A program made the translations under genes and the position numbers. Source: an uncultured Leptospirales bacterium (GTDB lineage: Bacteria > Spirochaetota > UBA4802 > UBA5550). From it: a stretch of 64,000 bases of DNA. Positions 1 to 64,000 of this stretch are shown in pieces. The stretch lies in contig CAZBFP010000015.1 of assembly GCA_964491265.1 (NCBI GenBank), forward strand, positions 16,604 through 80,603, read 5' to 3'. The notes beneath the pieces are model-generated. The model was not told where the DNA came from and did not search any database. It saw only the letters and a list, made by a program, of their open reading frames with translations. How positions within the stretch are numbered: position 1 is the stretch's first letter; each line of letters starts with the position of its first letter.

Positions 1-1953
1 AAGTATGGCAAGCCCGTAAAACAGATTGACCTTACTTATATCTTTAAATGTGTTTTTAAGGCTCTTGTACGATTCCGGGTGCATAAGTGTATAGGATACC
101 TGTGCACCGTAAAGGATAATGAGTGCTGAAGCGTAGACCATGAGCAGGAAGAGTGGAAAAGCTGCAAGTGCCCCGTAAATAGCGAAAGTACCTGTTGCAA
201 AGGCTTTAACATAGTAGATAAAGAGGAGTATAAACAATACCCACACTGTTCCGGTAAAAGCCGCCCCTATGGATGAAAACCTGAATGGTACCCTTGTGTT
301 GGGGATTGTAGTATAGGCAAGAACAAAGAGGAGCCAGATAAAAAGAAAGGGGGCAAAGAAGTTTACAGCCATATTGACTATACTTTTTCCCGATCTGCCG
401 CTCCAGCTGTGGGCTCCTGCTGTAGAGTACTGAATTGTACCGGCATTACCTGCAGCCCAGATTTTGTCATCAGTCAGGAGAAGGGTGCTCACTTTGTTTG
501 AAGGTATTTTTTCGCTCCTCCAGGTTTCACCGCCGTTTATTGTACGGATAATCATGCCGTTTTCCCCGGCAATGTACCCTTCATTACTATTGAGAAAGAG
601 CATTGAATAAAAATTGTACTCCTTAAAATTACTTTGAGACCAGCTTAATCCTCTGTCGCTGCTGTGAAGAATTATCCCGTCATTCCCTGCAATCCACACA
701 TTATTTCTGTCCGGGAAATATACTGTATTCAGGTCAGGGAGTCTGTTTTTTCTTTTTGCTTCATTCACAGTTTTTGGTGTCCATGTTGCACCATAATCAC
801 CGGTATAGAGAATTTTACCCCTGGACCCGGTTATTATACCCGCATTCTGGTTGAAAGCGATTGATTTATAGCTCGTTGAAGGATCCTCTCCAAAAACTAC
901 CTGCCACTCCTTTCCCCCATCTTCAGTTTTAAGAACTATCCCTGAATCGGATACTGTAAAACCTCTTTCTGCTGTAATCATATGAATTTTGTTTAAACGT
1001 AAGTTTCCCCATTTGCTTAAAGACCAGGTTTTTCCGCCATTCTCAGTAATAAGAACAGTTCCTCTGTCCCCCACTATCCATCCCCTGTTGTTTATAAACT
1101 GGATATCGTTAAAATCATTTTTCATAAATGTTTCACGATCTATACGGGATTCATCTTCAATAAAAATCTGGTCTTCGCCTTTATAAAGAAAGACTTTCTG
1201 GTTTTCTATATCTATGGCTGTTTCAGCAATTGCCTGAAGCTTTATATCTGCAGGATTTCCTGTCATGATTGTGCCCTTGCTCCCTGCCACCCATAGAGTG
1301 TTGCTGTGAACAGCAATAGAGTTGTAGTTAGCTGAAGAGAAGGCTGTGGAGAGCTTTGTGGCTACAGTAGTTCCTGCAATAAGCATCACAGGACCAAGTG
1401 TAAGGATTGCCCAGTAGTATACTACTCTCTGAACAATAGATCGCTGTACTTTCACTTTCCAGATGTCATTAAGGGATTTCTCAATAGCCCGTAATGTTGC
1501 GGTTGCAGTGAAGAGCATTACCACAGCACCAATTCCCCCTATCCTTGCCGCATTATCGATAAGTCCCGATATTGCTTCGAAAAAGGGGTCGATGTTGATT
1601 TTAATGCTGTGTTCAACCATAAAGAGTGAAACCTCACGGAAAAGGTCGTCTTTTTTATTTTCAGCGCCGGAAAATACCGAGTAGAAAGTAAGAACAACCG
1701 TAAGAGCCGGTATGAGTGATATTATTGCTGTATAGGCTATAGCTGATGCTTTGGTAAAGCAGTCATCAATAATGAATTTTCTTGTGGCAACAACGAAAAT
1801 TTTTGCCGCATTAATAAATCGGTTGATTACATCATTTTCAAATGAATAGCCTTCATAAATTTTAATTATATGACTGATGAGCGACTGTTTTTTCTGGAAA
1901 AGAGATTCAATCTTAGTTCCAAGGGATAGTTTCAGTTTCTTTTTTTCTGACAT
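1..1953 (-). CDS. YihY/BrkB-family inner membrane protein with an inserted YCF48/BNR-like beta-propeller (3' end runs off the window)
   Basis: Manually translated open frame from ATG 1953 (SD GAGG upstream). YihY motifs DDCFTKASAIAYTAIISLIP, IEKSLNDIW, YYWAILTLGP, IPNTRVP, IYGALAAFPLFLL. Central repeats of the type GxILxTxDGGxTW. Absent from the ORF track because no stop lies within the window. Confidence 0.85.
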   Translation of the reverse strand, partial: MSEKKKLKLSLGTKIESLFQKKQSLISHIIKIYEGYSFENDVINRFINAAKIFVVATRKFIIDDCFTKASAIAYTAIISLIPALTVVLTFYSVFSGAENKKDDLFREVSLFMVEHSIKINIDPFFEAISGLIDNAARIGGIGAVVMLFTATATLRAIEKSLNDIWKVKVQRSIVQRVVYYWAILTLGPVMLIAGTTVATKLSTAFSSANYNSIAVHSNTLWVAGSKGTIMTGNPADIKLQAIAETAIDIENQKVFLYKGEDQIFIEDESRIDRETFMKNDFNDIQFINNRGWIVGDRGTVLITENGGKTWSLSKWGNLRLNKIHMITAERGFTVSDSGIVLKTEDGGKEWQVVFGEDPSTSYKSIAFNQNAGIITGSRGKILYTGDYGATWTPKTVNEAKRKNRLPDLNTVYFPDRNNVWIAGNDGIILHSSDRGLSWSQSNFKEYNFYSMLFLNSNEGYIAGENGMIIRTINGGETWRSEKIPSNKVSTLLLTDDKIWAAGNAGTIQYSTAGAHSWSGRSGKSIVNMAVNFFAPFLFIWLLFVLAYTTIPNTRVPFRFSSIGAAFTGTVWVLFILLFIYYVKAFATGTFAIYGALAAFPLFLLMVYASALIILYGAQVSYTLMHPESYKSLKNTFKDISKVNLFYGLAIL

Positions 1954-2124
1954 GTCATTGCCTCGCCGGGATTGTATATGTATATTTCTACAATATTAGT
2001 CCCTATGGTGTCAAGAAATAAGAGAAACAGAATGGGGTATTAGAGTATTTTGTTTTACAAAATGGTTAAGTAATTAACACTGGGAAATAATAGTAAAATC
2101 AGACAATCCTGAGGCTTTAATATT

Positions 2125-4263
2125 TTGAAAGTATGTATTGCGGAAAAACCGGGTGTTGCAAAAGAGATTGCCCGAATCCTGGGCGCCACAATAAAAAAAG
2201 ATGGCTATTTTGAAGGTAACGGCTACAGGGTAACCTGGACCTTTGGACATTTATGCTCACTAAAAGAGCCGGACGACTACACCCCTGAATGGAAAAGGTG
2301 GAGTCTCTCCACTCTCCCCATGCTCCCTGAAAAGTTTGATATAAAGGTAATAGCAAATCCAGGTGTAGGGAAGCAGTTTAAAATAATCAAATCTCTTTTT
2401 AATGATTGTGAAGAGGTGATAAACTGCGGTGATGCGGGGATAGAAGGGGAGCTTATTCAGCGCTGGGTCCTTAAAAAAACCGGATGCAGAAAACCTGTAA
2501 AGAGACTCTGGATTTCCTCACTCACTGAAGAGGCTATCAGAGAGGGTTTTACAAAGCTGAAAGAGGGGAGCGATTACGACCTCCTTTATGAGGCGGGGAA
2601 CTCCAGGGCAATTGGCGACTGGCTCCTTGGCATGAACGCTACCAGGCTCTACACACTGAAGTATGCAAACGGGAAGGGGGTTTTATCTGTAGGGCGGGTA
2701 CAGACCCCTACACTGGCGCTCATTGTTAAGCGGCATTATGAAATAGAAAATTTTTCTCCGGAAAAATACTGGGAGCTTAAAACCTTATACAGGGATGTGC
2801 TTTTTACTGCATCTGAGGGGAAGTTCAGCAGCGTGGATGAGGCGGATATTATTCTTCAGCGGATAAGAGAAAAGGATTTTACTGTAACATCATTCAGCAG
2901 GAAGAGGGGAACAGAGTCACCGCCCCCTTTATTCGATCTCACATCGCTTCAGGTGGAGTGCAATAAAAAATTCGGATTTTCCGCTGATAACACCCTGAAA
3001 ATTGTACAGAGTCTATACGAGAAAAAATTTGTCACCTATCCAAGGGTAGACACCAGATTTCTCCCTTCTGATATTTACCCTAAAATTCCGGGGATTCTAA
3101 AGGGGCTTAAGTCTTATGCAAAAGAGATCGAACCTTTATTGGGGGAGCCTGTAAGGAAAAGTAAAAAAGTTTTTGATGATGCAAAAGTTACAGACCATCA
3201 TGCAATCATACCCACAGGGGTAAATCCTCAGAATCTTCCTCCAAATGATGACAAAGTCTATGACCTTATTGTAAGGCGTTTTATAGCAGTATTTTATCCT
3301 GACTCTATTGTCTCCAATACTGTTGTTCTTGGAGAGTCGGAAGGCATTAAGTTTAAGGCATCAGGGCGGCAGATTATAGAAGAGGGGTGGCGCGTTTTAT
3401 TCCCCAGACAGGAGAAAAAGGAGAATGATGAGGAAGCACAGATAATACCTGAATTTGTAAAGGGTGAATCAGGGCCCCATGAACCGAAGATTACGGAAAA
3501 GGAGACAAAGCCGCCAAAACATCATACTGAGGCAACACTGCTCCGGGCAATGGAAACAGCGGGAAAATGGTCTGATGATGAGGATATACGCGATGCAATG
3601 AAGGATAACGGAATAGGGCGTCCTTCAACACGGGCCGGAATAATTGAAACACTGTTCAAGCGCAGCTATATTAAACGTGAAAAAAAGAATATAGTCGCCA
3701 CAGCAACAGGGATACAGCTTATTGATACAATAGAAAACGATCTTCTCAAGTCTGTGGAGCTTACCGGAATCTGGGAGGGGAAACTCCGCAGCATAGAGCG
3801 GGGTGTGCATAAGTCTTCAGACTTCCTTGCAGAGATGAAAAGCATGGTGGAGTCCCTTGTTGCAGATGTAAAGAAAGAGAGCGGCAAAAAGATAGATCTG
3901 TCCGGCAAAAAGAAGCCGGCAAAGGGGCAAGGCAATGCATCAACCGGTTCTTCTAAAGTAAAAAAAGCTCCGGCTCCATCTGCCAAAGCCCGTTCAGCTT
4001 CAGGGGCTGAGCCCCGATCGATTAATCCATCTGCAGGTCTTTCATCTCCACCTGCCGGAGTACCATCTCAGGGTCAGTCACTTCTGGTATGCCCTGTATG
4101 CGGTAAAGGTAATATGATAAGGGGACGCGCCGCATTCGGGTGTAACCGATACAGGGAGGGATGCAGATTTATAATCCCCTTCGAACAGCTCCGCAGAGAT
4201 TTTAATACAGAAGAGCTCACAGGGGAGATACTGGAAAAAGTTTACAGGGCTTCTCTGAAGTAA
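2125..4263 (+). CDS. topB: DNA topoisomerase III (type IA)
   Basis: Toprim IAEKP, GHL, DAGIEGE, GRVQTPT, catalytic TYPRVD, GIGRPSTRA; C-terminal CPVCG zinc ribbon after a low-complexity linker. Confidence 0.95.
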   Translation: MKVCIAEKPGVAKEIARILGATIKKDGYFEGNGYRVTWTFGHLCSLKEPDDYTPEWKRWSLSTLPMLPEKFDIKVIANPGVGKQFKIIKSLFNDCEEVINCGDAGIEGELIQRWVLKKTGCRKPVKRLWISSLTEEAIREGFTKLKEGSDYDLLYEAGNSRAIGDWLLGMNATRLYTLKYANGKGVLSVGRVQTPTLALIVKRHYEIENFSPEKYWELKTLYRDVLFTASEGKFSSVDEADIILQRIREKDFTVTSFSRKRGTESPPPLFDLTSLQVECNKKFGFSADNTLKIVQSLYEKKFVTYPRVDTRFLPSDIYPKIPGILKGLKSYAKEIEPLLGEPVRKSKKVFDDAKVTDHHAIIPTGVNPQNLPPNDDKVYDLIVRRFIAVFYPDSIVSNTVVLGESEGIKFKASGRQIIEEGWRVLFPRQEKKENDEEAQIIPEFVKGESGPHEPKITEKETKPPKHHTEATLLRAMETAGKWSDDEDIRDAMKDNGIGRPSTRAGIIETLFKRSYIKREKKNIVATATGIQLIDTIENDLLKSVELTGIWEGKLRSIERGVHKSSDFLAEMKSMVESLVADVKKESGKKIDLSGKKKPAKGQGNASTGSSKVKKAPAPSAKARSASGAEPRSINPSAGLSSPPAGVPSQGQSLLVCPVCGKGNMIRGRAAFGCNRYREGCRFIIPFEQLRRDFNTEELTGEILEKVYRASLK

Positions 4264-4395
4264 AGAGAAGCCTGCAGCGGTATCAGAACCTGCCGGTGAA
4301 TCAGCTGCAGGAATCAGCTGCAGAATTGTCCGGCATATTCTGATATTTAACCAAAGTTATGAAGCGCGACAAAAAAGTCTTTTCTGCAGATAAAA

Positions 4396-4409
4396 GTACA
4401 ATTTTGTAC
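4396..4409. promoter_or_regulatory. Candidate enhancer (UAS) for a sigma54 activator, GTAC-N6-GTAC
   Basis: GTACAATTTTGTAC dyad about 170 bp upstream of the amtB -24/-12 promoter. Related ACA-N4-TGT cores near 4525 and 6377. Confidence 0.5.
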
Positions 4410-4581
4410 TATTCTTTATAGCCGATTCCTCAACTTCAGTCCATAATAGCCGCACCTGGGCATACGAATCTTTATTATATAAAATCTTTTCTGCAGCATT
4501 GAAGCTTCTTGATTCCCTCAATGTTACAGACCTGTAAACTAAAACCTTTTCGTCAACTCCCCATTCTGCTCCTCTGAATTC

Positions 4582-4597
4582 TGGCACAGAACATGCT
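4582..4597 (+). promoter_or_regulatory. Sigma54 (-24/-12) promoter of amtB-glnK
   Basis: TGGCACAGAACATGCT: GG and GC separated by exactly 10 bp, about 40 bp upstream of the amtB start. Confidence 0.8.
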
Positions 4598-4635
4598 TTA
4601 ATAACAGGTAAAGTATAAACAGCGCAGGAGGAAAC

Positions 4636-5976
4636 ATGCGACAGATTACTAAAATTATAACAGCAGCAGGCATCACTCTTTTACCGGGGTTGTTGTTTGC
4701 AGCTGAAACTGTGGAGCTTGCAGCAAAGGCAGAAGCTGCCATATCGGGCGCTGAGGCAATGTTTGCGGTTAACAACACATGGATGCTTGTATCTACAATT
4801 CTGGTTTTTATCATGCATCTCGGATTTGCCTCTCTTGAGGCAGGTTTATCAAGGGCGAAAAATACAGTTAATATTCTTTTTAAGAATACTGCTATTATTT
4901 CGATTGGAATATTGACCTATGCGGTTATGGGATTTAATCTCATGTACCCGGGTGATTTTTCTTTTGGAGCCTTTTTCGGCTTTGCAGGTTTCGGTATAGC
5001 CAGTCCTGAAGGGGCTGCAGGATTAATTGAGTATGCTGATGGAGCCTATACATACTGGACTGATTTTATTTTCCAGGCAATGTTCGCGGCAACTGCAGCG
5101 ACAATTGTATCCGGGGCGGTTGCAGAGAGGATTAAGCTGGGGAGTTTTCTTATTTTCAGTACAATCTATGTGGCTCTCATATATCCCTGGGCAGGGAGCT
5201 GGCACTGGGGCGGCGGATGGTTAAGTGAAATTGGCTTTCACGATTTCGCCGGATCTACACTTGTTCATTCTGTGGGGGGCTGGGCAGCCCTGGCAGGGGT
5301 TATGCTTCTGGGGCCCCGTATAGGGAAATATGTAAATGGTACAGTAAAACCGATAATGGGCCATAATATGCCCCTTGCTACAATTGGTGTTTTTCTGCTC
5401 TGGTTCGGATGGTTCGGCTTTAACGGCGGTTCGGTTCTCTCTGCTGATCCTGGCGGTGTCTCTCTTGTATTTGTTACAACTGCACTTGCTGCTTCAGCCG
5501 GTGTAATGGGTGCCATGTGTCTCTCATGGATAATACAGAAGAAGCCTGACCTTTCAATGGCTTTAAATGGTGCACTGGCCGGACTTGTGGGTATTACTGC
5601 AGGCGCGGATGTGATTACACCAATGGGTTCAATAATAGTAGGTCTCATAGCGGGCTTTATCGTGGTAATATCTGTAATATCATTTGATAAGCTTAAGCTT
5701 GATGACCCGGTAGGTGCAATTTCTGTTCACCTGGTATGCGGTATATGGGGAACTCTGGCAGTGGGAATTTTCAGCTCAGAGCATTCTTTCCTCGTGCAGT
5801 TTATGGGAGTAGCGGCTTATGGTGCAGCAAGCTTCATTTCCGCTTATGCTATATTTGCAGTATTAAAAGCGACTGCCGGTTTAAGGGTAACCAGAGAAGA
5901 GGAACTGAAAGGTCTGGATATTGCAGAACATGGCATGGAATCCTATAGCGGATTCCAGATATTCAGGAATCAATAA
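4636..5976 (+). CDS. amtB: Ammonium transporter
   Basis: [45 protein letters not shown] motifs; SD GGAGG. Confidence 0.97.
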
Positions 5977-5987
5977 GGGGGGATGGA

Positions 5988-6329
5988 ATGAAACTTATAA
6001 TAGCTTATATACAGCCGGAAAAGCTGGATGATGTAAAGCAGGCTTTGATTGAAGAGGATGTGGCAAAGATGTCTGTAACCACTTCCCTGGGGTGCGGTAA
6101 ACAGGGGGGATATACCGAAACATATCGTGGAGCAGAGGTTGAGATTAATCTGCTCCAGAAGCTGAGGCTTGAAATAGCAGTGAATGATGATTTTGTCGAT
6201 AAAACGGTTAAGGCCATAATTAAAGGGGCAAAAACCGGTAATATCGGAGACGGGAAAATATTTATCCTTAACCTGGAAAACTGTATTAGAATCAGGACAG
6301 GGGAGGAAGGACCGGAAGCAATCGGTTAA
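5988..6329 (+). CDS. glnK: PII nitrogen regulatory protein
   Basis: T-loop [22 protein letters not shown]; directly follows amtB. Confidence 0.95.
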
Positions 6330-6338
6330 TAATATAAC

Positions 6339-6376
6339 AATTTATGCGGGGAGCAGCTTATCTCTCCGCATAAATT
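6339..6376 (+). terminator. Hairpin after glnK, probable terminator
   Basis: AATTTATGCGG...CCGCATAAATT inverted repeat. Confidence 0.6.
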
Positions 6377-6433
6377 ACAAAATTGTTAAATTCTCTAATC
6401 AAAAGAACATTCTGTGAAAAAATACTTTGATTT

Positions 6434-6470
6434 AACCCTGATTCTGTTTAATGGATATCAGGGTTTTTTT
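6434..6470 (+). terminator. Intrinsic terminator-like hairpin upstream of the NifA-like gene
   Basis: AACCCTGAT...ATCAGGGTT followed by a T-run. Confidence 0.55.
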
Positions 6471-6549
6471 ATTTTATTGAAATGCTATAGTTTACGGAAG
6501 CTTCAAGCTTGAGTTTTCATGAAGCTTATTAAAATCTCAGGTTAAGTGT

Positions 6550-8124
6550 ATGAATATGAATATAAATCATAACAGGCAGACAGGGATTCTTGAGCAGATA
6601 GGGATTGAGTTTCTCAGAGGGAACGAGAATATCAATCTTCTTCTTGATAATGTATTTAAGATTTTTTCCCCCCACTATAAGATTGAAAGGGGTATGATAA
6701 ACATATATAATCAGGATGATGACAGTATTGAGGCTGATGTTTACCAGGGATATACAGATGATGAGGTGAGCAGGAGTGTATACAGGCCTGGTGAGGGTAT
6801 TATAGGGACTGTATTTAAAACCGGTAAACCTGTAATTATAATGGATATCAAATCTGAGCCCCGTTTTTTAAACAGGACTGGAGCGCGAAAAGTTGGGAGC
6901 GACGACAGGGTTTCTTTCATTTGTGTCCCGGTCTTGCTTAACAATTCTGTTATTGGTACTATATCTGTTGATATGATTAATAATGAAGAGAAAGACCTGA
7001 ATGAGGAATTCCTGGTACTCACAACAATATCAATAATGATAGCTCAATTTCTCAAAAACAGAATCGATATAATAGAGAGTGAAAGGAAACTCCGTCAGGA
7101 GAATGAGGCTTTAAGAAAAAAACTTTCCAGCAGCTCGGTACAGGGTAAAATAATCGGGCGCTCAAAGGTTATGCGTGAGGTCTATGAAAAGATACTTCTG
7201 GTTTCTGAAACAGATACCACTGTTCTTATTACAGGTGAAAGCGGAACAGGTAAGGAACTTATTGCGGATGCTATTCATAATAGCAGCAGAAGAAAAAACG
7301 GCCCCTTTGTAAAAGTGAATATCGCTGCTCTTCCGAAAAATCTTATTGAGTCGGAACTTTTCGGTTACGAAAAGGGGGCCTTTACCGGTGCGGATAAAAC
7401 AAGAAAAGGTAAATTTGAATCAGCCTGCGGAGGTACAATTTTTCTCGATGAAATAGGTGATCTTGATATTTCATTGCAGGTTCACCTTCTCCGGGTATTG
7501 CAGCAGAAGTCTTTTGAAAGGGTCGGGGGAACAGAAACCATCCCTCTTGATGTACGGGTGATTGCAGCAACACATCAGAACCTTGAGGAGAAGATACGGA
7601 ACCGTGAATTCAGGGAGGACCTTTACTACAGGCTCAATGTGTTTCCCATATATGCACCTGAGTTGCGGTCCCGTAAAACCGATATTATTCTGCTTGCTGA
7701 TCATTTCCTGGAGCTCTATTCTCTTAAGTTTTCCAGGAAGATTAAAAGAATTAGTACAGACGCCATTAATCTTCTGGCCAGTTACCACTGGCCCGGCAAT
7801 GTGCGCGAACTTGAAAACGGTATGGAGAGGGCTGTGATCCTCTGCAATGAAGAGGTTGTAAGGAATTATCATCTCCCCCCCTCTCTCCAGATAGCAGATA
7901 AAGCTGCTCCGGTTCAGGGTAACCTGGAGGAGATGACACAGATGTTTGAAAAGGAGCTGATTATTGACAGCCTGAAAATGAGCAGGGGGAACATCTCTCT
8001 GGCTGCAGCTGAGCTTGGAACAACAAAGCGGATATTAAATTATAAAATCGGGAAGATGGGTATAGATTACAGGGAGTTCCGGAAAAATTATACTGACAGA
8101 TATATGGACAGGCAGCATGCCTGA
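6550..8124 (+). CDS. NifA-like sigma54-dependent activator (GAF-AAA+-Fis HTH)
   Basis: N-terminal GAF (GEGIIGTV...EPRFLNRTG), [37 protein letters not shown]-terminal HTH. Confidence 0.92.
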
Positions 8125-8326
8125 TTTGAGTTATTTTAAATCCCACTTGAAAATTCTCTCTGGATTATCAGGGATATTTTTCACTGTTATAGTAATGAGT
8201 ATTATGCATATTTCAACTTACTAATTGATATCTGGATGAAGAGAGTTGGATATCCATGGGAAAAACAAAAAAATTTTTAATATTTCTGGGAATTAATTTT
8301 TTAAACAGTATATTTATTATAATATT

Positions 8327-8446
8327 TTAGTAAAAATTCTAAAACTTTTTTGTAAAAAAGTATCTGTTCTCCCTGCATTTGGAAACGGCAGAGATATATA
8401 GCTTAAAGTTTTCCCACTGAAATAGATGCTCAGGAATTAGCATTGA
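8327..8446 (-). mobile_element. Family A MITE-like element, degenerate copy
   Basis: End CAGGAATTAGCATTGA and arm CACTGAAATAGATGCTCAGGAA match other copies; flanks TAATATT/TAATAAT. Confidence 0.55.
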
Positions 8447-8476
8447 TAATAATCATAAATTATTAAGGAGTTTTAT

Positions 8477-8587
8477 ATGTTGTACATATGCCCGATGAAA
8501 TGTGAAGGTGAGAAAACATATCCGGAAGCGGTGAAATGCCCTGTGTGTGGTATGAAGCTGAAACCTGCTGAAGAAAAGGCTAAATAG
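8477..8587 (+). CDS. 36-aa standalone heavy-metal-binding-domain peptide
   Basis: SD AAGGAG; [36 protein letters not shown]; stop codon abuts the copA ATG; near-copy of a motif in the CopA N-terminus. Confidence 0.8.
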   Translation: MLYICPMKCEGEKTYPEAVKCPVCGMKLKPAEEKAK

Positions 8588-10855
8588 ATGGCAAAACAAA
8601 ATATTAAACATAACCATGCCGCGTGTATCTGCGGTGATCACGACTGCAGCAGAAAATGCGAAATAAACTGTCAGTGTGCTTTTCAGGAGATGAATCTCAA
8701 TTCGGGGATTAAAATTGTAACCGGAGAGAAAGCTCAAAGCGGAAAATATATCTGTCCAATGCGCTGTGAAGGGGAGAAAACTTATCCTGAACCTGGTGAC
8801 TGTCCTGTTTGCGGAATGCATCTTGATAAGATTGTAGTTTTTGGAGCACCGCCTGATGAAAAAGAAGATGAAATGGAAGCCTATTATTTAATGAAAAGGC
8901 GATTCATTATTGCACTGATCTCTTCATTTCCAGTTTTTATTCTTGCAATGGGTGGAGTTATTCCTGGACTGAAAGATGTTCTTGCGGGTCTTGTTTCACA
9001 TCGACTTAATCTGCATATTCAGTTTATTTTTACATTCCCGGTTGTTTTTTACTCGGGGTTTTTTATTTATCTGAAAGGTTTTAAAAGCATTTTAACTTTA
9101 AACCTGAATATGTTTACACTTATCGCTATTGGTACAGGGGCAGCCTGGATTTACAGTATTGCCGGTGCATTTTTCCCGGAATTTTTCCCGGAAGCTTTAT
9201 TAAATGAGAATGGCACGATCGAACTCTATTTTGAAGCTACTGTTGTCATATTAACACTTGTAATTCTGGGGCAGATGCTTGAAATGCTTGCTCATGCCAA
9301 AACTAATAGAGCTGTGAAGGAACTGTTAAATCTTGTACCTGCTGTTGCTCTGGTAATCAGAGACGGGGTGGAAGTGGAGATTCCTTTATACTCTGTGATT
9401 GTTAATGACCGCGTCAAGGTAAAACCAGGGGATAAGATACCTGTTGACGGAAGCCTGATAGAGGGGAACAGCGTTGTTGATGAATCGATGATAACAGGTG
9501 AACCGATCCCGGTAGAGAAAAATCCCGGAGATAAAGTCACCGGCGGTACAATAAATATGAACGGCAGTTTTATAATGCTCGCGGAAAAAGTGGGAAGCGA
9601 CACTCTTTTGTCGAGAATAATAGAGATGGTTAATGAAGCTTCCAGATCCAAAGCTCCAATTCAGAAAATGGTTGATATAGTGTCAAAATATTTTGTTGTG
9701 GCGGTTTTAGCGTTCTCTGCTTTGACATTCATAATATGGGGTTCTGTTTTAGGGAGATGGGATCTTGGTTTTGTTTACGCCATATCTGTCCTGATTATTG
9801 CATGTCCATGTGCGCTTGGCCTGGCCACGCCTGTTTCAATTATGGTGGGGATGGGTAAAGGTGCAAAGTATGGAATCCTTATCAAGAACGCTTCTGCCCT
9901 GGAGCAGATGAGGAAGGTGAACACAATCCTGGTGGACAAGACAGGAACTCTCACTGCCGGGAAGCCGGAATTACAGGTATTCAAAAGTATCGGCGGCTTC
10001 AGTGATAACGAGATACTGCAGTTCGCGGCATCAGTAGATAATAACAGCAATCATCCCCTTGCAAATACAATTGTGAATTCTGCAAAAGAAAAGAATATAA
10101 ATCTGCTTGAAATTAAGGAATTTAACACCCTGAATGGTATGGGTGTAACAGCAGTTGTAAGCGGTAAAGAAATTGCAGTCGGTAACGAGAAACTGCTGAA
10201 CCATCTTCATGTCAGTTCATTCCCCGATATGACAGAAGTTGAAGGTCTTAGAAAAAAAGGACACACAGTTATGTTTGTCGTAGTAGATAAAAAAGCAGAG
10301 GGTATAATAAGTGTTTCCGACCCCATAAAAGCAAGTACACCAAATGCAGTTGAAGAGCTCCACCGTCGTAAGGTGCAAGTCATTATGCTGACAGGGGATA
10401 ATGAAACTACTGCAGAATCGGTTGCAATAGAGTTAAAGCTTGATGGCTTTCAGGCGGACTGCCTTCCGGAGGATAAATATAATAAGGTTAAATTGCTGCA
10501 GCAGTCTGGAGCCATTATCGGAATGGCAGGCGACGGGATTAATGATGCACCGGCACTCACTCAGGCTGATGTTGGTATAGCTATGGGAACCGGTACTGAT
10601 GTGGCCATGGAGAGCGCATCAATTACCCTGGTTAAGGGAGATCTATCCGGAATTTCGAGGGCGAAAACCTTAAGTGTTCTTGTGATGCGCAATATCAGGC
10701 AGAATCTTTTCTTTGCTTTTATTTACAATACAATAGGTATACCAATAGCCGCAGCCGGACTGCTGAATCCCGCTATCGCCGGACTTGCAATGATACTGAG
10801 TTCACTGTCTGTACTGATAAATGCTTTGCGGATTCAAAGTACCAGTTTAGATTAG
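8588..10855 (+). CDS. copA: Cu(I)-translocating P1B-type ATPase
   Basis: [23 protein letters not shown] and MxxSS motifs; N-terminal Cys/His-rich segment and CPMxC...CPVCGM domain. Confidence 0.93.
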
Positions 10856-10873
10856 AAAAAAAATTAAAAGAAT

Positions 10874-12157
10874 TTATTCATCTTTCATTTTGATTGATAT
10901 CTCTTTAAATTCTTTTTCTTTTTCTAAAAAAACACCGACGATTTCCGGATCAAAACTTTTTCCGCTCTCTTCGGTTATTATACTTACGCATTTCTCATGG
11001 CTGAAAGCAACTTTATAAGGTCGTACAGTACTCAGTGCATCGTAAACATCCGCCAGTGCCATTATCCTTGCCGAGAGAGGTATATCTTCGCCTTTGAGTT
11101 GTGATGGATATCCTGTGCCGTTCCATTTTTCGTGATGGTATTTACACATCTGTATGGCAATTTTAAAGAAAGAGGTGAATGAAAGTCTCTTTTCTGCTTT
11201 TTCAAGAATATTCGCCCCGTGAAGAGTGTGGCCCTGAATTACCTTAAATTCATCATCTGTCAGATTACCAGGTTTGAGTAGAATTTTGTCTGGTATGGCG
11301 ACTTTGCCTATGTCATGTAGAGGTGCGGATCTGACCAGATCTGAAATGTAATCTTCTGTCATGTATTTTTTGTATTCAATACGGTTTTTCAGTTCATTTG
11401 CAAGTAAAGAGACATATGCTGAAGTCCGTTCAATATGCTTCCCGGTCTCAAGATCCCGAAGTTCCGCCTGGTAACCGAGAGCAAAAATTGTAACATCCTG
11501 TGTTTGTCTTAACTGTATATTTATTATTTTCTGATTGCGGTATGAATGATAAAAGGTAGAGAATAACAGAATATAAAGCAATATTCCTGAAAGCGAAATT
11601 ATAATCCAGATTGTAGATTTTCTATTATGGATTATTGATTTCAAGTGTCCGTTTCCTTCGGAAAGATAGATCACCCCAATTATATTATTATCCGATATTA
11701 CAGGAATAAAAATTCCCAGATAGTATTTATCATTATGCTCTATATATTCATAGCTGGTAGAACCGGATAAAGCTTTTAAAAATTGAACGTTTTCATCTAA
11801 ATTTATCAATGAATCATTTCCGGAAGGGGTACCTGAAATTGTATCTCCATCAATATTTAATATAGCTGTTTTATCTATACCCTTGATTTCCAGGATCTCA
11901 TCAATAATAGTATTAAGATTTTCAGTGAACTTGCCGGATACATTATTTTCTGAAATAGCCTGCAGTATTTCCGGATCTTTTTTTACAAGGAAATTAATCA
12001 GTTCAGGATAAAACTCAATATGAGCCATTAAAAGATGTTCCTTCTGATAGCGGGAGATTGCAACTCCCATTATTGTAGAGACAGCAATAACCATGAAAAG
12101 CATTATCGCAGTATAATAAATAAGAATGTTGCCTGTAATTTTAAGTTTTGTTTTCAT
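10874..12157 (-). CDS. Membrane-anchored HD-GYP cyclic-dinucleotide phosphodiesterase
   Basis: Two TM helices flanking a periplasmic sensor-like region; ETGKH, LHDIGK, HHEKWNGTGYP, ADVYDAL, RPYK. Confidence 0.9.
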   Translation of the reverse strand: MKTKLKITGNILIYYTAIMLFMVIAVSTIMGVAISRYQKEHLLMAHIEFYPELINFLVKKDPEILQAISENNVSGKFTENLNTIIDEILEIKGIDKTAILNIDGDTISGTPSGNDSLINLDENVQFLKALSGSTSYEYIEHNDKYYLGIFIPVISDNNIIGVIYLSEGNGHLKSIIHNRKSTIWIIISLSGILLYILLFSTFYHSYRNQKIINIQLRQTQDVTIFALGYQAELRDLETGKHIERTSAYVSLLANELKNRIEYKKYMTEDYISDLVRSAPLHDIGKVAIPDKILLKPGNLTDDEFKVIQGHTLHGANILEKAEKRLSFTSFFKIAIQMCKYHHEKWNGTGYPSQLKGEDIPLSARIMALADVYDALSTVRPYKVAFSHEKCVSIITEESGKSFDPEIVGVFLEKEKEFKEISIKMKDE

Positions 12158-12613
12158 TTAATCCTTCGTTTATAGAAGTTCTTTAATTTGAAGTTAAATC
12201 ACTTATTTTGAATTTATTGATAAAACCGTTAAGTTGTTCTGCAGACATGTTCAGGTCATCCGCGTCATTGAAGATTGCTCTATCCTTTTATGCACATATA
12301 TTTTATATTACTCAGGTGCATCTTGCTTTAATTATACATGTATATACTACTAATATTATTTAAATAGTATAGTTTAAATAAAGAAAGTTACCATTTATTA
12401 CTAATTTTTACTATACTATTTACTGCAAATTATGGTGAAGACGGTTTAATATCCACTTTTTTAATCGTAAAAATATTTTATAACAACAGTTACATTAAGA
12501 ATGCTTCATCTTTTAACTGTATTTAATTATCCTAATTTTAATATTATTTTCCAGGATCACTATAATATATTGAAGGTTATTTTAAAGTTATTTTAAAAAA
12601 ATTTAAAAATAAA

Positions 12614-12736
12614 ACAGTAATTATTCCTAAAGATATTTTTTAGATCAAAAATGATGTTTCCCATATCCCAGCCGCCTACGGCGACGGGGATATTAGAGCA
12701 TTTTATTTCAAATACAAGTTCAGGAATTAACATTGA
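12614..12736 (+). mobile_element. Family A MITE-like element
   Basis: ACAGTAATTATTCCT...AGGAATTAACATTGA; central hairpin ATATCCC-GCC-TAC-GGC-GGGATAT; flanks AAATAAA/TAATAAA. Confidence 0.8.
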
Positions 12737-12820
12737 TAATAAAAGTAAGTTTTTAAATTGACAAAAATCTCTTTTATAAAAGTGTTACTATAATTCAAAA
12801 AATAAAGGATGTGATTTTTT

Positions 12821-13066
12821 ATGACGAGCCCATTAGAAGTCGAAGTTAATGGTGACATCGAAAAAGCCTTCAAGAATCTTAAGAAAAAAATGGCCTTTGA
12901 GGGTATCTTTAAAGAGCTGAAAAGACGAAGATACTACGAAAAACCGAGCGAAGAGAAGAAGCGGAAGAAAGAGGAAGCTGAAAGGCGCAGACTTAAGAAG
13001 ATAAGACGGATGCAGGTCCAGAATACTAAAGGCAAAAAGATGACACGTGCCGGCGCTAAGGACTAA
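12821..13066 (+). CDS. rpsU: 30S ribosomal protein S21
   Basis: IEKAFKNLKKK...ELKRRRYYEKPSE. Confidence 0.95.
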   Translation: MTSPLEVEVNGDIEKAFKNLKKKMAFEGIFKELKRRRYYEKPSEEKKRKKEEAERRRLKKIRRMQVQNTKGKKMTRAGAKD

Positions 13067-13086
13067 AAGGGTTTAGCAATTTTTAC

Positions 13087-13120
13087 AAAAAAGGCTGTTC
13101 AATAATGAACAGCCTTTTTT
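13087..13120 (+). terminator. Intrinsic terminator after rpsU
   Basis: AAAAAAGGCTGTTCA-ATAA-TGAACAGCCTTTTTT. Confidence 0.9.
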
Positions 13121-13137
13121 AATTATTTACTGAAATA

Positions 13138-13402
13138 TCAGAGTTAATCCCTTAATTTCTATTTGGAATAAAATGCACTAATATCGGGGCTGTCCAAAAA
13201 GTAATTTTCCTGTCATACCGGCTGAAGCGAAGCGGAATGCCGGTATCTCTTAGGCTTGATTTAATCAGGAGATTCCGGTATTTGCAATAATTGAAGTTGC
13301 AAAACCGGAATGACAATTCCTTGCAAATCCGACTTTTGAGACAGTCTCGATATTGAAAACAGCATAATTATATCATAAGATATCTTTACAAATAATTACC
13401 AC
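13138..13402 (-). mobile_element. Family A element (reverse) carrying a nested family B element
   Basis: Arms 13138-13185 and 13349-13402 match the reverse complement of the family A arms; exact 7-bp flanks TGAAATA/TGAAATA. Confidence 0.8.
13186..13348 (+). repeat. Family B 163-bp element (IS-like ends enclosing a REP-like hairpin dimer), copy 1
   Basis: GGGGCTGTCCAAAAAGT...ACTTTTGAGACAGTCTC enclosing GTCATACCGGC..GCCGGTATC and GATTCCGG..CCGGAATGAC. Confidence 0.85.
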
Positions 13403-13442
13403 TGAAATATTATTAACTCTGCAATATTCAAGGAGGGCTGCT

Positions 13443-14750
13443 ATGTTGAATCGAGGCGGCGATCTTTTCCCTGTAAACAATAATGCAATAACTCCACTTG
13501 CCGAAAGATGCAGACCTTTTTCACTTGATGACTATATAGGGCAGGAACACCTGACCGGTGAAGGGAAACTGATCCGGACCCTGGTAAAAAGCGGGAAAGC
13601 CTTTTCCATGATACTCTGGGGTGATCCTGGTACAGGGAAAACCACACTGGCAAAGATTATAGCGGAAAGCTGTTCTATGGAATATTATTATCTAAGCGCT
13701 ATCTCAGCCGGGGTTGCGGATGTAAGAAAAGTTATTGGAGAAGGGGAGAAAAACAGGAGAGGAGGACTCCAGACCCTTCTTTTTCTGGATGAAATTCATC
13801 GTTTTAATAAGGCGCAGCAGGATGCAGTACTTGGTGCTGTTGAGTCAGGCGATATTGTTTTAATCGGCGCCACAACAGAAAACCCCTCATTCAGTGTCAT
13901 TTCCCCCCTCCTTTCCCGTGCCCGTGTATTAAAGCTTAACAGGCTCAGTGATCAGGCTCTTAAAAAAATTCTGGATAATGCAATAGATAATGACTCTATC
14001 CTTAAAGAGAGAGATCTGAAATTTGAAGAAGGAGTAAAGGAAACTCTCACTCTCCTTGGGAACGGGGATGCAAGAAGAATGCTTAATGTGCTTGAAGTAT
14101 CATGCTTTATTTCCGGGAGCGGCCCGGTTACAGCAGATGCAGTTGCAGAAGCCTTTGAAAATACAATGATTTATTATGACAGGAAAGGTGACAGGCATTA
14201 CGATACAATCTCCGCATTCATTAAGTCAATGAGAGGCTCTGACCCTGATGCAGCTGTATACTACCTTTCCAAAATGATTCTTGCAGGTGAGGATCCGGAA
14301 TTTATTGCAAGAAGAATGGTAATTTTCGCTTCTGAGGATATTGGTAATGCTGTTCCCAATGCCCTTTCACTTGCAGTGACCACCTTTACTGCAGTAAAGA
14401 ATATAGGTATGCCTGAATCGGAAATAATTCTCTCCCAGTGCGCCATATTTCTCGCCTCATCCCCCAAAAGCAATGCATCATATAAAGCGATTAAAGAAGC
14501 AAAAGCTGTTGCTCTATCTGATAACAGGGAAATACCTATGCATCTGCGCAATGCGCCAACCGGCCTGATGAAAAATTCCGGTTACGGTAAAGGGTATAAA
14601 TATCCCCACGATTATGAAGGTTCATTTGTTGAAGAGAATTATCTGCCTCATGACCTTAGCGGAAAGGTTTTTTACAGGCCCACAGATCATGGAGGGGAGA
14701 AAGCTTTGAAGGAGAGGCTGGAAAAATTATGGCCTTTAAAGTATAAATGA
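13443..14750 (+). CDS. rarA: Replication-associated recombination protein A (AAA+ ATPase)
   Basis: PLAERCRP, GDPGTGKTT, DEIHRFNKAQQD, GATTENP, SAFIKSMRGSD, ASEDIG, HLRNAPT. Confidence 0.95.
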   Translation: MLNRGGDLFPVNNNAITPLAERCRPFSLDDYIGQEHLTGEGKLIRTLVKSGKAFSMILWGDPGTGKTTLAKIIAESCSMEYYYLSAISAGVADVRKVIGEGEKNRRGGLQTLLFLDEIHRFNKAQQDAVLGAVESGDIVLIGATTENPSFSVISPLLSRARVLKLNRLSDQALKKILDNAIDNDSILKERDLKFEEGVKETLTLLGNGDARRMLNVLEVSCFISGSGPVTADAVAEAFENTMIYYDRKGDRHYDTISAFIKSMRGSDPDAAVYYLSKMILAGEDPEFIARRMVIFASEDIGNAVPNALSLAVTTFTAVKNIGMPESEIILSQCAIFLASSPKSNASYKAIKEAKAVALSDNREIPMHLRNAPTGLMKNSGYGKGYKYPHDYEGSFVEENYLPHDLSGKVFYRPTDHGGEKALKERLEKLWPLKYK

Positions 14751-14756
14751 CTGAAA

Positions 14757-15293
14757 TTACCGTGATACAAATTTTCTGTAATTAATTATCTTATCCATGA
14801 GCCTTTTTGCAGTTCTTTTATCTGATCCCTCAAGGTGAAGGAATATTATTTCCGATTCCTCCAGGTAGGCTGATATTTTTTCATTGTCCCAGTGAGCAGG
14901 GGGCGGATCAAGATTGGTTATTCTGTCAGACATTTTTACAATAGCGATTTCCGGTGTCATCTTCCCTATTCTCAGTAAAGAGTCCTGCATTCTCAGGCTT
15001 TTTTCTATGGATTTATTTTTTGTAAGAGCCAGCACCCCTTTTGCTGTATCTTCTCCAAATTCAGAAAGAATATCATTATATAATATTGCAGTATCTTCAA
15101 GAGTGTCGTGAAGAAGGGCGCAGTTTATCAGCAGTTCATGGTACAGGTCTGTCCTTTCTTCAGTCGCAGAAACTGCCTCGCAGCAGACCCTGGCGCAGTG
15201 AACAATATAGGGGATTCCGCTCCCCGGTATGCTCTGACCCCTGTGAGCCTTAGCTGCAAAAATTATTGCTTTTGAGTAAATATCCTGAAGCAT
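14757..15293 (-). CDS. Standalone RelA/SpoT-type HD hydrolase (small alarmone hydrolase/Mesh1-like)
   Basis: AHRGQ, PYIVH, LLHDTLEDT, ALTK, KMSDRITNL. Confidence 0.85.
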   Translation of the reverse strand: MLQDIYSKAIIFAAKAHRGQSIPGSGIPYIVHCARVCCEAVSATEERTDLYHELLINCALLHDTLEDTAILYNDILSEFGEDTAKGVLALTKNKSIEKSLRMQDSLLRIGKMTPEIAIVKMSDRITNLDPPPAHWDNEKISAYLEESEIIFLHLEGSDKRTAKRLMDKIINYRKFVSR

Positions 15294-15324
15294 TTCCCTG
15301 TTCCGTTTTATTATTAACCTGTAG

Positions 15325-15447
15325 TCAGTAATTATTCCTGAAGATGTATTTTAGTGAAATATTGCTGTTTCCAATTGCACCGCCGCCTTCGGCAGCGGTG
15401 CAATTAGAGCATTTTTCTTAAAATAAAAGTTAAGAAATTAACACTAA
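15325..15447 (+). mobile_element. Family A MITE-like element
   Basis: TCAGTAATTATTCCTG...AAGAAATTAACACTAA; hairpin AATTGCACCGC-GCC-TTC-GGC-GCGGTGCAATT; flanks CCTGTAG/CCTGAAG. Confidence 0.85.
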
Positions 15448-15564
15448 CCTGAAGTATAGAAGATTATCACTCTTTTTGCAATAACTTTCAGTTTCCTGAC
15501 GAAAAAAACTTGATTCCCCTGTTGGTGCTTAATAATTGGATATATTCTATTAAGAGGAGTTTAT

Positions 15565-15840
15565 ATGAAAGAATTATCAGGGAGACAGAGAAGGGAACTC
15601 AAATCTCTTGCTCATCACCTTAATCCTGTTGTTCAGATAGGTCAGAAGGGTTTAAGTGAAAGTGTAATCAAGGCTTTTGAAAAAACGATCGATGACCATG
15701 AATTGATAAAGGTGAGATTTGTAGATTTTAAGGAAGATAAAAAGCAGCTTTCCCTTGATTTGAGCAGGAAAACAGGTGCCGCACTTGTTGATATAATCGG
15801 TAATGTATCTATATTTTACCGGGAAAAAGCTGAAGATTAG
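15565..15840 (+). CDS. yhbY: CRM-domain RNA-binding protein YhbY
   Basis: LKSLAHHLNPVVQIGQKGL, HELIKV, IG...YR. Confidence 0.93.
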   Translation: MKELSGRQRRELKSLAHHLNPVVQIGQKGLSESVIKAFEKTIDDHELIKVRFVDFKEDKKQLSLDLSRKTGAALVDIIGNVSIFYREKAED

Positions 15841-15860
15841 AATTAAAGGAATAATGATTT

Positions 15861-16122
15861 TTAATGTTAATTCCTGAAAATATATTTTAGTATAGAAATG
15901 GACAATTCCTTATGGGGCTGTCCAAAAAGTAATTTCATTGTCATGCCGGCTGTAGCGAAGCGGAATGCCGGTATCTCTAAGGCCTGATTATATCAGGAGA
16001 TTCCGGTATTTGCACAAATTGAATTTGCAAAACAGGAATGACAAATTCTCTCAAATCTGACTTTTGAGGAAGCTCCATAATAGAACACTTCCAGCAATAA
16101 TAAGTTTAGTAATAAATAGTGA
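15861..16122 (+). mobile_element. Degenerate family A element (forward) carrying a nested family B element
   Basis: TTAATGTTAATTCCTGAAAATATATTTTAG left arm, AAGTTTAGTAATAAATAGTGA right end; flanks ATGATTT/ATGATCT. Confidence 0.65.
15914..16076 (+). repeat. Family B 163-bp element, copy 2
   Basis: Colinear with, and the same length as, 13186-13348. Confidence 0.85.
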
Positions 16123-16214
16123 ATGATCTTTGCTGTTGGTTTTATTTTAACCATTTAATTGACAAAAAAACTTAATGGCGGGAAGCTTGCAGATATAATT
16201 CGATGGAGGGGAAT

Positions 16215-17228
16215 ATGAAAAAGTATAAAGTTGTGATTGTTGGCGCCCTTGGTGCTGTTGGAAAGGAATTCCGTAAGATTCTGCTTGAGAGAGAGTTCCC
16301 TATAGATAAAATAAAATTTGTAGATCTTGCAGATGTGGGGAGTGTTGTGGATTTTGGTGATATGCAGGTAACTGTTGAAGCTCCATCTGATGATACATAT
16401 AATGGCTATGACCTGGCGCTTTTTTCAGCCGGGGCTGGTGTGAGTCTTAAGGAGGCGGAAAAAGCAGTAAAAGCCGGATGTGTTGTTGTTGATAACAGCT
16501 CGGCCTGGCGAATGGATCCATCTGTCCCCCTTGTTGTTCCTGAAGTCAATCCTCAGGATGTGGAGTGGCATAAAGGTATTATTGCAAATCCCAACTGCTC
16601 AACAATACAGATGCTTCTCCCTTTAAAGCTTATACATGATGCTGCTAAAATAAAAAGAGTTGTAGTGAGCACATACCAGGCTGTTTCCGGTACTGGTGTT
16701 AATGCAATACAGGAGTGCATCAAGCAGTCACTTGAAGTTTCACAGGGTAAAAATACTTCAGATGTTTCAGTATATCCCCATCAGATAGCTTTTAACGCTC
16801 TACCCCATATTGATGATTTTCTTGATAATGGCTATACAAAAGAAGAGATGAAAATGCTCAATGAAACCAGAAAAATTATCGGGGACAATTCAATAAGACT
16901 TACCGCCACTGCCGTGCGGGTCCCTGTAATTTATGGTCATTCAGAATCAATAAATATTGAAACGGAAAAAAAGCTGACCCCTGCAGATGTAAGAGAACTG
17001 CTCACGGGGAAACCGGGAATAACTGTTCTTGATGACCCTCAAAAAAATATTTACCCCATGGCCCTTGATGCCGCAGGGAAGGATGATGTTTTTGTGGGGA
17101 GAATAAGGGAGGATGAGTCTATTGATAATGGTATCAATATGTGGGTCGTTTCTGATAATATTAGAAAGGGTGCTGCTCTTAATACAATACAAATAGGTGA
17201 GCTCCTTATTAAAAAAGGACTTCTTTAA
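16215..17228 (+). CDS. asd: Aspartate-semialdehyde dehydrogenase
   Basis: GALGAVG, DNSSAWRM, PEVN, NPNCST, YQAVSG, GHSE, DNIRKGAA. Confidence 0.97.
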   Translation: MKKYKVVIVGALGAVGKEFRKILLEREFPIDKIKFVDLADVGSVVDFGDMQVTVEAPSDDTYNGYDLALFSAGAGVSLKEAEKAVKAGCVVVDNSSAWRMDPSVPLVVPEVNPQDVEWHKGIIANPNCSTIQMLLPLKLIHDAAKIKRVVVSTYQAVSGTGVNAIQECIKQSLEVSQGKNTSDVSVYPHQIAFNALPHIDDFLDNGYTKEEMKMLNETRKIIGDNSIRLTATAVRVPVIYGHSESINIETEKKLTPADVRELLTGKPGITVLDDPQKNIYPMALDAAGKDDVFVGRIREDESIDNGINMWVVSDNIRKGAALNTIQIGELLIKKGLL

Positions 17229-17236
17229 ACATAATT

Positions 17237-17271
17237 TTTCCATGGGCTGGTGTATAAGCCGCCCATGGAAA
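17237..17271 (+). terminator. Hairpin after asd
   Basis: TTTCCATGGGC...GCCCATGGAAA. Confidence 0.55.
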
Positions 17272-17540
17272 TCTCCGGTTTATTTTTCAGCTGCCGTAAA
17301 AGTGTAATTTCCTTTCCTTGAGATAGCCGAATTAATACAAAAATGCTTTATTTTTTAATTTACCCGCTTTTTGTCCTTTTATGGTGCATAAATTGAAGTT
17401 ATATTGTTGCAATTGAAAAGGTTATATCTTATCTTTATTATGCCGAATAGAGATGAAGTGTTTAATTTACTAAATTATTTTATCTTTTTTTTCGATTATA
17501 TAAACAGGCAAAAATATATAAAAAGGATCTGCAACAGGAT

Positions 17541-19265
17541 ATGAGAAAAGTAATATTTTATTTTGATCCCACAGCCCAGACAATACTGATACAGCGGAAA
17601 AATAAGGCTGGTGAGTTAAAAACAGTATTATCATCCGTAAATAATTTTGTCTCTGAAGGTGAAATTGTTGCTGCAGTAGTAGATGTTAAGGAGCATGAGG
17701 ATATGGCTTCTTATGTTAATTCTGCCTACACTTTTTATAAGGTAATAGACTATTTTAATTTTACTGCGGGTCAGGGTGTATATTTTGATGATATAGAAAA
17801 AGTATATAAAGCTTCCTATTATGGTTTTATTATATTTAAGGATAAAAAGATACAGGTCCTTTCTCCTTTAGTCTATGGCAAGGATAAACTGAAAGCATAC
17901 TATAATGTTTTTCCTTCACGTACAGGCCAGTTCCCCCCCTACAGGGAGGTTGAAGAGGTGCTGAGGGGAGAGAATGTTGTTTATATTATTCCAAAAGAGG
18001 ATTATGAAAAGCAGATTGGTGAACTTGATACAGCTCAGCCCCGTCTTGTGCGGGTGCTCGTTGCTGAGGGGCGGGAGCCGGTAAATGGATATGATGACTA
18101 TTATGAGCCGCTTTTAAATTTTGAGAAAAAGGCGGGTAAAATTCTGGCAGACGGCAGAATAGACTTTAAAGAGGTTGATTCTATAATACAGGTTCAGAAA
18201 AACCAGGAGATACTTCTCCATGTGCCTGGCATTAAATCTGAAGACGGATTTGATGTTTTTGGTGAAAAAATACCTGCTTCAAAGGAGCCTGCAAAGGGTT
18301 ACAGAAAGGGTGATAACCTTGTCCAGTCAGGTTTTGATGCTAAAGTATTTCTGGCCGGCCTTGACGGATGTGTAAGACTTGAAAAGAATAAGGTTTCGGT
18401 TCTCCCTATAGCTATGATAAATGGAGATATTGATCTTGATTCCGGTAATATTGATTTTAACGGAACTGTTCATATTACAGGTTCAGTAAAACCGGGGTTT
18501 AAAGTTAAGGCTGCAAGCGACATTATTGTTGAAAAGGATGTGGAGGATGCCCAGCTTGTTGCCGGAGGGAGTATTTATGTTAAACTTGGTGTTGTGGGGA
18601 AGGAGTCTGTAAAGCTTATTGCAGGGGGGGAGGTTAAGGCACGCTTTATGCAGAACGCAAAAGTTGAGGCAATGAAGAGTGTAATAATCGAGGACTCAAT
18701 AATAAACTGCGATATTGTATCCTATGATTCGATAATTGTTAATTCCCCCACAGGGAAAATAATAGGCGGTAAACTTGTAGCTTTAAATGAAGTAAGAGCA
18801 AGTGTAATAGGGACACAGAATGAAACCAGTACAAGTATTGCTGTGGGGCGTAATTATGCTGTTGAAAAGGAGCTTGCAGATAAAAGGGCGGAAGTGAAAA
18901 TAGTTAAAGATAAAGTGGACGAGATTAATAATCAGCTTAAAATGCAGTTTGGCGATGAGATATTTCAGAACCCAAAGGAGTATATTAAGATACTCCCCCC
19001 TATCAAGAAGAAAAACTGTCTTCTTCTCCTGAATGATTTAAGTAATGCCAACAGGGACATGAAGAAACTTATTGAGGAGGCAAAAGATATTGAAGTCAGG
19101 AATAAACCTGACAAAGAGCCTTTTGTTATTGTTACCAATAAAATTTATGGCGGTGTTCTCCTTAATATAAAGAAGAGTGTCAAGAAGATTGAACAAAGTA
19201 TAGAGAATGTAAAATTTTTTGAAGATCCCACTGAAAAAACTATCAGACTTACATCCGCTGTATAA
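17541..19265 (+). CDS. FapA/DUF342 family protein
   Basis: GRIDFKE, GFDVFG, GNIDFNGTVHITGSV, GKIIGG beta-helix repeats and a C-terminal coiled coil. Confidence 0.85.
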   Translation: MRKVIFYFDPTAQTILIQRKNKAGELKTVLSSVNNFVSEGEIVAAVVDVKEHEDMASYVNSAYTFYKVIDYFNFTAGQGVYFDDIEKVYKASYYGFIIFKDKKIQVLSPLVYGKDKLKAYYNVFPSRTGQFPPYREVEEVLRGENVVYIIPKEDYEKQIGELDTAQPRLVRVLVAEGREPVNGYDDYYEPLLNFEKKAGKILADGRIDFKEVDSIIQVQKNQEILLHVPGIKSEDGFDVFGEKIPASKEPAKGYRKGDNLVQSGFDAKVFLAGLDGCVRLEKNKVSVLPIAMINGDIDLDSGNIDFNGTVHITGSVKPGFKVKAASDIIVEKDVEDAQLVAGGSIYVKLGVVGKESVKLIAGGEVKARFMQNAKVEAMKSVIIEDSIINCDIVSYDSIIVNSPTGKIIGGKLVALNEVRASVIGTQNETSTSIAVGRNYAVEKELADKRAEVKIVKDKVDEINNQLKMQFGDEIFQNPKEYIKILPPIKKKNCLLLLNDLSNANRDMKKLIEEAKDIEVRNKPDKEPFVIVTNKIYGGVLLNIKKSVKKIEQSIENVKFFEDPTEKTIRLTSAV

Positions 19266-19448
19266 TTATTTTAATTAACTCCGGTAGAGTTATTGACACA
19301 ATTGATTGATTCAGGATATGTATCCTAGATTAATAAGATTTTTAATCTTGTGAGTAGTTAATCCTGGAAACTGCTTCAGAATTACCATCTTACGCAGTTC
19401 TGCGGGAATAAATACTGACATTATATTAAATGAGTTGAGAGGTGTCTT

Positions 19449-19619
19449 ATGAGTATGCCCGGAATTTGGGAATTAGCCATAATTTTTCTGATTGTTCTTG
19501 TTCTTTTTGGTGCGGGAAAAATTCCGAAAATTGCGAAGGATATTGGAGGCGGTATAAGAGAATTTAAAAGATCGCTGACAGGTGAAAATGATGAAAAAGA
19601 CAAAGATAAAGAAAAGTGA
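19449..19619 (+). CDS. tatA: Twin-arginine translocase subunit TatA/E
   Basis: MSMPGIWELAIIFLIVLVLFGAGKIPKIAKDIGGGIREFK, 56 aa; SD GAGG; below the ORF-track size cutoff. Confidence 0.92.
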   Translation: MSMPGIWELAIIFLIVLVLFGAGKIPKIAKDIGGGIREFKRSLTGENDEKDKDKEK

Positions 19620-19621
19620 TA

Positions 19622-20464
19622 ATGAAAGAGCATAGTACCTATTTGATTTCAAAAAAAGAGTCTGCTTTAAAAAGCGGCAGTATCACCCCGGAAATGTTCG
19701 ATTTTTACCATAAGCTTTTTCTTATGCAGGAGGAGTTTATTAAAAACCTCGATTCACAGGGTGCTTCGCTGTTTAAAACCGGAGATAAGAATCTGCCTGC
19801 TTTTAAAGCGGAATTGCTTGAATTCACTGATGCTCTTACGGGTGAACTTGACAAGCTTCTCAATAATATTATTGAGTTGATTAAAAAGGATAACAGCGGT
19901 CTTAATTTTGATACTCTGGCTAAGGAATTCAAAGGTTTTGCTCCTGATGTTTTTGCACAGCTCATTAACAGAGACTTTGATGGTCTGGAAAAACAGGCTT
20001 CTTCGTGTAAACTCGATCTGGATGAATTTATTTTTGTTTTACATAATGTATTTAAGCCGCTTATGGTTTTTATAAGAACCATAAGCGGTTTTAGACTTGA
20101 ATCGGATGAAGACTGGCTTGAAAATCATTGTCCTTTTTGCGGATATCTTCCTGGAATGGGGAAAATATCAGGTTCTAAGGATAATCAGAGAATATTAAGC
20201 TGTGCACTCTGCGAAAATGAGTGGAAGTTTGTGCGTGTGACCTGTACTTTCTGCGGTAATTCTGAACAGAAGGAGCAGGGTTATTTTGAGTTTACTGAGA
20301 ACCCTGTTTACCGTGTATATTATTGCAATCAGTGCAAGTCCTATATAAAAAGTATCAATGTGCCTAAATCTATGGAAGATGAGGGATTTGATCTCCATGT
20401 TGAGGATATTCTTACAACCTATCTTGACTCATCAATGCTGGGTAAGGGGTATTTCAGACCCTGA
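19622..20464 (+). CDS. fdhE: Formate dehydrogenase accessory protein FdhE
   Basis: Four CxxC motifs: CPFCG, CALCENEW, CTFCG, CNQCKSYIK. Confidence 0.85.
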   Translation: MKEHSTYLISKKESALKSGSITPEMFDFYHKLFLMQEEFIKNLDSQGASLFKTGDKNLPAFKAELLEFTDALTGELDKLLNNIIELIKKDNSGLNFDTLAKEFKGFAPDVFAQLINRDFDGLEKQASSCKLDLDEFIFVLHNVFKPLMVFIRTISGFRLESDEDWLENHCPFCGYLPGMGKISGSKDNQRILSCALCENEWKFVRVTCTFCGNSEQKEQGYFEFTENPVYRVYYCNQCKSYIKSINVPKSMEDEGFDLHVEDILTTYLDSSMLGKGYFRP

Positions 20465-20498
20465 TTAAAAACATTACTTTTTTTTGGAGTATTTCATT

Positions 20499-21005
20499 AT
20501 GAAGCCTTATAAAACCGATGAAAAAATGGAAAAAATACTGGAAGTACTCTCCGGTAACGGGAAGGCCGGCGAGAGTGAGATTGCACTTCAGACAGGTATC
20601 CCTGTTGATGAAGTTGCTGAATATATCAAAAGGCTTGAACGGGATAAGATAATTCTGGGGTATAGGACTATTGTCAACTGGCAGAGGGTTAAGAGTGATG
20701 AGGTAAAGGCTCTTATTGAAGTAAAGGTAATGCCTGAGAGGAAAGTCGGTTTTGATGCTGTTGCTGAAACAATATACAGGTACCCGGAAGTGACATCTGT
20801 ATTTTTAATATCAGGGAGATACGATCTCCTGGTGCAGGTTGATGGAAAGAATCTGCGGGAAGTGGCTCAGTTTGTATCGGAAAAACTGGCAACAATTCAT
20901 GGAGTTCAGTCAACAGTTACCCATTTCCTTCTTAAAAAGTATAAAGAGGATGGAATCATTCTTGTTGAAACCGCTGATTCAAAGAGACTCCCGGTAACCC
21001 CATGA
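20499..21005 (+). CDS. Lrp/AsnC family regulator (YugG/AlaR-like)
   Basis: N-terminal HTH, IILGY, GFDAVAETIYRYPEV, SGRYDL, THFLLKKYK. Confidence 0.9.
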   Translation: MKPYKTDEKMEKILEVLSGNGKAGESEIALQTGIPVDEVAEYIKRLERDKIILGYRTIVNWQRVKSDEVKALIEVKVMPERKVGFDAVAETIYRYPEVTSVFLISGRYDLLVQVDGKNLREVAQFVSEKLATIHGVQSTVTHFLLKKYKEDGIILVETADSKRLPVTP

Positions 21006-21730
21006 TGACAGACCCGGCAGCGCTTTACCGGCTGCTGAAGAAAAATTACGGCCCCCAGGGGTGGTGGCCTCTTTTCAGTGTTGAAACCGGTTTAAGCTGT
21101 TATGGCGTAATAAAGAATAAGCCCTGCTATGACGAAATGTTTGAAATTATTACAGGTGCAATACTTACTCAGGGTGTTGCCTGGACTAATGTTGAAAAGG
21201 CTATTCATAATCTTAAAAGAGCCGGTATGCTTAATCCCGGTAAAATTAAAGATACCCCTGTTTCAATAATTGCTGATAAGATAAAACCCTCCGGATATTT
21301 TAATCAGAAAGCAATAAAGCTAAAGAATTTTATAGAGTGGTTTGAAAGAAAGGATTTTTCTTTTGAAGAGATACTTAAAGGGAAGACCCTTCAGATCAGA
21401 AAGGATCTTCTCAGCATTAAAGGGATAGGCCCGGAAACTGCGGATTCAATACTTCTTTATGCCTTTAATCGTAAAATTTTTGTTGTAGATGCTTATACAA
21501 AGAGAATATTTTCCAGGCTTGGGCAGATAAATTCTGAAAGCAGCTATGATGATGTGCAGAGATTTTTCCATTCCACTATGCAGGGAAGCGTAAAAGCATA
21601 TAATGAGTATCATGCCTTAATCGTTGCTCACGGGAAAGATTTCTGCAAATCAGAGCCTCTTTGTGCCCGATGCTGTATCAATGACTTCTGTTTATATTAC
21701 TCTTCAATTCATTCTCCCTCTGGAGAATAA
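21002..21730 (+). CDS. Endonuclease III-related HhH-GPD protein with 4Fe-4S motif
   Basis: GPQGWWP, GAILTQ, KGIGPETADSI, VVDAYT, Cx6Cx2Cx5C. Confidence 0.9.
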   Translation: MMTDPAALYRLLKKNYGPQGWWPLFSVETGLSCYGVIKNKPCYDEMFEIITGAILTQGVAWTNVEKAIHNLKRAGMLNPGKIKDTPVSIIADKIKPSGYFNQKAIKLKNFIEWFERKDFSFEEILKGKTLQIRKDLLSIKGIGPETADSILLYAFNRKIFVVDAYTKRIFSRLGQINSESSYDDVQRFFHSTMQGSVKAYNEYHALIVAHGKDFCKSEPLCARCCINDFCLYYSSIHSPSGE

Positions 21731-21829
21731 AACCGGGTTTAATTCTCCCTCCTTTAAACAACCGGATTTTGTTTATACTAACATTTTAATCTTGACTTTC
21801 TGTTTTTTTTGTGTAAATAATATATTTTA

Positions 21830-21952
21830 GCTGTGTTAATTCCATAATTTATATTTTAACTAAAATGCTTCATTGTCCGAGCCGCCTTAGACGGCGGGGA
21901 TAACGGTAAAAGCATTGTAACACTAAAAGATATATCCGGTAACCGGATATGA
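21830..21952 (-). mobile_element. Family A MITE-like element (reverse, diverged)
   Basis: GTGTTAATTCC...AAAATGCT...GCCG-CGGC GGGGATA...AGCATT...CACTAAAAGATAT; 123 bp; no clear TSD. Confidence 0.65.
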
Positions 21953-21976
21953 GGTATTTCCAGAGGAGTCCTGCTT

Positions 21977-23608
21977 ATGCATAATCGAGAAAAACTTACT
22001 TCAATGAAGGAATGGAATAAGCTTGTTTCCCATTATTCAGAAATTAAAAATAAACATCTGAGGCAGCTCTTTGAAAATGATCCTCAGCGTGGAGAGCGTT
22101 TTACAGTAGAGGATGAATCGCTGTATTTTGACTATTCGAAAAATCTGGTTACAGAAGAAACAATGAAGCTTCTTTTCGATCTTGCGGAAAAATGTGATCT
22201 TAAAAACGAAATTGAAAGGATGTTTACCGGGGAAAAAATTAATGGAACAGAAAACAGGGCAGTTCTGCATACTGTTTTGAGAAATACCAGCGATGCTTCG
22301 TTTATTCTGGAAGGGAGAGATATTCTTCAGGATGTGCGAAACGAGCTTGATAAGATGAAGCCTGTGGCGGAATTAATACGCGATTTAAAGTGGTCCGGTT
22401 TTTCCGGGAAAGCAATCAGGAATATTATTAATATTGGTATCGGCGGGTCAGATCTGGGTCCGGTGATGGTATGTGAAGCCCTTAAAGCTTTTTCACATCC
22501 AAAATTGAATATCCGGTTTGTTTCCAATGTTGACGGGACCCATATGGCAGAAGCCCTTGAAGGTCTTGATCCTGAGGAGACCCTTTTTATTGTTGCTTCG
22601 AAAACATTTACTACAATGGAGACCATGACTAATGCTCTTACAGCAAAAAAATGGCTGCTCAATAGTGCGAGTGATGAAAAGGCTGTAGAGCGTCATTTTA
22701 TTGCGCTTTCAACAAACCGTGAAGCAGTTATTAAATTCGGCATCAATCCTGATAATATGTTCCAGTTCTGGGACTGGGTAGGGGGAAGGTATTCTCTTAC
22801 ATCAGCAATCGGGCTTTCAATTATGATAGCAATAGAATACAGCCGGTTTATGGAGCTGCTTAATGGTTTCCATGCTATGGATAAGCATTTCAGGAATCAG
22901 CCTTTTGACAGGAACATTCCGGTGATTATGGCGCTCCTTGGGATATGGTATAATAATTTTTTCGGTTACGAAACATTTGCGGTTCTCCCATATGAACAGT
23001 ATCTTCACCGTTTCCCCGCATATCTTCAGCAGGGGGATATGGAGTCTAATGGTAAATGCATTACCAGAGGGGGTGTCAGGGTAGATTACCAGACAGGACC
23101 GGTAATCTGGGGTGAGCCGGGAACAAACGGGCAGCACGCATTTTTTCAGCTAATGCATCAGGGGACTAAAATTATACCATGCGATCTGATTGGTTTTGCC
23201 AACCCCCTTAAAGGTGACCGTGATCATCATAACAAGCTTCTTGCAAATATGATTGCCCAGGCTGAAGCCTTTGCTTTCGGCAAAACAGCTGAAGAGGTCA
23301 GAGGTGAAGGGGTTGAGGAGCATCTAATACCGTATAAAACATTTGAAGGTAACCGCCCTTCCACTGTTCTGCTTTCTCCGCTTCTCAACCCGGAAACTCT
23401 GGGGAAGATTATTGCGGTTTATGAGCATAAAATTTTTGTGCAGGGTATTATTTGGGATATCTTCTCCTTTGATCAGTGGGGTGTGGAACTTGGTAAAGTC
23501 CTTGCCGGAAAAGTATTAAAGGATATTGAAGTTGACGCGGCAGAGAAGGGACATGATTCCTCAACGGAGAGACTTATAAAGTATTGCAGGAGTAATAAAA
23601 TTGAATAA
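21977..23608 (+). CDS. pgi: Glucose-6-phosphate isomerase
   Basis: [44 protein letters not shown]. Confidence 0.98.
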
Positions 23609-24524
23609 CGGTATAGATATATATTCCGGGAAAAAAGATGATTTATCAGAGATGATGCTGAAATTCCGGATAATAAAGCAGGAGGCTGATCATGTTCGTG
23701 AAAAGGACAAAGTTTTAATCCGTGACCTTTTCCGGAGTTTCAGCCCCAGGGATATACTTCTTGGAATAGGTTTTCAGAGGGCATACGGTTCCCTTCTTTC
23801 AGGAGATTACTTCGATCTTTTCAGGCTTGCTGACAGGCATTTTATGTTTGTTTTTTCCGATATCAGCGGGCATGGGCTTCCCGCCTATACAACGCTTATC
23901 AGGCTCAGGTCTGCAATTATTCTTGCTGTTAAGGAGATGCAGAGTATTCACGCAAGAACCGGGATTATTGATTATCCCTATCTGGTAAAAAGCATATCTG
24001 CCAAATTTACCGATATTATGGATCACTCCAACTCCAATGATTTTGCCTCGGTAAATTTTGTTTTTCTTCAGGAGAGCGGGGGCCGAATTAACTTAAGGTT
24101 TTTTAACCGCAGTATGCTTTTCCCTATTGTTTTAAGAAAGGAGGGAGATGGGGCTGTTGTTTTTAACCTGAATAATGAGTTTGACGGGTGGACCCCCTGT
24201 AAAGGATATCTCCTAGGGAGCGATATTAAGTATCTCACTGGTGATGATGAGTATTATTATACACCTGAGTGTATTTTTGAAATACATCAGGGTGATAAGA
24301 TATTGTTCTATACTGACGGAATCACAGAGGCATTTGACTGTGAGACCGCAATAAATCAGTATGGAGAGGTGAGGCTGGAGCAGAAGCTTCTTGAAATGAA
24401 GGATCTCCCCCCCCAGCTTATTGTTAATAATATTTTTGATTCGGTTTATGAATTCATAGGCAACCATGAAAATCAGAAAGATGATATGACTGCTGTTATT
24501 GTAGATTTTCCCCTTAAGGGATAG
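23601..24524 (+). CDS. SpoIIE/RsbU-like PP2C protein phosphatase
   Basis: [24 protein letters not shown]. Confidence 0.88.
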
Positions 24525-24642
24525 TCCCCCCATGTTTCATTCCTGAATAAAATGAAATAAATAATATTTCCGCATAATTCCTTATTGACGTTTTGTTCTC
24601 CATTGCATTATTGAGTGGAATAAACGTTTGTTTTCACATTTA

Positions 24643-24886
24643 CCGGAGGTAGCCCCCTGTCCCCCAAAGGGGGCACGTAATAAGAAACATTGGCGCATGT
24701 TGAATTCCTGCCGAATATTGGAATTCAAACATTGCAAATTAAAGATGAAAAAATATTAAATGATAATGAAATTAAAGAAACATTAAAATAAAATTATCAA
24801 GGTGATAAATAGATTAACTCGTGCCCCCTTTGGGGGACAGGGGGCTGAAGGATTTACTTTTTATCCTGACATTCCGGGAAGGGCTT
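24643..24886 (+). repeat. Family C inverted-repeat element, copy 1
   Basis: Perfect 27-bp inverted repeat at 24651-24677 and 24820-24846 (AGCCCCCTGTCCCCCAAAGGGGGCACG); internal and distal segments shared with 61523-61804. Confidence 0.85.
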
Positions 24887-24914
24887 TATTTTATTTTTTA
24901 CTATGGGAGGGGCA

Positions 24915-26258
24915 ATGGAAAAAATTCTTGCGAAAGTAAACAGGCTGATAATGCATCATGATCAGATTTCTCCTGAAATTATTAAAGAAAAAAATGTTAA
25001 ACTAGGGCTCCGCAATGCGGATGGAACAGGTGTTGTGGTGGGAATTACCACCAAGGGGAGGGTTATAGGCTATGATCTTCTCGATAACGGCAAGGGTGAG
25101 AAGGTGGTAACCCCGGTTGATGGCAGGCTTTATTATTGCGGATATGATGTAAGTGAAATTGTTAATACAAATAATGAAAATAAACGTCTCGGTTTTGAAG
25201 AGGTTGCATATCTTCTTATTACCGGGGAGCTTCCCGATAAAGCTGATTATGAAAAGTTCTCCATGGAGCTGAGAAAGAGGGCAAAGCTTTCCAATCTGGA
25301 GAGAGATATAATCTTAGAGGAAGTTGAAAATTCAAACCAGATGTATGCTCTCCACAGTGTTATTTCTCATCTTGGAAGATGTGACAGGAATCCGGATGCT
25401 AAAGATATGTTTGATGTGAGTAATCAGTGTATCAATCTTATCGCCAAAGCGCCAATTGTAGTTGCTCACAATTATAATGTTTACAGATACCGCAAAGGTG
25501 AGGATTTGAGGCTTGTACGCCCGAAGGAGACACTTTCCCTTGCTGAAAATTTTCTATATATGTTAAGAGGGGAAATCCCCGATCGGGATGAGGCTCTTAT
25601 GCTCGATTCATGTATGATTATGCATGCTGAGCATGGCGGGGGGAATAACTCCACCTTCACTGTAAGGACTGTGTCATCCAGCGGTGCCAATACTTATATG
25701 GCAATTGCCGCAGGTGTTGCTTCACTCAGCGGTCAGTTCCATGGAGGAGCAAATGAATCTGTTATGGCGATGATGAAGGCTTGCCAGAAAGATGTTAAGG
25801 ATTGGGGGAACAGGAAGCAGATAAGGAGATTTCTTGAAAATATTCTGGATGGGGAAAGCGCTTACGGCAATGGTAAAATTTTCGGTATCGGCCATGCGGT
25901 ATATACTCTTTCTGATCCCAGGGCTGTTATTTTAAAAGAATACGCCAGAAAACTTGCAGAGAAGAATAACAAGCTGGATCTGTTTTATCTTTTTGAGTCT
26001 GTTGAAACAATAGCCAGAGAGATTCTTTTTGAGAGAAAGGGGAAGCAGGTTTGCGTAAATGTGGACTTTTATTCCGGCCTTGTTTATAAATTTCTGGGTA
26101 TTCCTGAGATTATCTACACCCCGATTTTTGCCATGTCAAGAATTGCAGGATGGTCTGCTCACAGACTTGAGCAGATTATACAGGGAAAAATAATAAGGCC
26201 TGCTTATATATCTCCCCATTATGAGATGCTTAGTTACAGGGATATAAATGACAGGTAG
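24915..26258 (+). CDS. gltA: Citrate synthase
   Basis: GLRNADGTGV, HAEHGGGNNST, HGGAN, GIGHAVY, DPRA, NVDFYSG, RIAGW. Confidence 0.93.
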   Translation: MEKILAKVNRLIMHHDQISPEIIKEKNVKLGLRNADGTGVVVGITTKGRVIGYDLLDNGKGEKVVTPVDGRLYYCGYDVSEIVNTNNENKRLGFEEVAYLLITGELPDKADYEKFSMELRKRAKLSNLERDIILEEVENSNQMYALHSVISHLGRCDRNPDAKDMFDVSNQCINLIAKAPIVVAHNYNVYRYRKGEDLRLVRPKETLSLAENFLYMLRGEIPDRDEALMLDSCMIMHAEHGGGNNSTFTVRTVSSSGANTYMAIAAGVASLSGQFHGGANESVMAMMKACQKDVKDWGNRKQIRRFLENILDGESAYGNGKIFGIGHAVYTLSDPRAVILKEYARKLAEKNNKLDLFYLFESVETIAREILFERKGKQVCVNVDFYSGLVYKFLGIPEIIYTPIFAMSRIAGWSAHRLEQIIQGKIIRPAYISPHYEMLSYRDINDR

Positions 26259-26275
26259 TCTGAATTTAATATAAT

Positions 26276-26307
26276 AAAAAAAGGCGGGAATTATTCCCGC
26301 CTTTTTT
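26276..26307. terminator. Bidirectional intrinsic terminator
   Basis: A7-GGCGGGAA-TTA-TTCCCGCC-T6 between convergent genes. Confidence 0.9.
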
Positions 26308-26326
26308 AGTGTAAATGTTTCTCTAT

Positions 26327-27109
26327 TTAGCTTGGCATTGAAGTGAAAACTCCCCTCGGGTCAACCTCATTTCTGAGAATATCAATAACCTCTTTGGTCG
26401 GAACCGGGGTTACCGGCAGCTCACCTGCGGGCTTGAGCAGTTCAAAGCCTGATGCAAGCTGTGCAAGTTCAGGGGAAACTCCCGGATGAAGTGACTGGAT
26501 TCTCATCCTTTTTGATTCAGGGTCAAAATCATAAACACCTGCTGAAGTGATTACAGCTTTAGGTCCGCGCCCAACAAGGCCTGCTTCTTTACGGCTGTTT
26601 CCGCCTGTCAGGTGGCCTACTGATGTTATGAAATCAACATTTTTTACAAATTTTTGAGGACTCTGCAGTCCTACAAGTATAAGATTTTTTGATAGTGAGG
26701 CAAGGTCATTGTTCCCGCCCGATCCTGTAAGTCTGTTTTTATAGTTATGGAAATCTGATCCTATCATGTGAGTATTCACATTACCATACATATCAATCTG
26801 TCCATAGCCAAGGAAAGCTTTGTCAACATAGCCATTGGCAAGCTGTCCGAATGAATAGGGCATTTCAAGAATTAGTGGAGATTTTCTCCATGTGTATGGC
26901 CCGGCAACTGACCATGGCATATCTCCCAATATGGGGTTTTGTGCACCTGATTCATAAACCATGGTAATATTAGGAGCATGGGTCTTCTTTGCAAGTATAC
27001 CCGCAACCATGGGGAGACCTGTTCCGATATATACGACTTCGCCGTCTTCAATTTGGTTTGCAAGAACATAGGCGATCATTTCTAGTGGATTGGCTGGTTT
27101 AGCAGTCAT
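26327..27109 (-). CDS. Family I CoA-transferase beta subunit (GctB-like)
   Basis: GTGLP, catalytic-Glu motif YESG, GQIDMYGNVN, GSGGNND, SLHPGV. Confidence 0.9.
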   Translation of the reverse strand: MTAKPANPLEMIAYVLANQIEDGEVVYIGTGLPMVAGILAKKTHAPNITMVYESGAQNPILGDMPWSVAGPYTWRKSPLILEMPYSFGQLANGYVDKAFLGYGQIDMYGNVNTHMIGSDFHNYKNRLTGSGGNNDLASLSKNLILVGLQSPQKFVKNVDFITSVGHLTGGNSRKEAGLVGRGPKAVITSAGVYDFDPESKRMRIQSLHPGVSPELAQLASGFELLKPAGELPVTPVPTKEVIDILRNEVDPRGVFTSMPS

Positions 27110-27127
27110 TTTTTCCTCCAATATATG

Positions 27128-28246
27128 TTATTTATAATCTTTAATATCATCGAAATCAGTAGCGTTTCTTGTCCATTCTTCATAGCCGAAGTCAACACCT
27201 TCATCTTCATTGTCATATTCTTCAGCTTTGGTAAGTCTTTTAGCATCAACCATCCATTTAGAACCGCCAAGGACTTTGTCAATGATATCATACTGATCTT
27301 TGCACTGAACAACGAACAGGTCGTAAAATTCATCAATTGCACCCTCTTCGAAAGCCCAGTATCTCATGATTTTTTCCCAGAGTTTTCTTGGCCAGTAGTA
27401 GAGACCCGGCATTGCTCCAACAAGTGCACCGTAGGGTAATTCAACAACAGCGTCAGAATACATGAAAGGTATTACGACCCCTTTGTTGTCGTTCCTCAGT
27501 GTGTTAGGAGGTACAATTTCTTCAGCTGTAATAATTAATTTTCTTGTAGCAGCTGCAATGGCAACATCGTTTACAAGAGGTCCGTAAATTTTAGCATTTC
27601 CGAATTTATCCGCCTGATGAACATGGATAATTGAAACATCGGGATAGAGAGCTGGAATGAAAACGCAGGGATCTTTTTCAGTTTTCATCGGGTTGTCGAG
27701 GACTTTGATGAACGGGTTGTATTTCACCAGGTCTGAGCCAAGGAGCTGTTTGGAATAAACACCTGGCAGGCCAAGCTGTGCAGCTTTAAAACCGAGAGCC
27801 ATAGATCCATGACCCCACTCAGCTAATATCTTGGTTTTCCCGGCTTTTACCGCCCTTGACATGTTTCTGTCTGTTCCTCTCATCTCTGCTCCGCAATAGG
27901 ACCAGTGAGTATGAGTAACAGTGCCGAAAGGGATCAGGTAACTCTGGTTTGTTGCAGGTGAACCGATACTTGTGAGGCCTTTAATCCCCTGGCGTAATAT
28001 CTCAAAGTAGGCAATTATCGGTGTTCGAACATAACTGAAACCGGTATCAGTCAGTATGTCACCATCTTTGACATATTCTGCGATTGCTTCTTTGAGAGAA
28101 ATCCTTTTGTCGATAGCCGCATGGTTTTTCTTCTCATGCGCCTCTCTTGCTGAGTCGTAATCGATCAGGCGATCAAGACGAGGTATGTCTTTCTCGTCAA
28201 GCCTGAGATTAGCGAGAACCTCTTTGTTGTAGTTGAATTTTCCCAT
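27128..28246 (-). CDS. Family I CoA-transferase alpha subunit (GctA-like)
   Basis: SLKEAIAEYVKDGD, GFKAAQLGLP, PALYPDVSIIHVHQADKFGN, TAEEIV. Confidence 0.9.
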   Translation of the reverse strand: MGKFNYNKEVLANLRLDEKDIPRLDRLIDYDSAREAHEKKNHAAIDKRISLKEAIAEYVKDGDILTDTGFSYVRTPIIAYFEILRQGIKGLTSIGSPATNQSYLIPFGTVTHTHWSYCGAEMRGTDRNMSRAVKAGKTKILAEWGHGSMALGFKAAQLGLPGVYSKQLLGSDLVKYNPFIKVLDNPMKTEKDPCVFIPALYPDVSIIHVHQADKFGNAKIYGPLVNDVAIAAATRKLIITAEEIVPPNTLRNDNKGVVIPFMYSDAVVELPYGALVGAMPGLYYWPRKLWEKIMRYWAFEEGAIDEFYDLFVVQCKDQYDIIDKVLGGSKWMVDAKRLTKAEEYDNEDEGVDFGYEEWTRNATDFDDIKDYK

Positions 28247-28450
28247 TACTTCCTCCTTCAAATGGTTGTGGTAAACAGGTTTATATAGTTTTAATTGAAA
28301 AAATCCGGCAATCCGACCGGACGTTTTTATGTGTACATAAGCATAGTTTTTAAGTAAATAATTTTTTTTATTTATTTTGGCATAAATTGTTTTTTTTTGT
28401 GTTTATTCAGTTCTTAGCAGTAAAAATTGAAGGAATTATTAGATATGGAT

Positions 28451-28497
28451 AAAAAAAAACTCATATTTCAGTATGATCAACATTCTGAAATATGAGT
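28451..28497 (-). terminator. Intrinsic terminator in the CoA-transferase upstream region
   Basis: 13-bp stem ACTCATATTTCAG/CTGAAATATGAGT followed by a long T-run on the minus strand. Confidence 0.75.
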
Positions 28498-28939
28498 CAG
28501 TAAAGTAATTGTGTAAAGGAGTTCGAATGATCCGGTAAAATCCTATGGATTCTATGCCGGATCTTCAGTTTTCAGGTTAGTTGTCAGGTTTGCGAACCTC
28601 TCTGCGCATATGCCTGCAAAAAACTGAGGGGGATTTTAATTACATCCAGAATTATTACCGTATAATATCTGAAGTGTCACTATGATTTTTTATGAGAGGA
28701 GAAACTGCATATATATTTGAAATGGCAAGATTCACCATTTCCATTACGCTTTATACAATTGCAGACCATTGATAACAAAAAATCCCACCTGCTGAAGCTA
28801 ATACTGATTGGAATTTTTTGCAATAGCGTAATTTTTTTTTTAAATTAGAGTTATTGTTAAATTATAGTAGTATTTATTACTATAATTTATATGCAGAGAT
28901 TGGCGAATTATATTTTACTCCGCTCAGATTATCTGATGT

Positions 28940-29713
28940 TCAAGTCTCCCCATTGAGCCTTTTGAGATAATCGATAAACCGGTTGCTGCCGTTCAATTTT
29001 TTCCCTGATGAATAAAATTCTATTGAGCCGCGAATTTTATTATTACCTTCTGCATGAGGTTTGTTTAGAATGTACTGGAGTCTTTTCACTGTACCTGAAT
29101 TACCGTCAATGATAGAGGTTCCTGCCGGGAAAATCTGTTTAAAGTAATCTTTATAGAATGGGAAGTGTGTACACCCCAGAACCAGGGTACTGCAATTTTC
29201 AAGGTTCTGGCTGCTGAACTGATCTTTCAGGTAGGGTATTATTATATCTTTATCAAAAATATCATTTTCACAGAATTCAACAAGGCGTGATAATGGTATT
29301 GAGTCTACAATATGATCCTTGTCCAGTTTCGAAACAAGATCTTTGAAACGCTCCTCTTTAAGGGTAAGGGGGGTTGCTGCTACAAAGATTCTTTTTTCTC
29401 TGCCATTCAATTCAACCGCTGGTTTTACAGCTGGTTCCATCCCTATTATGGGGAAATCATATTTTTCACGCAGATCTTTTATGGCAATGCTTGTGGCAGT
29501 ATTACAGGCTATTACAAGTGCTTTAATCCCCATTCGGGAAATCTCATTAGCTGCTTGAAAAATCAGCTCCCGTACCGAATCCCTGGTTTTTATACCGTAT
29601 GGAGCGTTTTCAGTGTCAGCATAATATATATAATTTTCATCAGGCATCTGCTGTAAAGCCTCATTAAGAACAGTGAGCCCCCCCACACCTGAATCGAAAA
29701 AAGCGATCTTCAT
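28940..29713 (-). CDS. murI: Glutamate racemase
   Basis: FDSGVGGLTV, PYG, ACNTAT, LGCTHFP. Confidence 0.97.
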   Translation of the reverse strand: MKIAFFDSGVGGLTVLNEALQQMPDENYIYYADTENAPYGIKTRDSVRELIFQAANEISRMGIKALVIACNTATSIAIKDLREKYDFPIIGMEPAVKPAVELNGREKRIFVAATPLTLKEERFKDLVSKLDKDHIVDSIPLSRLVEFCENDIFDKDIIIPYLKDQFSSQNLENCSTLVLGCTHFPFYKDYFKQIFPAGTSIIDGNSGTVKRLQYILNKPHAEGNNKIRGSIEFYSSGKKLNGSNRFIDYLKRLNGET

Positions 29714-29751
29714 ATCTGTAATTTCCCTTCAATAAAATGTTATAATAAATA

Positions 29752-29875
29752 TCAGTATTAATTCCCTGAATGTAATTTCAAATATAATGTTCTAATATCC
29801 CCGCCGCGAAGGCGGCAGGGATATTAGAAAAATAGCGATAATACACTGAAGTATATATTCAGGAACAATTATTAA
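29752..29875 (-). mobile_element. Family A MITE-like element (reverse)
   Basis: TCAGTATTAATTCC...CAGGAACAATTATTAA; hairpin TTCTAATATCCC-GCCG..CGGC-GGGATATTAGAA; flanking TAAATA duplicated. Confidence 0.8.
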
Positions 29876-29952
29876 TAAATATACTCCATCTAAAGGGGGT
29901 TATTTTTAAAGCAAATTTTTTTTATATCAGTTAAATGCTTTGATGATTATTT

Positions 29953-30318
29953 TTAAGAAGTCTGCATGAGCCACTGCAGTGCATCTTCAAAAGAGAAGAA
30001 GAGCCTGGAATCAATACCCTTATTCCCTGCCACAAGACCTACAAACCCGTCAGCCCTTTCAACCTCATTATCCAGGTAAGCCCATTTTATAGTATGGATA
30101 TTTTCTACTGATCTAATCTCTGCAAGTTCATATTTTTCCAGAAGTGTGAGGGAGCCTGTGCTCTTTCTTACATCAATGAGGACTTTTCTAATATTATGAT
30201 TCCGGCATTCGATCGCAAGTTTTCTGATAAGCTCTTTAAAAAGCTTGAGGGATTGTCTGCAATTAATTTCGAGAAGAATATAGTTTTCTTCCACTTTTAT
30301 TTCATAATTATTTTTCAT
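29953..30318 (-). CDS. Hypothetical protein, SpoIIAA/STAS-like fold probable
   Basis: KVLIDVR...RLFFSFEDALQWL pattern typical of SpoIIAA-like proteins. Confidence 0.6.
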   Translation of the reverse strand: MKNNYEIKVEENYILLEINCRQSLKLFKELIRKLAIECRNHNIRKVLIDVRKSTGSLTLLEKYELAEIRSVENIHTIKWAYLDNEVERADGFVGLVAGNKGIDSRLFFSFEDALQWLMQTS

Positions 30319-30496
30319 GTAGAATGCTCACCATTTACTATTGTATCTTTAAATAAAAATCATGATTACAGGAGTTGTGTTGAAATTAAAACCTTGCAGC
30401 ATTGTTTTAAAAAGATTTTTACCTGTATCTCTTAAATAGATAATAAGCAGAATAGAATAATAATCCAGAATTATTTCATAATTAATGTAAATTTTT

Positions 30497-30615
30497 TCAG
30501 TAATTATTCCTGAAGATATCTTCTAGTGCAATAATGCTGTTCCCGATATCCCCGCCGTTTTCGGCGGGGATATTGGAGCATTTTATTTCAAAAAAAGTTT
30601 AGGAATTAACACTGA
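30497..30615 (+). mobile_element. Family A MITE-like element
   Basis: TCAGTAATTATTCCTG...AGGAATTAACACTGA; perfect hairpin ATATCCCCGCCG-TTTT-CGGCGGGGATAT; exact flanks AATTTTT/AATTTTT. Confidence 0.88.
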
Positions 30616-30629
30616 AATTTTTTAAATGT

Positions 30630-32429
30630 TTAAATATTTTCAAAGACGGAAAGTTCATCCCATCTTGCATAGAGAATTTCTATCTCCCCCTCCAGATCCT
30701 CAAGTTTTTTTCTGGTTTCCGCTACATCTGTCCCCTTTTTCTGATAAAATTCCGGGTCAGCCATTGCGGTATATATCTCTTTTACCATTGATTCTTTTTT
30801 CTCAATAACAGCAGGGAGTGATTCAAGTTCTTTTGCTTCATTGAATGTGAGCTTTGTTTTTTCCGCAGGTTTTTTCTCTCTTGATCTTTTTTTATTTTTT
30901 TCATTATCCGGCTTAGATGTTTTTCTCTGGACCAGCCAGTCGTCATAACCTCCTGCATACTCTTTGACTATACCCGGTTCTTCGAAGACTATTGTTCCTG
31001 CTACAACATTGTTGAGAAAAGATCTGTCGTGGCTTACCAGTAAAATTGTTCCTTCATAGTCAATAAGTATATCTTCAAGAAGTTCAATTGTCTCGATATC
31101 GAGATCGTTTGTAGGTTCATCAAGCACCAGAAGGTTCGCAGGCCTGGCAAAAAGCTTTGCCAGGAGAAGGCGGTTCTTTTCACCACCGGAAAGGAGTTTT
31201 ACTTTTATGTCTACCCTGTCAGGGGGGAAGAGAAAATCCTGAAGGTACCCGATAACATGTTTATTCTTCCCGTTAAAGCTGATTATCTCATTGCCGTCTG
31301 TTACATTCTCTTTAACAGATTTTTCTTCATCAAGTATGTTCCTCATCTGGTCAAAGTAGGCTGTTTCAATCCGTGCCCCTGACCGGACTCTCCCCGTGTC
31401 GGGTGTAATCTCACCCAGTAGTATTTTAAGAAGGGTGGTTTTGCCGCATCCGTTAGGTCCGATTATTCCCAGGCGGTCACCCCTCACAATTCTTGTTGAA
31501 AAGTTTTCTACTATTTTTGTATCATCATAGCTGAAAGATACCCCCTCAGCTTCAAATACCATCTTCCCGGAGGCTTCCGATTTCTGGATATCCATTCTGA
31601 CAGTTCCTGAAACTTCTCTGCGCATCGCTCTCTCTTCACGCATCTTTTTAAGAGCTCGCACCCGCCCCTCATTCCTTGTTCTTCGTGCTTTTATCCCTTT
31701 TCTTATCCACTCCTCCTCCTTTGCAAGTTTTTTGTCAAAGAGGCTGTTCTGTATCTCTTCAGATTCAAGCCAGGCTTCTTTCCTGCTCAGGAAGGTGCTG
31801 TAGTCGCATTTCCAGTCGAAAATTTTTCCCCTATCAAGTTCAATAATCCTCTTTGCTATTTTCTGCATAAAGGTTCTGTCGTGTGTAACAAAAAAAACTG
31901 TGCCGCTGTATCGAATGAGAAAATCTTCCAGCCAGATTATAAAGTCCAGATCCAGATGGTTTGTCGGTTCATCCAGAAGGAGAATGTCAGGCTCGGCCAC
32001 TATTGCCCTCCCTAGAAGTGTCCTCCTTTTCATCCCTGCAGAAAGATTGTTGAATATCTGGTCCCTGTCAAGATTCAGTATGGATAGGGTTTTTTCAATC
32101 TGCTGCAGGCTCTTCTGCTCTTCAAAGCTGTCATGATGCCCTTTGCAGTGCATGGTTGTCCCCTCTGAAATTACATCATAGATTGTCCCGGGGAGATTCT
32201 GCGGAACCTCCTGTGTAAGGAGTGATGTTTTCAGGGTATTCTCCCGTATCAATTCACCGGAGTCAGCTTCTATATCACCATGAATAAGTTTCATAAGTGT
32301 TGTTTTCCCTGTACCGTTACGCCCAAGAAGTGTTATTTTTTCACCTTTGTGAATCTGAAGTGTTATTTTGTCAAAAATCGGTTCGCTTCCAAAACTTAGA
32401 GTTATTTCCTGAAAATTCAGCAGTGCCAT
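30630..32429 (-). CDS. uup: ABC-F ATPase Uup
   Basis: Two ABC domains (GRNGTGKTT, GPNGCGKTT, LDEPTN twice), linker GIKARRTRNEGRVRAL, C-terminal coiled coil. Confidence 0.93.
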   Translation of the reverse strand: MALLNFQEITLSFGSEPIFDKITLQIHKGEKITLLGRNGTGKTTLMKLIHGDIEADSGELIRENTLKTSLLTQEVPQNLPGTIYDVISEGTTMHCKGHHDSFEEQKSLQQIEKTLSILNLDRDQIFNNLSAGMKRRTLLGRAIVAEPDILLLDEPTNHLDLDFIIWLEDFLIRYSGTVFFVTHDRTFMQKIAKRIIELDRGKIFDWKCDYSTFLSRKEAWLESEEIQNSLFDKKLAKEEEWIRKGIKARRTRNEGRVRALKKMREERAMRREVSGTVRMDIQKSEASGKMVFEAEGVSFSYDDTKIVENFSTRIVRGDRLGIIGPNGCGKTTLLKILLGEITPDTGRVRSGARIETAYFDQMRNILDEEKSVKENVTDGNEIISFNGKNKHVIGYLQDFLFPPDRVDIKVKLLSGGEKNRLLLAKLFARPANLLVLDEPTNDLDIETIELLEDILIDYEGTILLVSHDRSFLNNVVAGTIVFEEPGIVKEYAGGYDDWLVQRKTSKPDNEKNKKRSREKKPAEKTKLTFNEAKELESLPAVIEKKESMVKEIYTAMADPEFYQKKGTDVAETRKKLEDLEGEIEILYARWDELSVFENI

Positions 32430-34420
32430 TAATTATCTTTTCCTTTGATCGATTTACTGTCATCTGAAAGCATTTCTCTGTAAAAATTTATTTGATATTC
32501 CCTTGCGTTTAAAATATAGTTCCTGAATTTTTCTGTCAAATCGGGGTGTTTGTCCTTAATATTTTTTATTTCTCCGGGATCTGTTTCCAGGTTGTATAGT
32601 TCTTCAAGTCCATTGTCCATTCTTCTTATGTACTTCCATTTCCCGTCCCTTATTCCGCAGTAATCATCTTTCCAGAATGTGTGGAGAAAAGCAAGCTGCT
32701 CCTTGTGAGATGAAAGGATCGACTTCCCTTCATGTTTTTTATCTTTTTGGATTCCCAGTATATCCTGCATAGTAACTGGAATATCAATATGACTTGAGAT
32801 TCCGTCATAAACAAGAGGTTCCGGAAAAAATTCTTTGCTGTATATCATGAAGGGGACATGAACATTCACATCATAAAGGAAGAAGGGGTGGTTATAGTTC
32901 TGAGGCTGCTGGTAAAAAGCTTCACCATGATCCGCTACAAGGAAAAGGATTGTATTTTCCATGAGTCCCTCCTTTTCAAGGGTGTCTATAAGTTCACCCA
33001 GACAGTAGTCCGCGTAGTGGAGCGAGTTGAGGTAATTTAGCCAGTTCCTTTCTTTGTAATCGATCCCCCTCGGTACAGGTCCGGTAATCTGCTTAAATCT
33101 ATCAGGAATGGCATAGGGGTGATGGGGGTTAACTGGCATATATTTTATGAAAAAGGGTTTGTTTCTCCTGTTCTTTAAAAATTCAATTGATGGGGCGGTC
33201 ATTGCCCTTTCATCTACACCCCATCCCACTTTATAATTATATGGCGGGATCTCTTCAAGCTCAGGGAGGTCAATAATTCTGTCTATCCCCCTGTAGCTTA
33301 AAAATCGCCTCTGCCCCGCGTACCTGAGATCCCCTGTGTGGACCACAGATGTGGTGTAGCCATTCTTCTTTAGAATTTCTGTTATGGAGTTGAGCTTAAT
33401 TGATGAGTATTTCTGAACTACCAGATCTTTAGAGCGATGGCTGTATGCAGATGTAAAAACTGAAAGCATGGCATTTGCTGAAAGGGGGAAATTGGCATAA
33501 TGGTTTTTTGCAAAGAGAGCGTTCTTTTTTAGTCTGTGCCAGTTAGGGAGAACTTTTCCCCCATTTATCTCCAGGTCAAAATATGCCATGGGTGTTGACT
33601 CAAAAAAGTAGAGTATTATGTTGTAATCTTTCCCTCTGGGAATATTGTTTATCCTTCTGTGGAGACGAGGGTTTATAAGAGATTCCGTATTGAGTCCGAA
33701 TTTAAAATCACCCTCAGGTAATGCTTCAGCTAATTCCTCCCTGTCTCTGCTTATAAAAAGATTGTATATGGGATTACCGCTTACTTCTTTAATTAGAATA
33801 TTATCACTCCGGCTGCTTCCCTGGTTTGTGCAGGAGTCGGGGATTGCTGCAAGTCCGGCCAGTATGAGGATCAGGGAAATGTGAGACAAAAGAAAAGCAG
33901 GTGCGGTTCCCGGTTTTCTCTTTTTTAACCTCTCAAGTAATTCCGGAAATTTCATTATAACTGGAATAATAAGCACTATCCCTGCAATTGCTTTTATGTA
34001 TAGACTCAGAGGGGTTTCAGCAATGGCTGATCCGATTAATTCAGCAAGACCTGTTGTGATTTCGCTGGCCCAGAATTTTCTGGAAAAAGCGGTTTCGTAT
34101 ATACGGAAAAAATTTGCAGCTTTAATAAGAAAGAGGTGAATCGATGATAAAATAATAATAGTAACAACGGAGACCGCTTTATTGCATTTTCTCCCTGCAT
34201 TAGAAAGAAGGTATAGAATTATCAATACAGAAAATATAATAACAGCATCAGCGAATGCAGCACTGCTCAAATATCCCCGGAAGCTTATATCAGTGAATTG
34301 CGGATATATCCCTTTTATCAGAAAGTAAATTTCCACTCTATATAAAAGGAGTGAGAGGAGAAATATGGAGGATGAAGCAATATATAAGCCTGGTACAGAA
34401 ATTATTTTTTTATTTATCAT
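32429..34420 (-). CDS. Membrane-anchored sulfatase-like/LTA synthase family protein
   Basis: N-terminal TM helices; NIILYFFES, HHPY, YLNSLHYAD, ADHGE, VPFMIY, ELYNLETDPGE. Confidence 0.85.
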   Translation of the reverse strand: MINKKIISVPGLYIASSSIFLLSLLLYRVEIYFLIKGIYPQFTDISFRGYLSSAAFADAVIIFSVLIILYLLSNAGRKCNKAVSVVTIIILSSIHLFLIKAANFFRIYETAFSRKFWASEITTGLAELIGSAIAETPLSLYIKAIAGIVLIIPVIMKFPELLERLKKRKPGTAPAFLLSHISLILILAGLAAIPDSCTNQGSSRSDNILIKEVSGNPIYNLFISRDREELAEALPEGDFKFGLNTESLINPRLHRRINNIPRGKDYNIILYFFESTPMAYFDLEINGGKVLPNWHRLKKNALFAKNHYANFPLSANAMLSVFTSAYSHRSKDLVVQKYSSIKLNSITEILKKNGYTTSVVHTGDLRYAGQRRFLSYRGIDRIIDLPELEEIPPYNYKVGWGVDERAMTAPSIEFLKNRRNKPFFIKYMPVNPHHPYAIPDRFKQITGPVPRGIDYKERNWLNYLNSLHYADYCLGELIDTLEKEGLMENTILFLVADHGEAFYQQPQNYNHPFFLYDVNVHVPFMIYSKEFFPEPLVYDGISSHIDIPVTMQDILGIQKDKKHEGKSILSSHKEQLAFLHTFWKDDYCGIRDGKWKYIRRMDNGLEELYNLETDPGEIKNIKDKHPDLTEKFRNYILNAREYQINFYREMLSDDSKSIKGKDN

Positions 34421-34575
34421 TTCCAGTCAGTGTTCCTGTAGAAATTTTCCGGGGATCGGGTGATAACCCCCTTCAGGTCAGAAGACAGAATGTTGAATAA
34501 TTTTGCAATTTTTATTTTTCGCAATTCATCCTTGAATTGAGTTACTGAACCTTATATCCTGATAAAAAATACTTG

Positions 34576-34597
34576 ATATTTACCTTAAGGGAAATAT
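34576..34597. promoter_or_regulatory. Palindromic candidate operator upstream of the PIN TA pair
   Basis: ATATTTACCTTAAGGGAAATAT, a 22-bp dyad with one mismatched pair, overlapping a TTGATA -35-like hexamer. Confidence 0.45.
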
Positions 34598-34618
34598 TTT
34601 ATAGATAGAGGTATATTT

Positions 34619-34819
34619 ATGCAGGAAATAAAAAATATTGATTATCAGCAGGAGCTTCTAAAAATTATTCCGCCAAATATCACAGCTGATGATATCAGGG
34701 TTATCAAGAAATTTCTTGTCAGCTATTTTGCAGGCAAAGCTTCTGATGAAATGGATAAATTCTGGGATGAACAGGGTATTACATCCGCAGAAGAGATGAG
34801 TAAATATCTGAATGACTGA
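34619..34819 (+). CDS. Small putative antitoxin
   Basis: 66 aa, SD GAGG, overlaps the start of the PIN gene. Confidence 0.6.
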   Translation: MQEIKNIDYQQELLKIIPPNITADDIRVIKKFLVSYFAGKASDEMDKFWDEQGITSAEEMSKYLND

Positions 34820-35231
34820 GCAGCGTAAATTACGGGTAATTCTTGATACGAATGTCCTGATTGTTTCCATCTCAAAAAAATCTGAGTATCACTGGATTTT
34901 TGAAAAGCTTGTTTATGAGGAATATGATTTATTTATTTCAAATGAAATTTTATCTGAGTACGAGGAAATTTTAAGCACAAAGACAAATCAGGTTATTAAA
35001 AATAGTATTATAGATTTACTGTTAATTGCAGACAACGTTCATAAAACAATGACATATTTTAACTGGAATCTTATCAGCGGCGATAAGGATGATAATAAAT
35101 TCGTTGATTGTGCTATTGCTGTAAATGCTGACTGTATCGTCACAAATGATAAACATTTTGATGTTTTGAAAAACATTCAATTTCCGAAAATAAACGTTTT
35201 AAATCCTGAAGAATTTTATAAGCTTTTCTGA
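34812..35231 (+). CDS. PIN-domain (VapC-like) toxin
   Basis: VILDTNVL, EYEE, DKDDNKFVDCA, VTNDKHF. Confidence 0.9.
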   Translation: MTEQRKLRVILDTNVLIVSISKKSEYHWIFEKLVYEEYDLFISNEILSEYEEILSTKTNQVIKNSIIDLLLIADNVHKTMTYFNWNLISGDKDDNKFVDCAIAVNADCIVTNDKHFDVLKNIQFPKINVLNPEEFYKLF

Positions 35232-35268
35232 ATTAGCAATCTATTAAAAAGTAAGTATCTTTATTTTT

Positions 35269-36150
35269 TTACTTAAAAGCGTAAATTACCATAGAGCTGG
35301 TCATTGCAAAATTTCCGGCATGTATTTTGCTTTTAAGGTGGTATGATGAAATCCTTAACCAGGCTTTGTAATCCCGAATTGTTTTAAAATTCCCCCGTGA
35401 TTTCATAAGCTTGGGGAGGAGCCCGAACTCAACAGGGTAGAAAACCTTTATTTTTGTGAAGCCCGTGCTCCGGAGGGCGCGGGTCAGGTTGGCCATTGTA
35501 AAATAGGAGAGATGCCCGGGCATAAAGTATTCGTAATCTTTACCCAGCTTCTTTGCCTGTTGACCCGCCATATTAGCTGTCTGTATTACCAGGAGCCCAT
35601 CATTCTTTAAAAGCCTGAAACATTCCTCAATGGCAAAGAGGGGGTTCTCCAGGTGTTCAATCAGCTCAATCATTGTTATTGCTGAAAAGAAATTTCCAGG
35701 GAAAGGGTGATCCTCAATTGTGCCGTGATGAATTTTATCCCCGAAAACTGAAGATGCGTGGCTGTATGCGTATTCAGATGCTTCAATTCCGTAGGGGGTG
35801 TGGAATTCTGATGCTGCTTCAAGGAGACCGCCGAAAGAGCATCCTATGTCGAGAAAGTTCCCATTTTTAATATATCTGTTTATTACTTTTACGCGTTTGT
35901 TCCATACATGGTTGGAGAATTTTTTAATCTTCCTTTCATCTATATATGAATAATCAGCATCTCCCTTAAAGTAATCCTCCGAGTATAATGATTTTACTGT
36001 TTCATCATCCAGGGCAGGGTTCATGAAAATAAAGCCGCAATTGCTGCATATATCAGTCTTGAATTTAATTTCATATTTATCAATTGAGTAGTGTGCGCAT
36101 ATTGGTCCGCTTCTGCAAAGGGGACAGTTTGTTCTTTTCTCTTTAAACAT
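35269..36150 (-). CDS. Class I SAM-dependent methyltransferase with N-terminal CxxC pairs
   Basis: CPLC, CSNCG, LDIGCSFG, IEHL. Confidence 0.85.
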   Translation of the reverse strand: MFKEKRTNCPLCRSGPICAHYSIDKYEIKFKTDICSNCGFIFMNPALDDETVKSLYSEDYFKGDADYSYIDERKIKKFSNHVWNKRVKVINRYIKNGNFLDIGCSFGGLLEAASEFHTPYGIEASEYAYSHASSVFGDKIHHGTIEDHPFPGNFFSAITMIELIEHLENPLFAIEECFRLLKNDGLLVIQTANMAGQQAKKLGKDYEYFMPGHLSYFTMANLTRALRSTGFTKIKVFYPVEFGLLPKLMKSRGNFKTIRDYKAWLRISSYHLKSKIHAGNFAMTSSMVIYAFK

Positions 36151-36175
36151 AATTTATTTTCGTTGCAGTTTAAAT

Positions 36176-37087
36176 TTAAACCGCTTCGCAGTACCCCATT
36201 TTTTGGTATTTATCCCATTTTTTATCAACAGCTCTCTGTATCTCCTCTACAACTGAGTCTGGTGCGGTTCTGAATCTATCCTGTGATCTTATGTATTCCT
36301 CAACAGGATTTCTTATCCCCTTTTCTGCATTTTTTCTCGTTTGCCCCGTAAATCTGAATTCCCCTTCATCTATTTCGTAGAGGTCAAATATTCCGCAGTC
36401 AATAGCCATGCGCCCCATTTTAACCGTTAGTGAAGGGTCATATCCCCAGCCAGGGGCACAGGGGGCAAGGATGTGGATGTATCTGGTTCCATAAATATCT
36501 TTTGCTTTTTTAAATTTATCGTAAAGATCTCCCGGATATGAGGGGCAGGCAGTTGCCACATAGGGTATATTGTGAGCAGCCATTATCATGGGCATATCTT
36601 TTTTCGGCTCAAATTTCCCGTCCGGAGTTGTTGTTGTGAATGCCCCTTTAGGTGTGCTTCCTGAGCGCTGGGTCCCTGTGTTCATATATCCTTCGTTGTC
36701 ATAACTGACATATAGAAAATCGGTATTCCGCTCAGCAGCGCCGGAAAGTGCCTGGATCCCTATGTCAGCTGTACCGCCGTCTCCGGCCCATCCCACAACT
36801 GTAATCTCATCTTTCCCCAGGACTCTCAGTGCAGCCTTAATCCCTGTGGCTGATGCTGCGGTTGTTTCAAAAGCTGTATTAAGGCATGGAACCAGCATTG
36901 AGGAAACCGGGTACATCCCCTGAAGTACTGTAAGGCAGCTTGCAGGAACAGTTAAAACTGTTTCCTGTCCCAGGGCTTTGAGGCCGTGTCTGTATGCTAT
37001 AGAGAGGCCGCATCCGATGCATGCCCTGTTCCCCGGAAGTGCATACTCAAATTCAGGGAGTGTTAGAGGAGTTGTGTTAGATTCCAT
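36176..37087 (-). CDS. porB: 2-oxoacid:ferredoxin oxidoreductase beta subunit
   Basis: ACIGCG, GDGGTADIG, YDNEGYMNTG, PCAPGW. Confidence 0.9.
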   Translation of the reverse strand: MESNTTPLTLPEFEYALPGNRACIGCGLSIAYRHGLKALGQETVLTVPASCLTVLQGMYPVSSMLVPCLNTAFETTAASATGIKAALRVLGKDEITVVGWAGDGGTADIGIQALSGAAERNTDFLYVSYDNEGYMNTGTQRSGSTPKGAFTTTTPDGKFEPKKDMPMIMAAHNIPYVATACPSYPGDLYDKFKKAKDIYGTRYIHILAPCAPGWGYDPSLTVKMGRMAIDCGIFDLYEIDEGEFRFTGQTRKNAEKGIRNPVEEYIRSQDRFRTAPDSVVEEIQRAVDKKWDKYQKMGYCEAV

Positions 37088-37099
37088 TATATTCTCCGG

Positions 37100-38332
37100 T
37101 CAGTATCTGCAGTTTATAAATTCAGCCGGCTTTCCTGTTCCGGTTGCATTGTCTTTTAAAAATGATATTGTTTTTTCAAGAGCTTCAATTATGTGGGAGG
37201 CATTTACGTCTCTCCCACCCAGCCCCATTATATATCCATGAACAGGGATAACCGCTCCTGAGTCGTAGAGTGCTGATTTCAACTCAGTGCAGAGAGCCCC
37301 TTCATTGCCGAAACTTATATCTTTTTCCATAACAGCAACAGCTCTGCATCCTGTTTCTTTAATTAATGCGGAAATAATTACAGAGGGGAATGGCCTGAAT
37401 AGGCGCAGATGAATTACCCCCGCCTTTATCCCATTATCCCGCATCATGTCAGCAGCATCCATGGCCTCGCTTGCAAGACTCCCCATAGAAAAGATTATAT
37501 ACTCAGCTTCTTCTGTTTTATATAAATCATAGAGTCCGTAGGAGCGGCCGAATTTATCTCCAAACTCCGCACCGGTATCTTTTACAACATCAATGGCTTC
37601 AATGTGGGCCTGCTGCAGGGTGTATCTGAATTCAAAGTATCCGTGGCACAGGGTCCCGTCCGCATTTGCGCGGGGATCTGCCAGGGTAACGGGATTTATA
37701 TTTTTTGGATCTGCTGTGTCTATTATTGTATGGGGCACATAATCGGGGAGGAAGGATTTTACCAGAGCAGGTTCAGGAATCGATACCGGCATCATTGTGT
37801 GGGAGAGTACATACCCGTCATAACATACCATCACAGGGAGCATAACCTTTTCTGCTATCCTGTAAGCCTGGATTATACTGTCCAGCACCTCCTGGTTGTT
37901 GCGGCAGTATATCTGCATCCACCCTGTGTCGCGCTGTGAAATTGTATCCTGCTGGTCGTTGAGGATGCTCCATGGTGCAGCCAGGGCCCTGTTGGGTATT
38001 GCCATTACTATGGGGAGCCTGGTCCCTGCTGCCCAGTGAAGCATTTCGTGCATTAGGGCCAGTCCATTGGCGCAGCTTGCAGTGAACACCCTGGCTCCCA
38101 CAGCAGATGCTGAAATGCAGACTGTTATTGCGCTGTGCTCGCTCTCCACCGTGACAATTTCAGCCTTCATCTCGCCATTCTGCACAAATTCTATAAGTTT
38201 TTCCATTACCGGGGATTGGGGTGTAATAGGGTAGGCGGATATAATCTGCGCGCCTGACAGTCTTGCCCCCCATGCAGCGGCATAGTTTGCTGTTAGTATT
38301 TCTGTTTGTGAAGCTTTTACTGTGTTATTCAT
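37100..38332 (-). CDS. porA: 2-oxoacid:ferredoxin oxidoreductase alpha subunit
   Basis: AYPITPQ, VESEHSA, NRALAAP, RDTGW, GLGGRD. Confidence 0.92.
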   Translation of the reverse strand: MNNTVKASQTEILTANYAAAWGARLSGAQIISAYPITPQSPVMEKLIEFVQNGEMKAEIVTVESEHSAITVCISASAVGARVFTASCANGLALMHEMLHWAAGTRLPIVMAIPNRALAAPWSILNDQQDTISQRDTGWMQIYCRNNQEVLDSIIQAYRIAEKVMLPVMVCYDGYVLSHTMMPVSIPEPALVKSFLPDYVPHTIIDTADPKNINPVTLADPRANADGTLCHGYFEFRYTLQQAHIEAIDVVKDTGAEFGDKFGRSYGLYDLYKTEEAEYIIFSMGSLASEAMDAADMMRDNGIKAGVIHLRLFRPFPSVIISALIKETGCRAVAVMEKDISFGNEGALCTELKSALYDSGAVIPVHGYIMGLGGRDVNASHIIEALEKTISFLKDNATGTGKPAEFINCRY

Positions 38333-38336
38333 ATAT

Positions 38337-38660
38337 TTAACCTGCAGCTGTTTTTTCAGAATTCTGATCAATCATTGTTATTGCCTTTGTCGGGCACTCC
38401 TCCGCGCAAATTCCGCACCCTTTGCAGTACTTCAGGTCGATTACCGGGGGTACTGTTCTTGATATAACCGCATCAGGGCAGTACATCCAGCATATAAAGC
38501 ATGCTTCTTTATTTGTTCTGGCAGGAGTACACTTTTTATAATCTATTTGAGGGTATTTTACCCTCCAGTCCCCTGTACGGCCTGCTTCCCCATTTGCCGG
38601 TGAGGAAGCTGCTGCAAGGTGGCCGCAGCTTCGGGTTTTAGGCAGATCACTATTGTTCAT
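38337..38660 (-). CDS. porD: 2-oxoacid:ferredoxin oxidoreductase delta subunit (2x4Fe-4S)
   Basis: TGDWR, CWMYCPD, CKGCGICAEECP. Confidence 0.9.
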   Translation of the reverse strand: MNNSDLPKTRSCGHLAAASSPANGEAGRTGDWRVKYPQIDYKKCTPARTNKEACFICWMYCPDAVISRTVPPVIDLKYCKGCGICAEECPTKAITMIDQNSEKTAAG

Positions 38661-39231
38661 ATATCCTCGTTTTATTAAATGCAGCGGACGCTGCTTCAAT
38701 ATTTTTTTTACCTTTAGTTTCGCCGAATTTTGATCTGATAGCTTCTATGACAGATTCCATTTTAAGAAGTGAAGTCAGTTTTACGAAAGATCCGAGAATG
38801 GGTGTATTAAGAATAGGTACTCCGGCGGTTTTAAGGCCGCAGCCAAGGGCAATGCTGGTGATGTCTGCGGTGCCGACCCGGGCAAAAATTGAGAGCCCCA
38901 GCTCTTCAGGGGATTTTGTTGAATTTATAAGTATTACAGTTGAAGGATCGAGTTTGCCTGACAGGTTCAATACCGGGAGAAGGGTGGGGTCAAGTACAAC
39001 TGCATAATCGGGGTTTGTGACCTGCGAAAAAATGCGTATAGGCTCTCTGGAGAGTCTGAGAAATGCTGCTACAGGTGCGCCTCTTCTTTCTGCTCCAAAT
39101 GATGGCGCTGTGGTTATTCCCGGGTACCCTTCAATATCAGCTGCTTCAGCAATAAGCTGACTTGCAGTAATGGCACCCTGGCCGCCCCGTCCATACCAGA
39201 TGATCTCTGTGTATTTTTTGTTCTTCTGCAT
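38650..39231 (-). CDS. porC: 2-oxoacid:ferredoxin oxidoreductase gamma subunit
   Basis: GRGGQGA, FGAERRGAPV, NTPILG. Confidence 0.92.
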   Translation of the reverse strand: MQKNKKYTEIIWYGRGGQGAITASQLIAEAADIEGYPGITTAPSFGAERRGAPVAAFLRLSREPIRIFSQVTNPDYAVVLDPTLLPVLNLSGKLDPSTVILINSTKSPEELGLSIFARVGTADITSIALGCGLKTAGVPILNTPILGSFVKLTSLLKMESVIEAIRSKFGETKGKKNIEAASAAFNKTRIYEQ

Positions 39232-39497
39232 TATGTAACCATATCCGTAATGAATTTTTGTTGATATAGCACTTATTTTTGAACAGCAGAAATTTAATAT
39301 AAAAATCTGCCTTACTCTCAGGCAGAATCACTATGATTGCAGGAAATATCAAGTATCTTTCTTTGATGTATGGGGGATTTTTTGAGAAAATTTATGGAGG
39401 TCTTAAAAAAAATATGATTTTTGAGAAATATATTCCCTTACAGGGGGGAATTGACAATTTCCGGAGGATTATAATTTCTTTAATAATTGTATAGCTT

Positions 39498-39914
39498 TTA
39501 TGAAAGGTTTTTTTCTTTTCTTTCCTTCATTTGAGAATGTCGGCCATAAATAAAAATCCCTACCAGGATGACTAAGCTTGTTATTATTATCTGTAATCCT
39601 ACAGCTGATTTATCATTTAATATGATAATGATACCACCGATGATTGCAGTCATCGTAATTAAAAAAGCCATCCACATCCCGAGTGACTCTTTGTTAATAT
39701 TTGAACTTACTACTTTTTCTTCAAGACTAATTCTGTGACTGGTTTGTTTTTCGGCCATGGATAGAATTCTTTCAGCTGATCCAGGTAAAACCCGATCATA
39801 ATCCTCAAACATTTGTGGTGGTGGGATTGGCGCAGAATATGATAATGAACTTTGTTGTATCAGAGTTGAGTTTTTGTTTTGTGCGGTTGTTTTTGGTTTA
39901 GTTCTTTTGGGCAT
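39498..39914 (-). CDS. DUF2335-like two-TM membrane protein
   Basis: YSAPIPPP..EDYDRVLPGSAERILSMAEKQTSHR followed by two hydrophobic helices. Confidence 0.75.
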   Translation of the reverse strand: MPKRTKPKTTAQNKNSTLIQQSSLSYSAPIPPPQMFEDYDRVLPGSAERILSMAEKQTSHRISLEEKVVSSNINKESLGMWMAFLITMTAIIGGIIIILNDKSAVGLQIIITSLVILVGIFIYGRHSQMKERKEKNLS

Positions 39915-39915
39915 G

Positions 39916-40128
39916 TTATTCGTTTTTGTTTAGAGATTCGTTTATGGTATATTTTATATCGTTCCCTATTGTCACCCAGTCGCTTTTTAAAGCTGCTAAG
40001 TCTGCCTGTTGAGGGGTTTGTTTTATGTTATAGGAGTCAAAGGTGCCTCCAATATCCAATACCCGTGACATCCCGGACAGAAAAGATGGCTGAGCGTAAA
40101 GTATATCTGTATAACTATATTTTCCCAT
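39916..40128 (-). CDS. Hypothetical 70-aa protein coupled to the DUF2335-like gene
   Basis: SD upstream; stop 1 bp before the next ATG; D..AL..DW..IG.D motif. Confidence 0.65.
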   Translation of the reverse strand: MGKYSYTDILYAQPSFLSGMSRVLDIGGTFDSYNIKQTPQQADLAALKSDWVTIGNDIKYTINESLNKNE

Positions 40129-40354
40129 AATTTTACTTCCCTTTTCAATTTAAGTATGATATTCTTTATAAATTGTTACAATTAATATATCGATGTCATA
40201 AAATTTCAATATGTTTTAATATAATTAAAATGTTTTTTAAGCTTTGACCATATAAGCACATTTTCTTAATGAATATGTTAATGTAAGTTAATTATAAATT
40301 AAATATAGTATAATATTTTAGCATAAACAATCATATAATGTTTAATTATAAAAT

Positions 40355-40382
40355 AAAACCCCTGATTTTTCAGGGGTTTTTT
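40355..40382. terminator. Terminator downstream of tRNA-Gly
   Basis: AAAACCCCTGA-TTTT-TCAGGGGTTTT. Confidence 0.8.
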
Positions 40383-40390
40383 ACTTTATG

Positions 40391-40461
40391 AGCGGGTGAT
40401 GGGAATCGAACCCACGTAGTCAGCTTGGAAGGCTGAAGTTCTACCACTGAACTACACCCGC
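40391..40461 (-). tRNA. tRNA-Gly (anticodon TCC), CCA not encoded
   Basis: GCGGGTG TAGTTCAGTGGTAGAAC T TCAGC CTTCCAA GCTGA CTAC GTGGG TTCGATT CCCAT CACCCGC T cloverleaf. Confidence 0.97.
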
Positions 40462-40540
40462 ATTAACGAAATGTAATAGATAATTATATGGGATATGAGT
40501 CAAGAAAAAATATTATTTTTTTCAAAAAACCCTTTTCTCC

Positions 40541-40594
40541 TTGACAATTATGTCTCCTGGGGTTAAAAGTGGGGAATAGTGGTGAAAATTGTTG
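40541..40594 (+). promoter_or_regulatory. dcw promoter with MraZ boxes
   Basis: TTGACA at 40541; GTGGGG, GTGGTG and TTGTTG repeats at 10-bp period (40569, 40579, 40589). Confidence 0.75.
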
Positions 40595-40631
40595 AAAAAA
40601 ACCACATACAGGGTAAAACTGGTAATAAATT

Positions 40632-41069
40632 ATGTTTATGGGCGAATATTCCCCGGCTCTTGATGAAAAAGGAAGAGTGGCTGTTCCTGCCAGGCTTAGA
40701 AAAGCCTTTGGGGAGTCTTCTGTTGTGGAAAGGCTTGTTCTTACTCACGGTTTTGATAAATGTCTCATGGCTTTTCGTGAGGATGACTGGAAAGAGTTTG
40801 TTGAGAAAAAGCTGATGCCCCTTTCTCAATCAGACCCTAAGCATAGAATGAGTGTAAGATTTCTTGTGGGGGGCGCCAGCGATTGCGAGCTTGATAAGCA
40901 GGGGAGACTGGTTATCCCTTCTTATCTTTTAAATTATGCTGATATTAAGGGTGATGTAATTATTCTGGGCCTTTATAATAAAATAGAAATCTGGTCAAAA
41001 GAGGTTTATGAAGAGTATAAACCGAAAGGTGAGCTCCTTGACTCCTTTGCAGATGATCTGGGTTTTTAG
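40632..41069 (+). CDS. mraZ: Division/cell wall cluster repressor MraZ
   Basis: MFMGEY..LDEKGRVAVP, LDKQGRLVIP, IEIW. Confidence 0.96.
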   Translation: MFMGEYSPALDEKGRVAVPARLRKAFGESSVVERLVLTHGFDKCLMAFREDDWKEFVEKKLMPLSQSDPKHRMSVRFLVGGASDCELDKQGRLVIPSYLLNYADIKGDVIILGLYNKIEIWSKEVYEEYKPKGELLDSFADDLGF

Positions 41070-42074
41070 ATGAAACGCATTCCAATGAGACATAATCATG
41101 AGAATACAAGGGATGTGGATCAGTTTCACAATGATGGGTATGTTCACAAGTCTATACTCTGGCGCGAAATTGTTGACATCATAGGCTGTTCCCGGAAAAA
41201 AGGGGAGGGTCTCCTTGTTGACTGCACAATCGGAGAGGGGGGGCATTCGGAGATCCTCCTTAATGTTTTCGGCAGTCTTAAGATAAGGGGATTCGAAAGG
41301 GACAGTTCTATTCTTGAAAGGGCTCAGTCCAGGCTTTCGTCATACGGAGACCGCATTGAACTGATAAATGATAATTTTTCGCAGATAGCGGAATATTTCC
41401 AGGATGGCGAAAAGCCTGATTATATTCTCTACGACTTCGGGATTTCATCTTATCATTTTGAAGTGAGCAAAAAGGGCTTCTCCTTTGCAGGTGATGAGCC
41501 CCTGGATATGAGACTTGACAGTGATGGTGTTACAGCAGCTTACGTGGTTAATAATTATCCTGAAAGGGAGCTGGAAAGGATAATTATGGAATACGGTGAA
41601 GAGAACTGGGCAAGAAGAATAGCAAAGGTGATAGGTGACCGGAGAAAAAGTGAACCTGTGGAAACAACCGGGCAGTTGGCTTCCATAGTACTTGCTGCTA
41701 TTCCTAAAAAGTTCCATGTGAAAAACATACACCCTGCTACAAGGGTGTTTCAGGCTTTAAGGATTGAGGTTAACAGGGAGCTTGCGGCTATTGAAGAGGG
41801 ACTGGAGGGGGGATTTTCTGTTCTTAATGAGGATGGGGTTATAATGGCAATATCCTTTCATTCCCTTGAAGACAGGATAGTGAAAAATTATTTCAGGCGT
41901 CTTAAAAAAGGGTGTTCCTGTAAAAAGGATCCCCGGGAGTGCCAGTGCAGGCACAGTTCCTATGTGGAGCTATTGACAAAGAAGCCTCTCTCCCCCGATG
42001 ATGATGAGATTTCCTGGAACAACAGGTCCAGGAGCGCCAAGCTGAGAGCTGCTGTTAAAACCGGCAGGAGCTGA
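41070..42074 (+). CDS. rsmH: 16S rRNA m4C1402 methyltransferase (start uncertain)
   Basis: DCTIGEGGHS, GFSF..D.PLDMR, HPATRVFQALRIEVN, SFHSLEDR, RSRSAKLR. Confidence 0.96.
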   Translation: MKRIPMRHNHENTRDVDQFHNDGYVHKSILWREIVDIIGCSRKKGEGLLVDCTIGEGGHSEILLNVFGSLKIRGFERDSSILERAQSRLSSYGDRIELINDNFSQIAEYFQDGEKPDYILYDFGISSYHFEVSKKGFSFAGDEPLDMRLDSDGVTAAYVVNNYPERELERIIMEYGEENWARRIAKVIGDRRKSEPVETTGQLASIVLAAIPKKFHVKNIHPATRVFQALRIEVNRELAAIEEGLEGGFSVLNEDGVIMAISFHSLEDRIVKNYFRRLKKGCSCKKDPRECQCRHSSYVELLTKKPLSPDDDEISWNNRSRSAKLRAAVKTGRS

Positions 42075-42084
42075 AAGAGGGTAG

Positions 42085-42372
42085 ATGAAGTACTTTTTTA
42101 TTGTTATCATGATGAGCATTTTTATTATCACATATGTGTGGCAGAATATAGAGATAATGAAAATGAAAATGGAGTACAGAAAGCTGACCGGTGTTGAAAG
42201 GGAGCTGACTGAGAAAAACGACAGGGTAAGGTATAATCTTGAAAGTCTCAGAAGTTTCAGGTATATGAACAGTTTTGCTGAAAAAAACAGGCTTAAGCAT
42301 ATAAGCCCTGAAGATATAGCAACAGTAAGAATAGAGAGCAGGGAAAAGAAAAAAGAAGATGAAGATAAGTGA
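42085..42372 (+). CDS. ftsL: Cell division protein FtsL-like
   Basis: Single TM helix plus coiled coil, in the syntenic position after rsmH. Confidence 0.7.
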   Translation: MKYFFIVIMMSIFIITYVWQNIEIMKMKMEYRKLTGVERELTEKNDRVRYNLESLRSFRYMNSFAEKNRLKHISPEDIATVRIESREKKKEDEDK

Positions 42373-43873
42373 ACTCATAGACCTTTCTCATGGATCTGTA
42401 TCCGCACTCGAAGGTTTTGTCTTTGAGGAGAAGGATATAGTTTCAATTGAGTACGATTCAAGAAAGGTTTATGCCGGATCGTTATTTGCGGCTGTGGCCG
42501 GTCTTGAAAGTGACGGGCACGATTTTATTAATGACGCCGTTGAAAAGGGGTGTGCTGCAATTGTTATCTCTGCTGCAATGGCTGATGATTTCAGGCACCT
42601 TGCGGGAAAGGGGATTACCATTCTTCTGTCAGATGATACCCGTAAATCACTGTCCAGGCTTTCCGCAGTATTCTGCGGCAATCCTTCACAGAAACTTCAT
42701 GTGACAGGTGTTACAGGTACAAACGGAAAAACATCCATCACCTATCTTCTTGAATCTGTATTTGCTGAGAATAATATAAAATGTGCAGTTATGGGAACCA
42801 TCAATTACAGGTGGGGAGGGCATGAGGTTGAAGCGCCAAACACAACCCCTGAGTCGAGGGAGATTCAGTATATGCTTAAGCAGATGCTTGATGATGGTGT
42901 TACCCATGTAATAATGGAGGTGTCATCCCATGCACTTGAGCTGAGCAGGGTTGATGATGTGGCCTTTGATAGCGCGGTTTTTACAAACCTTACCGGTGAT
43001 CATATAGATTTTCACAAAACTATGGATAAATATTTTGCAGCAAAGAAAAGACTCTTCCATCTTCTCAATGCCTCACCTAAGCCGGATAAAAGTGCTGTAA
43101 TAAATATTGATGACTCATACGGCAGAGTAATCGCTGATTACTGCAGGGGGATGAATTTTAAAACAGTAACTTTCGGGTTTTCTCAAGACTCGGATATTAA
43201 GGTTTTAAGTGAGTCTGTTCGAAACAGGATAACCGGTCTCTCCTACAGTTTTACTGCAGAAAATTTTCAGCGCAGTCTTGATCTTAAGCTTGCAGGAAGA
43301 TTTCAGATCCATAATTCTCTCGCAGTTTTTGCATCTGCTCTTAATTCGGGGGTTTCTGCAGAGATTGTATGTTCCGGAATTGAAAAATTAAAAAGCATTC
43401 CCGGAAGGCTCCAGGTCCTTGAGTCGGGGCACGGTTTTTTTATTGTTGTGGATTATGCCCATACACCCGATGCGCTGCTTAAGCTTCTTCAGTCTCTATG
43501 TGAGATGGAGCACCGCAGATTGATAGCGGTTTTCGGATGCGGAGGGGACAGGGATAAAACCAAGAGACCGGTAATGGGAGCGATTGCGTCTGAAAATGCA
43601 GATTATGCAATTGTAACCAGTGATAATCCCAGAACTGAGAATCCGGATGATATTATAAATGATATTGTTGCGGGGATAAAGAGTGAAAATTATATAGTGG
43701 AATCTGACAGGGAGAAAGCTATAGAGAGAGCTGTAAGCACGGCTGAGCCTGGCGATATCATTGTTATTGCAGGGAAGGGGCATGAGGATTACCAGATAAT
43801 AGGAAAAACAAAGCGTCATTTTGATGACAGGGAGATTGCCCTGAAATATGCCTCTATGAGAGAAAGGAATTGA
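42359..43873 (+). CDS. murE: UDP-MurNAc-tripeptide synthetase (DNPR, meso-DAP type)
   Basis: GTNGKTS, TTPE, MEVSSH, DYAHTPD, GCGGDRD, DNPR, GKGHE. Confidence 0.96.
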   Translation: MKISELIDLSHGSVSALEGFVFEEKDIVSIEYDSRKVYAGSLFAAVAGLESDGHDFINDAVEKGCAAIVISAAMADDFRHLAGKGITILLSDDTRKSLSRLSAVFCGNPSQKLHVTGVTGTNGKTSITYLLESVFAENNIKCAVMGTINYRWGGHEVEAPNTTPESREIQYMLKQMLDDGVTHVIMEVSSHALELSRVDDVAFDSAVFTNLTGDHIDFHKTMDKYFAAKKRLFHLLNASPKPDKSAVINIDDSYGRVIADYCRGMNFKTVTFGFSQDSDIKVLSESVRNRITGLSYSFTAENFQRSLDLKLAGRFQIHNSLAVFASALNSGVSAEIVCSGIEKLKSIPGRLQVLESGHGFFIVVDYAHTPDALLKLLQSLCEMEHRRLIAVFGCGGDRDKTKRPVMGAIASENADYAIVTSDNPRTENPDDIINDIVAGIKSENYIVESDREKAIERAVSTAEPGDIIVIAGKGHEDYQIIGKTKRHFDDREIALKYASMRERN

Positions 43874-45258
43874 AAGCTGATTTAAAAATAAGCGCCGCAG
43901 ATATAATTAAAATTACCGGGGGTCTTCTTCTTACAGGGAATCAGGATACTCTTATAGAAACTGTAACAACAGATTCAAGGGAGCTTAATGTTAATAATCT
44001 TTTTATACCTATAAAAGGGGAGAAGTTCGACGGCCATGATTTTCTTGAGGAGCTTATAGTAAGCCGCAGAATCAGCTGCGCCCTTACAGAAGATGCATCC
44101 CTGAAAGAGATTGCAGAGAAGAAGGGAGTTACCCTGATAAAATGTACAGATACTCTTGAAGCACTCGGGAAAATCGGCAAAGGTCATAGAGATTCACTCT
44201 CCCCTCTGGTGGTTGGAATAACCGGAACTAACGGGAAAACCACAACAAAGGAACTGATCCATGCTGTATTGTCTTCTAAATATAAAACACATAAAAATAT
44301 CAAGAATTATAATAATGAAATAGGTGTCCCCTTTTCTCTCATGGAGATGAAGAAAGAGCATGAGGCTGCTGTAATTGAAATGGGGATGAATCACATCGGT
44401 GAAATTGAACGGCTTTCCATGATGGTGCAGCCGGATATAGGGATAATTACAAATATAGGCGCAGGGCATCTGGAGTTTCTTGAATCTGTTGAAGGTGTTG
44501 CCTACGCTAAAACTGAGATTCTTAAAGGGATGAAAAAAGGCTCAACACTCATTGTTAACAGGGATACAGAATGCTTCAGTATAGTTTCCAGCCTCTGTGA
44601 AGAGATGGGGATGAAAATGGTTACATTCGGACTTAATTCCGATGCGCATATCTTCCCCGAATCATACAAGCCGGGTGTGGAGAGCATGGAAATAGTTTAT
44701 AAAAATACTTTAATTACTGTTCCTCTTTATGGACGGCATAATGCCTATAATGTAATGGCTGCAATTGCCCTTGCGGAAATTACCGGCATTTCACCTGATA
44801 AAGTCGCCTTTGCCCTTGCAGGTTTTGAAAGTATCGGGGGGAGAAGCGAGATAATAAATAAAGGCTACTATCTTATCAATGATACATATAATTCAAATCC
44901 CCTCTCCTCGCTCTTTGCTGTTGATTCCATGTGCGAGGTTTTCCCTGATAACAGAAAAATTGCAGTTCTTTCCGATATGAAAGAACTGGGAGAATCATCA
45001 GCCCTTTATCATGTGAAGATAGGGGAGATTGTTGCTTCAAGAAATTTTGACATGATTCTGTTATTCGGGGAGATGGCTTCTTTCTATGAGAAGGGTGCGC
45101 TGCAGATGGGATTCCCGGCTGATAAGATTATTACTTTTGAAAAGAAAGAGGATATTGCTGATTTTTTGAAAGCAGATTTAAAAAGTGGGGATGTTGTGCT
45201 TGTTAAGGGTTCAAGATCGATGCAAATGGAAGATGTAGTTAACAGACTTGATAATTGA
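43870..45258 (+). CDS. murF: UDP-MurNAc-pentapeptide synthetase
   Basis: GKTTTKE, NNEIGVP, EMGMNH, NDTYNSNP, KGSR. Confidence 0.96.
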   Translation: MKADLKISAADIIKITGGLLLTGNQDTLIETVTTDSRELNVNNLFIPIKGEKFDGHDFLEELIVSRRISCALTEDASLKEIAEKKGVTLIKCTDTLEALGKIGKGHRDSLSPLVVGITGTNGKTTTKELIHAVLSSKYKTHKNIKNYNNEIGVPFSLMEMKKEHEAAVIEMGMNHIGEIERLSMMVQPDIGIITNIGAGHLEFLESVEGVAYAKTEILKGMKKGSTLIVNRDTECFSIVSSLCEEMGMKMVTFGLNSDAHIFPESYKPGVESMEIVYKNTLITVPLYGRHNAYNVMAAIALAEITGISPDKVAFALAGFESIGGRSEIINKGYYLINDTYNSNPLSSLFAVDSMCEVFPDNRKIAVLSDMKELGESSALYHVKIGEIVASRNFDMILLFGEMASFYEKGALQMGFPADKIITFEKKEDIADFLKADLKSGDVVLVKGSRSMQMEDVVNRLDN

Positions 45259-45267
45259 GGTACAGGG

Positions 45268-46353
45268 ATGTTTTATCATTTTATTCTGCCGCTGAAAGAG
45301 TATATTTCTTATTTCAGACTTTTTCAGTACATAACATTCAGGTCAGCCTTTGCTGCCCTTACAGCATTAATTCTTGTGCTCCTGCTGGGTAATCTTGTGA
45401 TTAAATGGCTCAGGAGTTTAAAGCTTGGTGAAGAGATCAGGGACCTGGGGCCGGAGAGTCACAGGTCAAAGGCGGGTACCCCGACTATGGGCGGTATAAT
45501 AATTCTTGGCGCTGTGCTTATTTCAATTCTCCTGTGGGGAAATTTTAATAATCATTATCTGGTTCTGCTCATTGCTGCAACTGCAATGCTTGGTGCTCTG
45601 GGGTTTGTTGATGATTATATAAAAACTGTTAAAAAGAAAAAAGATGGGGTAAACCCGAAGGCTAAGCTTTTTTTCCAGATAGGAGCAGCTTCAATTGTTG
45701 TACTTGTAATATATTTCTTTCCGTCAAATAAAGAGCATGCTTCCACACTCTTTATCCCTTTTATGAATGAGGCTCTTTTTAACATGGGCTCAATATGGAT
45801 ACTCTTCTCAATTATTGTAATTATAGGGAGCTCAAACGCGGTAAATCTTACCGACGGTCTTGATGGCCTTGCTACAGGGACTGTTGGTATTGTTGCAGCG
45901 ACATTCTCTATTATGACTTATGTTTCCGGAAACGTGGTAATAGCCGAGTATCTCCGGATTCCATATATACCTCACAGCGCTGAGCTTACGGTTTTTCTTG
46001 CTGCACTGGTTGGCGCGCTTATCGGTTTTCTCTGGTTTAACAGTAATCCTGCCACTGTATTTATGGGTGATACAGGCTCACTTGCTCTTGGCGGGATTGT
46101 GGGTATAGTGGCTGTTATGACTAAAAAGGAATTTTTTCTCTTTATTGTGGGCGGAGTTTTTGTAATTGAGGCTCTCTCTGTTATTATTCAGGTAGTTTCT
46201 TTTAAGATGCGGGGGAAGAGGGTTTTTAAAATGGCCCCCATTCATCACCACTTTGAACTTTCAGGGTGGCCGGAACAGAAGGTTGTTGTGAGAATGTGGA
46301 TCCTCGGTATTATTCTGGCGATTTTCGGACTTGTTTCACTTAAGATTATATAA
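45268..46353 (+). CDS. mraY: Phospho-MurNAc-pentapeptide transferase
   Basis: KAGTPTMGG, NAVNLTDGLDGLA, FMGDTGS, MAPIHHHFE. Confidence 0.97.
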   Translation: MFYHFILPLKEYISYFRLFQYITFRSAFAALTALILVLLLGNLVIKWLRSLKLGEEIRDLGPESHRSKAGTPTMGGIIILGAVLISILLWGNFNNHYLVLLIAATAMLGALGFVDDYIKTVKKKKDGVNPKAKLFFQIGAASIVVLVIYFFPSNKEHASTLFIPFMNEALFNMGSIWILFSIIVIIGSSNAVNLTDGLDGLATGTVGIVAATFSIMTYVSGNVVIAEYLRIPYIPHSAELTVFLAALVGALIGFLWFNSNPATVFMGDTGSLALGGIVGIVAVMTKKEFFLFIVGGVFVIEALSVIIQVVSFKMRGKRVFKMAPIHHHFELSGWPEQKVVVRMWILGIILAIFGLVSLKII

Positions 46354-46358
46354 GAGGA

Positions 46359-47753
46359 ATGAATTTAATGGGGATTGATTTTAAAAAAGCTCTTGTTGTG
46401 GGACTGGGATACAGGACAGGTCTGGCTGCGGCAAATTTTCTTGCTCATCGCGGTGTGGATGTAACTGTTTCTGATTCCAAATCTTCTGATGAGCTTCGTG
46501 ATATTATTGAAAAGCTTAATCCTGCGGTTAAGATTATTGCAGGAGTTCAGGATCCGCGTGTTCTGGAGAGCGGTTTTGATACTTTAGTATTAAGCCCCGG
46601 CGTTCCTGCTGCTATTCCTCTGGTTCAGGAAGCTTTGAAAATGGGGATACCTGTAATATCGGAGATTGAACTTGCATACAGAAATATGAAAGGGCACATT
46701 ATTGCAATTACCGGAACCGACGGTAAATCGACTACTACTGAATTAACAGGGCATATATTTTCAGAGCTCGGTTTTTATACACTTGTTGGTGGAAATATAG
46801 GTATCCCCCTTATTTCTCTGGCAGATAAAACCGGTGATGATTCTGTTACTGTAGTTGAGCTTTCATCCTTTCAGCTTGAAACTATTGATACTTTTAAACC
46901 GGATGTATCTTCCATACTTAATGTTACCCCTGATCATCTTGACCGTTACACCGGCATGGCATCTTATTTTGAAGCTAAAAAAAGAATCTACATGAATTAT
47001 GGCGATGAAGAATATTTTGTATATAACAGAGACAGTGCAGTTCTCCGTGAAGAAGCAGCAGCTTTTCCGCGTAAAAGTTTATGCTTCTCTTCATTAGGGA
47101 CTATATGTGATGCATTTTACAAAGATGGAATAATATACATTAATGATAAGGGGGAACATCTCCCTGTACTTGAAGAGAAGAGGATGCAGATTCTGGGGAT
47201 CCACAATGTTGAAAATGCAATGGCTGCCATCCTCATGACTCTCTCTCTTTTGAATAAAATCGGGGTTAAGCCCGATTTTACAGCAATTGCTGAAGCCTGC
47301 TATTCCTTTAACGGTCTTGAACACAGGATGGAGTTTGCCGGTGAGTATGAGGGTAGAATTTTTATAAATGATTCCAAGGCCACAACCATTGGCGCTGTGG
47401 AGATGGCAGTAAAAAGCATTAAAAGCGGCGGTGTTTTAATACTTGGCGGGCGTACCAAGGGTGATGATTATTCAAGGCTGCGGAGTATTATTACGGACAA
47501 GGTACGCGGTATTGTACTTATAGGTGAATCTCAGGATAAGTTTGAGGAAATTTTCAAGGGACTTAATACTATAAAGGTGAAGAGTCTTGATGAGGCTGTG
47601 GTAAAAGCCATGTCTATGTCTCAAAATGGGGATATGATCCTTCTATCTCCGGCATGTGCTTCATTTGATATGTTCAGCAGTTTTGATGAAAGAGGGAAGG
47701 TATTCAAAGATTCGGTGAAAAAAATTATGGAGGGTAAAATCTCTTGGATCTGA
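46359..47753 (+). CDS. murD: UDP-MurNAc-L-Ala:D-Glu ligase
   Basis: SPGVP, GTDGKSTT, ELSSFQL, DHLDRY, NDSKAT, SPACASFD. Confidence 0.96.
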   Translation: MNLMGIDFKKALVVGLGYRTGLAAANFLAHRGVDVTVSDSKSSDELRDIIEKLNPAVKIIAGVQDPRVLESGFDTLVLSPGVPAAIPLVQEALKMGIPVISEIELAYRNMKGHIIAITGTDGKSTTTELTGHIFSELGFYTLVGGNIGIPLISLADKTGDDSVTVVELSSFQLETIDTFKPDVSSILNVTPDHLDRYTGMASYFEAKKRIYMNYGDEEYFVYNRDSAVLREEAAAFPRKSLCFSSLGTICDAFYKDGIIYINDKGEHLPVLEEKRMQILGIHNVENAMAAILMTLSLLNKIGVKPDFTAIAEACYSFNGLEHRMEFAGEYEGRIFINDSKATTIGAVEMAVKSIKSGGVLILGGRTKGDDYSRLRSIITDKVRGIVLIGESQDKFEEIFKGLNTIKVKSLDEAVVKAMSMSQNGDMILLSPACASFDMFSSFDERGKVFKDSVKKIMEGKISWI

Positions 47754-48901
47754 GAGAAGTAATAGACACAAGGAGGAGGGGTGAACCTGATCTTATTCTC
47801 TTTGTCACTGTTTTTGTTCTGGCTGGGATAGGTGTTGCCATGAGCTACAGTGCCAGTGCTGTCTATGCTTATAATAATTTTGGAGACTCATTCTATTTTC
47901 TGAAAAAGCAGATGCTCTGGTTTGTGACAGGTTTTGCCGCACTTCTTTTTTTCCAGGCAATAGACTACAGGCATTATATAAAATATACCAAGATTATGCT
48001 CTTTGTTTCAATTTTACTCCTTGTGCTTGTATTAATCCCCGGTGTGGGGCATAGCGTAAAGGGTTCATCAAGATGGCTCGGATTTTCATCACTGAGTGTT
48101 CAGCCCTCTGAGTTTGTAAAGATATGTGTTGTTATATATCTGGTAAAGGTCTTCTCTTCTGAAACCAGGGAGAATCATGTAGTCCAGCTCCTCATACCCA
48201 TGGTTATAATTGCACTGATTTTTATACTGGTAATGCTGCAGCCCGATTTTGGTACAGCCATGGATCTTCTTATAGTTTCGGTATTAATACTTTTTGTATC
48301 AGGGTTCCCCCTGTTTTATATTGTTTCTCTTTTTATTGTCAGTATTCCCATGTTTTATCTGCTTATCTATCAGGTTTCATACAGAAGGGAGAGGATTATG
48401 GCCTTCCTTGATCCCTGGCATGACAGGTACGGAATCGGCTATCATATTATACAGTCTTTTACTGCTTTCAAGAAGGGCGGGCTCCTTGGAGTGGGTCTCG
48501 GTTTTGGAACGCAAAAGCTTGCCCGGCTACCTGAACCGCATACTGATTTTGTCTACGCGGTTTTAGCAGAGGAGGCTGGTTTAATCGGTACAATCTTTAT
48601 AGCAATGATTTTCTGTTTCTATTTCTACAGGGGAGTTCTTATTGCAGTGAAGGCCCCTGATGATTTTGGTAAACTGCTTGCATTGGGATTGAGCCTTCTT
48701 ATTGTTGTTCAGGCATTTATTAATATAGGTGTTGTAACAGGTTCGCTCCCTACAACAGGAATTCCTCTCCCCTTTATCAGTTATGGAGGGTCATCTCTCC
48801 TTATGAGTATGATTGCTTCAGGAATTCTTCTCAATATTTCAAGATACAGGGACGCGGCTTTTAGAGAAGTTCAATTTGAAGAGGTCTGGAGTAATGAGTA
48901 A
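47744..48901 (+). CDS. ftsW: SEDS peptidoglycan polymerase FtsW
   Basis: QPSEFVK, QPDFGT, LPEPHTDF, PFISYGGSS. Confidence 0.95.
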   Translation: MDLREVIDTRRRGEPDLILFVTVFVLAGIGVAMSYSASAVYAYNNFGDSFYFLKKQMLWFVTGFAALLFFQAIDYRHYIKYTKIMLFVSILLLVLVLIPGVGHSVKGSSRWLGFSSLSVQPSEFVKICVVIYLVKVFSSETRENHVVQLLIPMVIIALIFILVMLQPDFGTAMDLLIVSVLILFVSGFPLFYIVSLFIVSIPMFYLLIYQVSYRRERIMAFLDPWHDRYGIGYHIIQSFTAFKKGGLLGVGLGFGTQKLARLPEPHTDFVYAVLAEEAGLIGTIFIAMIFCFYFYRGVLIAVKAPDDFGKLLALGLSLLIVVQAFINIGVVTGSLPTTGIPLPFISYGGSSLLMSMIASGILLNISRYRDAAFREVQFEEVWSNE

Positions 48902-50012
48902 GAATATTCTAATAGTAGGCGGAGGAACCGGAGGGCACATCAATCCCGGAATAGCCCTTTATGAAAAGTTCAGGGAAGAGGATGTGCTGAGACCCTTTTT
49001 TCTGACCGGGGCAAAAGATATGCGTTTTGCTTCTCTTGCGGATATTGACAAAGAGAGTCTATTTACATACAGCGCTCCTGCTTTGACCAGAAATCCATTT
49101 AAGCTCCCCGTCTTTTTAATAAAATTTATCGGGTCGGTTTTAAAGGGAATTAAAATTATAAGAAATAAGAGAATAACTGCTCTGGTGGGGATGGGGGGAT
49201 ACGCCTCAGCTCCGGCCCTGATTGCTGCAAAGATCATGAAGATCCCAATATTCTTATGCGAGCAGAATACTGTTCCAGGCAGGGTTACAATAAGTTTTGA
49301 AAAATATTGTGAAGCTGTATTCGGCACATTCAGTGAGTCCCGTGAGTATCTCAAGATGGAAGATAAATTTTTTCATTACGGCAATCCAATAAGGGATAAT
49401 GTGCTTATGCGTGTATCGAAAAATGAGGCCAGAAAAGCTTTTAATCTGGGGCATTGCGAAAAGGTCATACTTGTTATCGGCGGCAGTCAGGGGGCTCTTA
49501 AGCTCAATGAACTGGTTTTCGGCCTAAAGAAAAAGTATCCCGGGGATTTTAAAAATATCGGAATAATATGGAGTACCGGAGATTTTTCATTTGATAAATA
49601 CAGGGAGAGAATCCAGACCGAGATTGATGCAGGTTCAATTTTTCTTTCTCCATACATAAAAAAAGTGGGGAAAGCATACAATGCATGTGATGTGGCAATT
49701 TCCAGGTCCGGATCAGGTGTGATGATGGAGCTTGCAGCAGCGGGTGTTCCATCAATCCTTATACCATATCCCTATGCTGCTATGGATCATCAGAATAAAA
49801 ATGCCGACTCATTTGTGTCAGCCGGTGCTGCAGTTAAAATTATGGATCAGGATGCAGTTCCGGAAAAGGTGGCACCGGAGCTTTTTAATATTCTAAACTC
49901 ACCCAGGAAGCTTAAGCAGATGAGGGAGGGTGCACTCAGGTCAGCAAAGCCCGATTCATCAGAACTTGTAGTCTCGAAAATTAAGGAAATTTTGAAATAT
50001 AGAGGTCAGTAA
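48894..50012 (+). CDS. murG: Lipid II GlcNAc transferase
   Basis: GGGTGGH, GGY, EQN, GNPIR, GGSQGA, HQNKNA. Confidence 0.96.
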   Translation: MSKNILIVGGGTGGHINPGIALYEKFREEDVLRPFFLTGAKDMRFASLADIDKESLFTYSAPALTRNPFKLPVFLIKFIGSVLKGIKIIRNKRITALVGMGGYASAPALIAAKIMKIPIFLCEQNTVPGRVTISFEKYCEAVFGTFSESREYLKMEDKFFHYGNPIRDNVLMRVSKNEARKAFNLGHCEKVILVIGGSQGALKLNELVFGLKKKYPGDFKNIGIIWSTGDFSFDKYRERIQTEIDAGSIFLSPYIKKVGKAYNACDVAISRSGSGVMMELAAAGVPSILIPYPYAAMDHQNKNADSFVSAGAAVKIMDQDAVPEKVAPELFNILNSPRKLKQMREGALRSAKPDSSELVVSKIKEILKYRGQ

Positions 50013-50013
50013 G

Positions 50014-51375
50014 TTGTTCAGAAATTCTAAAAAAATGCATTTTATCGGTATCGGCGGTATAGGAATGAGCGGTATAGCCGAAATACTGGTTAACCTGGGA
50101 TATGAGGTTTCCGGATCGGACCTTAAGCCTTCGGAACAGACAAAGAGGCTTGAGTCTAAGGGTGTTGCTGTGTATATGGGGCATCTCCCTTCAAATATTA
50201 AGGATTATCATGTTGTGGTCACATCCAGCGCCATTGATCCCACAAACCCTGAGATAATAGAAGCAAGGAAAAGAAAAATTCCTATTATCCACAGGTCGGA
50301 GATGCTTGCTGAGCTTGTACGTTTGAAACATGGTATAGGGATTGCAGGGACTCACGGGAAGACCACCACCTCCTCAATGCTGGCATCAGTACTTTTTGAC
50401 GCAGGGGTTAAGCCTACTGCAATTATCGGCGGCAAGGTTCTTAATTTCGGTTCAAACGCAAGAGCTGGTGAGGGGAAATATATAGTTTTTGAGGCTGATG
50501 AATCGGATGGAACTTTTTTAAACCTTCTTCCAAGTATCGGCATTGTAACAAATATAGATGCTGATCATCTTGATCATTACAAATATTTTGAAGGGCTGAA
50601 AGACGCCTTCCTTTCATATATTAATCATATCCCCTTTTACGGGTATTCGGTGCTCTGCCTTGATGATACAGTCATAAGGGAACTGCTTCCGAAAATTGAG
50701 AGACCCTATTATACATACGGCTTCAGTGAGGATGCAGATTTTACCGCATATAATGTTGAAATGAAGGATGGATTTACCTGTTTTTCATGTAAATACCGGG
50801 GCGAAGTTGTTGGTGATTTTAAAATGGCACTTCTCGGCAGGCACAATGTAAGTAATGCTCTTGCCGTGATTGCAGTAGCACTTGAACTGGGAGTCCCCTA
50901 TGAGGAGCTTCGCCTTGGGCTGGAGAATTTCAGGGGAGTGGGGAGACGGCTGGAGAAAATAGGTGAGAAAAAGGGGATTACTGTTTATGATGATTATGGA
51001 CACCATCCCACAGAGATAAGGGCAACCCTTTCCGCTCTCAAAAATCTGGGGAGGCGTATAATTGTTATTTTCCAGCCCCACAGGTATTCAAGAACAGAGC
51101 TGCTTTGTGATGAGTTCGGCCAGGCCTTTGCCAATGCTGATGAGGTATTTTTTACCGAGATTTATCCTGCAGGAGAGGAGCCTATTGAGGGTGTTTCTTC
51201 AGCTTCAATCAGCAGGGCAATGCTGAAGCATGAGGGGAGAGAAGCTTCTATTATAAAAAAATTTGAAGATGTTTCATCAACGGTAAAGCCGTTATTGAGA
51301 GATGGTGATATTGTTCTTACTCTTGGGGCAGGCGATATTTATAAAGCGGGTCAGACGATCCTTGATGAAATTTAA
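50014..51375 (+). CDS. murC: UDP-MurNAc:L-Ala ligase
   Basis: GIGGIGMSG, GTHGKTTT, EADESD, DDYGHHPTE, FQPHRYSR. Confidence 0.97.
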   Translation: MFRNSKKMHFIGIGGIGMSGIAEILVNLGYEVSGSDLKPSEQTKRLESKGVAVYMGHLPSNIKDYHVVVTSSAIDPTNPEIIEARKRKIPIIHRSEMLAELVRLKHGIGIAGTHGKTTTSSMLASVLFDAGVKPTAIIGGKVLNFGSNARAGEGKYIVFEADESDGTFLNLLPSIGIVTNIDADHLDHYKYFEGLKDAFLSYINHIPFYGYSVLCLDDTVIRELLPKIERPYYTYGFSEDADFTAYNVEMKDGFTCFSCKYRGEVVGDFKMALLGRHNVSNALAVIAVALELGVPYEELRLGLENFRGVGRRLEKIGEKKGITVYDDYGHHPTEIRATLSALKNLGRRIIVIFQPHRYSRTELLCDEFGQAFANADEVFFTEIYPAGEEPIEGVSSASISRAMLKHEGREASIIKKFEDVSSTVKPLLRDGDIVLTLGAGDIYKAGQTILDEI

Positions 51376-51385
51376 CAGGAAGGAT

Positions 51386-52069
51386 ATGAAAAGATTCCTT
51401 ATAATAATTATACTCTGTGTTATTCCGGTATACGGTGCTGGTGAAGACCTGGTTTCTGTGGGACGGATTGAGATTCTTGGACTTGTAAACCTTGACAGAA
51501 CGGATATTCTGGGGAAAGTGCGCACCGGGGTGAGGGATAATAAAATAATTATTGACCTGGAGTCTCTTAAGAGGGAACTGGAGAGTAATATTCTTATAAG
51601 CGGTTTTAATTTCTCCAGTGAACCGGAAACTCTGATTATTTCTATCCGTGAAAAGTACCCTGTATTTAATCTTATGATAGTTGATGAAAATCAGAGTACA
51701 CCTTATCTGATTGACAGCAGACTTAATATTCTTGAATCGGGGCGTTTTTTTAAAACAGATATGCCGATAATAATAGCAGATAGAGAACTTTTTGATAAAG
51801 GTGCGGGAAAAAAAATTGTTTCAGGTATTATTACCATTCTTTCTAAAGTGAAAGAGGATATATCATCTCTTTCCGGGGAATTAACTGAGATAACTATCTA
51901 CTCACCTGATGAGCTGAGAGTTACTTTAAAAAACAGGGGAACCCTCTTTATTCTGAAAAACCGTTATTCAGATTATCTGAAGCTTGAGAAAACGGCAGCC
52001 TTTCTTGATAAAAGGGGGAATTACCCTGAGAGTCTTGACTTACGGGAAGACATGATCCTTGTCAGGTAA
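51386..52069 (+). CDS. ftsQ: FtsQ/DivIB-like protein
   Basis: Syntenic position before ftsA; POTRA-like IEILG...ISIREKYP; C-terminal LDLR. Confidence 0.65.
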   Translation: MKRFLIIIILCVIPVYGAGEDLVSVGRIEILGLVNLDRTDILGKVRTGVRDNKIIIDLESLKRELESNILISGFNFSSEPETLIISIREKYPVFNLMIVDENQSTPYLIDSRLNILESGRFFKTDMPIIIADRELFDKGAGKKIVSGIITILSKVKEDISSLSGELTEITIYSPDELRVTLKNRGTLFILKNRYSDYLKLEKTAAFLDKRGNYPESLDLREDMILVR

Positions 52070-52087
52070 TTATAAAGAGGTTTAGTG

Positions 52088-53311
52088 ATGGAAGAGATAA
52101 TTGTTGGTGTAGACATTGGAACAACTAAAACCTGCGCGGTTATAGGGTATCTCAATGAGAATGATCAGGTTGAGATTGCCGGTGTGGGGATTGCCCCTTC
52201 AAGGGGGTTGAAAAATGGAATAATTGTCAACATAGACAACACAGCTGCTTCCATTGTAAAGGCAGTAGAGGATGCCGAGCTTATGGCCGGTTATGATGTA
52301 ACTTCAGTTTTTGTGGGGATAAGCGGCCAGCATGTCAAGGGTGAAAATTCAAAAGGTGTTGTGGCTATTGCCAACAGGAACAGGACAATAACATCTCTTG
52401 AAGTAAAGCGGGTTATTGAAGCTGCACAGGCAATAGTTATCCCTGTTGACAGGGAAATTCTTCATGTCCTTTCAAAGGAGTTTACGGTTGATGATCAGAC
52501 AGGGATAAAAGATCCTGTTGGGATGAGCGGGGTAAGGCTTGAAGCTGAAGTACATATAATTACAGCTGCTACTACAACTATACAGAATATGATTAAATCA
52601 GTGGCAAAGGCGGGATTCCAGTACAGGGATGTTGTGTTTAATCCCCTTGCCTCAGCGGATGCTGTTATTGCAAGGGATGAAAGAGAGCTTGGTGTTGCAA
52701 TAATCGATATAGGCGGGGGTACAACAGATATCGTCGTGTATATGGAAGGGGGTGTAACCTATTCATCTGTTCTCCCCGTGGGGAGTATTCATATAACAAA
52801 TGATATATCGATCGGTTTGCGAACATCTATTGAATCTGCTGAGATGATAAAAAAGAAATACGGCTGCGCGGATCTCAGTCTGGTTGATCCGTCGGAGATG
52901 GTTGAAGTACCATCGGTAGGGGGACGCGCGCCGCGGAGACTTTTCAGACAGGAGCTTACCCAGATTATTCAGCCCAGGGTCAGTGAAATAATGGAGATGA
53001 TCGATATGGAGCTGGCAAAGAGCGGCAAAAAAGATATGCTCGCTGCAGGAATAGTTTTAACAGGCGGCGGGGCCATGATTGACGGATGTGTTGAGGCTGC
53101 GGAAAGGGTTTTTAACATGCCTGTAAGAGTGGGGATTCCCGGGGATATAGTCGGTTTGAAGGATGTTGTTGCCACTCCACAGTATGCCAATGGTGTGGGA
53201 CTGCTTAAGTATGGTATAAAAATGAGCAGGTTTAGAGGGCAGAGCAGGTTCAACAAGAACAAAAGCGGCTTTGTAGATAAGATTAAAAAACTTTTTGAAG
53301 ATTATTTGTAA
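52088..53311 (+). CDS. ftsA: Cell division protein FtsA
   Basis: DIGTTK, PVGMSGVRLE, DIGGGTT, AEMIKKKYG, LTGGG. Confidence 0.97.
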   Translation: MEEIIVGVDIGTTKTCAVIGYLNENDQVEIAGVGIAPSRGLKNGIIVNIDNTAASIVKAVEDAELMAGYDVTSVFVGISGQHVKGENSKGVVAIANRNRTITSLEVKRVIEAAQAIVIPVDREILHVLSKEFTVDDQTGIKDPVGMSGVRLEAEVHIITAATTTIQNMIKSVAKAGFQYRDVVFNPLASADAVIARDERELGVAIIDIGGGTTDIVVYMEGGVTYSSVLPVGSIHITNDISIGLRTSIESAEMIKKKYGCADLSLVDPSEMVEVPSVGGRAPRRLFRQELTQIIQPRVSEIMEMIDMELAKSGKKDMLAAGIVLTGGGAMIDGCVEAAERVFNMPVRVGIPGDIVGLKDVVATPQYANGVGLLKYGIKMSRFRGQSRFNKNKSGFVDKIKKLFEDYL

Positions 53312-53484
53312 TTTTTTTATGAATACCGGTATTACTGTTAAAACTGGTTTGACAAATTAGATTAATTATTTTAAATATAAATAATTAATTAGCTATTATT
53401 TATATTTACTTCATTTTAATTAATTTAATTTCTAATGAGACATAATAAATAAAAAAAATTTAGTTCAGTTCGATGGGAGGGTAC

Positions 53485-54657
53485 ATGTTCAAATTAGAAG
53501 AAGAAAAGCCTATGACAACGGTCATCAAGGTGATTGGCGTAGGTGGGGCAGGCACCAACGCTGTTAACCGTATGATCGCCACAGGTATGGAAGGGGTCGA
53601 ATTTATTGTGGCCAATACTGACGCTCAGCAGCTCAGGGACAGCCTGGCCACTGAGAAGATTCAGCTCGGTTCTAAACTTACAAGGGGCCTGGGAGCTGGC
53701 GCAAATCCTGAAGTAGGGCGTGAAGCGGCTAATGAGGATAGAGATAAGCTCCAGAAAATGCTTAAAGGGGCTGATATGGTTTTCATTACTTCAGGTATGG
53801 GGGGCGGAACAGGTACCGGGGCAGCACCTGTTGTGGCCGAAATAGCTAAAGAGGCGGGGGCACTTGTGGTGGGTGTTGTAACCAAGCCTTTTAAGGTTGA
53901 AGGGAAGCGCAGGATGAACCAGGCTGAAGAGGGGATAAAAAACCTTAAAGAGAAGGTTGATACACTCATAACAATTCCCAATGATCTTCTTTTAAAGATA
54001 ATTGATAGAAAAACACCTATAGAGGATGCATTTAAGCTTGCTGATGATATCCTGAGACAGGGGGTCCAGGGGATTGCAGATCTTATTATGGTTACAGGAC
54101 TTGTAAATGTGGACTTCGCTGATGTAAGAACTGTAATGCGGGAAACCGGTGACGCACTCATGGGTGTTGGAATCGGCACTGGAGAGAATAAGGCTCTTGA
54201 GGCAACTCAGATGGCTATCAACAGCCCGCTACTTGAAGAGACCAGCATTGAAGGCGCTAAGGCAGTACTTATAAATATAGCGGGCGGCAATGATCTTTCC
54301 CTGCATGAAGTGAATGAAGTAACTAATGAAATAACCAGGCAGGTTGACCCTGAAGCTAATATCATTTTCGGTACAACCGTTGATTCTGCACTGAGTGATA
54401 AGGTTAGAATCACCGTAATTGCAACAGGCTTTGACAGAAAAAAGAATATGTTATCCGTAAGTCCTGCTAAAGCTTCACCAACAAGAGAACATGGAGCTGC
54501 GCTTACATTGATAGAAGGTAAGCAGGAGATGCAGAAGCCTAAAACAGCATCCTCCGGAAGAACCTTCTCTCTTGATTATGAAAGGAAAAACAGCAAAAAA
54601 GATTATTCCAGCGAAGATCTGGATATTCCGGCATTTTTAAGAAGAATGAGTGAATAA
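53485..54657 (+). CDS. ftsZ: Cell division protein FtsZ
   Basis: [26 protein letters not shown]-terminal LDIPAFLR. Confidence 0.99.
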
Positions 54658-54678
54658 ATACTATACCATCCCATCATG

Positions 54679-54705
54679 GACAGGGTGTGTATTATGCACC
54701 CTGTC
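54679..54705. terminator. Hairpin between convergent ftsZ and OmpA-family genes
   Basis: GACAGGGTG...CACCCTGTC. Confidence 0.6.
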
Positions 54706-54713
54706 ATATTTTC

Positions 54714-56321
54714 CTATTCAGTGAAACTGAATTCAACCCTTCTGTCTTTATCATGTGAAATTCCCCCCTTTACAGGCCTGCTGTCTCCATGATTTACTAT
54801 TCTGATTCTCGATTTATCTATCCCTATCCCTGTTATGAAGGCAGAAACATTTTCCGCCCGTTTCATACTCACTGCATAATTTGCACTGCGGCTCCCCCTT
54901 TTATCGGAGTGCCCCGAAATTGTGAGTTTTAATTCCCGGTTCTCCCTCATTCTGTGAACAATACTATAGAGATAGGGGTAATAGGATGTGGATATTTTTG
55001 AGGAATTGAATGGGAAGTATATATTTTTGAGAATAAAATCGGAGGATGGAGTTTCCTTTTTATATTCAGCGGATACCGGTTTATTACCGCTTCTGTTCCT
55101 GTTAAAATAAACATTGATCTCCTGATAATTATCTGGAATCACCTGGTACTGGATTGTTTCAGAAGGTAATTCCGGGTCTGATGATTCGATAAATATATAT
55201 TTTACATCAGGTTTCGGTCTAACAATAAAAAATCCTCTATCATTGCTTACTCTTTCTGTTGTTCTTGTTATACCGCACCCCTCTTTATCGCATGTATGGA
55301 GCAATATTTTAAATCTGCTGTTTCTAATGACTTCCCCTTTTGCTGCGTTGTAGGGTGTAATCTTTATCCATGTTTCATTCCCCCCGGCAGAGACCAGGGT
55401 CTGTTTCACTACTTCCCTCTCAATTTTTTTTGTACCTGACATATAAATGTCAAAACCTCCATTCCCCCCCTTTCTGTTTGAGCATATAAGAGAAAAGTTC
55501 ACACCATCAATAAAGTAGAGGTCATCTTCAGCAGAGTTGATCATTGGTCCTGCATTCACAGGATCAGTGAATTGATCGTTTTTGCGTATGGTGTAGTAAA
55601 TATCCCATCCGCCGTAACCACCTTCCCGGGCAGATGAGAAATAGTATTTCTCATCTTTCGATTTGTAGGATGGTATAAAGGCAATTTCATAATTGCCGGA
55701 ATTAATATTTTCAGGGAGTTCCCTCACATTTTTGATTCCATCTTTAGTAATGTCTGCCATGAAAATTTTGGACCGGCCCATGTTCATGTAGGGCCACCTG
55801 TTGAAGAAAAAGGTTTTGCCGTCCCTGCTGATTGATGGGGACCTTTCGTTCCAGATTGTATTTATATCACTATTAAGAAGCTGAGGTTCACTCCACTTGT
55901 CATCAAATTTTCTTGAAATATATAGATCGTATGTTATGCGGACCCTGCCGTCTGAAGTTACAGGGGGCATATTCCCGCCAGGCCTGTCTGAAGAGAAAAT
56001 GATACTGTTCCCGTCTGCTGAAATGAAAGGTGTTTCGTCATTATATCCTGAGTTAATTTCTTCAATAGGGAGAGGATCTCCCCAGGAGCCTGAAAGGTTT
56101 CTGATTATATAGATATTGTGGTTATTGTCCCCCGGTTTCTTAGCACTCAAAACAATTATTTTCCCGTCAGAAGTTATTGATGGTGAAAATTCGTCACCTG
56201 CAGAATTAATAATAGATCCGGCATTGGTAAGAGAGCCTGATGTTTTAATATCAGAAAAAAGCGCTGCTGCGGAAAATATCAGAACAGAGATTATGGATGC
56301 TGTAATTACGCTTTTTTTCAT
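54714..56321 (-). CDS. Exported PD40 beta-propeller plus OmpA-like peptidoglycan-binding protein
   Basis: Signal peptide; repeated INS..DE.P.IS.DG and FSS.R.GG.GG.DIY; C-terminal IYFPFNS, GHSD..G...N..S..RA, RRVEF. Confidence 0.88.
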   Translation of the reverse strand: MKKSVITASIISVLIFSAAALFSDIKTSGSLTNAGSIINSAGDEFSPSITSDGKIIVLSAKKPGDNNHNIYIIRNLSGSWGDPLPIEEINSGYNDETPFISADGNSIIFSSDRPGGNMPPVTSDGRVRITYDLYISRKFDDKWSEPQLLNSDINTIWNERSPSISRDGKTFFFNRWPYMNMGRSKIFMADITKDGIKNVRELPENINSGNYEIAFIPSYKSKDEKYYFSSAREGGYGGWDIYYTIRKNDQFTDPVNAGPMINSAEDDLYFIDGVNFSLICSNRKGGNGGFDIYMSGTKKIEREVVKQTLVSAGGNETWIKITPYNAAKGEVIRNSRFKILLHTCDKEGCGITRTTERVSNDRGFFIVRPKPDVKYIFIESSDPELPSETIQYQVIPDNYQEINVYFNRNRSGNKPVSAEYKKETPSSDFILKNIYFPFNSSKISTSYYPYLYSIVHRMRENRELKLTISGHSDKRGSRSANYAVSMKRAENVSAFITGIGIDKSRIRIVNHGDSRPVKGGISHDKDRRVEFSFTE

Positions 56322-56413
56322 CTCACAATACCTCATATAATATTACCTGTAATTTCTATTCAGTTTCACCTTTAATGTAAAGCAAAAATATGGAAATGTC
56401 ACAGGAATATTTT

Positions 56414-56536
56414 TCAGTAATTATTCCTGAAGATATCTTTTTGTGCGATAATGCTGCTTCCAATATCTCCGGCGCCTTCGGTAGCCGAAATGATAGAGCA
56501 TTTGATTGTAAATATAAGTTAAGGAGTTAACACTGA
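56414..56536 (+). mobile_element. Family A MITE-like element
   Basis: TCAGTAATTATTCCTGAAGATATC...AAGGAGTTAACACTGA, 123 bp; CTTCGG loop. Confidence 0.85.
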
Positions 56537-56627
56537 TTTTTTTATAATTTTTGGAAGTTCAGGGCTTTTTTCTGTTGTAATATTTTAGTTTTGTCGTTAT
56601 TTATTATATTAAATATGGAGACTAATA

Positions 56628-56972
56628 ATGGAACTTAACTTTAAAAAGACAGGTAATATTGTATCAATATATTTAAAGGGGAGGCTCGATGTTCATTATT
56701 CCGCAGATATTGAGCAGGAGCTTGAGAGGCTTGTCCCCCTTTATCCCGCCAGCCATTTTCTGATCAATATGAAAGATGTTGAGTATATCAGCAGTTCCGG
56801 GCTAAGGATTATTGTAATGACAATGAAACTCCTTAAAGCACAGGAAAGGAAACTTGTTCTCTGCTGTATTAATGAGGCGGTAAGGAAGGTCTTTGAGGTG
56901 GTACAGGTTATTGATATGTTTGATATATTTGCATCGGAAGAGAAGGGTGTTGAGTTTTTACAGAATTTATAG
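56628..56972 (+). CDS. STAS anti-sigma factor antagonist
   Basis: LKGRLD, VEYISSSGLR phosphoacceptor motif. Confidence 0.9.
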   Translation: MELNFKKTGNIVSIYLKGRLDVHYSADIEQELERLVPLYPASHFLINMKDVEYISSSGLRIIVMTMKLLKAQERKLVLCCINEAVRKVFEVVQVIDMFDIFASEEKGVEFLQNL

Positions 56973-56988
56973 CAGAGTGGAGTAATGA

Positions 56989-57345
56989 GTGAATATCCTT
57001 TCATTCATCGCTTCAATTGCACTGGCGATTACCCTGATGCAGGGATTTTATATTCTTTTTCGGGATTTCAGGTCCGAATCTAACCGTCTTTTTTTCTTTA
57101 TATGTATGTGTATTTCAATTTGGCTTTTCGGCAACCCGGCTGGTCCGGATGGTCAGCTCTTCACAATTGCAGATAATGACTGGTCCCTCAGATTCAGCTC
57201 ACCTTTAACTGTCCGTTATGGAGGAGGCGACTATTCATTATACTTCGGGAATGACATCGCCGGTTCAACCCGCACTACCGGAAATGCAGCTTTGAACGCA
57301 AACGCTGAAGGCTGGTCTATAGGCGCATATGAGTATATGCCGTAA
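56989..57345 (+). pseudogene. Chimeric remnant: N-terminus of a 7TM sensor-like protein fused to the C-terminus of an extracellular protein
   Basis: First 48 aa are two TM helices with an NRLFF motif; the remainder ends in WSIGAYEY; abrupt change in composition near 57132. Confidence 0.5.
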
Positions 57346-57493
57346 TAGATTATGCAGGTTGGGAGAGGTGTAACTTCTCCGGTTTAATACTTACGGATTG
57401 AATTGCTGTCTAAAACGGGGGGTGAGGGTAAAGTCACTTTTTCTCGTGCCTATCTCTGGTGTCAATTCCCGGTGCAAACCGTGAATAATGTTT

Positions 57494-57772
57494 TCAATAC
57501 GCCTTACTTCTCAATTCCATTGCTATAAGATAAACTATTTTTTCATCCTGATCAACCTCATAGAATAATCGGTAATCCCCAATTCTATAACGCCAGGTTG
57601 GCGGATTATAGTTTGCTATCTTCCTGATATTTTTGCCGGGAAATGGATTAACTCTTAACAGCGGGTATATATAATTCTGAATTTTGTTATAAATCTTTTT
57701 ACTCAGATTTTTTCCAATATTATTGAGATCACTACTAAACTGATCAGTTTCAAATATTTTAAAATCAGACAA
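57494..57772 (-). CDS. RelE/ParE family toxin
   Basis: WRYRIGDYRLFYEVD, C-terminal R..AY; probable TTG start overlapping the antitoxin stop. Confidence 0.88.
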   Translation of the reverse strand: MSDFKIFETDQFSSDLNNIGKNLSKKIYNKIQNYIYPLLRVNPFPGKNIRKIANYNPPTWRYRIGDYRLFYEVDQDEKIVYLIAMELRSKAY

Positions 57773-58004
57773 AACGTCCTCTTTTCTTGCGGGCGTCTTC
57801 ACTACCTTTCTTTAGTTTTTTCAATAACTGGTCATTATTTAAAATCCCTGACATTTCAAATTCATCAACTGATTCAGTTTCCTCAATATACCGGAGTGTA
57901 GCTGTAGCAATAAAATTGGAGATGCTTCTATTCTCCAGTTCCGCATGATGTTTAAATCTATCGAGTAATTTTTCATCAATTCTTAATGTTACTGTTTTAG
58001 GCAT
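57765..58004 (-). CDS. Ribbon-helix-helix (CopG-like) antitoxin
   Basis: KTVTLRIDE...AELENRSISNFI; upstream of the RelE-like gene. Confidence 0.85.
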   Translation of the reverse strand: MPKTVTLRIDEKLLDRFKHHAELENRSISNFIATATLRYIEETESVDEFEMSGILNNDQLLKKLKKGSEDARKKRGRFV

Positions 58005-58033
58005 GGCTTTCTCTCACAAAATAGGATTAATAA

Positions 58034-58062
58034 AAATTAATACATATGAATACAATTGTCAA
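58034..58062 (-). promoter_or_regulatory. Sigma70 promoter of the RHH-RelE operon
   Basis: TTGACA-17bp-TAATTT with TGTATT repeats in the spacer (candidate operator). Confidence 0.65.
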
Positions 58063-58155
58063 TAATATAATAGATATACTTTATGATGAAAGGGCTGAAT
58101 ATAATTCTGAATTTAGAAAAAGCAGCCACATCGAGGGAAAACCATAATGATGTTA

Positions 58156-58184
58156 TTGACATTGATATATTACTGCTTTATTAT
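58156..58184 (+). promoter_or_regulatory. Sigma70 promoter of the small protein-retropepsin operon
   Basis: TTGACA-17bp-TATTAT. Confidence 0.75.
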
Positions 58185-58217
58185 GTCTCTTGAAATCAGT
58201 TAAATGAGGAATAATAT

Positions 58218-58448
58218 ATGGCACAAAAAATGACATGGCAGGAGATGAAGGAGAGTTTCCCTGACCAATGGCTTCTTATTGTTGATTATGAACTGGATGA
58301 ATCAGGGCATTTAATAAGCGGGGTTGTAGAACGTCATTCAAAATCAAAAAGCAATATCTATGCAGCTCCACAGATAGATAAACCTGCTGCTTTCCGGTTC
58401 ACAGGAGAATCTTCATTTGCAGGCCTGAGAAGTCATGCAGGTCATTGA
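58218..58448 (+). CDS. Small hypothetical protein (DUF5678-like)
   Basis: SD GAGGA; W.E.K..FPDQWLLI...GVV pattern; 14-bp overlap with the next gene. Family assignment is by pattern recall. Confidence 0.65.
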   Translation: MAQKMTWQEMKESFPDQWLLIVDYELDESGHLISGVVERHSKSKSNIYAAPQIDKPAAFRFTGESSFAGLRSHAGH

Positions 58449-58839
58449 AACATTTTTTGATGCTCAAAGAAATCATATTCATCTTGAGATTACTGTAAAA
58501 AACAGTCACGGTATGGAATATAGTCTTGATGCAATACTGGACACCGGAGCTCCGGTAACAGAAATTTCAGATCAATTTTTAGCATTCACCGGTTTCATCC
58601 CTTTTCCGAATGAAAAAATTTCAATAAAATCAGGTCTCCAGAGTCAGAAGTATAGCAGGATAACTATACCGGAAATATCCGTATGCGGCAATATTATAAA
58701 TGATTTCAATGTATATGTTTCATATTTTGATGAATCCTGGGGAATAGATGCCCTTATTGGTCTTGATTTTTTCCGTAAACATATTGTTGAGATTGATTAT
58801 TCCAAAGGTGTAATAAAAACAGAAAAATTTGATTTCTGA
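58435..58839 (+). CDS. Retropepsin-like (clan AA) aspartic protease
   Basis: AILDTGA catalytic motif and ALIGLDFF motif; no signal peptide. Confidence 0.85.
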   Translation: MQVIETFFDAQRNHIHLEITVKNSHGMEYSLDAILDTGAPVTEISDQFLAFTGFIPFPNEKISIKSGLQSQKYSRITIPEISVCGNIINDFNVYVSYFDESWGIDALIGLDFFRKHIVEIDYSKGVIKTEKFDF

Positions 58840-59003
58840 CCGGATACCTTCTGACCCCAAAAACCTCTATCTGCAAAAAAAAATAAAAAACAATATCTTT
58901 TTTTGCATCCAATTTTTTAATAAATCTGTTCTATTAAGTAAGCAGTCCTGACTTTGCCGGATAATGCTATACCTATCACTTGTAATAATTCAGAGAGGTT
59001 CCA

Positions 59004-59894
59004 ATGTTAAGTTTTCTGCCGGGGAAAGTTCGAGGAGTAATCAGCATAATTCTATTTTCTATAAATACAGTATTCTGGGTCTCTCTACTGCTCATGGTAT
59101 CACTTTTCCGTATTTTAATTCCATTAAAATTCTGGTACCGGTTAACTTCCAGGATTTCTATATTTATTGCAGATACCTGGATTACAGGCAATAATCTGAC
59201 AATCTCCCTGCTTCATAAAATCGAGTGGGATGTAGAGTTTAATGGTGAACTGAAAATGGATGACTGGTACCTGGTTTTATCCAATCATCAGACATGGATT
59301 GATATTGTTGTGCTTCAGAAAGTATTTCTTAAAAAAATCCCCTTCCTTAAGTTTTTTCTTAAAAAAGAGCTCATATGGGTCCCTCTTCTCGGCGCAGCCT
59401 GGTGGAGCCTGGAATTCCCCTTTATGAAAAGATACTCAAAAGAGCTGCTGGAGAAAAAGCCTCACCTCAAAGGGAAGGATGTTGAGTCCACACGAAAGGC
59501 CTGTGAAAAATATAAAACAATGCCCATATCTATTATGAATTTTATGGAGGGGACACGGTTTACTGAGAGGAAGCATACGAAGCAGCAGTCACCCTATAAA
59601 AATCTTCTTAGGCCTAAGGCGGGGGGAGTTGCTCTTGTAATGAGCAGTATGGGGGATATACTTCATAAAATTGCAGATGTTACTATTTATTACCCTGAAG
59701 GAGCAAAATCGTTCTGGCAGTTCCTTTGCGGTGAAACTTCAAAAATAAAAGTTATAGTTAATATTATTCCCATTTCAGATAAAATCAGGGGGGATTATGT
59801 TAATGATCCGGAGTTTGCTGCGGAATTCCAGAAGTGGCTCAATAACTACTGGGAAGAAAAGGATAAATTTCTTACTGAATTGAAGTCGGCGTAA
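59004..59894 (+). CDS. Lysophosphatidic acid acyltransferase, YihG-like
   Basis: NHQTWID, FFLKKELIWVP, FPFMKRYS, EGTRF, LLRPKAGG. Confidence 0.88.
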   Translation: MLSFLPGKVRGVISIILFSINTVFWVSLLLMVSLFRILIPLKFWYRLTSRISIFIADTWITGNNLTISLLHKIEWDVEFNGELKMDDWYLVLSNHQTWIDIVVLQKVFLKKIPFLKFFLKKELIWVPLLGAAWWSLEFPFMKRYSKELLEKKPHLKGKDVESTRKACEKYKTMPISIMNFMEGTRFTERKHTKQQSPYKNLLRPKAGGVALVMSSMGDILHKIADVTIYYPEGAKSFWQFLCGETSKIKVIVNIIPISDKIRGDYVNDPEFAAEFQKWLNNYWEEKDKFLTELKSA

Positions 59895-59917
59895 TATTTA
59901 CGCAGAGGGGATCAGCC

Positions 59918-60217
59918 TTAAAGCAGAAAACCCTCTCTCTCTACAATCTCATGAAATCCGGATGAAGGCTCATCCGGAAGGAAAAGATGCGGTTCAATCC
60001 TTATATCAACTTCACGTCGTGCTAAATAGAGCTTTTTCAACAGGCCGAGATAATCACCCTCCAGCCGGTCTACAAAAAGAGCAACATCAATATCACTCTC
60101 TTCATCAGCAGTCTCTTTCAGGTATGAGCCGAATAAGTATGCCTTTTTAAGAGAAATTAGAGGTTTAATAATTTTAAGGTAGTTCCGTGCTTTATTTACA
60201 GCTTCATTTTTATCCAT
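59918..60217 (-). CDS. Minimal nucleotidyltransferase (MNT) antitoxin
   Basis: YLFGSY......SDIDVALF, IEPH. Confidence 0.88.
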   Translation of the reverse strand: MDKNEAVNKARNYLKIIKPLISLKKAYLFGSYLKETADEESDIDVALFVDRLEGDYLGLLKKLYLARREVDIRIEPHLFLPDEPSSGFHEIVEREGFLL

Positions 60218-60250
60218 TGCTGCAGCTCAATATCTAATTTTACTGTTCAT
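60196..60250 (-). pseudogene. Internally deleted HEPN-gene remnant
   Basis: ATG AAC AGT AAA ATT AGA TAT TG (MNSKIRY) joined out of frame to ELQQWIKMKL-stop, which overlaps the MNT start. Confidence 0.55.
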
Positions 60251-60256
60251 TATTGT

Positions 60257-60285
60257 ATAATAACGATGATGTAATAAAACGTCAA
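60257..60285 (-). promoter_or_regulatory. Sigma70 promoter predicted to give a leaderless transcript
   Basis: TTGACG-17bp-TATTAT, 6 bp before ATG 60250. Confidence 0.7.
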
Positions 60286-60327
60286 TATATTAATCATTTC
60301 GGTTCGCTTACGAAGGAGTTAACTACT

Positions 60328-60852
60328 CTACACTATTACCCAGGCATCCCTTAATCTGCTGTAAAGCTCAAGAACTTCCTGTTCATTTATATCAAAAGTA
60401 TCATATACCTGCGAAATGCCTGAAGATCTGAGTAATGCCAGGCATTGATTGTTTGTAAAAAGCTCAACTTTCCCGTTCATAACCCAGAAGGGGTAGATTC
60501 TGCAGAACCATGGCCTGGAATTGTAGGGTAGAAGGCATCCGCTTTCTGTTAAAAACGGGCACCGGTTATCATTTTTTATTCTGATTCGATAATGCCATGC
60601 TCCAGGTTTATTTTTTGCAATAATCTCTTCAACATTGTAGGGGAATAGAGCTGCAAGCTTTTTAAAAAAATCTTTGGAATTGGGAACCTTTGCAATATAC
60701 CGGTCCATCTTTTTTTTATCAATCACAGAGAGAATCATTTTAATTTCATCTTCCGATAGAACAGTTACCTCCTCATCCCGGTTCTGCGGAGCAACGCAGC
60801 ATGTGGGGAAAACTCTGCTGCATTGAGGGCATATATGTTCATTATTCTGCAT
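60328..60852 (-). CDS. YkgJ-family cysteine cluster protein (CxxCxxCC)
   Basis: CPQC...CC, CPFL...GC, RPWFCRIYPF. Confidence 0.85.
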   Translation of the reverse strand: MQNNEHICPQCSRVFPTCCVAPQNRDEEVTVLSEDEIKMILSVIDKKKMDRYIAKVPNSKDFFKKLAALFPYNVEEIIAKNKPGAWHYRIRIKNDNRCPFLTESGCLLPYNSRPWFCRIYPFWVMNGKVELFTNNQCLALLRSSGISQVYDTFDINEQEVLELYSRLRDAWVIV

Positions 60853-61175
60853 GGTTCATCCCTGATATATCCGGTATTCTGCTGATGCTGAACTCAAAAT
60901 CTCCGGTTAAAAACTGAAGTAATCTTTACACAAATCGGGCGACTTGTCAAGAATCATACTTGCCGCTTTCAGAATATTACGGTTTTCTCTGATTAATCAC
61001 ATTATTTTTATTAGGTACTTGACATTAAATGAGCGCCCTGTAACTATGGCTTATTATGATTTAGTTTTATAAATACCACAGTTTTGTCTCGCCTGCATAC
61101 CCGGTCAGCCTTCACTTCATTTATTTAACTTTTTCTTCAGGGGGTAACCCCATATCAAATATCAGGAGTTTTTAC

Positions 61176-61376
61176 ATGTCACAAGGAACAGTAAAATGGT
61201 TTAACGAGCAAAAAGGTTTTGGATTTATCACGGCTGATGACGGACGTGATTATTTTGTACACCACACAAGCATTATTGCAGATGGTTTCAAAACACTCAG
61301 AGAAGGCGCAGAAGTACAATTTAAAATTGAAAAAGGCGACAGAGGCCCGAAAGCAGTTGAAGTCTCTGAAATATAG
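61176..61376 (+). CDS. Cold-shock protein (CspA family)
   Basis: GTVKWFN..KGFGFI, FVH, GPKA. Confidence 0.96.
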   Translation: MSQGTVKWFNEQKGFGFITADDGRDYFVHHTSIIADGFKTLREGAEVQFKIEKGDRGPKAVEVSEI

Positions 61377-61408
61377 AGAATTTCTTTATTGTATTTAACC
61401 TAATTAAC

Positions 61409-61435
61409 AAAAAACCCGCTTATTGCGGGTTTTTT
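61409..61435 (+). terminator. Intrinsic terminator after csp
   Basis: AAAAAACCCGC-TTATT-GCGGGTTTTTT. Confidence 0.9.
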
Positions 61436-61522
61436 GCTTTATTAATATGACCTCTATTTATAAGATATATTTCATCCCCGATTTTCGGGAAAAGTAATAA
61501 TATTATTTGTCATCTGTATATC

Positions 61523-61804
61523 CCGGAGTCATCCCCCTGTCCCCCGGAGGGGGCACGTAATAGGCACTCCTGGGTAAGTAGATGAACTAAAGGATTAAAA
61601 CATCTGTTTATATTGTTGAGCTTGTACAAAATTTTCGGAGCAATATGACGGAAAAAGGGGAAATGAGTATTGGAATTCAAGCATTGCGATAAAATGATGA
61701 AAATGAATTTATCGAGTCATATAAAATATCTCGTGCCCCCTCCGGGGGACAGGAGGAAAAGTATTGAAATGTTTCACTTCCCCCTGACATTCCGGAACGG
61801 GCTT
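61523..61804 (+). repeat. Family C inverted-repeat element, copy 2
   Basis: 26-bp inverted repeat at 61532-61557 and 61732-61757 with one mismatch; shares TATTGGAATTCAA.CATTGC and CCTGACATTCCGG with copy 1. Confidence 0.85.
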
Positions 61805-62293
61805 CTTTCTATCGGCTTATTTCTCTTTCTCCTTATCCCTTTATACGGCAATACCGGTGATATTGAGGGGCTGCGTAATTACACCTCCATAAGGACTGCT
61901 CATATTAAATGGGAAATGGGGCTTTGGGGGAGCAAATCCTACTATGAAAAACAGCTGCGGCAACTTTTAATTGACATGCTTGAAAGGGATATTACTACTG
62001 ATTTCGATTATATTCCTGATTTAGAGAGGATCATTGCTCAAAAAGTCTTTACCCCTGATATTTTTTCAGGGAAATGGCTTCAGATTCACGGGCCCCTTGA
62101 CCCGGAGAGTTTAAAAATGGTTCTGGCCCGGGGGAGAGATTATATCCGGGATATTGAGAAAAGGAAGTATCTTTTTGCCATTTCAGGGAGAATAAAAAAA
62201 TTCAGACTTGAGGATTCGCAGAGGGGGAGAATTCTTCATCTCCATCTCCATCGTGTAACAGTGATCCCTCATGAAAATAAAATTGAAAATTAA
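61769..62293 (+). CDS. Hypothetical exported protein (start uncertain)
   Basis: Open frame with signal-peptide-like LLSIGLFLFLLIPLYG; ends 12 bp before glmS. Confidence 0.6.
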   Translation: MFHFPLTFRNGLLSIGLFLFLLIPLYGNTGDIEGLRNYTSIRTAHIKWEMGLWGSKSYYEKQLRQLLIDMLERDITTDFDYIPDLERIIAQKVFTPDIFSGKWLQIHGPLDPESLKMVLARGRDYIRDIEKRKYLFAISGRIKKFRLEDSQRGRILHLHLHRVTVIPHENKIEN

Positions 62294-62305
62294 AGAAGGA
62301 TAATT

Positions 62306-64000
62306 ATGTGCGGAATAGTCGGTTATGTAGGTCATAAAAAAGCGGTAAATGTTGTTCTCAATTCTCTTAAAAGGCTGGAGTACAGGGGATACGATTCATC
62401 CGGTATTGCCATCTGTCAGGGGGATTCTCTTTATGTTGAAAAGAGGAGCGGCAAAATATCTGTACTTGAATCTGCCATAGACTATGATCTTGTTGGAAAC
62501 TGTACAGTCGGTATGGGGCATACCCGATGGGCAACCCATGGGGAGCCCACTGATGTAAATTCTCACCCCCATACAGACTGCACAGGTGATATTGCCCTGA
62601 TACATAATGGAATAATTGAAAATTATAAGGAATTAAAAACAGTTCTTCAAGGCAAGGGGCATGTATTTAAAAGCGAAACCGATACTGAGGTTATTGTTCA
62701 CTTTGTTGAGCATTATCATAAAGAATTACCTCTTACTGATGCGGTGGTAAAGGCTCTTAAACATGTTGAAGGGGCATATGGAATTGTGGTAATGTCGAAA
62801 AAGGAACCGGGACTCCTTGTGGCAGCGCGTAAAGGGAGCCCCCTTGTACTTGGAATAGGCGATAATGAGATGATCCTGGCATCTGATGTGAGTGCAATTA
62901 TTGAGCATACAAGGGAAGTGGTTTATTTTGAGGATGGGGAGATAGTAGAGATACGGGCTGACAGCTACAGGACCTATGATCTGAATAAAAACGGAATTCA
63001 TAAAGATGTGGAGTCTGTTGACTGGGACATTGAGGCAATCAATAAACAGGGTTTTGACCACTTTATGCTTAAGGAGATTTTTGAGCAGCCTGAAACAGTT
63101 CATAATGCTTTTAGAGGGCGGATTCTTCTGGATGACGCCAATGTGCGGCTTGACGGGTTAAGGCTTAAAGATGAGGAACTCGATGGCATTGAGAGAATTA
63201 TCTTTATTGCATGCGGCACATCATGGCATGCCGGGCTTGTTGCGGAATATCTTATTGAGGAGTATGCCCGGATTCCTGTAGAGGTGGAGTATGCCAGTGA
63301 GTTCCGCTACAGAAAGCCTGTATTAAAGAAGGGTGATCTGGTTATAACAATAAGCCAGTCAGGGGAAACAGCCGATACTCTGGCAGCTTTGCGGGAGGCT
63401 AAGGCAAAGGGGATTAAGGTTCTGGGGATTACAAATGTTGTGGGGAGCACAATAGCCAGGGAGTCTGATGGCGGTGTATATATACACGCAGGCCCTGAAA
63501 TTGGTGTGGCATCAACAAAGGCCTTCACATCCCAGATAACTGTAATTATTCTCCTTACCATTCTTCTGGCAAGAAGAAGGGATATGTCCTTTACTGAATC
63601 GAGCGCCATACTGAATGACCTTGTTAAGCTTCCCGGGGCAATAGAGACAGTGCTTAAAAGCAGTGAGAAAATAAGGGAGATCGCTCAGGTTTATTGTAAG
63701 AGCAGTAATTTTCTATATCTCGGCAGAGGGGTGAACTTCCCTGTTGCGCTTGAAGGCGCTCTTAAACTGAAGGAGATTTCCTATATACATGCAGAAGGAT
63801 ATCCTGCAGCAGAGATGAAGCATGGCCCCATTGCACTGATTGATGAGGATATGCCTGTTGTAATTATTGCTCCAAAGGATGATATTTACAGTAAAATAGT
63901 AAGCAATATGGAGGAGGTCCGGGCAAGAAAGGGCAAAATTATTGCTATTGCCACTGAGGGTGACAAAGATATTATAAATTATGCCTATCATGTTATTTAT
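62306..64000 (+). CDS. glmS: Glutamine--fructose-6-phosphate aminotransferase (runs off the window)
   Basis: MCGIVGY, LEYRGYDSSG, GHTRWATHG, HNGIIEN, ACGTS, SQSGETADT, VASTKAF, EGALKLKE, EMKHGP. Confidence 0.97.
   Translation, partial: MCGIVGYVGHKKAVNVVLNSLKRLEYRGYDSSGIAICQGDSLYVEKRSGKISVLESAIDYDLVGNCTVGMGHTRWATHGEPTDVNSHPHTDCTGDIALIHNGIIENYKELKTVLQGKGHVFKSETDTEVIVHFVEHYHKELPLTDAVVKALKHVEGAYGIVVMSKKEPGLLVAARKGSPLVLGIGDNEMILASDVSAIIEHTREVVYFEDGEIVEIRADSYRTYDLNKNGIHKDVESVDWDIEAINKQGFDHFMLKEIFEQPETVHNAFRGRILLDDANVRLDGLRLKDEELDGIERIIFIACGTSWHAGLVAEYLIEEYARIPVEVEYASEFRYRKPVLKKGDLVITISQSGETADTLAALREAKAKGIKVLGITNVVGSTIARESDGGVYIHAGPEIGVASTKAFTSQITVIILLTILLARRRDMSFTESSAILNDLVKLPGAIETVLKSSEKIREIAQVYCKSSNFLYLGRGVNFPVALEGALKLKEISYIHAEGYPAAEMKHGPIALIDEDMPVVIIAPKDDIYSKIVSNMEEVRARKGKIIAIATEGDKDIINYAYHVIY

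Follow-up and report, generated by a model that had tools for sequence, protein, structure and literature searches.

Two composite repeats in the window (the whole stretch of 64,000 nucleotides analysed here) probably reflect two layers of non-autonomous transposons, in which a short element, named B, moves by stem-loop-replacing transposition into the apical hairpin of another element, MITE A. The A element is about 121 bp long, has the terminal repeats CAGTAATTATTCC.../...AACACTG and a 9-bp target site duplication (TSD), and forms a long imperfect palindrome, the apex of which is a GC hairpin with a 10-bp stem and a 4-nt loop (24 bp in all). Two GC-tipped copies of A are found on the forward strand of the window: the reference copy, with the tip intact, at 12615–12735 (hairpin at about 12667–12689) and a second one at 15316–15446 (hairpin at about 15378–15400), which is missing at the orthologous site in four congeners; in both, the flanking 9-mers match at 8/9 positions. 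Composite 1 (13139–13401) is flanked on both sides by CTGAAATAT (13130–13138 and 13402–13410; 9/9 match). It consists of a right arm of A in reverse orientation (13139–13185, minus strand; nhmmer RA- positions 1–47, E 1e-8), B copy 1 (163 bp, 13186–13348, plus strand), and a left arm of A, also reversed (13349–13401, minus strand; nhmmer LA- positions 3–53, E 4e-5). B copy 1 was delimited by sequence reading, repeat comparison, BLAST, and the consensus fold; reading of the sequence places its terminal repeats at 13186–13202 and 13332–13348 and its inner hairpins at 13211–13249 and 13269–13315, with a central palindrome between them. The right arm of this composite also matches the A copy at 12689–12738 as an inverted repeat.

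Composite 2 (15862–16121) lies between AATGATTTT (15853–15861) and AATGATCTT (16122–16130), which match at 8/9 positions. Its arms belong to A3, a diverged subfamily of A, copies of which with and without B were found elsewhere by BLAST of the whole composite (C10 130107–130334, 86.9% over 229 nt; arm-only matches at C10 65311–65267 and 65237–65195). The left arm (15862–15913, plus strand, forward) is supported by nhmmer (LA+ positions 7–51, E 1e-3) and by BLAST to other A3 copies; it was the only arm of composite 2 detected by the A1-based profile, and the right arm (16077–16121, plus strand) was placed by the A3 matches that the whole composite gave in BLAST. Between them is B copy 2 (163 bp, 15914–16076, plus strand), identified from the sequence, repeat comparison, and BLAST. 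The sequence-only reading of this stretch had described B as nested in two A copies, and this was confirmed, the two B copies being direct repeats with 88% identity over 155 nt. The flanks match A in reverse in composite 1 and forward in composite 2, so that, as had been stated, the A arms are opposed and B keeps the same absolute orientation; the junctions were also read correctly (AATATC-B-GATATT and CTTAT-B-ATAAT), and in both composites the apical GC tip is gone, with the 163-bp B in its place. An Rfam scan of 12400–16400 (E up to 1) returned no match at its gathering score and none that fits A or B as a family; the sub-threshold ones cluster at 12966–13211, around the rpsU terminator hairpin.

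Genome-wide, 160 full copies of A were found by BLAST, together with 213 elements with paired arms, 176 of which have a tip of 13–37 bp or none (mode 21 bp, 106 copies), while 26 carry an insert of 160–182 bp, which is B. With its terminal inverted repeats, TSD of fixed length, many copies, and no ORF, A is a MITE. Its autonomous parent was not found: in the only two cases where paired arms lie far apart (2218 and 863 bp), the space between them contains host genes or other inserts and no transposase. Family-wide flank matching gives a TSD of 9 bp and not 7 bp, as the sequence-only reading had it; on average 7.45 of the 9 positions match, compared to 3.97 in shuffled pairs, and a perfect 9-bp duplication is present in 38 of 115 A elements, when 0.5% is expected. 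A insertions are missing at orthologous sites in four congeners, and the composites are missing in a related strain (run X9), in which contigs join position 13126 to 13400, an allele without composite 1, and 15847 to 16122, with four other letters between, an allele without composite 2.

The composites keep the 9-bp TSD of A (6 of 18 perfect, most of the others 7–8/9). This, and the fact that the X9 strain has neither composite at the two window loci, would be expected if A with B were a longer variant of MITE A, moved as a unit by the transposase of A, and B were not independently mobile. The contigs of four runs did not prove an A-only intermediate for either composite; the reading used the joints, because paralogues and other organisms add to the depth at the repeats, and uncovered stretches of run X8 were left out of it. 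The X9 data would fit an A-only allele at the second composite, but the joint 15902 to 16096 has a shorter side of only 23 letters and hence gives no proof of it, and the orthologous intergenic regions of both composites in four congeners are too diverged to place joints. However, the comparison of B with its carriers makes movement as a unit very unlikely. Among 13 carriers of A1 type whose B belongs to the young cluster, B is on average 99.0% identical (range 97.5–100%), whereas the arms of the same carriers are 78.5% identical (65–89%), near the background of 75.8% for the A family. None of the 325 arm pairs of the 26 composites reaches 95% (maximum 90%), B occurs in several arm subfamilies and in both orientations, and it is also found without A-type arms, in one case in place of a terminator hairpin. 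A single 21-copy cluster of B spans forward, reverse, A2-type, and A4-type arms as well as one armless site. The difference between 99.0% and 78.5% identity means that B entered old A copies independently. Judged by these identities, B is much younger than its A carriers, although the high similarity among B copies could partly result from gene conversion or selection instead of youth. For 28 of the 58 B loci, a neighbour with at least 97% identity exists.

These 58 loci, each of at least 100 bp, were searched for A-type arms with profiles. At 34 of them B adjoins such arms at the apex and the remaining 24 are outside A; the nesting cannot be a matter of chance, since GC-tipped A elements make up only 0.54% of the genome. 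When both arms are present, B has the same orientation as A in 10 cases and the opposite one in 16; with one arm present, the numbers are 5 and 3, which gives 15 same and 19 opposite for all 34 arm-adjoining loci in the profile search. In the 25 composites with readable ends, 0–2 nt separate either end of B from the foot of the 10-bp GC stem, and the joints read ...ATAT(C)(C) and (G)(G)ATAT..., so that 0–2 bp of the stem remain per side. B itself makes no TSD: in the 44 of 58 copies with both ends recognisable, direct flank matches equal those of shuffled controls for k = 2–9 in all three groups.

A rival view, raised as an alternative in the sequence-only reading, is that B is an invertible or exchangeable cassette between A arms; it would be handled by a site-specific recombinase or by recombination of the arms. 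In its favour, both orientations occur at the same junction. One composite with arms of two subfamilies (C11:26953–27114) could be taken in the same sense. Against it, the contigs of four runs contain no strand-changing joint at the two window composites, although contigs drop rare variants, so that a rare inversion could escape them; local reading linked no recombinase to the elements, the arms beside B keep their own copy-specific variants in the alignment of carriers, and B is also found outside A. As the target is symmetric, separate insertion events account for both orientations without recourse to inversion. The cassette is unsupported and very unlikely. Another way in which B could spread among A copies is homologous gene conversion from B-bearing to GC-tipped copies, for which the arms offer about 50 bp of roughly 80% homology per side, and there is a weak positive correlation between arm similarity and B similarity (Spearman 0.20). 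Nevertheless, the apparent tracts stop at the B termini within 0–2 nt, where the adjoining arm bases are copy-specific, and B is present in arm subfamilies with little in common beyond ATATC/GATAT as well as at non-A sites, which renders conversion in place of transposition highly improbable.

The solo copies of B show what may be replaced when the target is not A. In the genome of this assembly (G000), a solo B at C6:51105–51266 stands between ...ATAAAA and TTTTA..., and the aligned site in the congener G001 reads ATAAAA-GCCCGGAATAAAAACTCCGGGC-TTTTA, a terminator-like hairpin, of which 22 bp were replaced. A second solo copy, at C4:47151–47311, corresponds to an inverted repeat at the orthologous site in 4/4 congeners. 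Among the six solo loci compared with congeners there is thus one clean hairpin-to-B replacement and one partial; the other four empty sites (C18, C20, C5:138180, and C1:261049) gave no readable replacement. The residual inverted complementarity of solo B flanks is weak (4.92 of 12 positions vs 4.12; the higher value is reached in 24 of 500 shuffles). A target model of the IS200/IS605 type, with insertion 3' of ATATC, was also considered and rejected, as the solo flanks have no common motif of this kind.

The ends of B indicate the family to which it belongs. Exact matches to 21 nt of the B end were found at both ends of two elements of 2007 and 2008 bp, L057 (331–2337) and L043 (5452–7459), which lie in an Ignavibacteriales MAG, a genome other than G000. 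The first 23 bases of the element are shared with many B copies, the corresponding inverted repeat forms its other end, and its ORF in L057 (581 aa) scores 398.9 bits on NF033551, the IS1182 family transposase (cut-off 270), with the Pfam domains DUF772 and DDE_Tnp_1_6. By these shared terminal repeats with a transposase-encoding IS, B is a MITE of the IS1182 family; it is short (163 bp), non-coding, multi-copy, and built of hairpins. The interior of the IS is the transposase gene, whereas that of B comprises two hairpins unrelated to it, which are inverted copies of one hairpin frame (consensus DNA fold of -36.8 kcal/mol). No intact IS1182-family transposase was found in this assembly (98% complete, 59 contigs), in which the only remnant of this type is a fragment with two stops (C21:47367–47615). 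The full-length IS1182-type gene of G001 (contig C278) has ends that differ from those of B, and full-length B (at least 140 bp) is absent from the 51 outside loci with the B end, the interiors of which are different. An autonomous partner in the same genome is usual for MITEs and not a strict criterion, and IS copies often stay unassembled in such genomes.

The inverted doublet in the interior of B also recalls REPINs, i.e. doublets of REP hairpins, and B might then be moved by a RAYT-like Y1 (HUH) transposase, the single-strand mechanism of which likewise leaves no TSD. B-type inner hairpins were found alone in other genera, and the genome has 10 matches to PF01797, of about 196 aa each, the best NCBIfam match of which is a REP-associated tyrosine transposase (55–59 bits, under the cut-off of 80). 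However, the eight Y1 loci examined out of these 10 gave no match to B (E up to 0.1), and the REPIN reading was set aside as the principal one; the sole A match at these eight loci lies in L016, about 0.5 kb downstream of the Y1 gene, and in L013, the only locus that was read, another motif, GGGTCAGAGCC, flanks the gene. B shares its outer repeats with a DDE IS of the IS1182 family, and the published hallmark of losing the target hairpin belongs to IS1272/TnSha1 and not to RAYTs. A REPIN-like origin is therefore considered quite unlikely.

In the preferred reading, stem-loop replacement by an IS1182-family MITE, a transposase supplied in trans would recognise a DNA hairpin or cruciform, and the ends of B would be joined at the stem foot with loss of the target hairpin. 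No target duplication would arise, and the symmetry of the target would let B enter in either orientation. With about 180 copies, the apical hairpin of A would be the commonest good target in this genome, which would be the reason why most B copies are nested in A; the remaining copies would have overwritten other hairpins, e.g., terminators. Catalysis by an IS1182-type transposase is presumed, and the chemistry at the cruciform foot is envisaged after the model of Wan et al. (2017). What is observed corresponds to stem-loop-replacing transposition in its hairpin or inverted-repeat target, the deletion of the hairpin, the lack of a TSD, and insertion in either orientation. The proposal of the sequence-only reading, in which B parasitises a MITE by targeting the A hairpin and taking its place, has thus gained support from 99% identical B copies in about 78% identical A copies, both orientations, joints at the stem foot, and no TSD. 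It is also in line with stem-loop replacement that, in another genome, a MITE with the B-type terminal repeat occupies the middle of a palindromic MITE of another kind, in both orientations (L031 and L039 vs L047, L064, and L069).

Describing this as an undescribed system was too strong, since B has terminal repeats of the IS1182 family and hairpin replacement has already been published for IS1272 and TnSha1. IS1272 (IS1182 family) took the place of inverted repeats of 22–30 bp that had arms of 9–12 bp, without TSDs (PMC5678879). TnSha1/IS1272 insert into a hairpin with its partial deletion and no duplication, and one target is hit repeatedly and in both orientations (PMC4923244). These elements are staphylococcal, the process is termed "stem-loop" or "inverted-repeat replacing", and terminators are among the targets (PMC5678879; PMC4923244). 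The target of B is similar, a GC hairpin of 24 bp (arms of 10 bp, loop of 4 nt), hit in 26 to 34 events. Unlike them, B is a 163-bp non-coding derivative, neither an IS nor a composite transposon; its host is an Ignavibacteria genome and not a staphylococcus, and it enters, by preference, the apex of another MITE. The transposase of L057 is likened to that of IS1272 by their common NCBIfam family only. MITEs derived from IS1182 (partners of ISMac2) are listed for Methanosarcina acetivorans, with lengths of 160 and 169 bp and direct repeats of 4 and 0 bp (PMC3852290). Like B, they are non-autonomous, of similar size, and have an IS1182-family partner; unlike for B, hairpin targeting or nesting is not mentioned in the passages on them (PMC3852290).

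Both B and IS elements such as IS1397 and ISKpn1 enter repeated extragenic palindromes, but B removes the hairpin. IS1397, ISKpn1, and others that target REP/BIME palindromes insert into the loop, keep the palindrome, and make a TSD. REPINs and their RAYTs resemble B in the interior doublet of inverted hairpins and in the RAYT-like genes of this genome, and differ from it in two respects: the terminal repeats of B are of the DDE type, and nothing at the eight Y1 loci linked the RAYT-like genes to B. No IS1182-type MITE that replaces the apical hairpin of another MITE was met in the titles and abstract openings of the papers found. The kind of mechanism is already known and little studied; what may be new here is the nesting of one MITE in another, how many independent events there are, and the phylum in which they occur.

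Among the papers found, stem-loop replacement is documented only for staphylococcal IS1272/TnSha1, by a handful of events. The genome analysed here offers at least 26 independent and precisely mapped replacements of one hairpin, and the replacement of a terminator, by a non-autonomous element in a distant phylum. These data support hairpin replacement as a trait of the IS1182 family at large and form a natural data set for where joints fall relative to the stem foot. They suggest that such elements can irreversibly overwrite terminators. That one MITE can live almost wholly inside another matters for repeat annotation and genome assembly. A broader and more tentative idea, which we regard as possible but rather less likely than its negation, is that hairpin replacement is a general and ancient property of the IS1182 family, of MITEs and full-length IS alike, building a multi-level hierarchy in Ignavibacteria. 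If so, the GC hairpin of A would be a renewable landing pad drawing insertions off terminators, the inner hairpin tips of B would be overwritten in turn by smaller modules, giving Russian-doll palindromes, and hairpins would be rewritten genome-wide in an irreversible, structure-guided manner.

Reading of the sequence between window positions 13000 and 16300, together with a repeat scan, places two 163-bp copies of unit B at 13186-13348 and 15914-16076, arranged in the same direction and 88% identical over 155 nt. Each is flanked on both sides by arms matching repeat family A, which are reverse-oriented around the first copy and forward-oriented around the second. The junctions are AATATC-B-GATATT in composite 1 (13139-13401) and CTTAT-B-ATAAT in composite 2 (15862-16121), the arms of the latter belonging to a diverged A subfamily. 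The GC-rich apical hairpin of A is absent from both composites, and two ordinary copies of A are close by (12615-12735 and 15316-15446). The sequence-only reading had thus described the nesting, the opposed arms and the missing GC tip correctly; the 7-bp target-site duplication (TSD) that it assigned to A is, by flank matching, one of 9 bp.

The whole genome (3.81 Mb, 59 contigs, numbered with C below) was searched, and BLAST retrieved 160 full-length A copies, whose 121-bp consensus (start CAGTAATTATTCC, end AACACTG) consists of a 53-nt left arm, the 22-nt tip CCCGCCGCCTTCGGCGGCGGGG and a 46-nt right arm. Profiles of both arms gave 532 non-overlapping matches in nhmmer (E below 1) and 213 correctly paired elements. 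The 9-base flanks of A agree at 7.45 of 9 positions, compared with 3.97 in shuffled pairs, and 38 of 115 testable elements carry a perfect 9-bp duplication; the same flank test gave no signal for lengths of 5-8, 10 or 11 bp. On these flank matches, A is a genuine MITE with a 9-bp TSD. An autonomous parent of A was not found among the contents of the gaps between paired arms. The gap is below 60 bp in 176 of the 213 pairs, the mode of 21 bp (106 copies) being the GC hairpin, which three A copies have lost. The copy at C2:185550-185641 lacks its GC tip between flanking ATAT repeats (...CAATAT/TAAAGC...), which looks like palindrome deletion by slippage. The hairpin motif occurs 188 times in the genome, 137 times in paired A, 24 times beside an unpaired arm and 27 times elsewhere; as read from their flanks, many of these last lie at the centre of other palindromic repeats.

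In 26 of the 213 pairs the gap measures 160-182 bp and is B. The B consensus (start GGGGCTGTCCAAAAAGT, end ACTTTTGAGACAGCCCC; DNA fold of -36.8 kcal/mol) contains a central palindrome and two hairpins built on one frame in inverted order, TGTCAT.CCGG...CCGG.ATCTC and GAGAT.CCGG...CCGG.ATGACA, with differing tips. Genome-wide, B loci of at least 100 bp number 58. Arm profiles place A arms on both sides of 26 of them, on one side of 8 and on neither side of 24 (26, 11 and 21 by looser local alignment), and some copies scored as armless visibly lie within more diverged arm subfamilies. GC-tipped A elements span 20,719 bp, or 0.54% of the genome, therefore about 0.3 of 58 random insertions would be expected inside them, and many fewer still at any single position. 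Among the composites whose ends can be read (25), both junctions lie 0-2 nt from the stem foot of the 10-bp GC hairpin. The first of the two readings offered from sequence alone, in which B targets the A hairpin and replaces it, is upheld, and the small scatter of the junctions points to separate insertion events.

How B came to occupy so many A copies can be judged from the relative divergence of the two families. Linking copies at 97% identity or more gives a cluster of 21 B copies; these sit in forward as well as reverse arms and in two further arm subfamilies, and one of the sites has no arms. Its 13 members with arms of the typical A1 subfamily have a mean identity of 99.0% in B and 78.5% in the arms, close to the background of 75.8% among GC-tipped A copies, and pairs in the same or in opposite orientation do not differ in these identities. 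Transposition of A and B as a unit is disfavoured: over the 325 pairs of the 26 two-armed composites, arm identity reaches at most 90%, whereas that of B reaches 100%, and this comparison gives no sign of joint movement. Spreading of B by gene conversion is likewise disfavoured. Since B identity is far above arm identity, B appears to have entered old, already diverged A copies singly and many times. Relative to the arms, B stands in the same orientation in 10 two-armed composites and in the opposite one in 16 (5 and 3, respectively, in one-armed cases). The earlier idea of an invertible cassette within A is not favoured, since a symmetric target accounts for both orientations. The composite at C11:26953-27114, with a left arm of subfamily A3 and a typical A1 right arm, suggests recombination between two composites through B. 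A TSD of B was not detected in any group, flank matches of 2-9 bp equalling those of shuffled controls in the 44 of 58 copies that could be tested.

The affiliation of B comes from its ends. A search of one genome per prokaryote species found a 21-nt stretch of the B end at 51 loci, most of them in Ignavibacteria-type metagenome-assembled genomes. A few (L044, L056, L058, L070) lie in bins labelled Treponema, Candidatus Wunengus, Brocadiaceae and Bacteroidales, which could reflect transfer between phyla or mis-binned Ignavibacteria contigs; at L070, only the two ends are present, together forming a small hairpin ahead of a T run. None of the 51 loci holds full B; they carry short elements that share its ends and differ in their hairpin-rich interiors. 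An element of 2007/2008 bp with B ends is present at two loci (L057, L043) of one Ignavibacteriales genome; its 581-aa ORF contains Pfam DUF772 and DDE_Tnp_1_6 and passes the cut-off of NCBIfam NF033551, IS1182 family transposase, with 398.9 bits against 270. Because it shares its ends with this element, B can be classed, on terminal sequence, as a MITE of the IS1182 family. In one outside genome, the centre of a different palindromic MITE (outer ends TGTGTGAATTAGATTG...) is occupied by MITEs that combine the B terminal repeat with another interior (L031, L039, L047, L064, L069, L073, L075), in both orientations (L031 and L039 versus L047, L064 and L069), therefore apex nesting in palindromes is not peculiar to family A.

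Palindromic targets are known for some IS1182 members (Siguier et al., 2015, as cited in PMC5678879 and PMC4923244). Wan et al. (2017; PMC5678879) compared two S. aureus genomes and described three new IS1272 insertions, each of which had taken the place of a 22-30-bp inverted repeat (arms of 9-12 bp, spacer of 4-6 bp) and had no TSD. According to Furi et al. (2016; PMC4923244), insertion of TnSha1 and IS1272 is always into hairpins, including several terminators, with partial deletion of the hairpin, no duplication and little sequence preference, some targets being hit repeatedly and in both orientations. Wan et al. propose attack at the 3' feet of both cruciform stem-loops, which are then lost; if the 5' feet or the loop were attacked, the outcome would be a duplicated hairpin or a duplicated loop. 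The GC tip of A, with 10-bp arms and a 4-nt loop, is a target of this sort, and B shares with IS1272/TnSha1 the hairpin loss, the lack of a TSD, both orientations and repeated targets. We propose that the MITE B performs the hairpin-replacing transposition known from these IS1182-family elements, the apex of MITE A being its favourite target. The system is consequently not of an undescribed kind, as had been suggested; in the literature searched, what may be new is that the mobile unit is non-autonomous, that one MITE nests in another with a third level inside B, how many independent events there are, and the phylum.

Before-and-after comparisons bear on this proposal. Four congeners lack the two window composites, and also the two A copies next to them, at the syntenic loci, but the intergenic regions there are too diverged for placing joints. 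Public contigs were also aligned to window 12750-16450. A compost metagenome of 2024 (run X9) holds a related, non-identical strain with many single-base differences, in which composite 1 is missing from a contig (depth 46, long sides) that joins 13126 to 13400. Composite 2 is missing from a minor allele, seen in another contig (depth 10.5, side 209) where four other letters stand between 15847 and 16122. Further contigs from unique flanks (depth 42-49) enter the arms of composite 2 and lose their match at or near the B borders (15913 and 16095); the loose ends after 15907 are GC tip sequence. These contigs fit an A-only allele but are no proof of one, since paralogous A3 copies give the same loose ends. 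Six B copies without A arms were compared with congeners. At C6:51105-51266, the flanks align with congener G001 up to ...ATAAAA and TTTTA...., and G001 has the 22-bp stem-loop GCCCGGAATAAAAACTCCGGGC exactly at the position of B, so that B here replaces a terminator-like hairpin. At C4:47151-47311, all four congeners have an inverted repeat just after the stop codon, at the position of B, and the outer few pairs of this repeat seem to be retained here; the remaining four comparisons were uninformative.

The source of the transposase is a further question. An intact IS1182-family gene was not found in the assembly, whose sole match is a degenerate N-terminal fragment with two stops (C21:47367-47615). 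At this locus (L080, C21:47367-47800), about 20 bp separate the presumed left end GGGGCTGTGGG... from half an A element, comprising half a GC hairpin and one arm, and the fragment may be what remains of an autonomous IS inserted at an A apex. The full-length IS1182-family gene of congener G001 has ends that differ from those of B. The transposase moving the near-identical B copies may be missing from the assembly, lost or of foreign origin. Ten matches to Y1_Tnp (PF01797), of about 196 aa (C1:52222-52524, C4:111382-111690, C2:86600-86902 and seven more), raised the possibility that B is moved, as REPINs are, by a RAYT-like Y1 transposase. The two ORFs read have 195 and 196 aa, six copies are mutually 80-94% identical, and the best NCBIfam match, below its cut-off, is REP-associated tyrosine transposase; these genes are an unusually multi-copy RAYT-like family. 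However, B adjoins the gene at none of the eight loci examined, and at the one locus read (L013) another motif, GGGTCAGAGCC, lies on either side of the gene in inverted arrangement, so that this mechanism is disfavoured. One of the eight loci (L016) has an A copy about 0.5 kb downstream of the gene.

Other gap lengths, in 11 of the 213 A pairs, are of three kinds: altered B, an element E and, in three cases, gaps that are not cassettes. Extra small modules occupy the inner-hairpin tips of B within A at C28:4348-4697, C13:73823-74140 and C5:55816-56139, and a small module replaces the centre of B at C8:27850-28076. These modules are GC-rich hairpins of about 35-60 bp and constitute a third level of nesting, inside B inside A. 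The GC hairpin of A is itself the insertion site of element E (ends ATGTCATTAAGTTAAG) at C33:29978-30286, where E is 174 bp long, C9:1345-1654, C2:197853-198051 and C27:43145-43345; the first two insertions have a duplication of about 15 bp, from stem foot to loop. Of 29 E ends genome-wide, most directly follow a GC-rich stem-loop plus CA, as read from the listed flanks, and a script count places 7 beside half of an A-type GC hairpin. E looks like a second hairpin-targeting element, one that duplicates its target and does not delete it. Finally, the terminator after the S21-like gene at window 13095-13128 (AAAAAAGGCTGTTCA...TGAACAGCCTTTTTT) has a stem resembling the B terminal repeat GGGGCTGTCCA, and similar stems occur in congeners and beside C17:46547.
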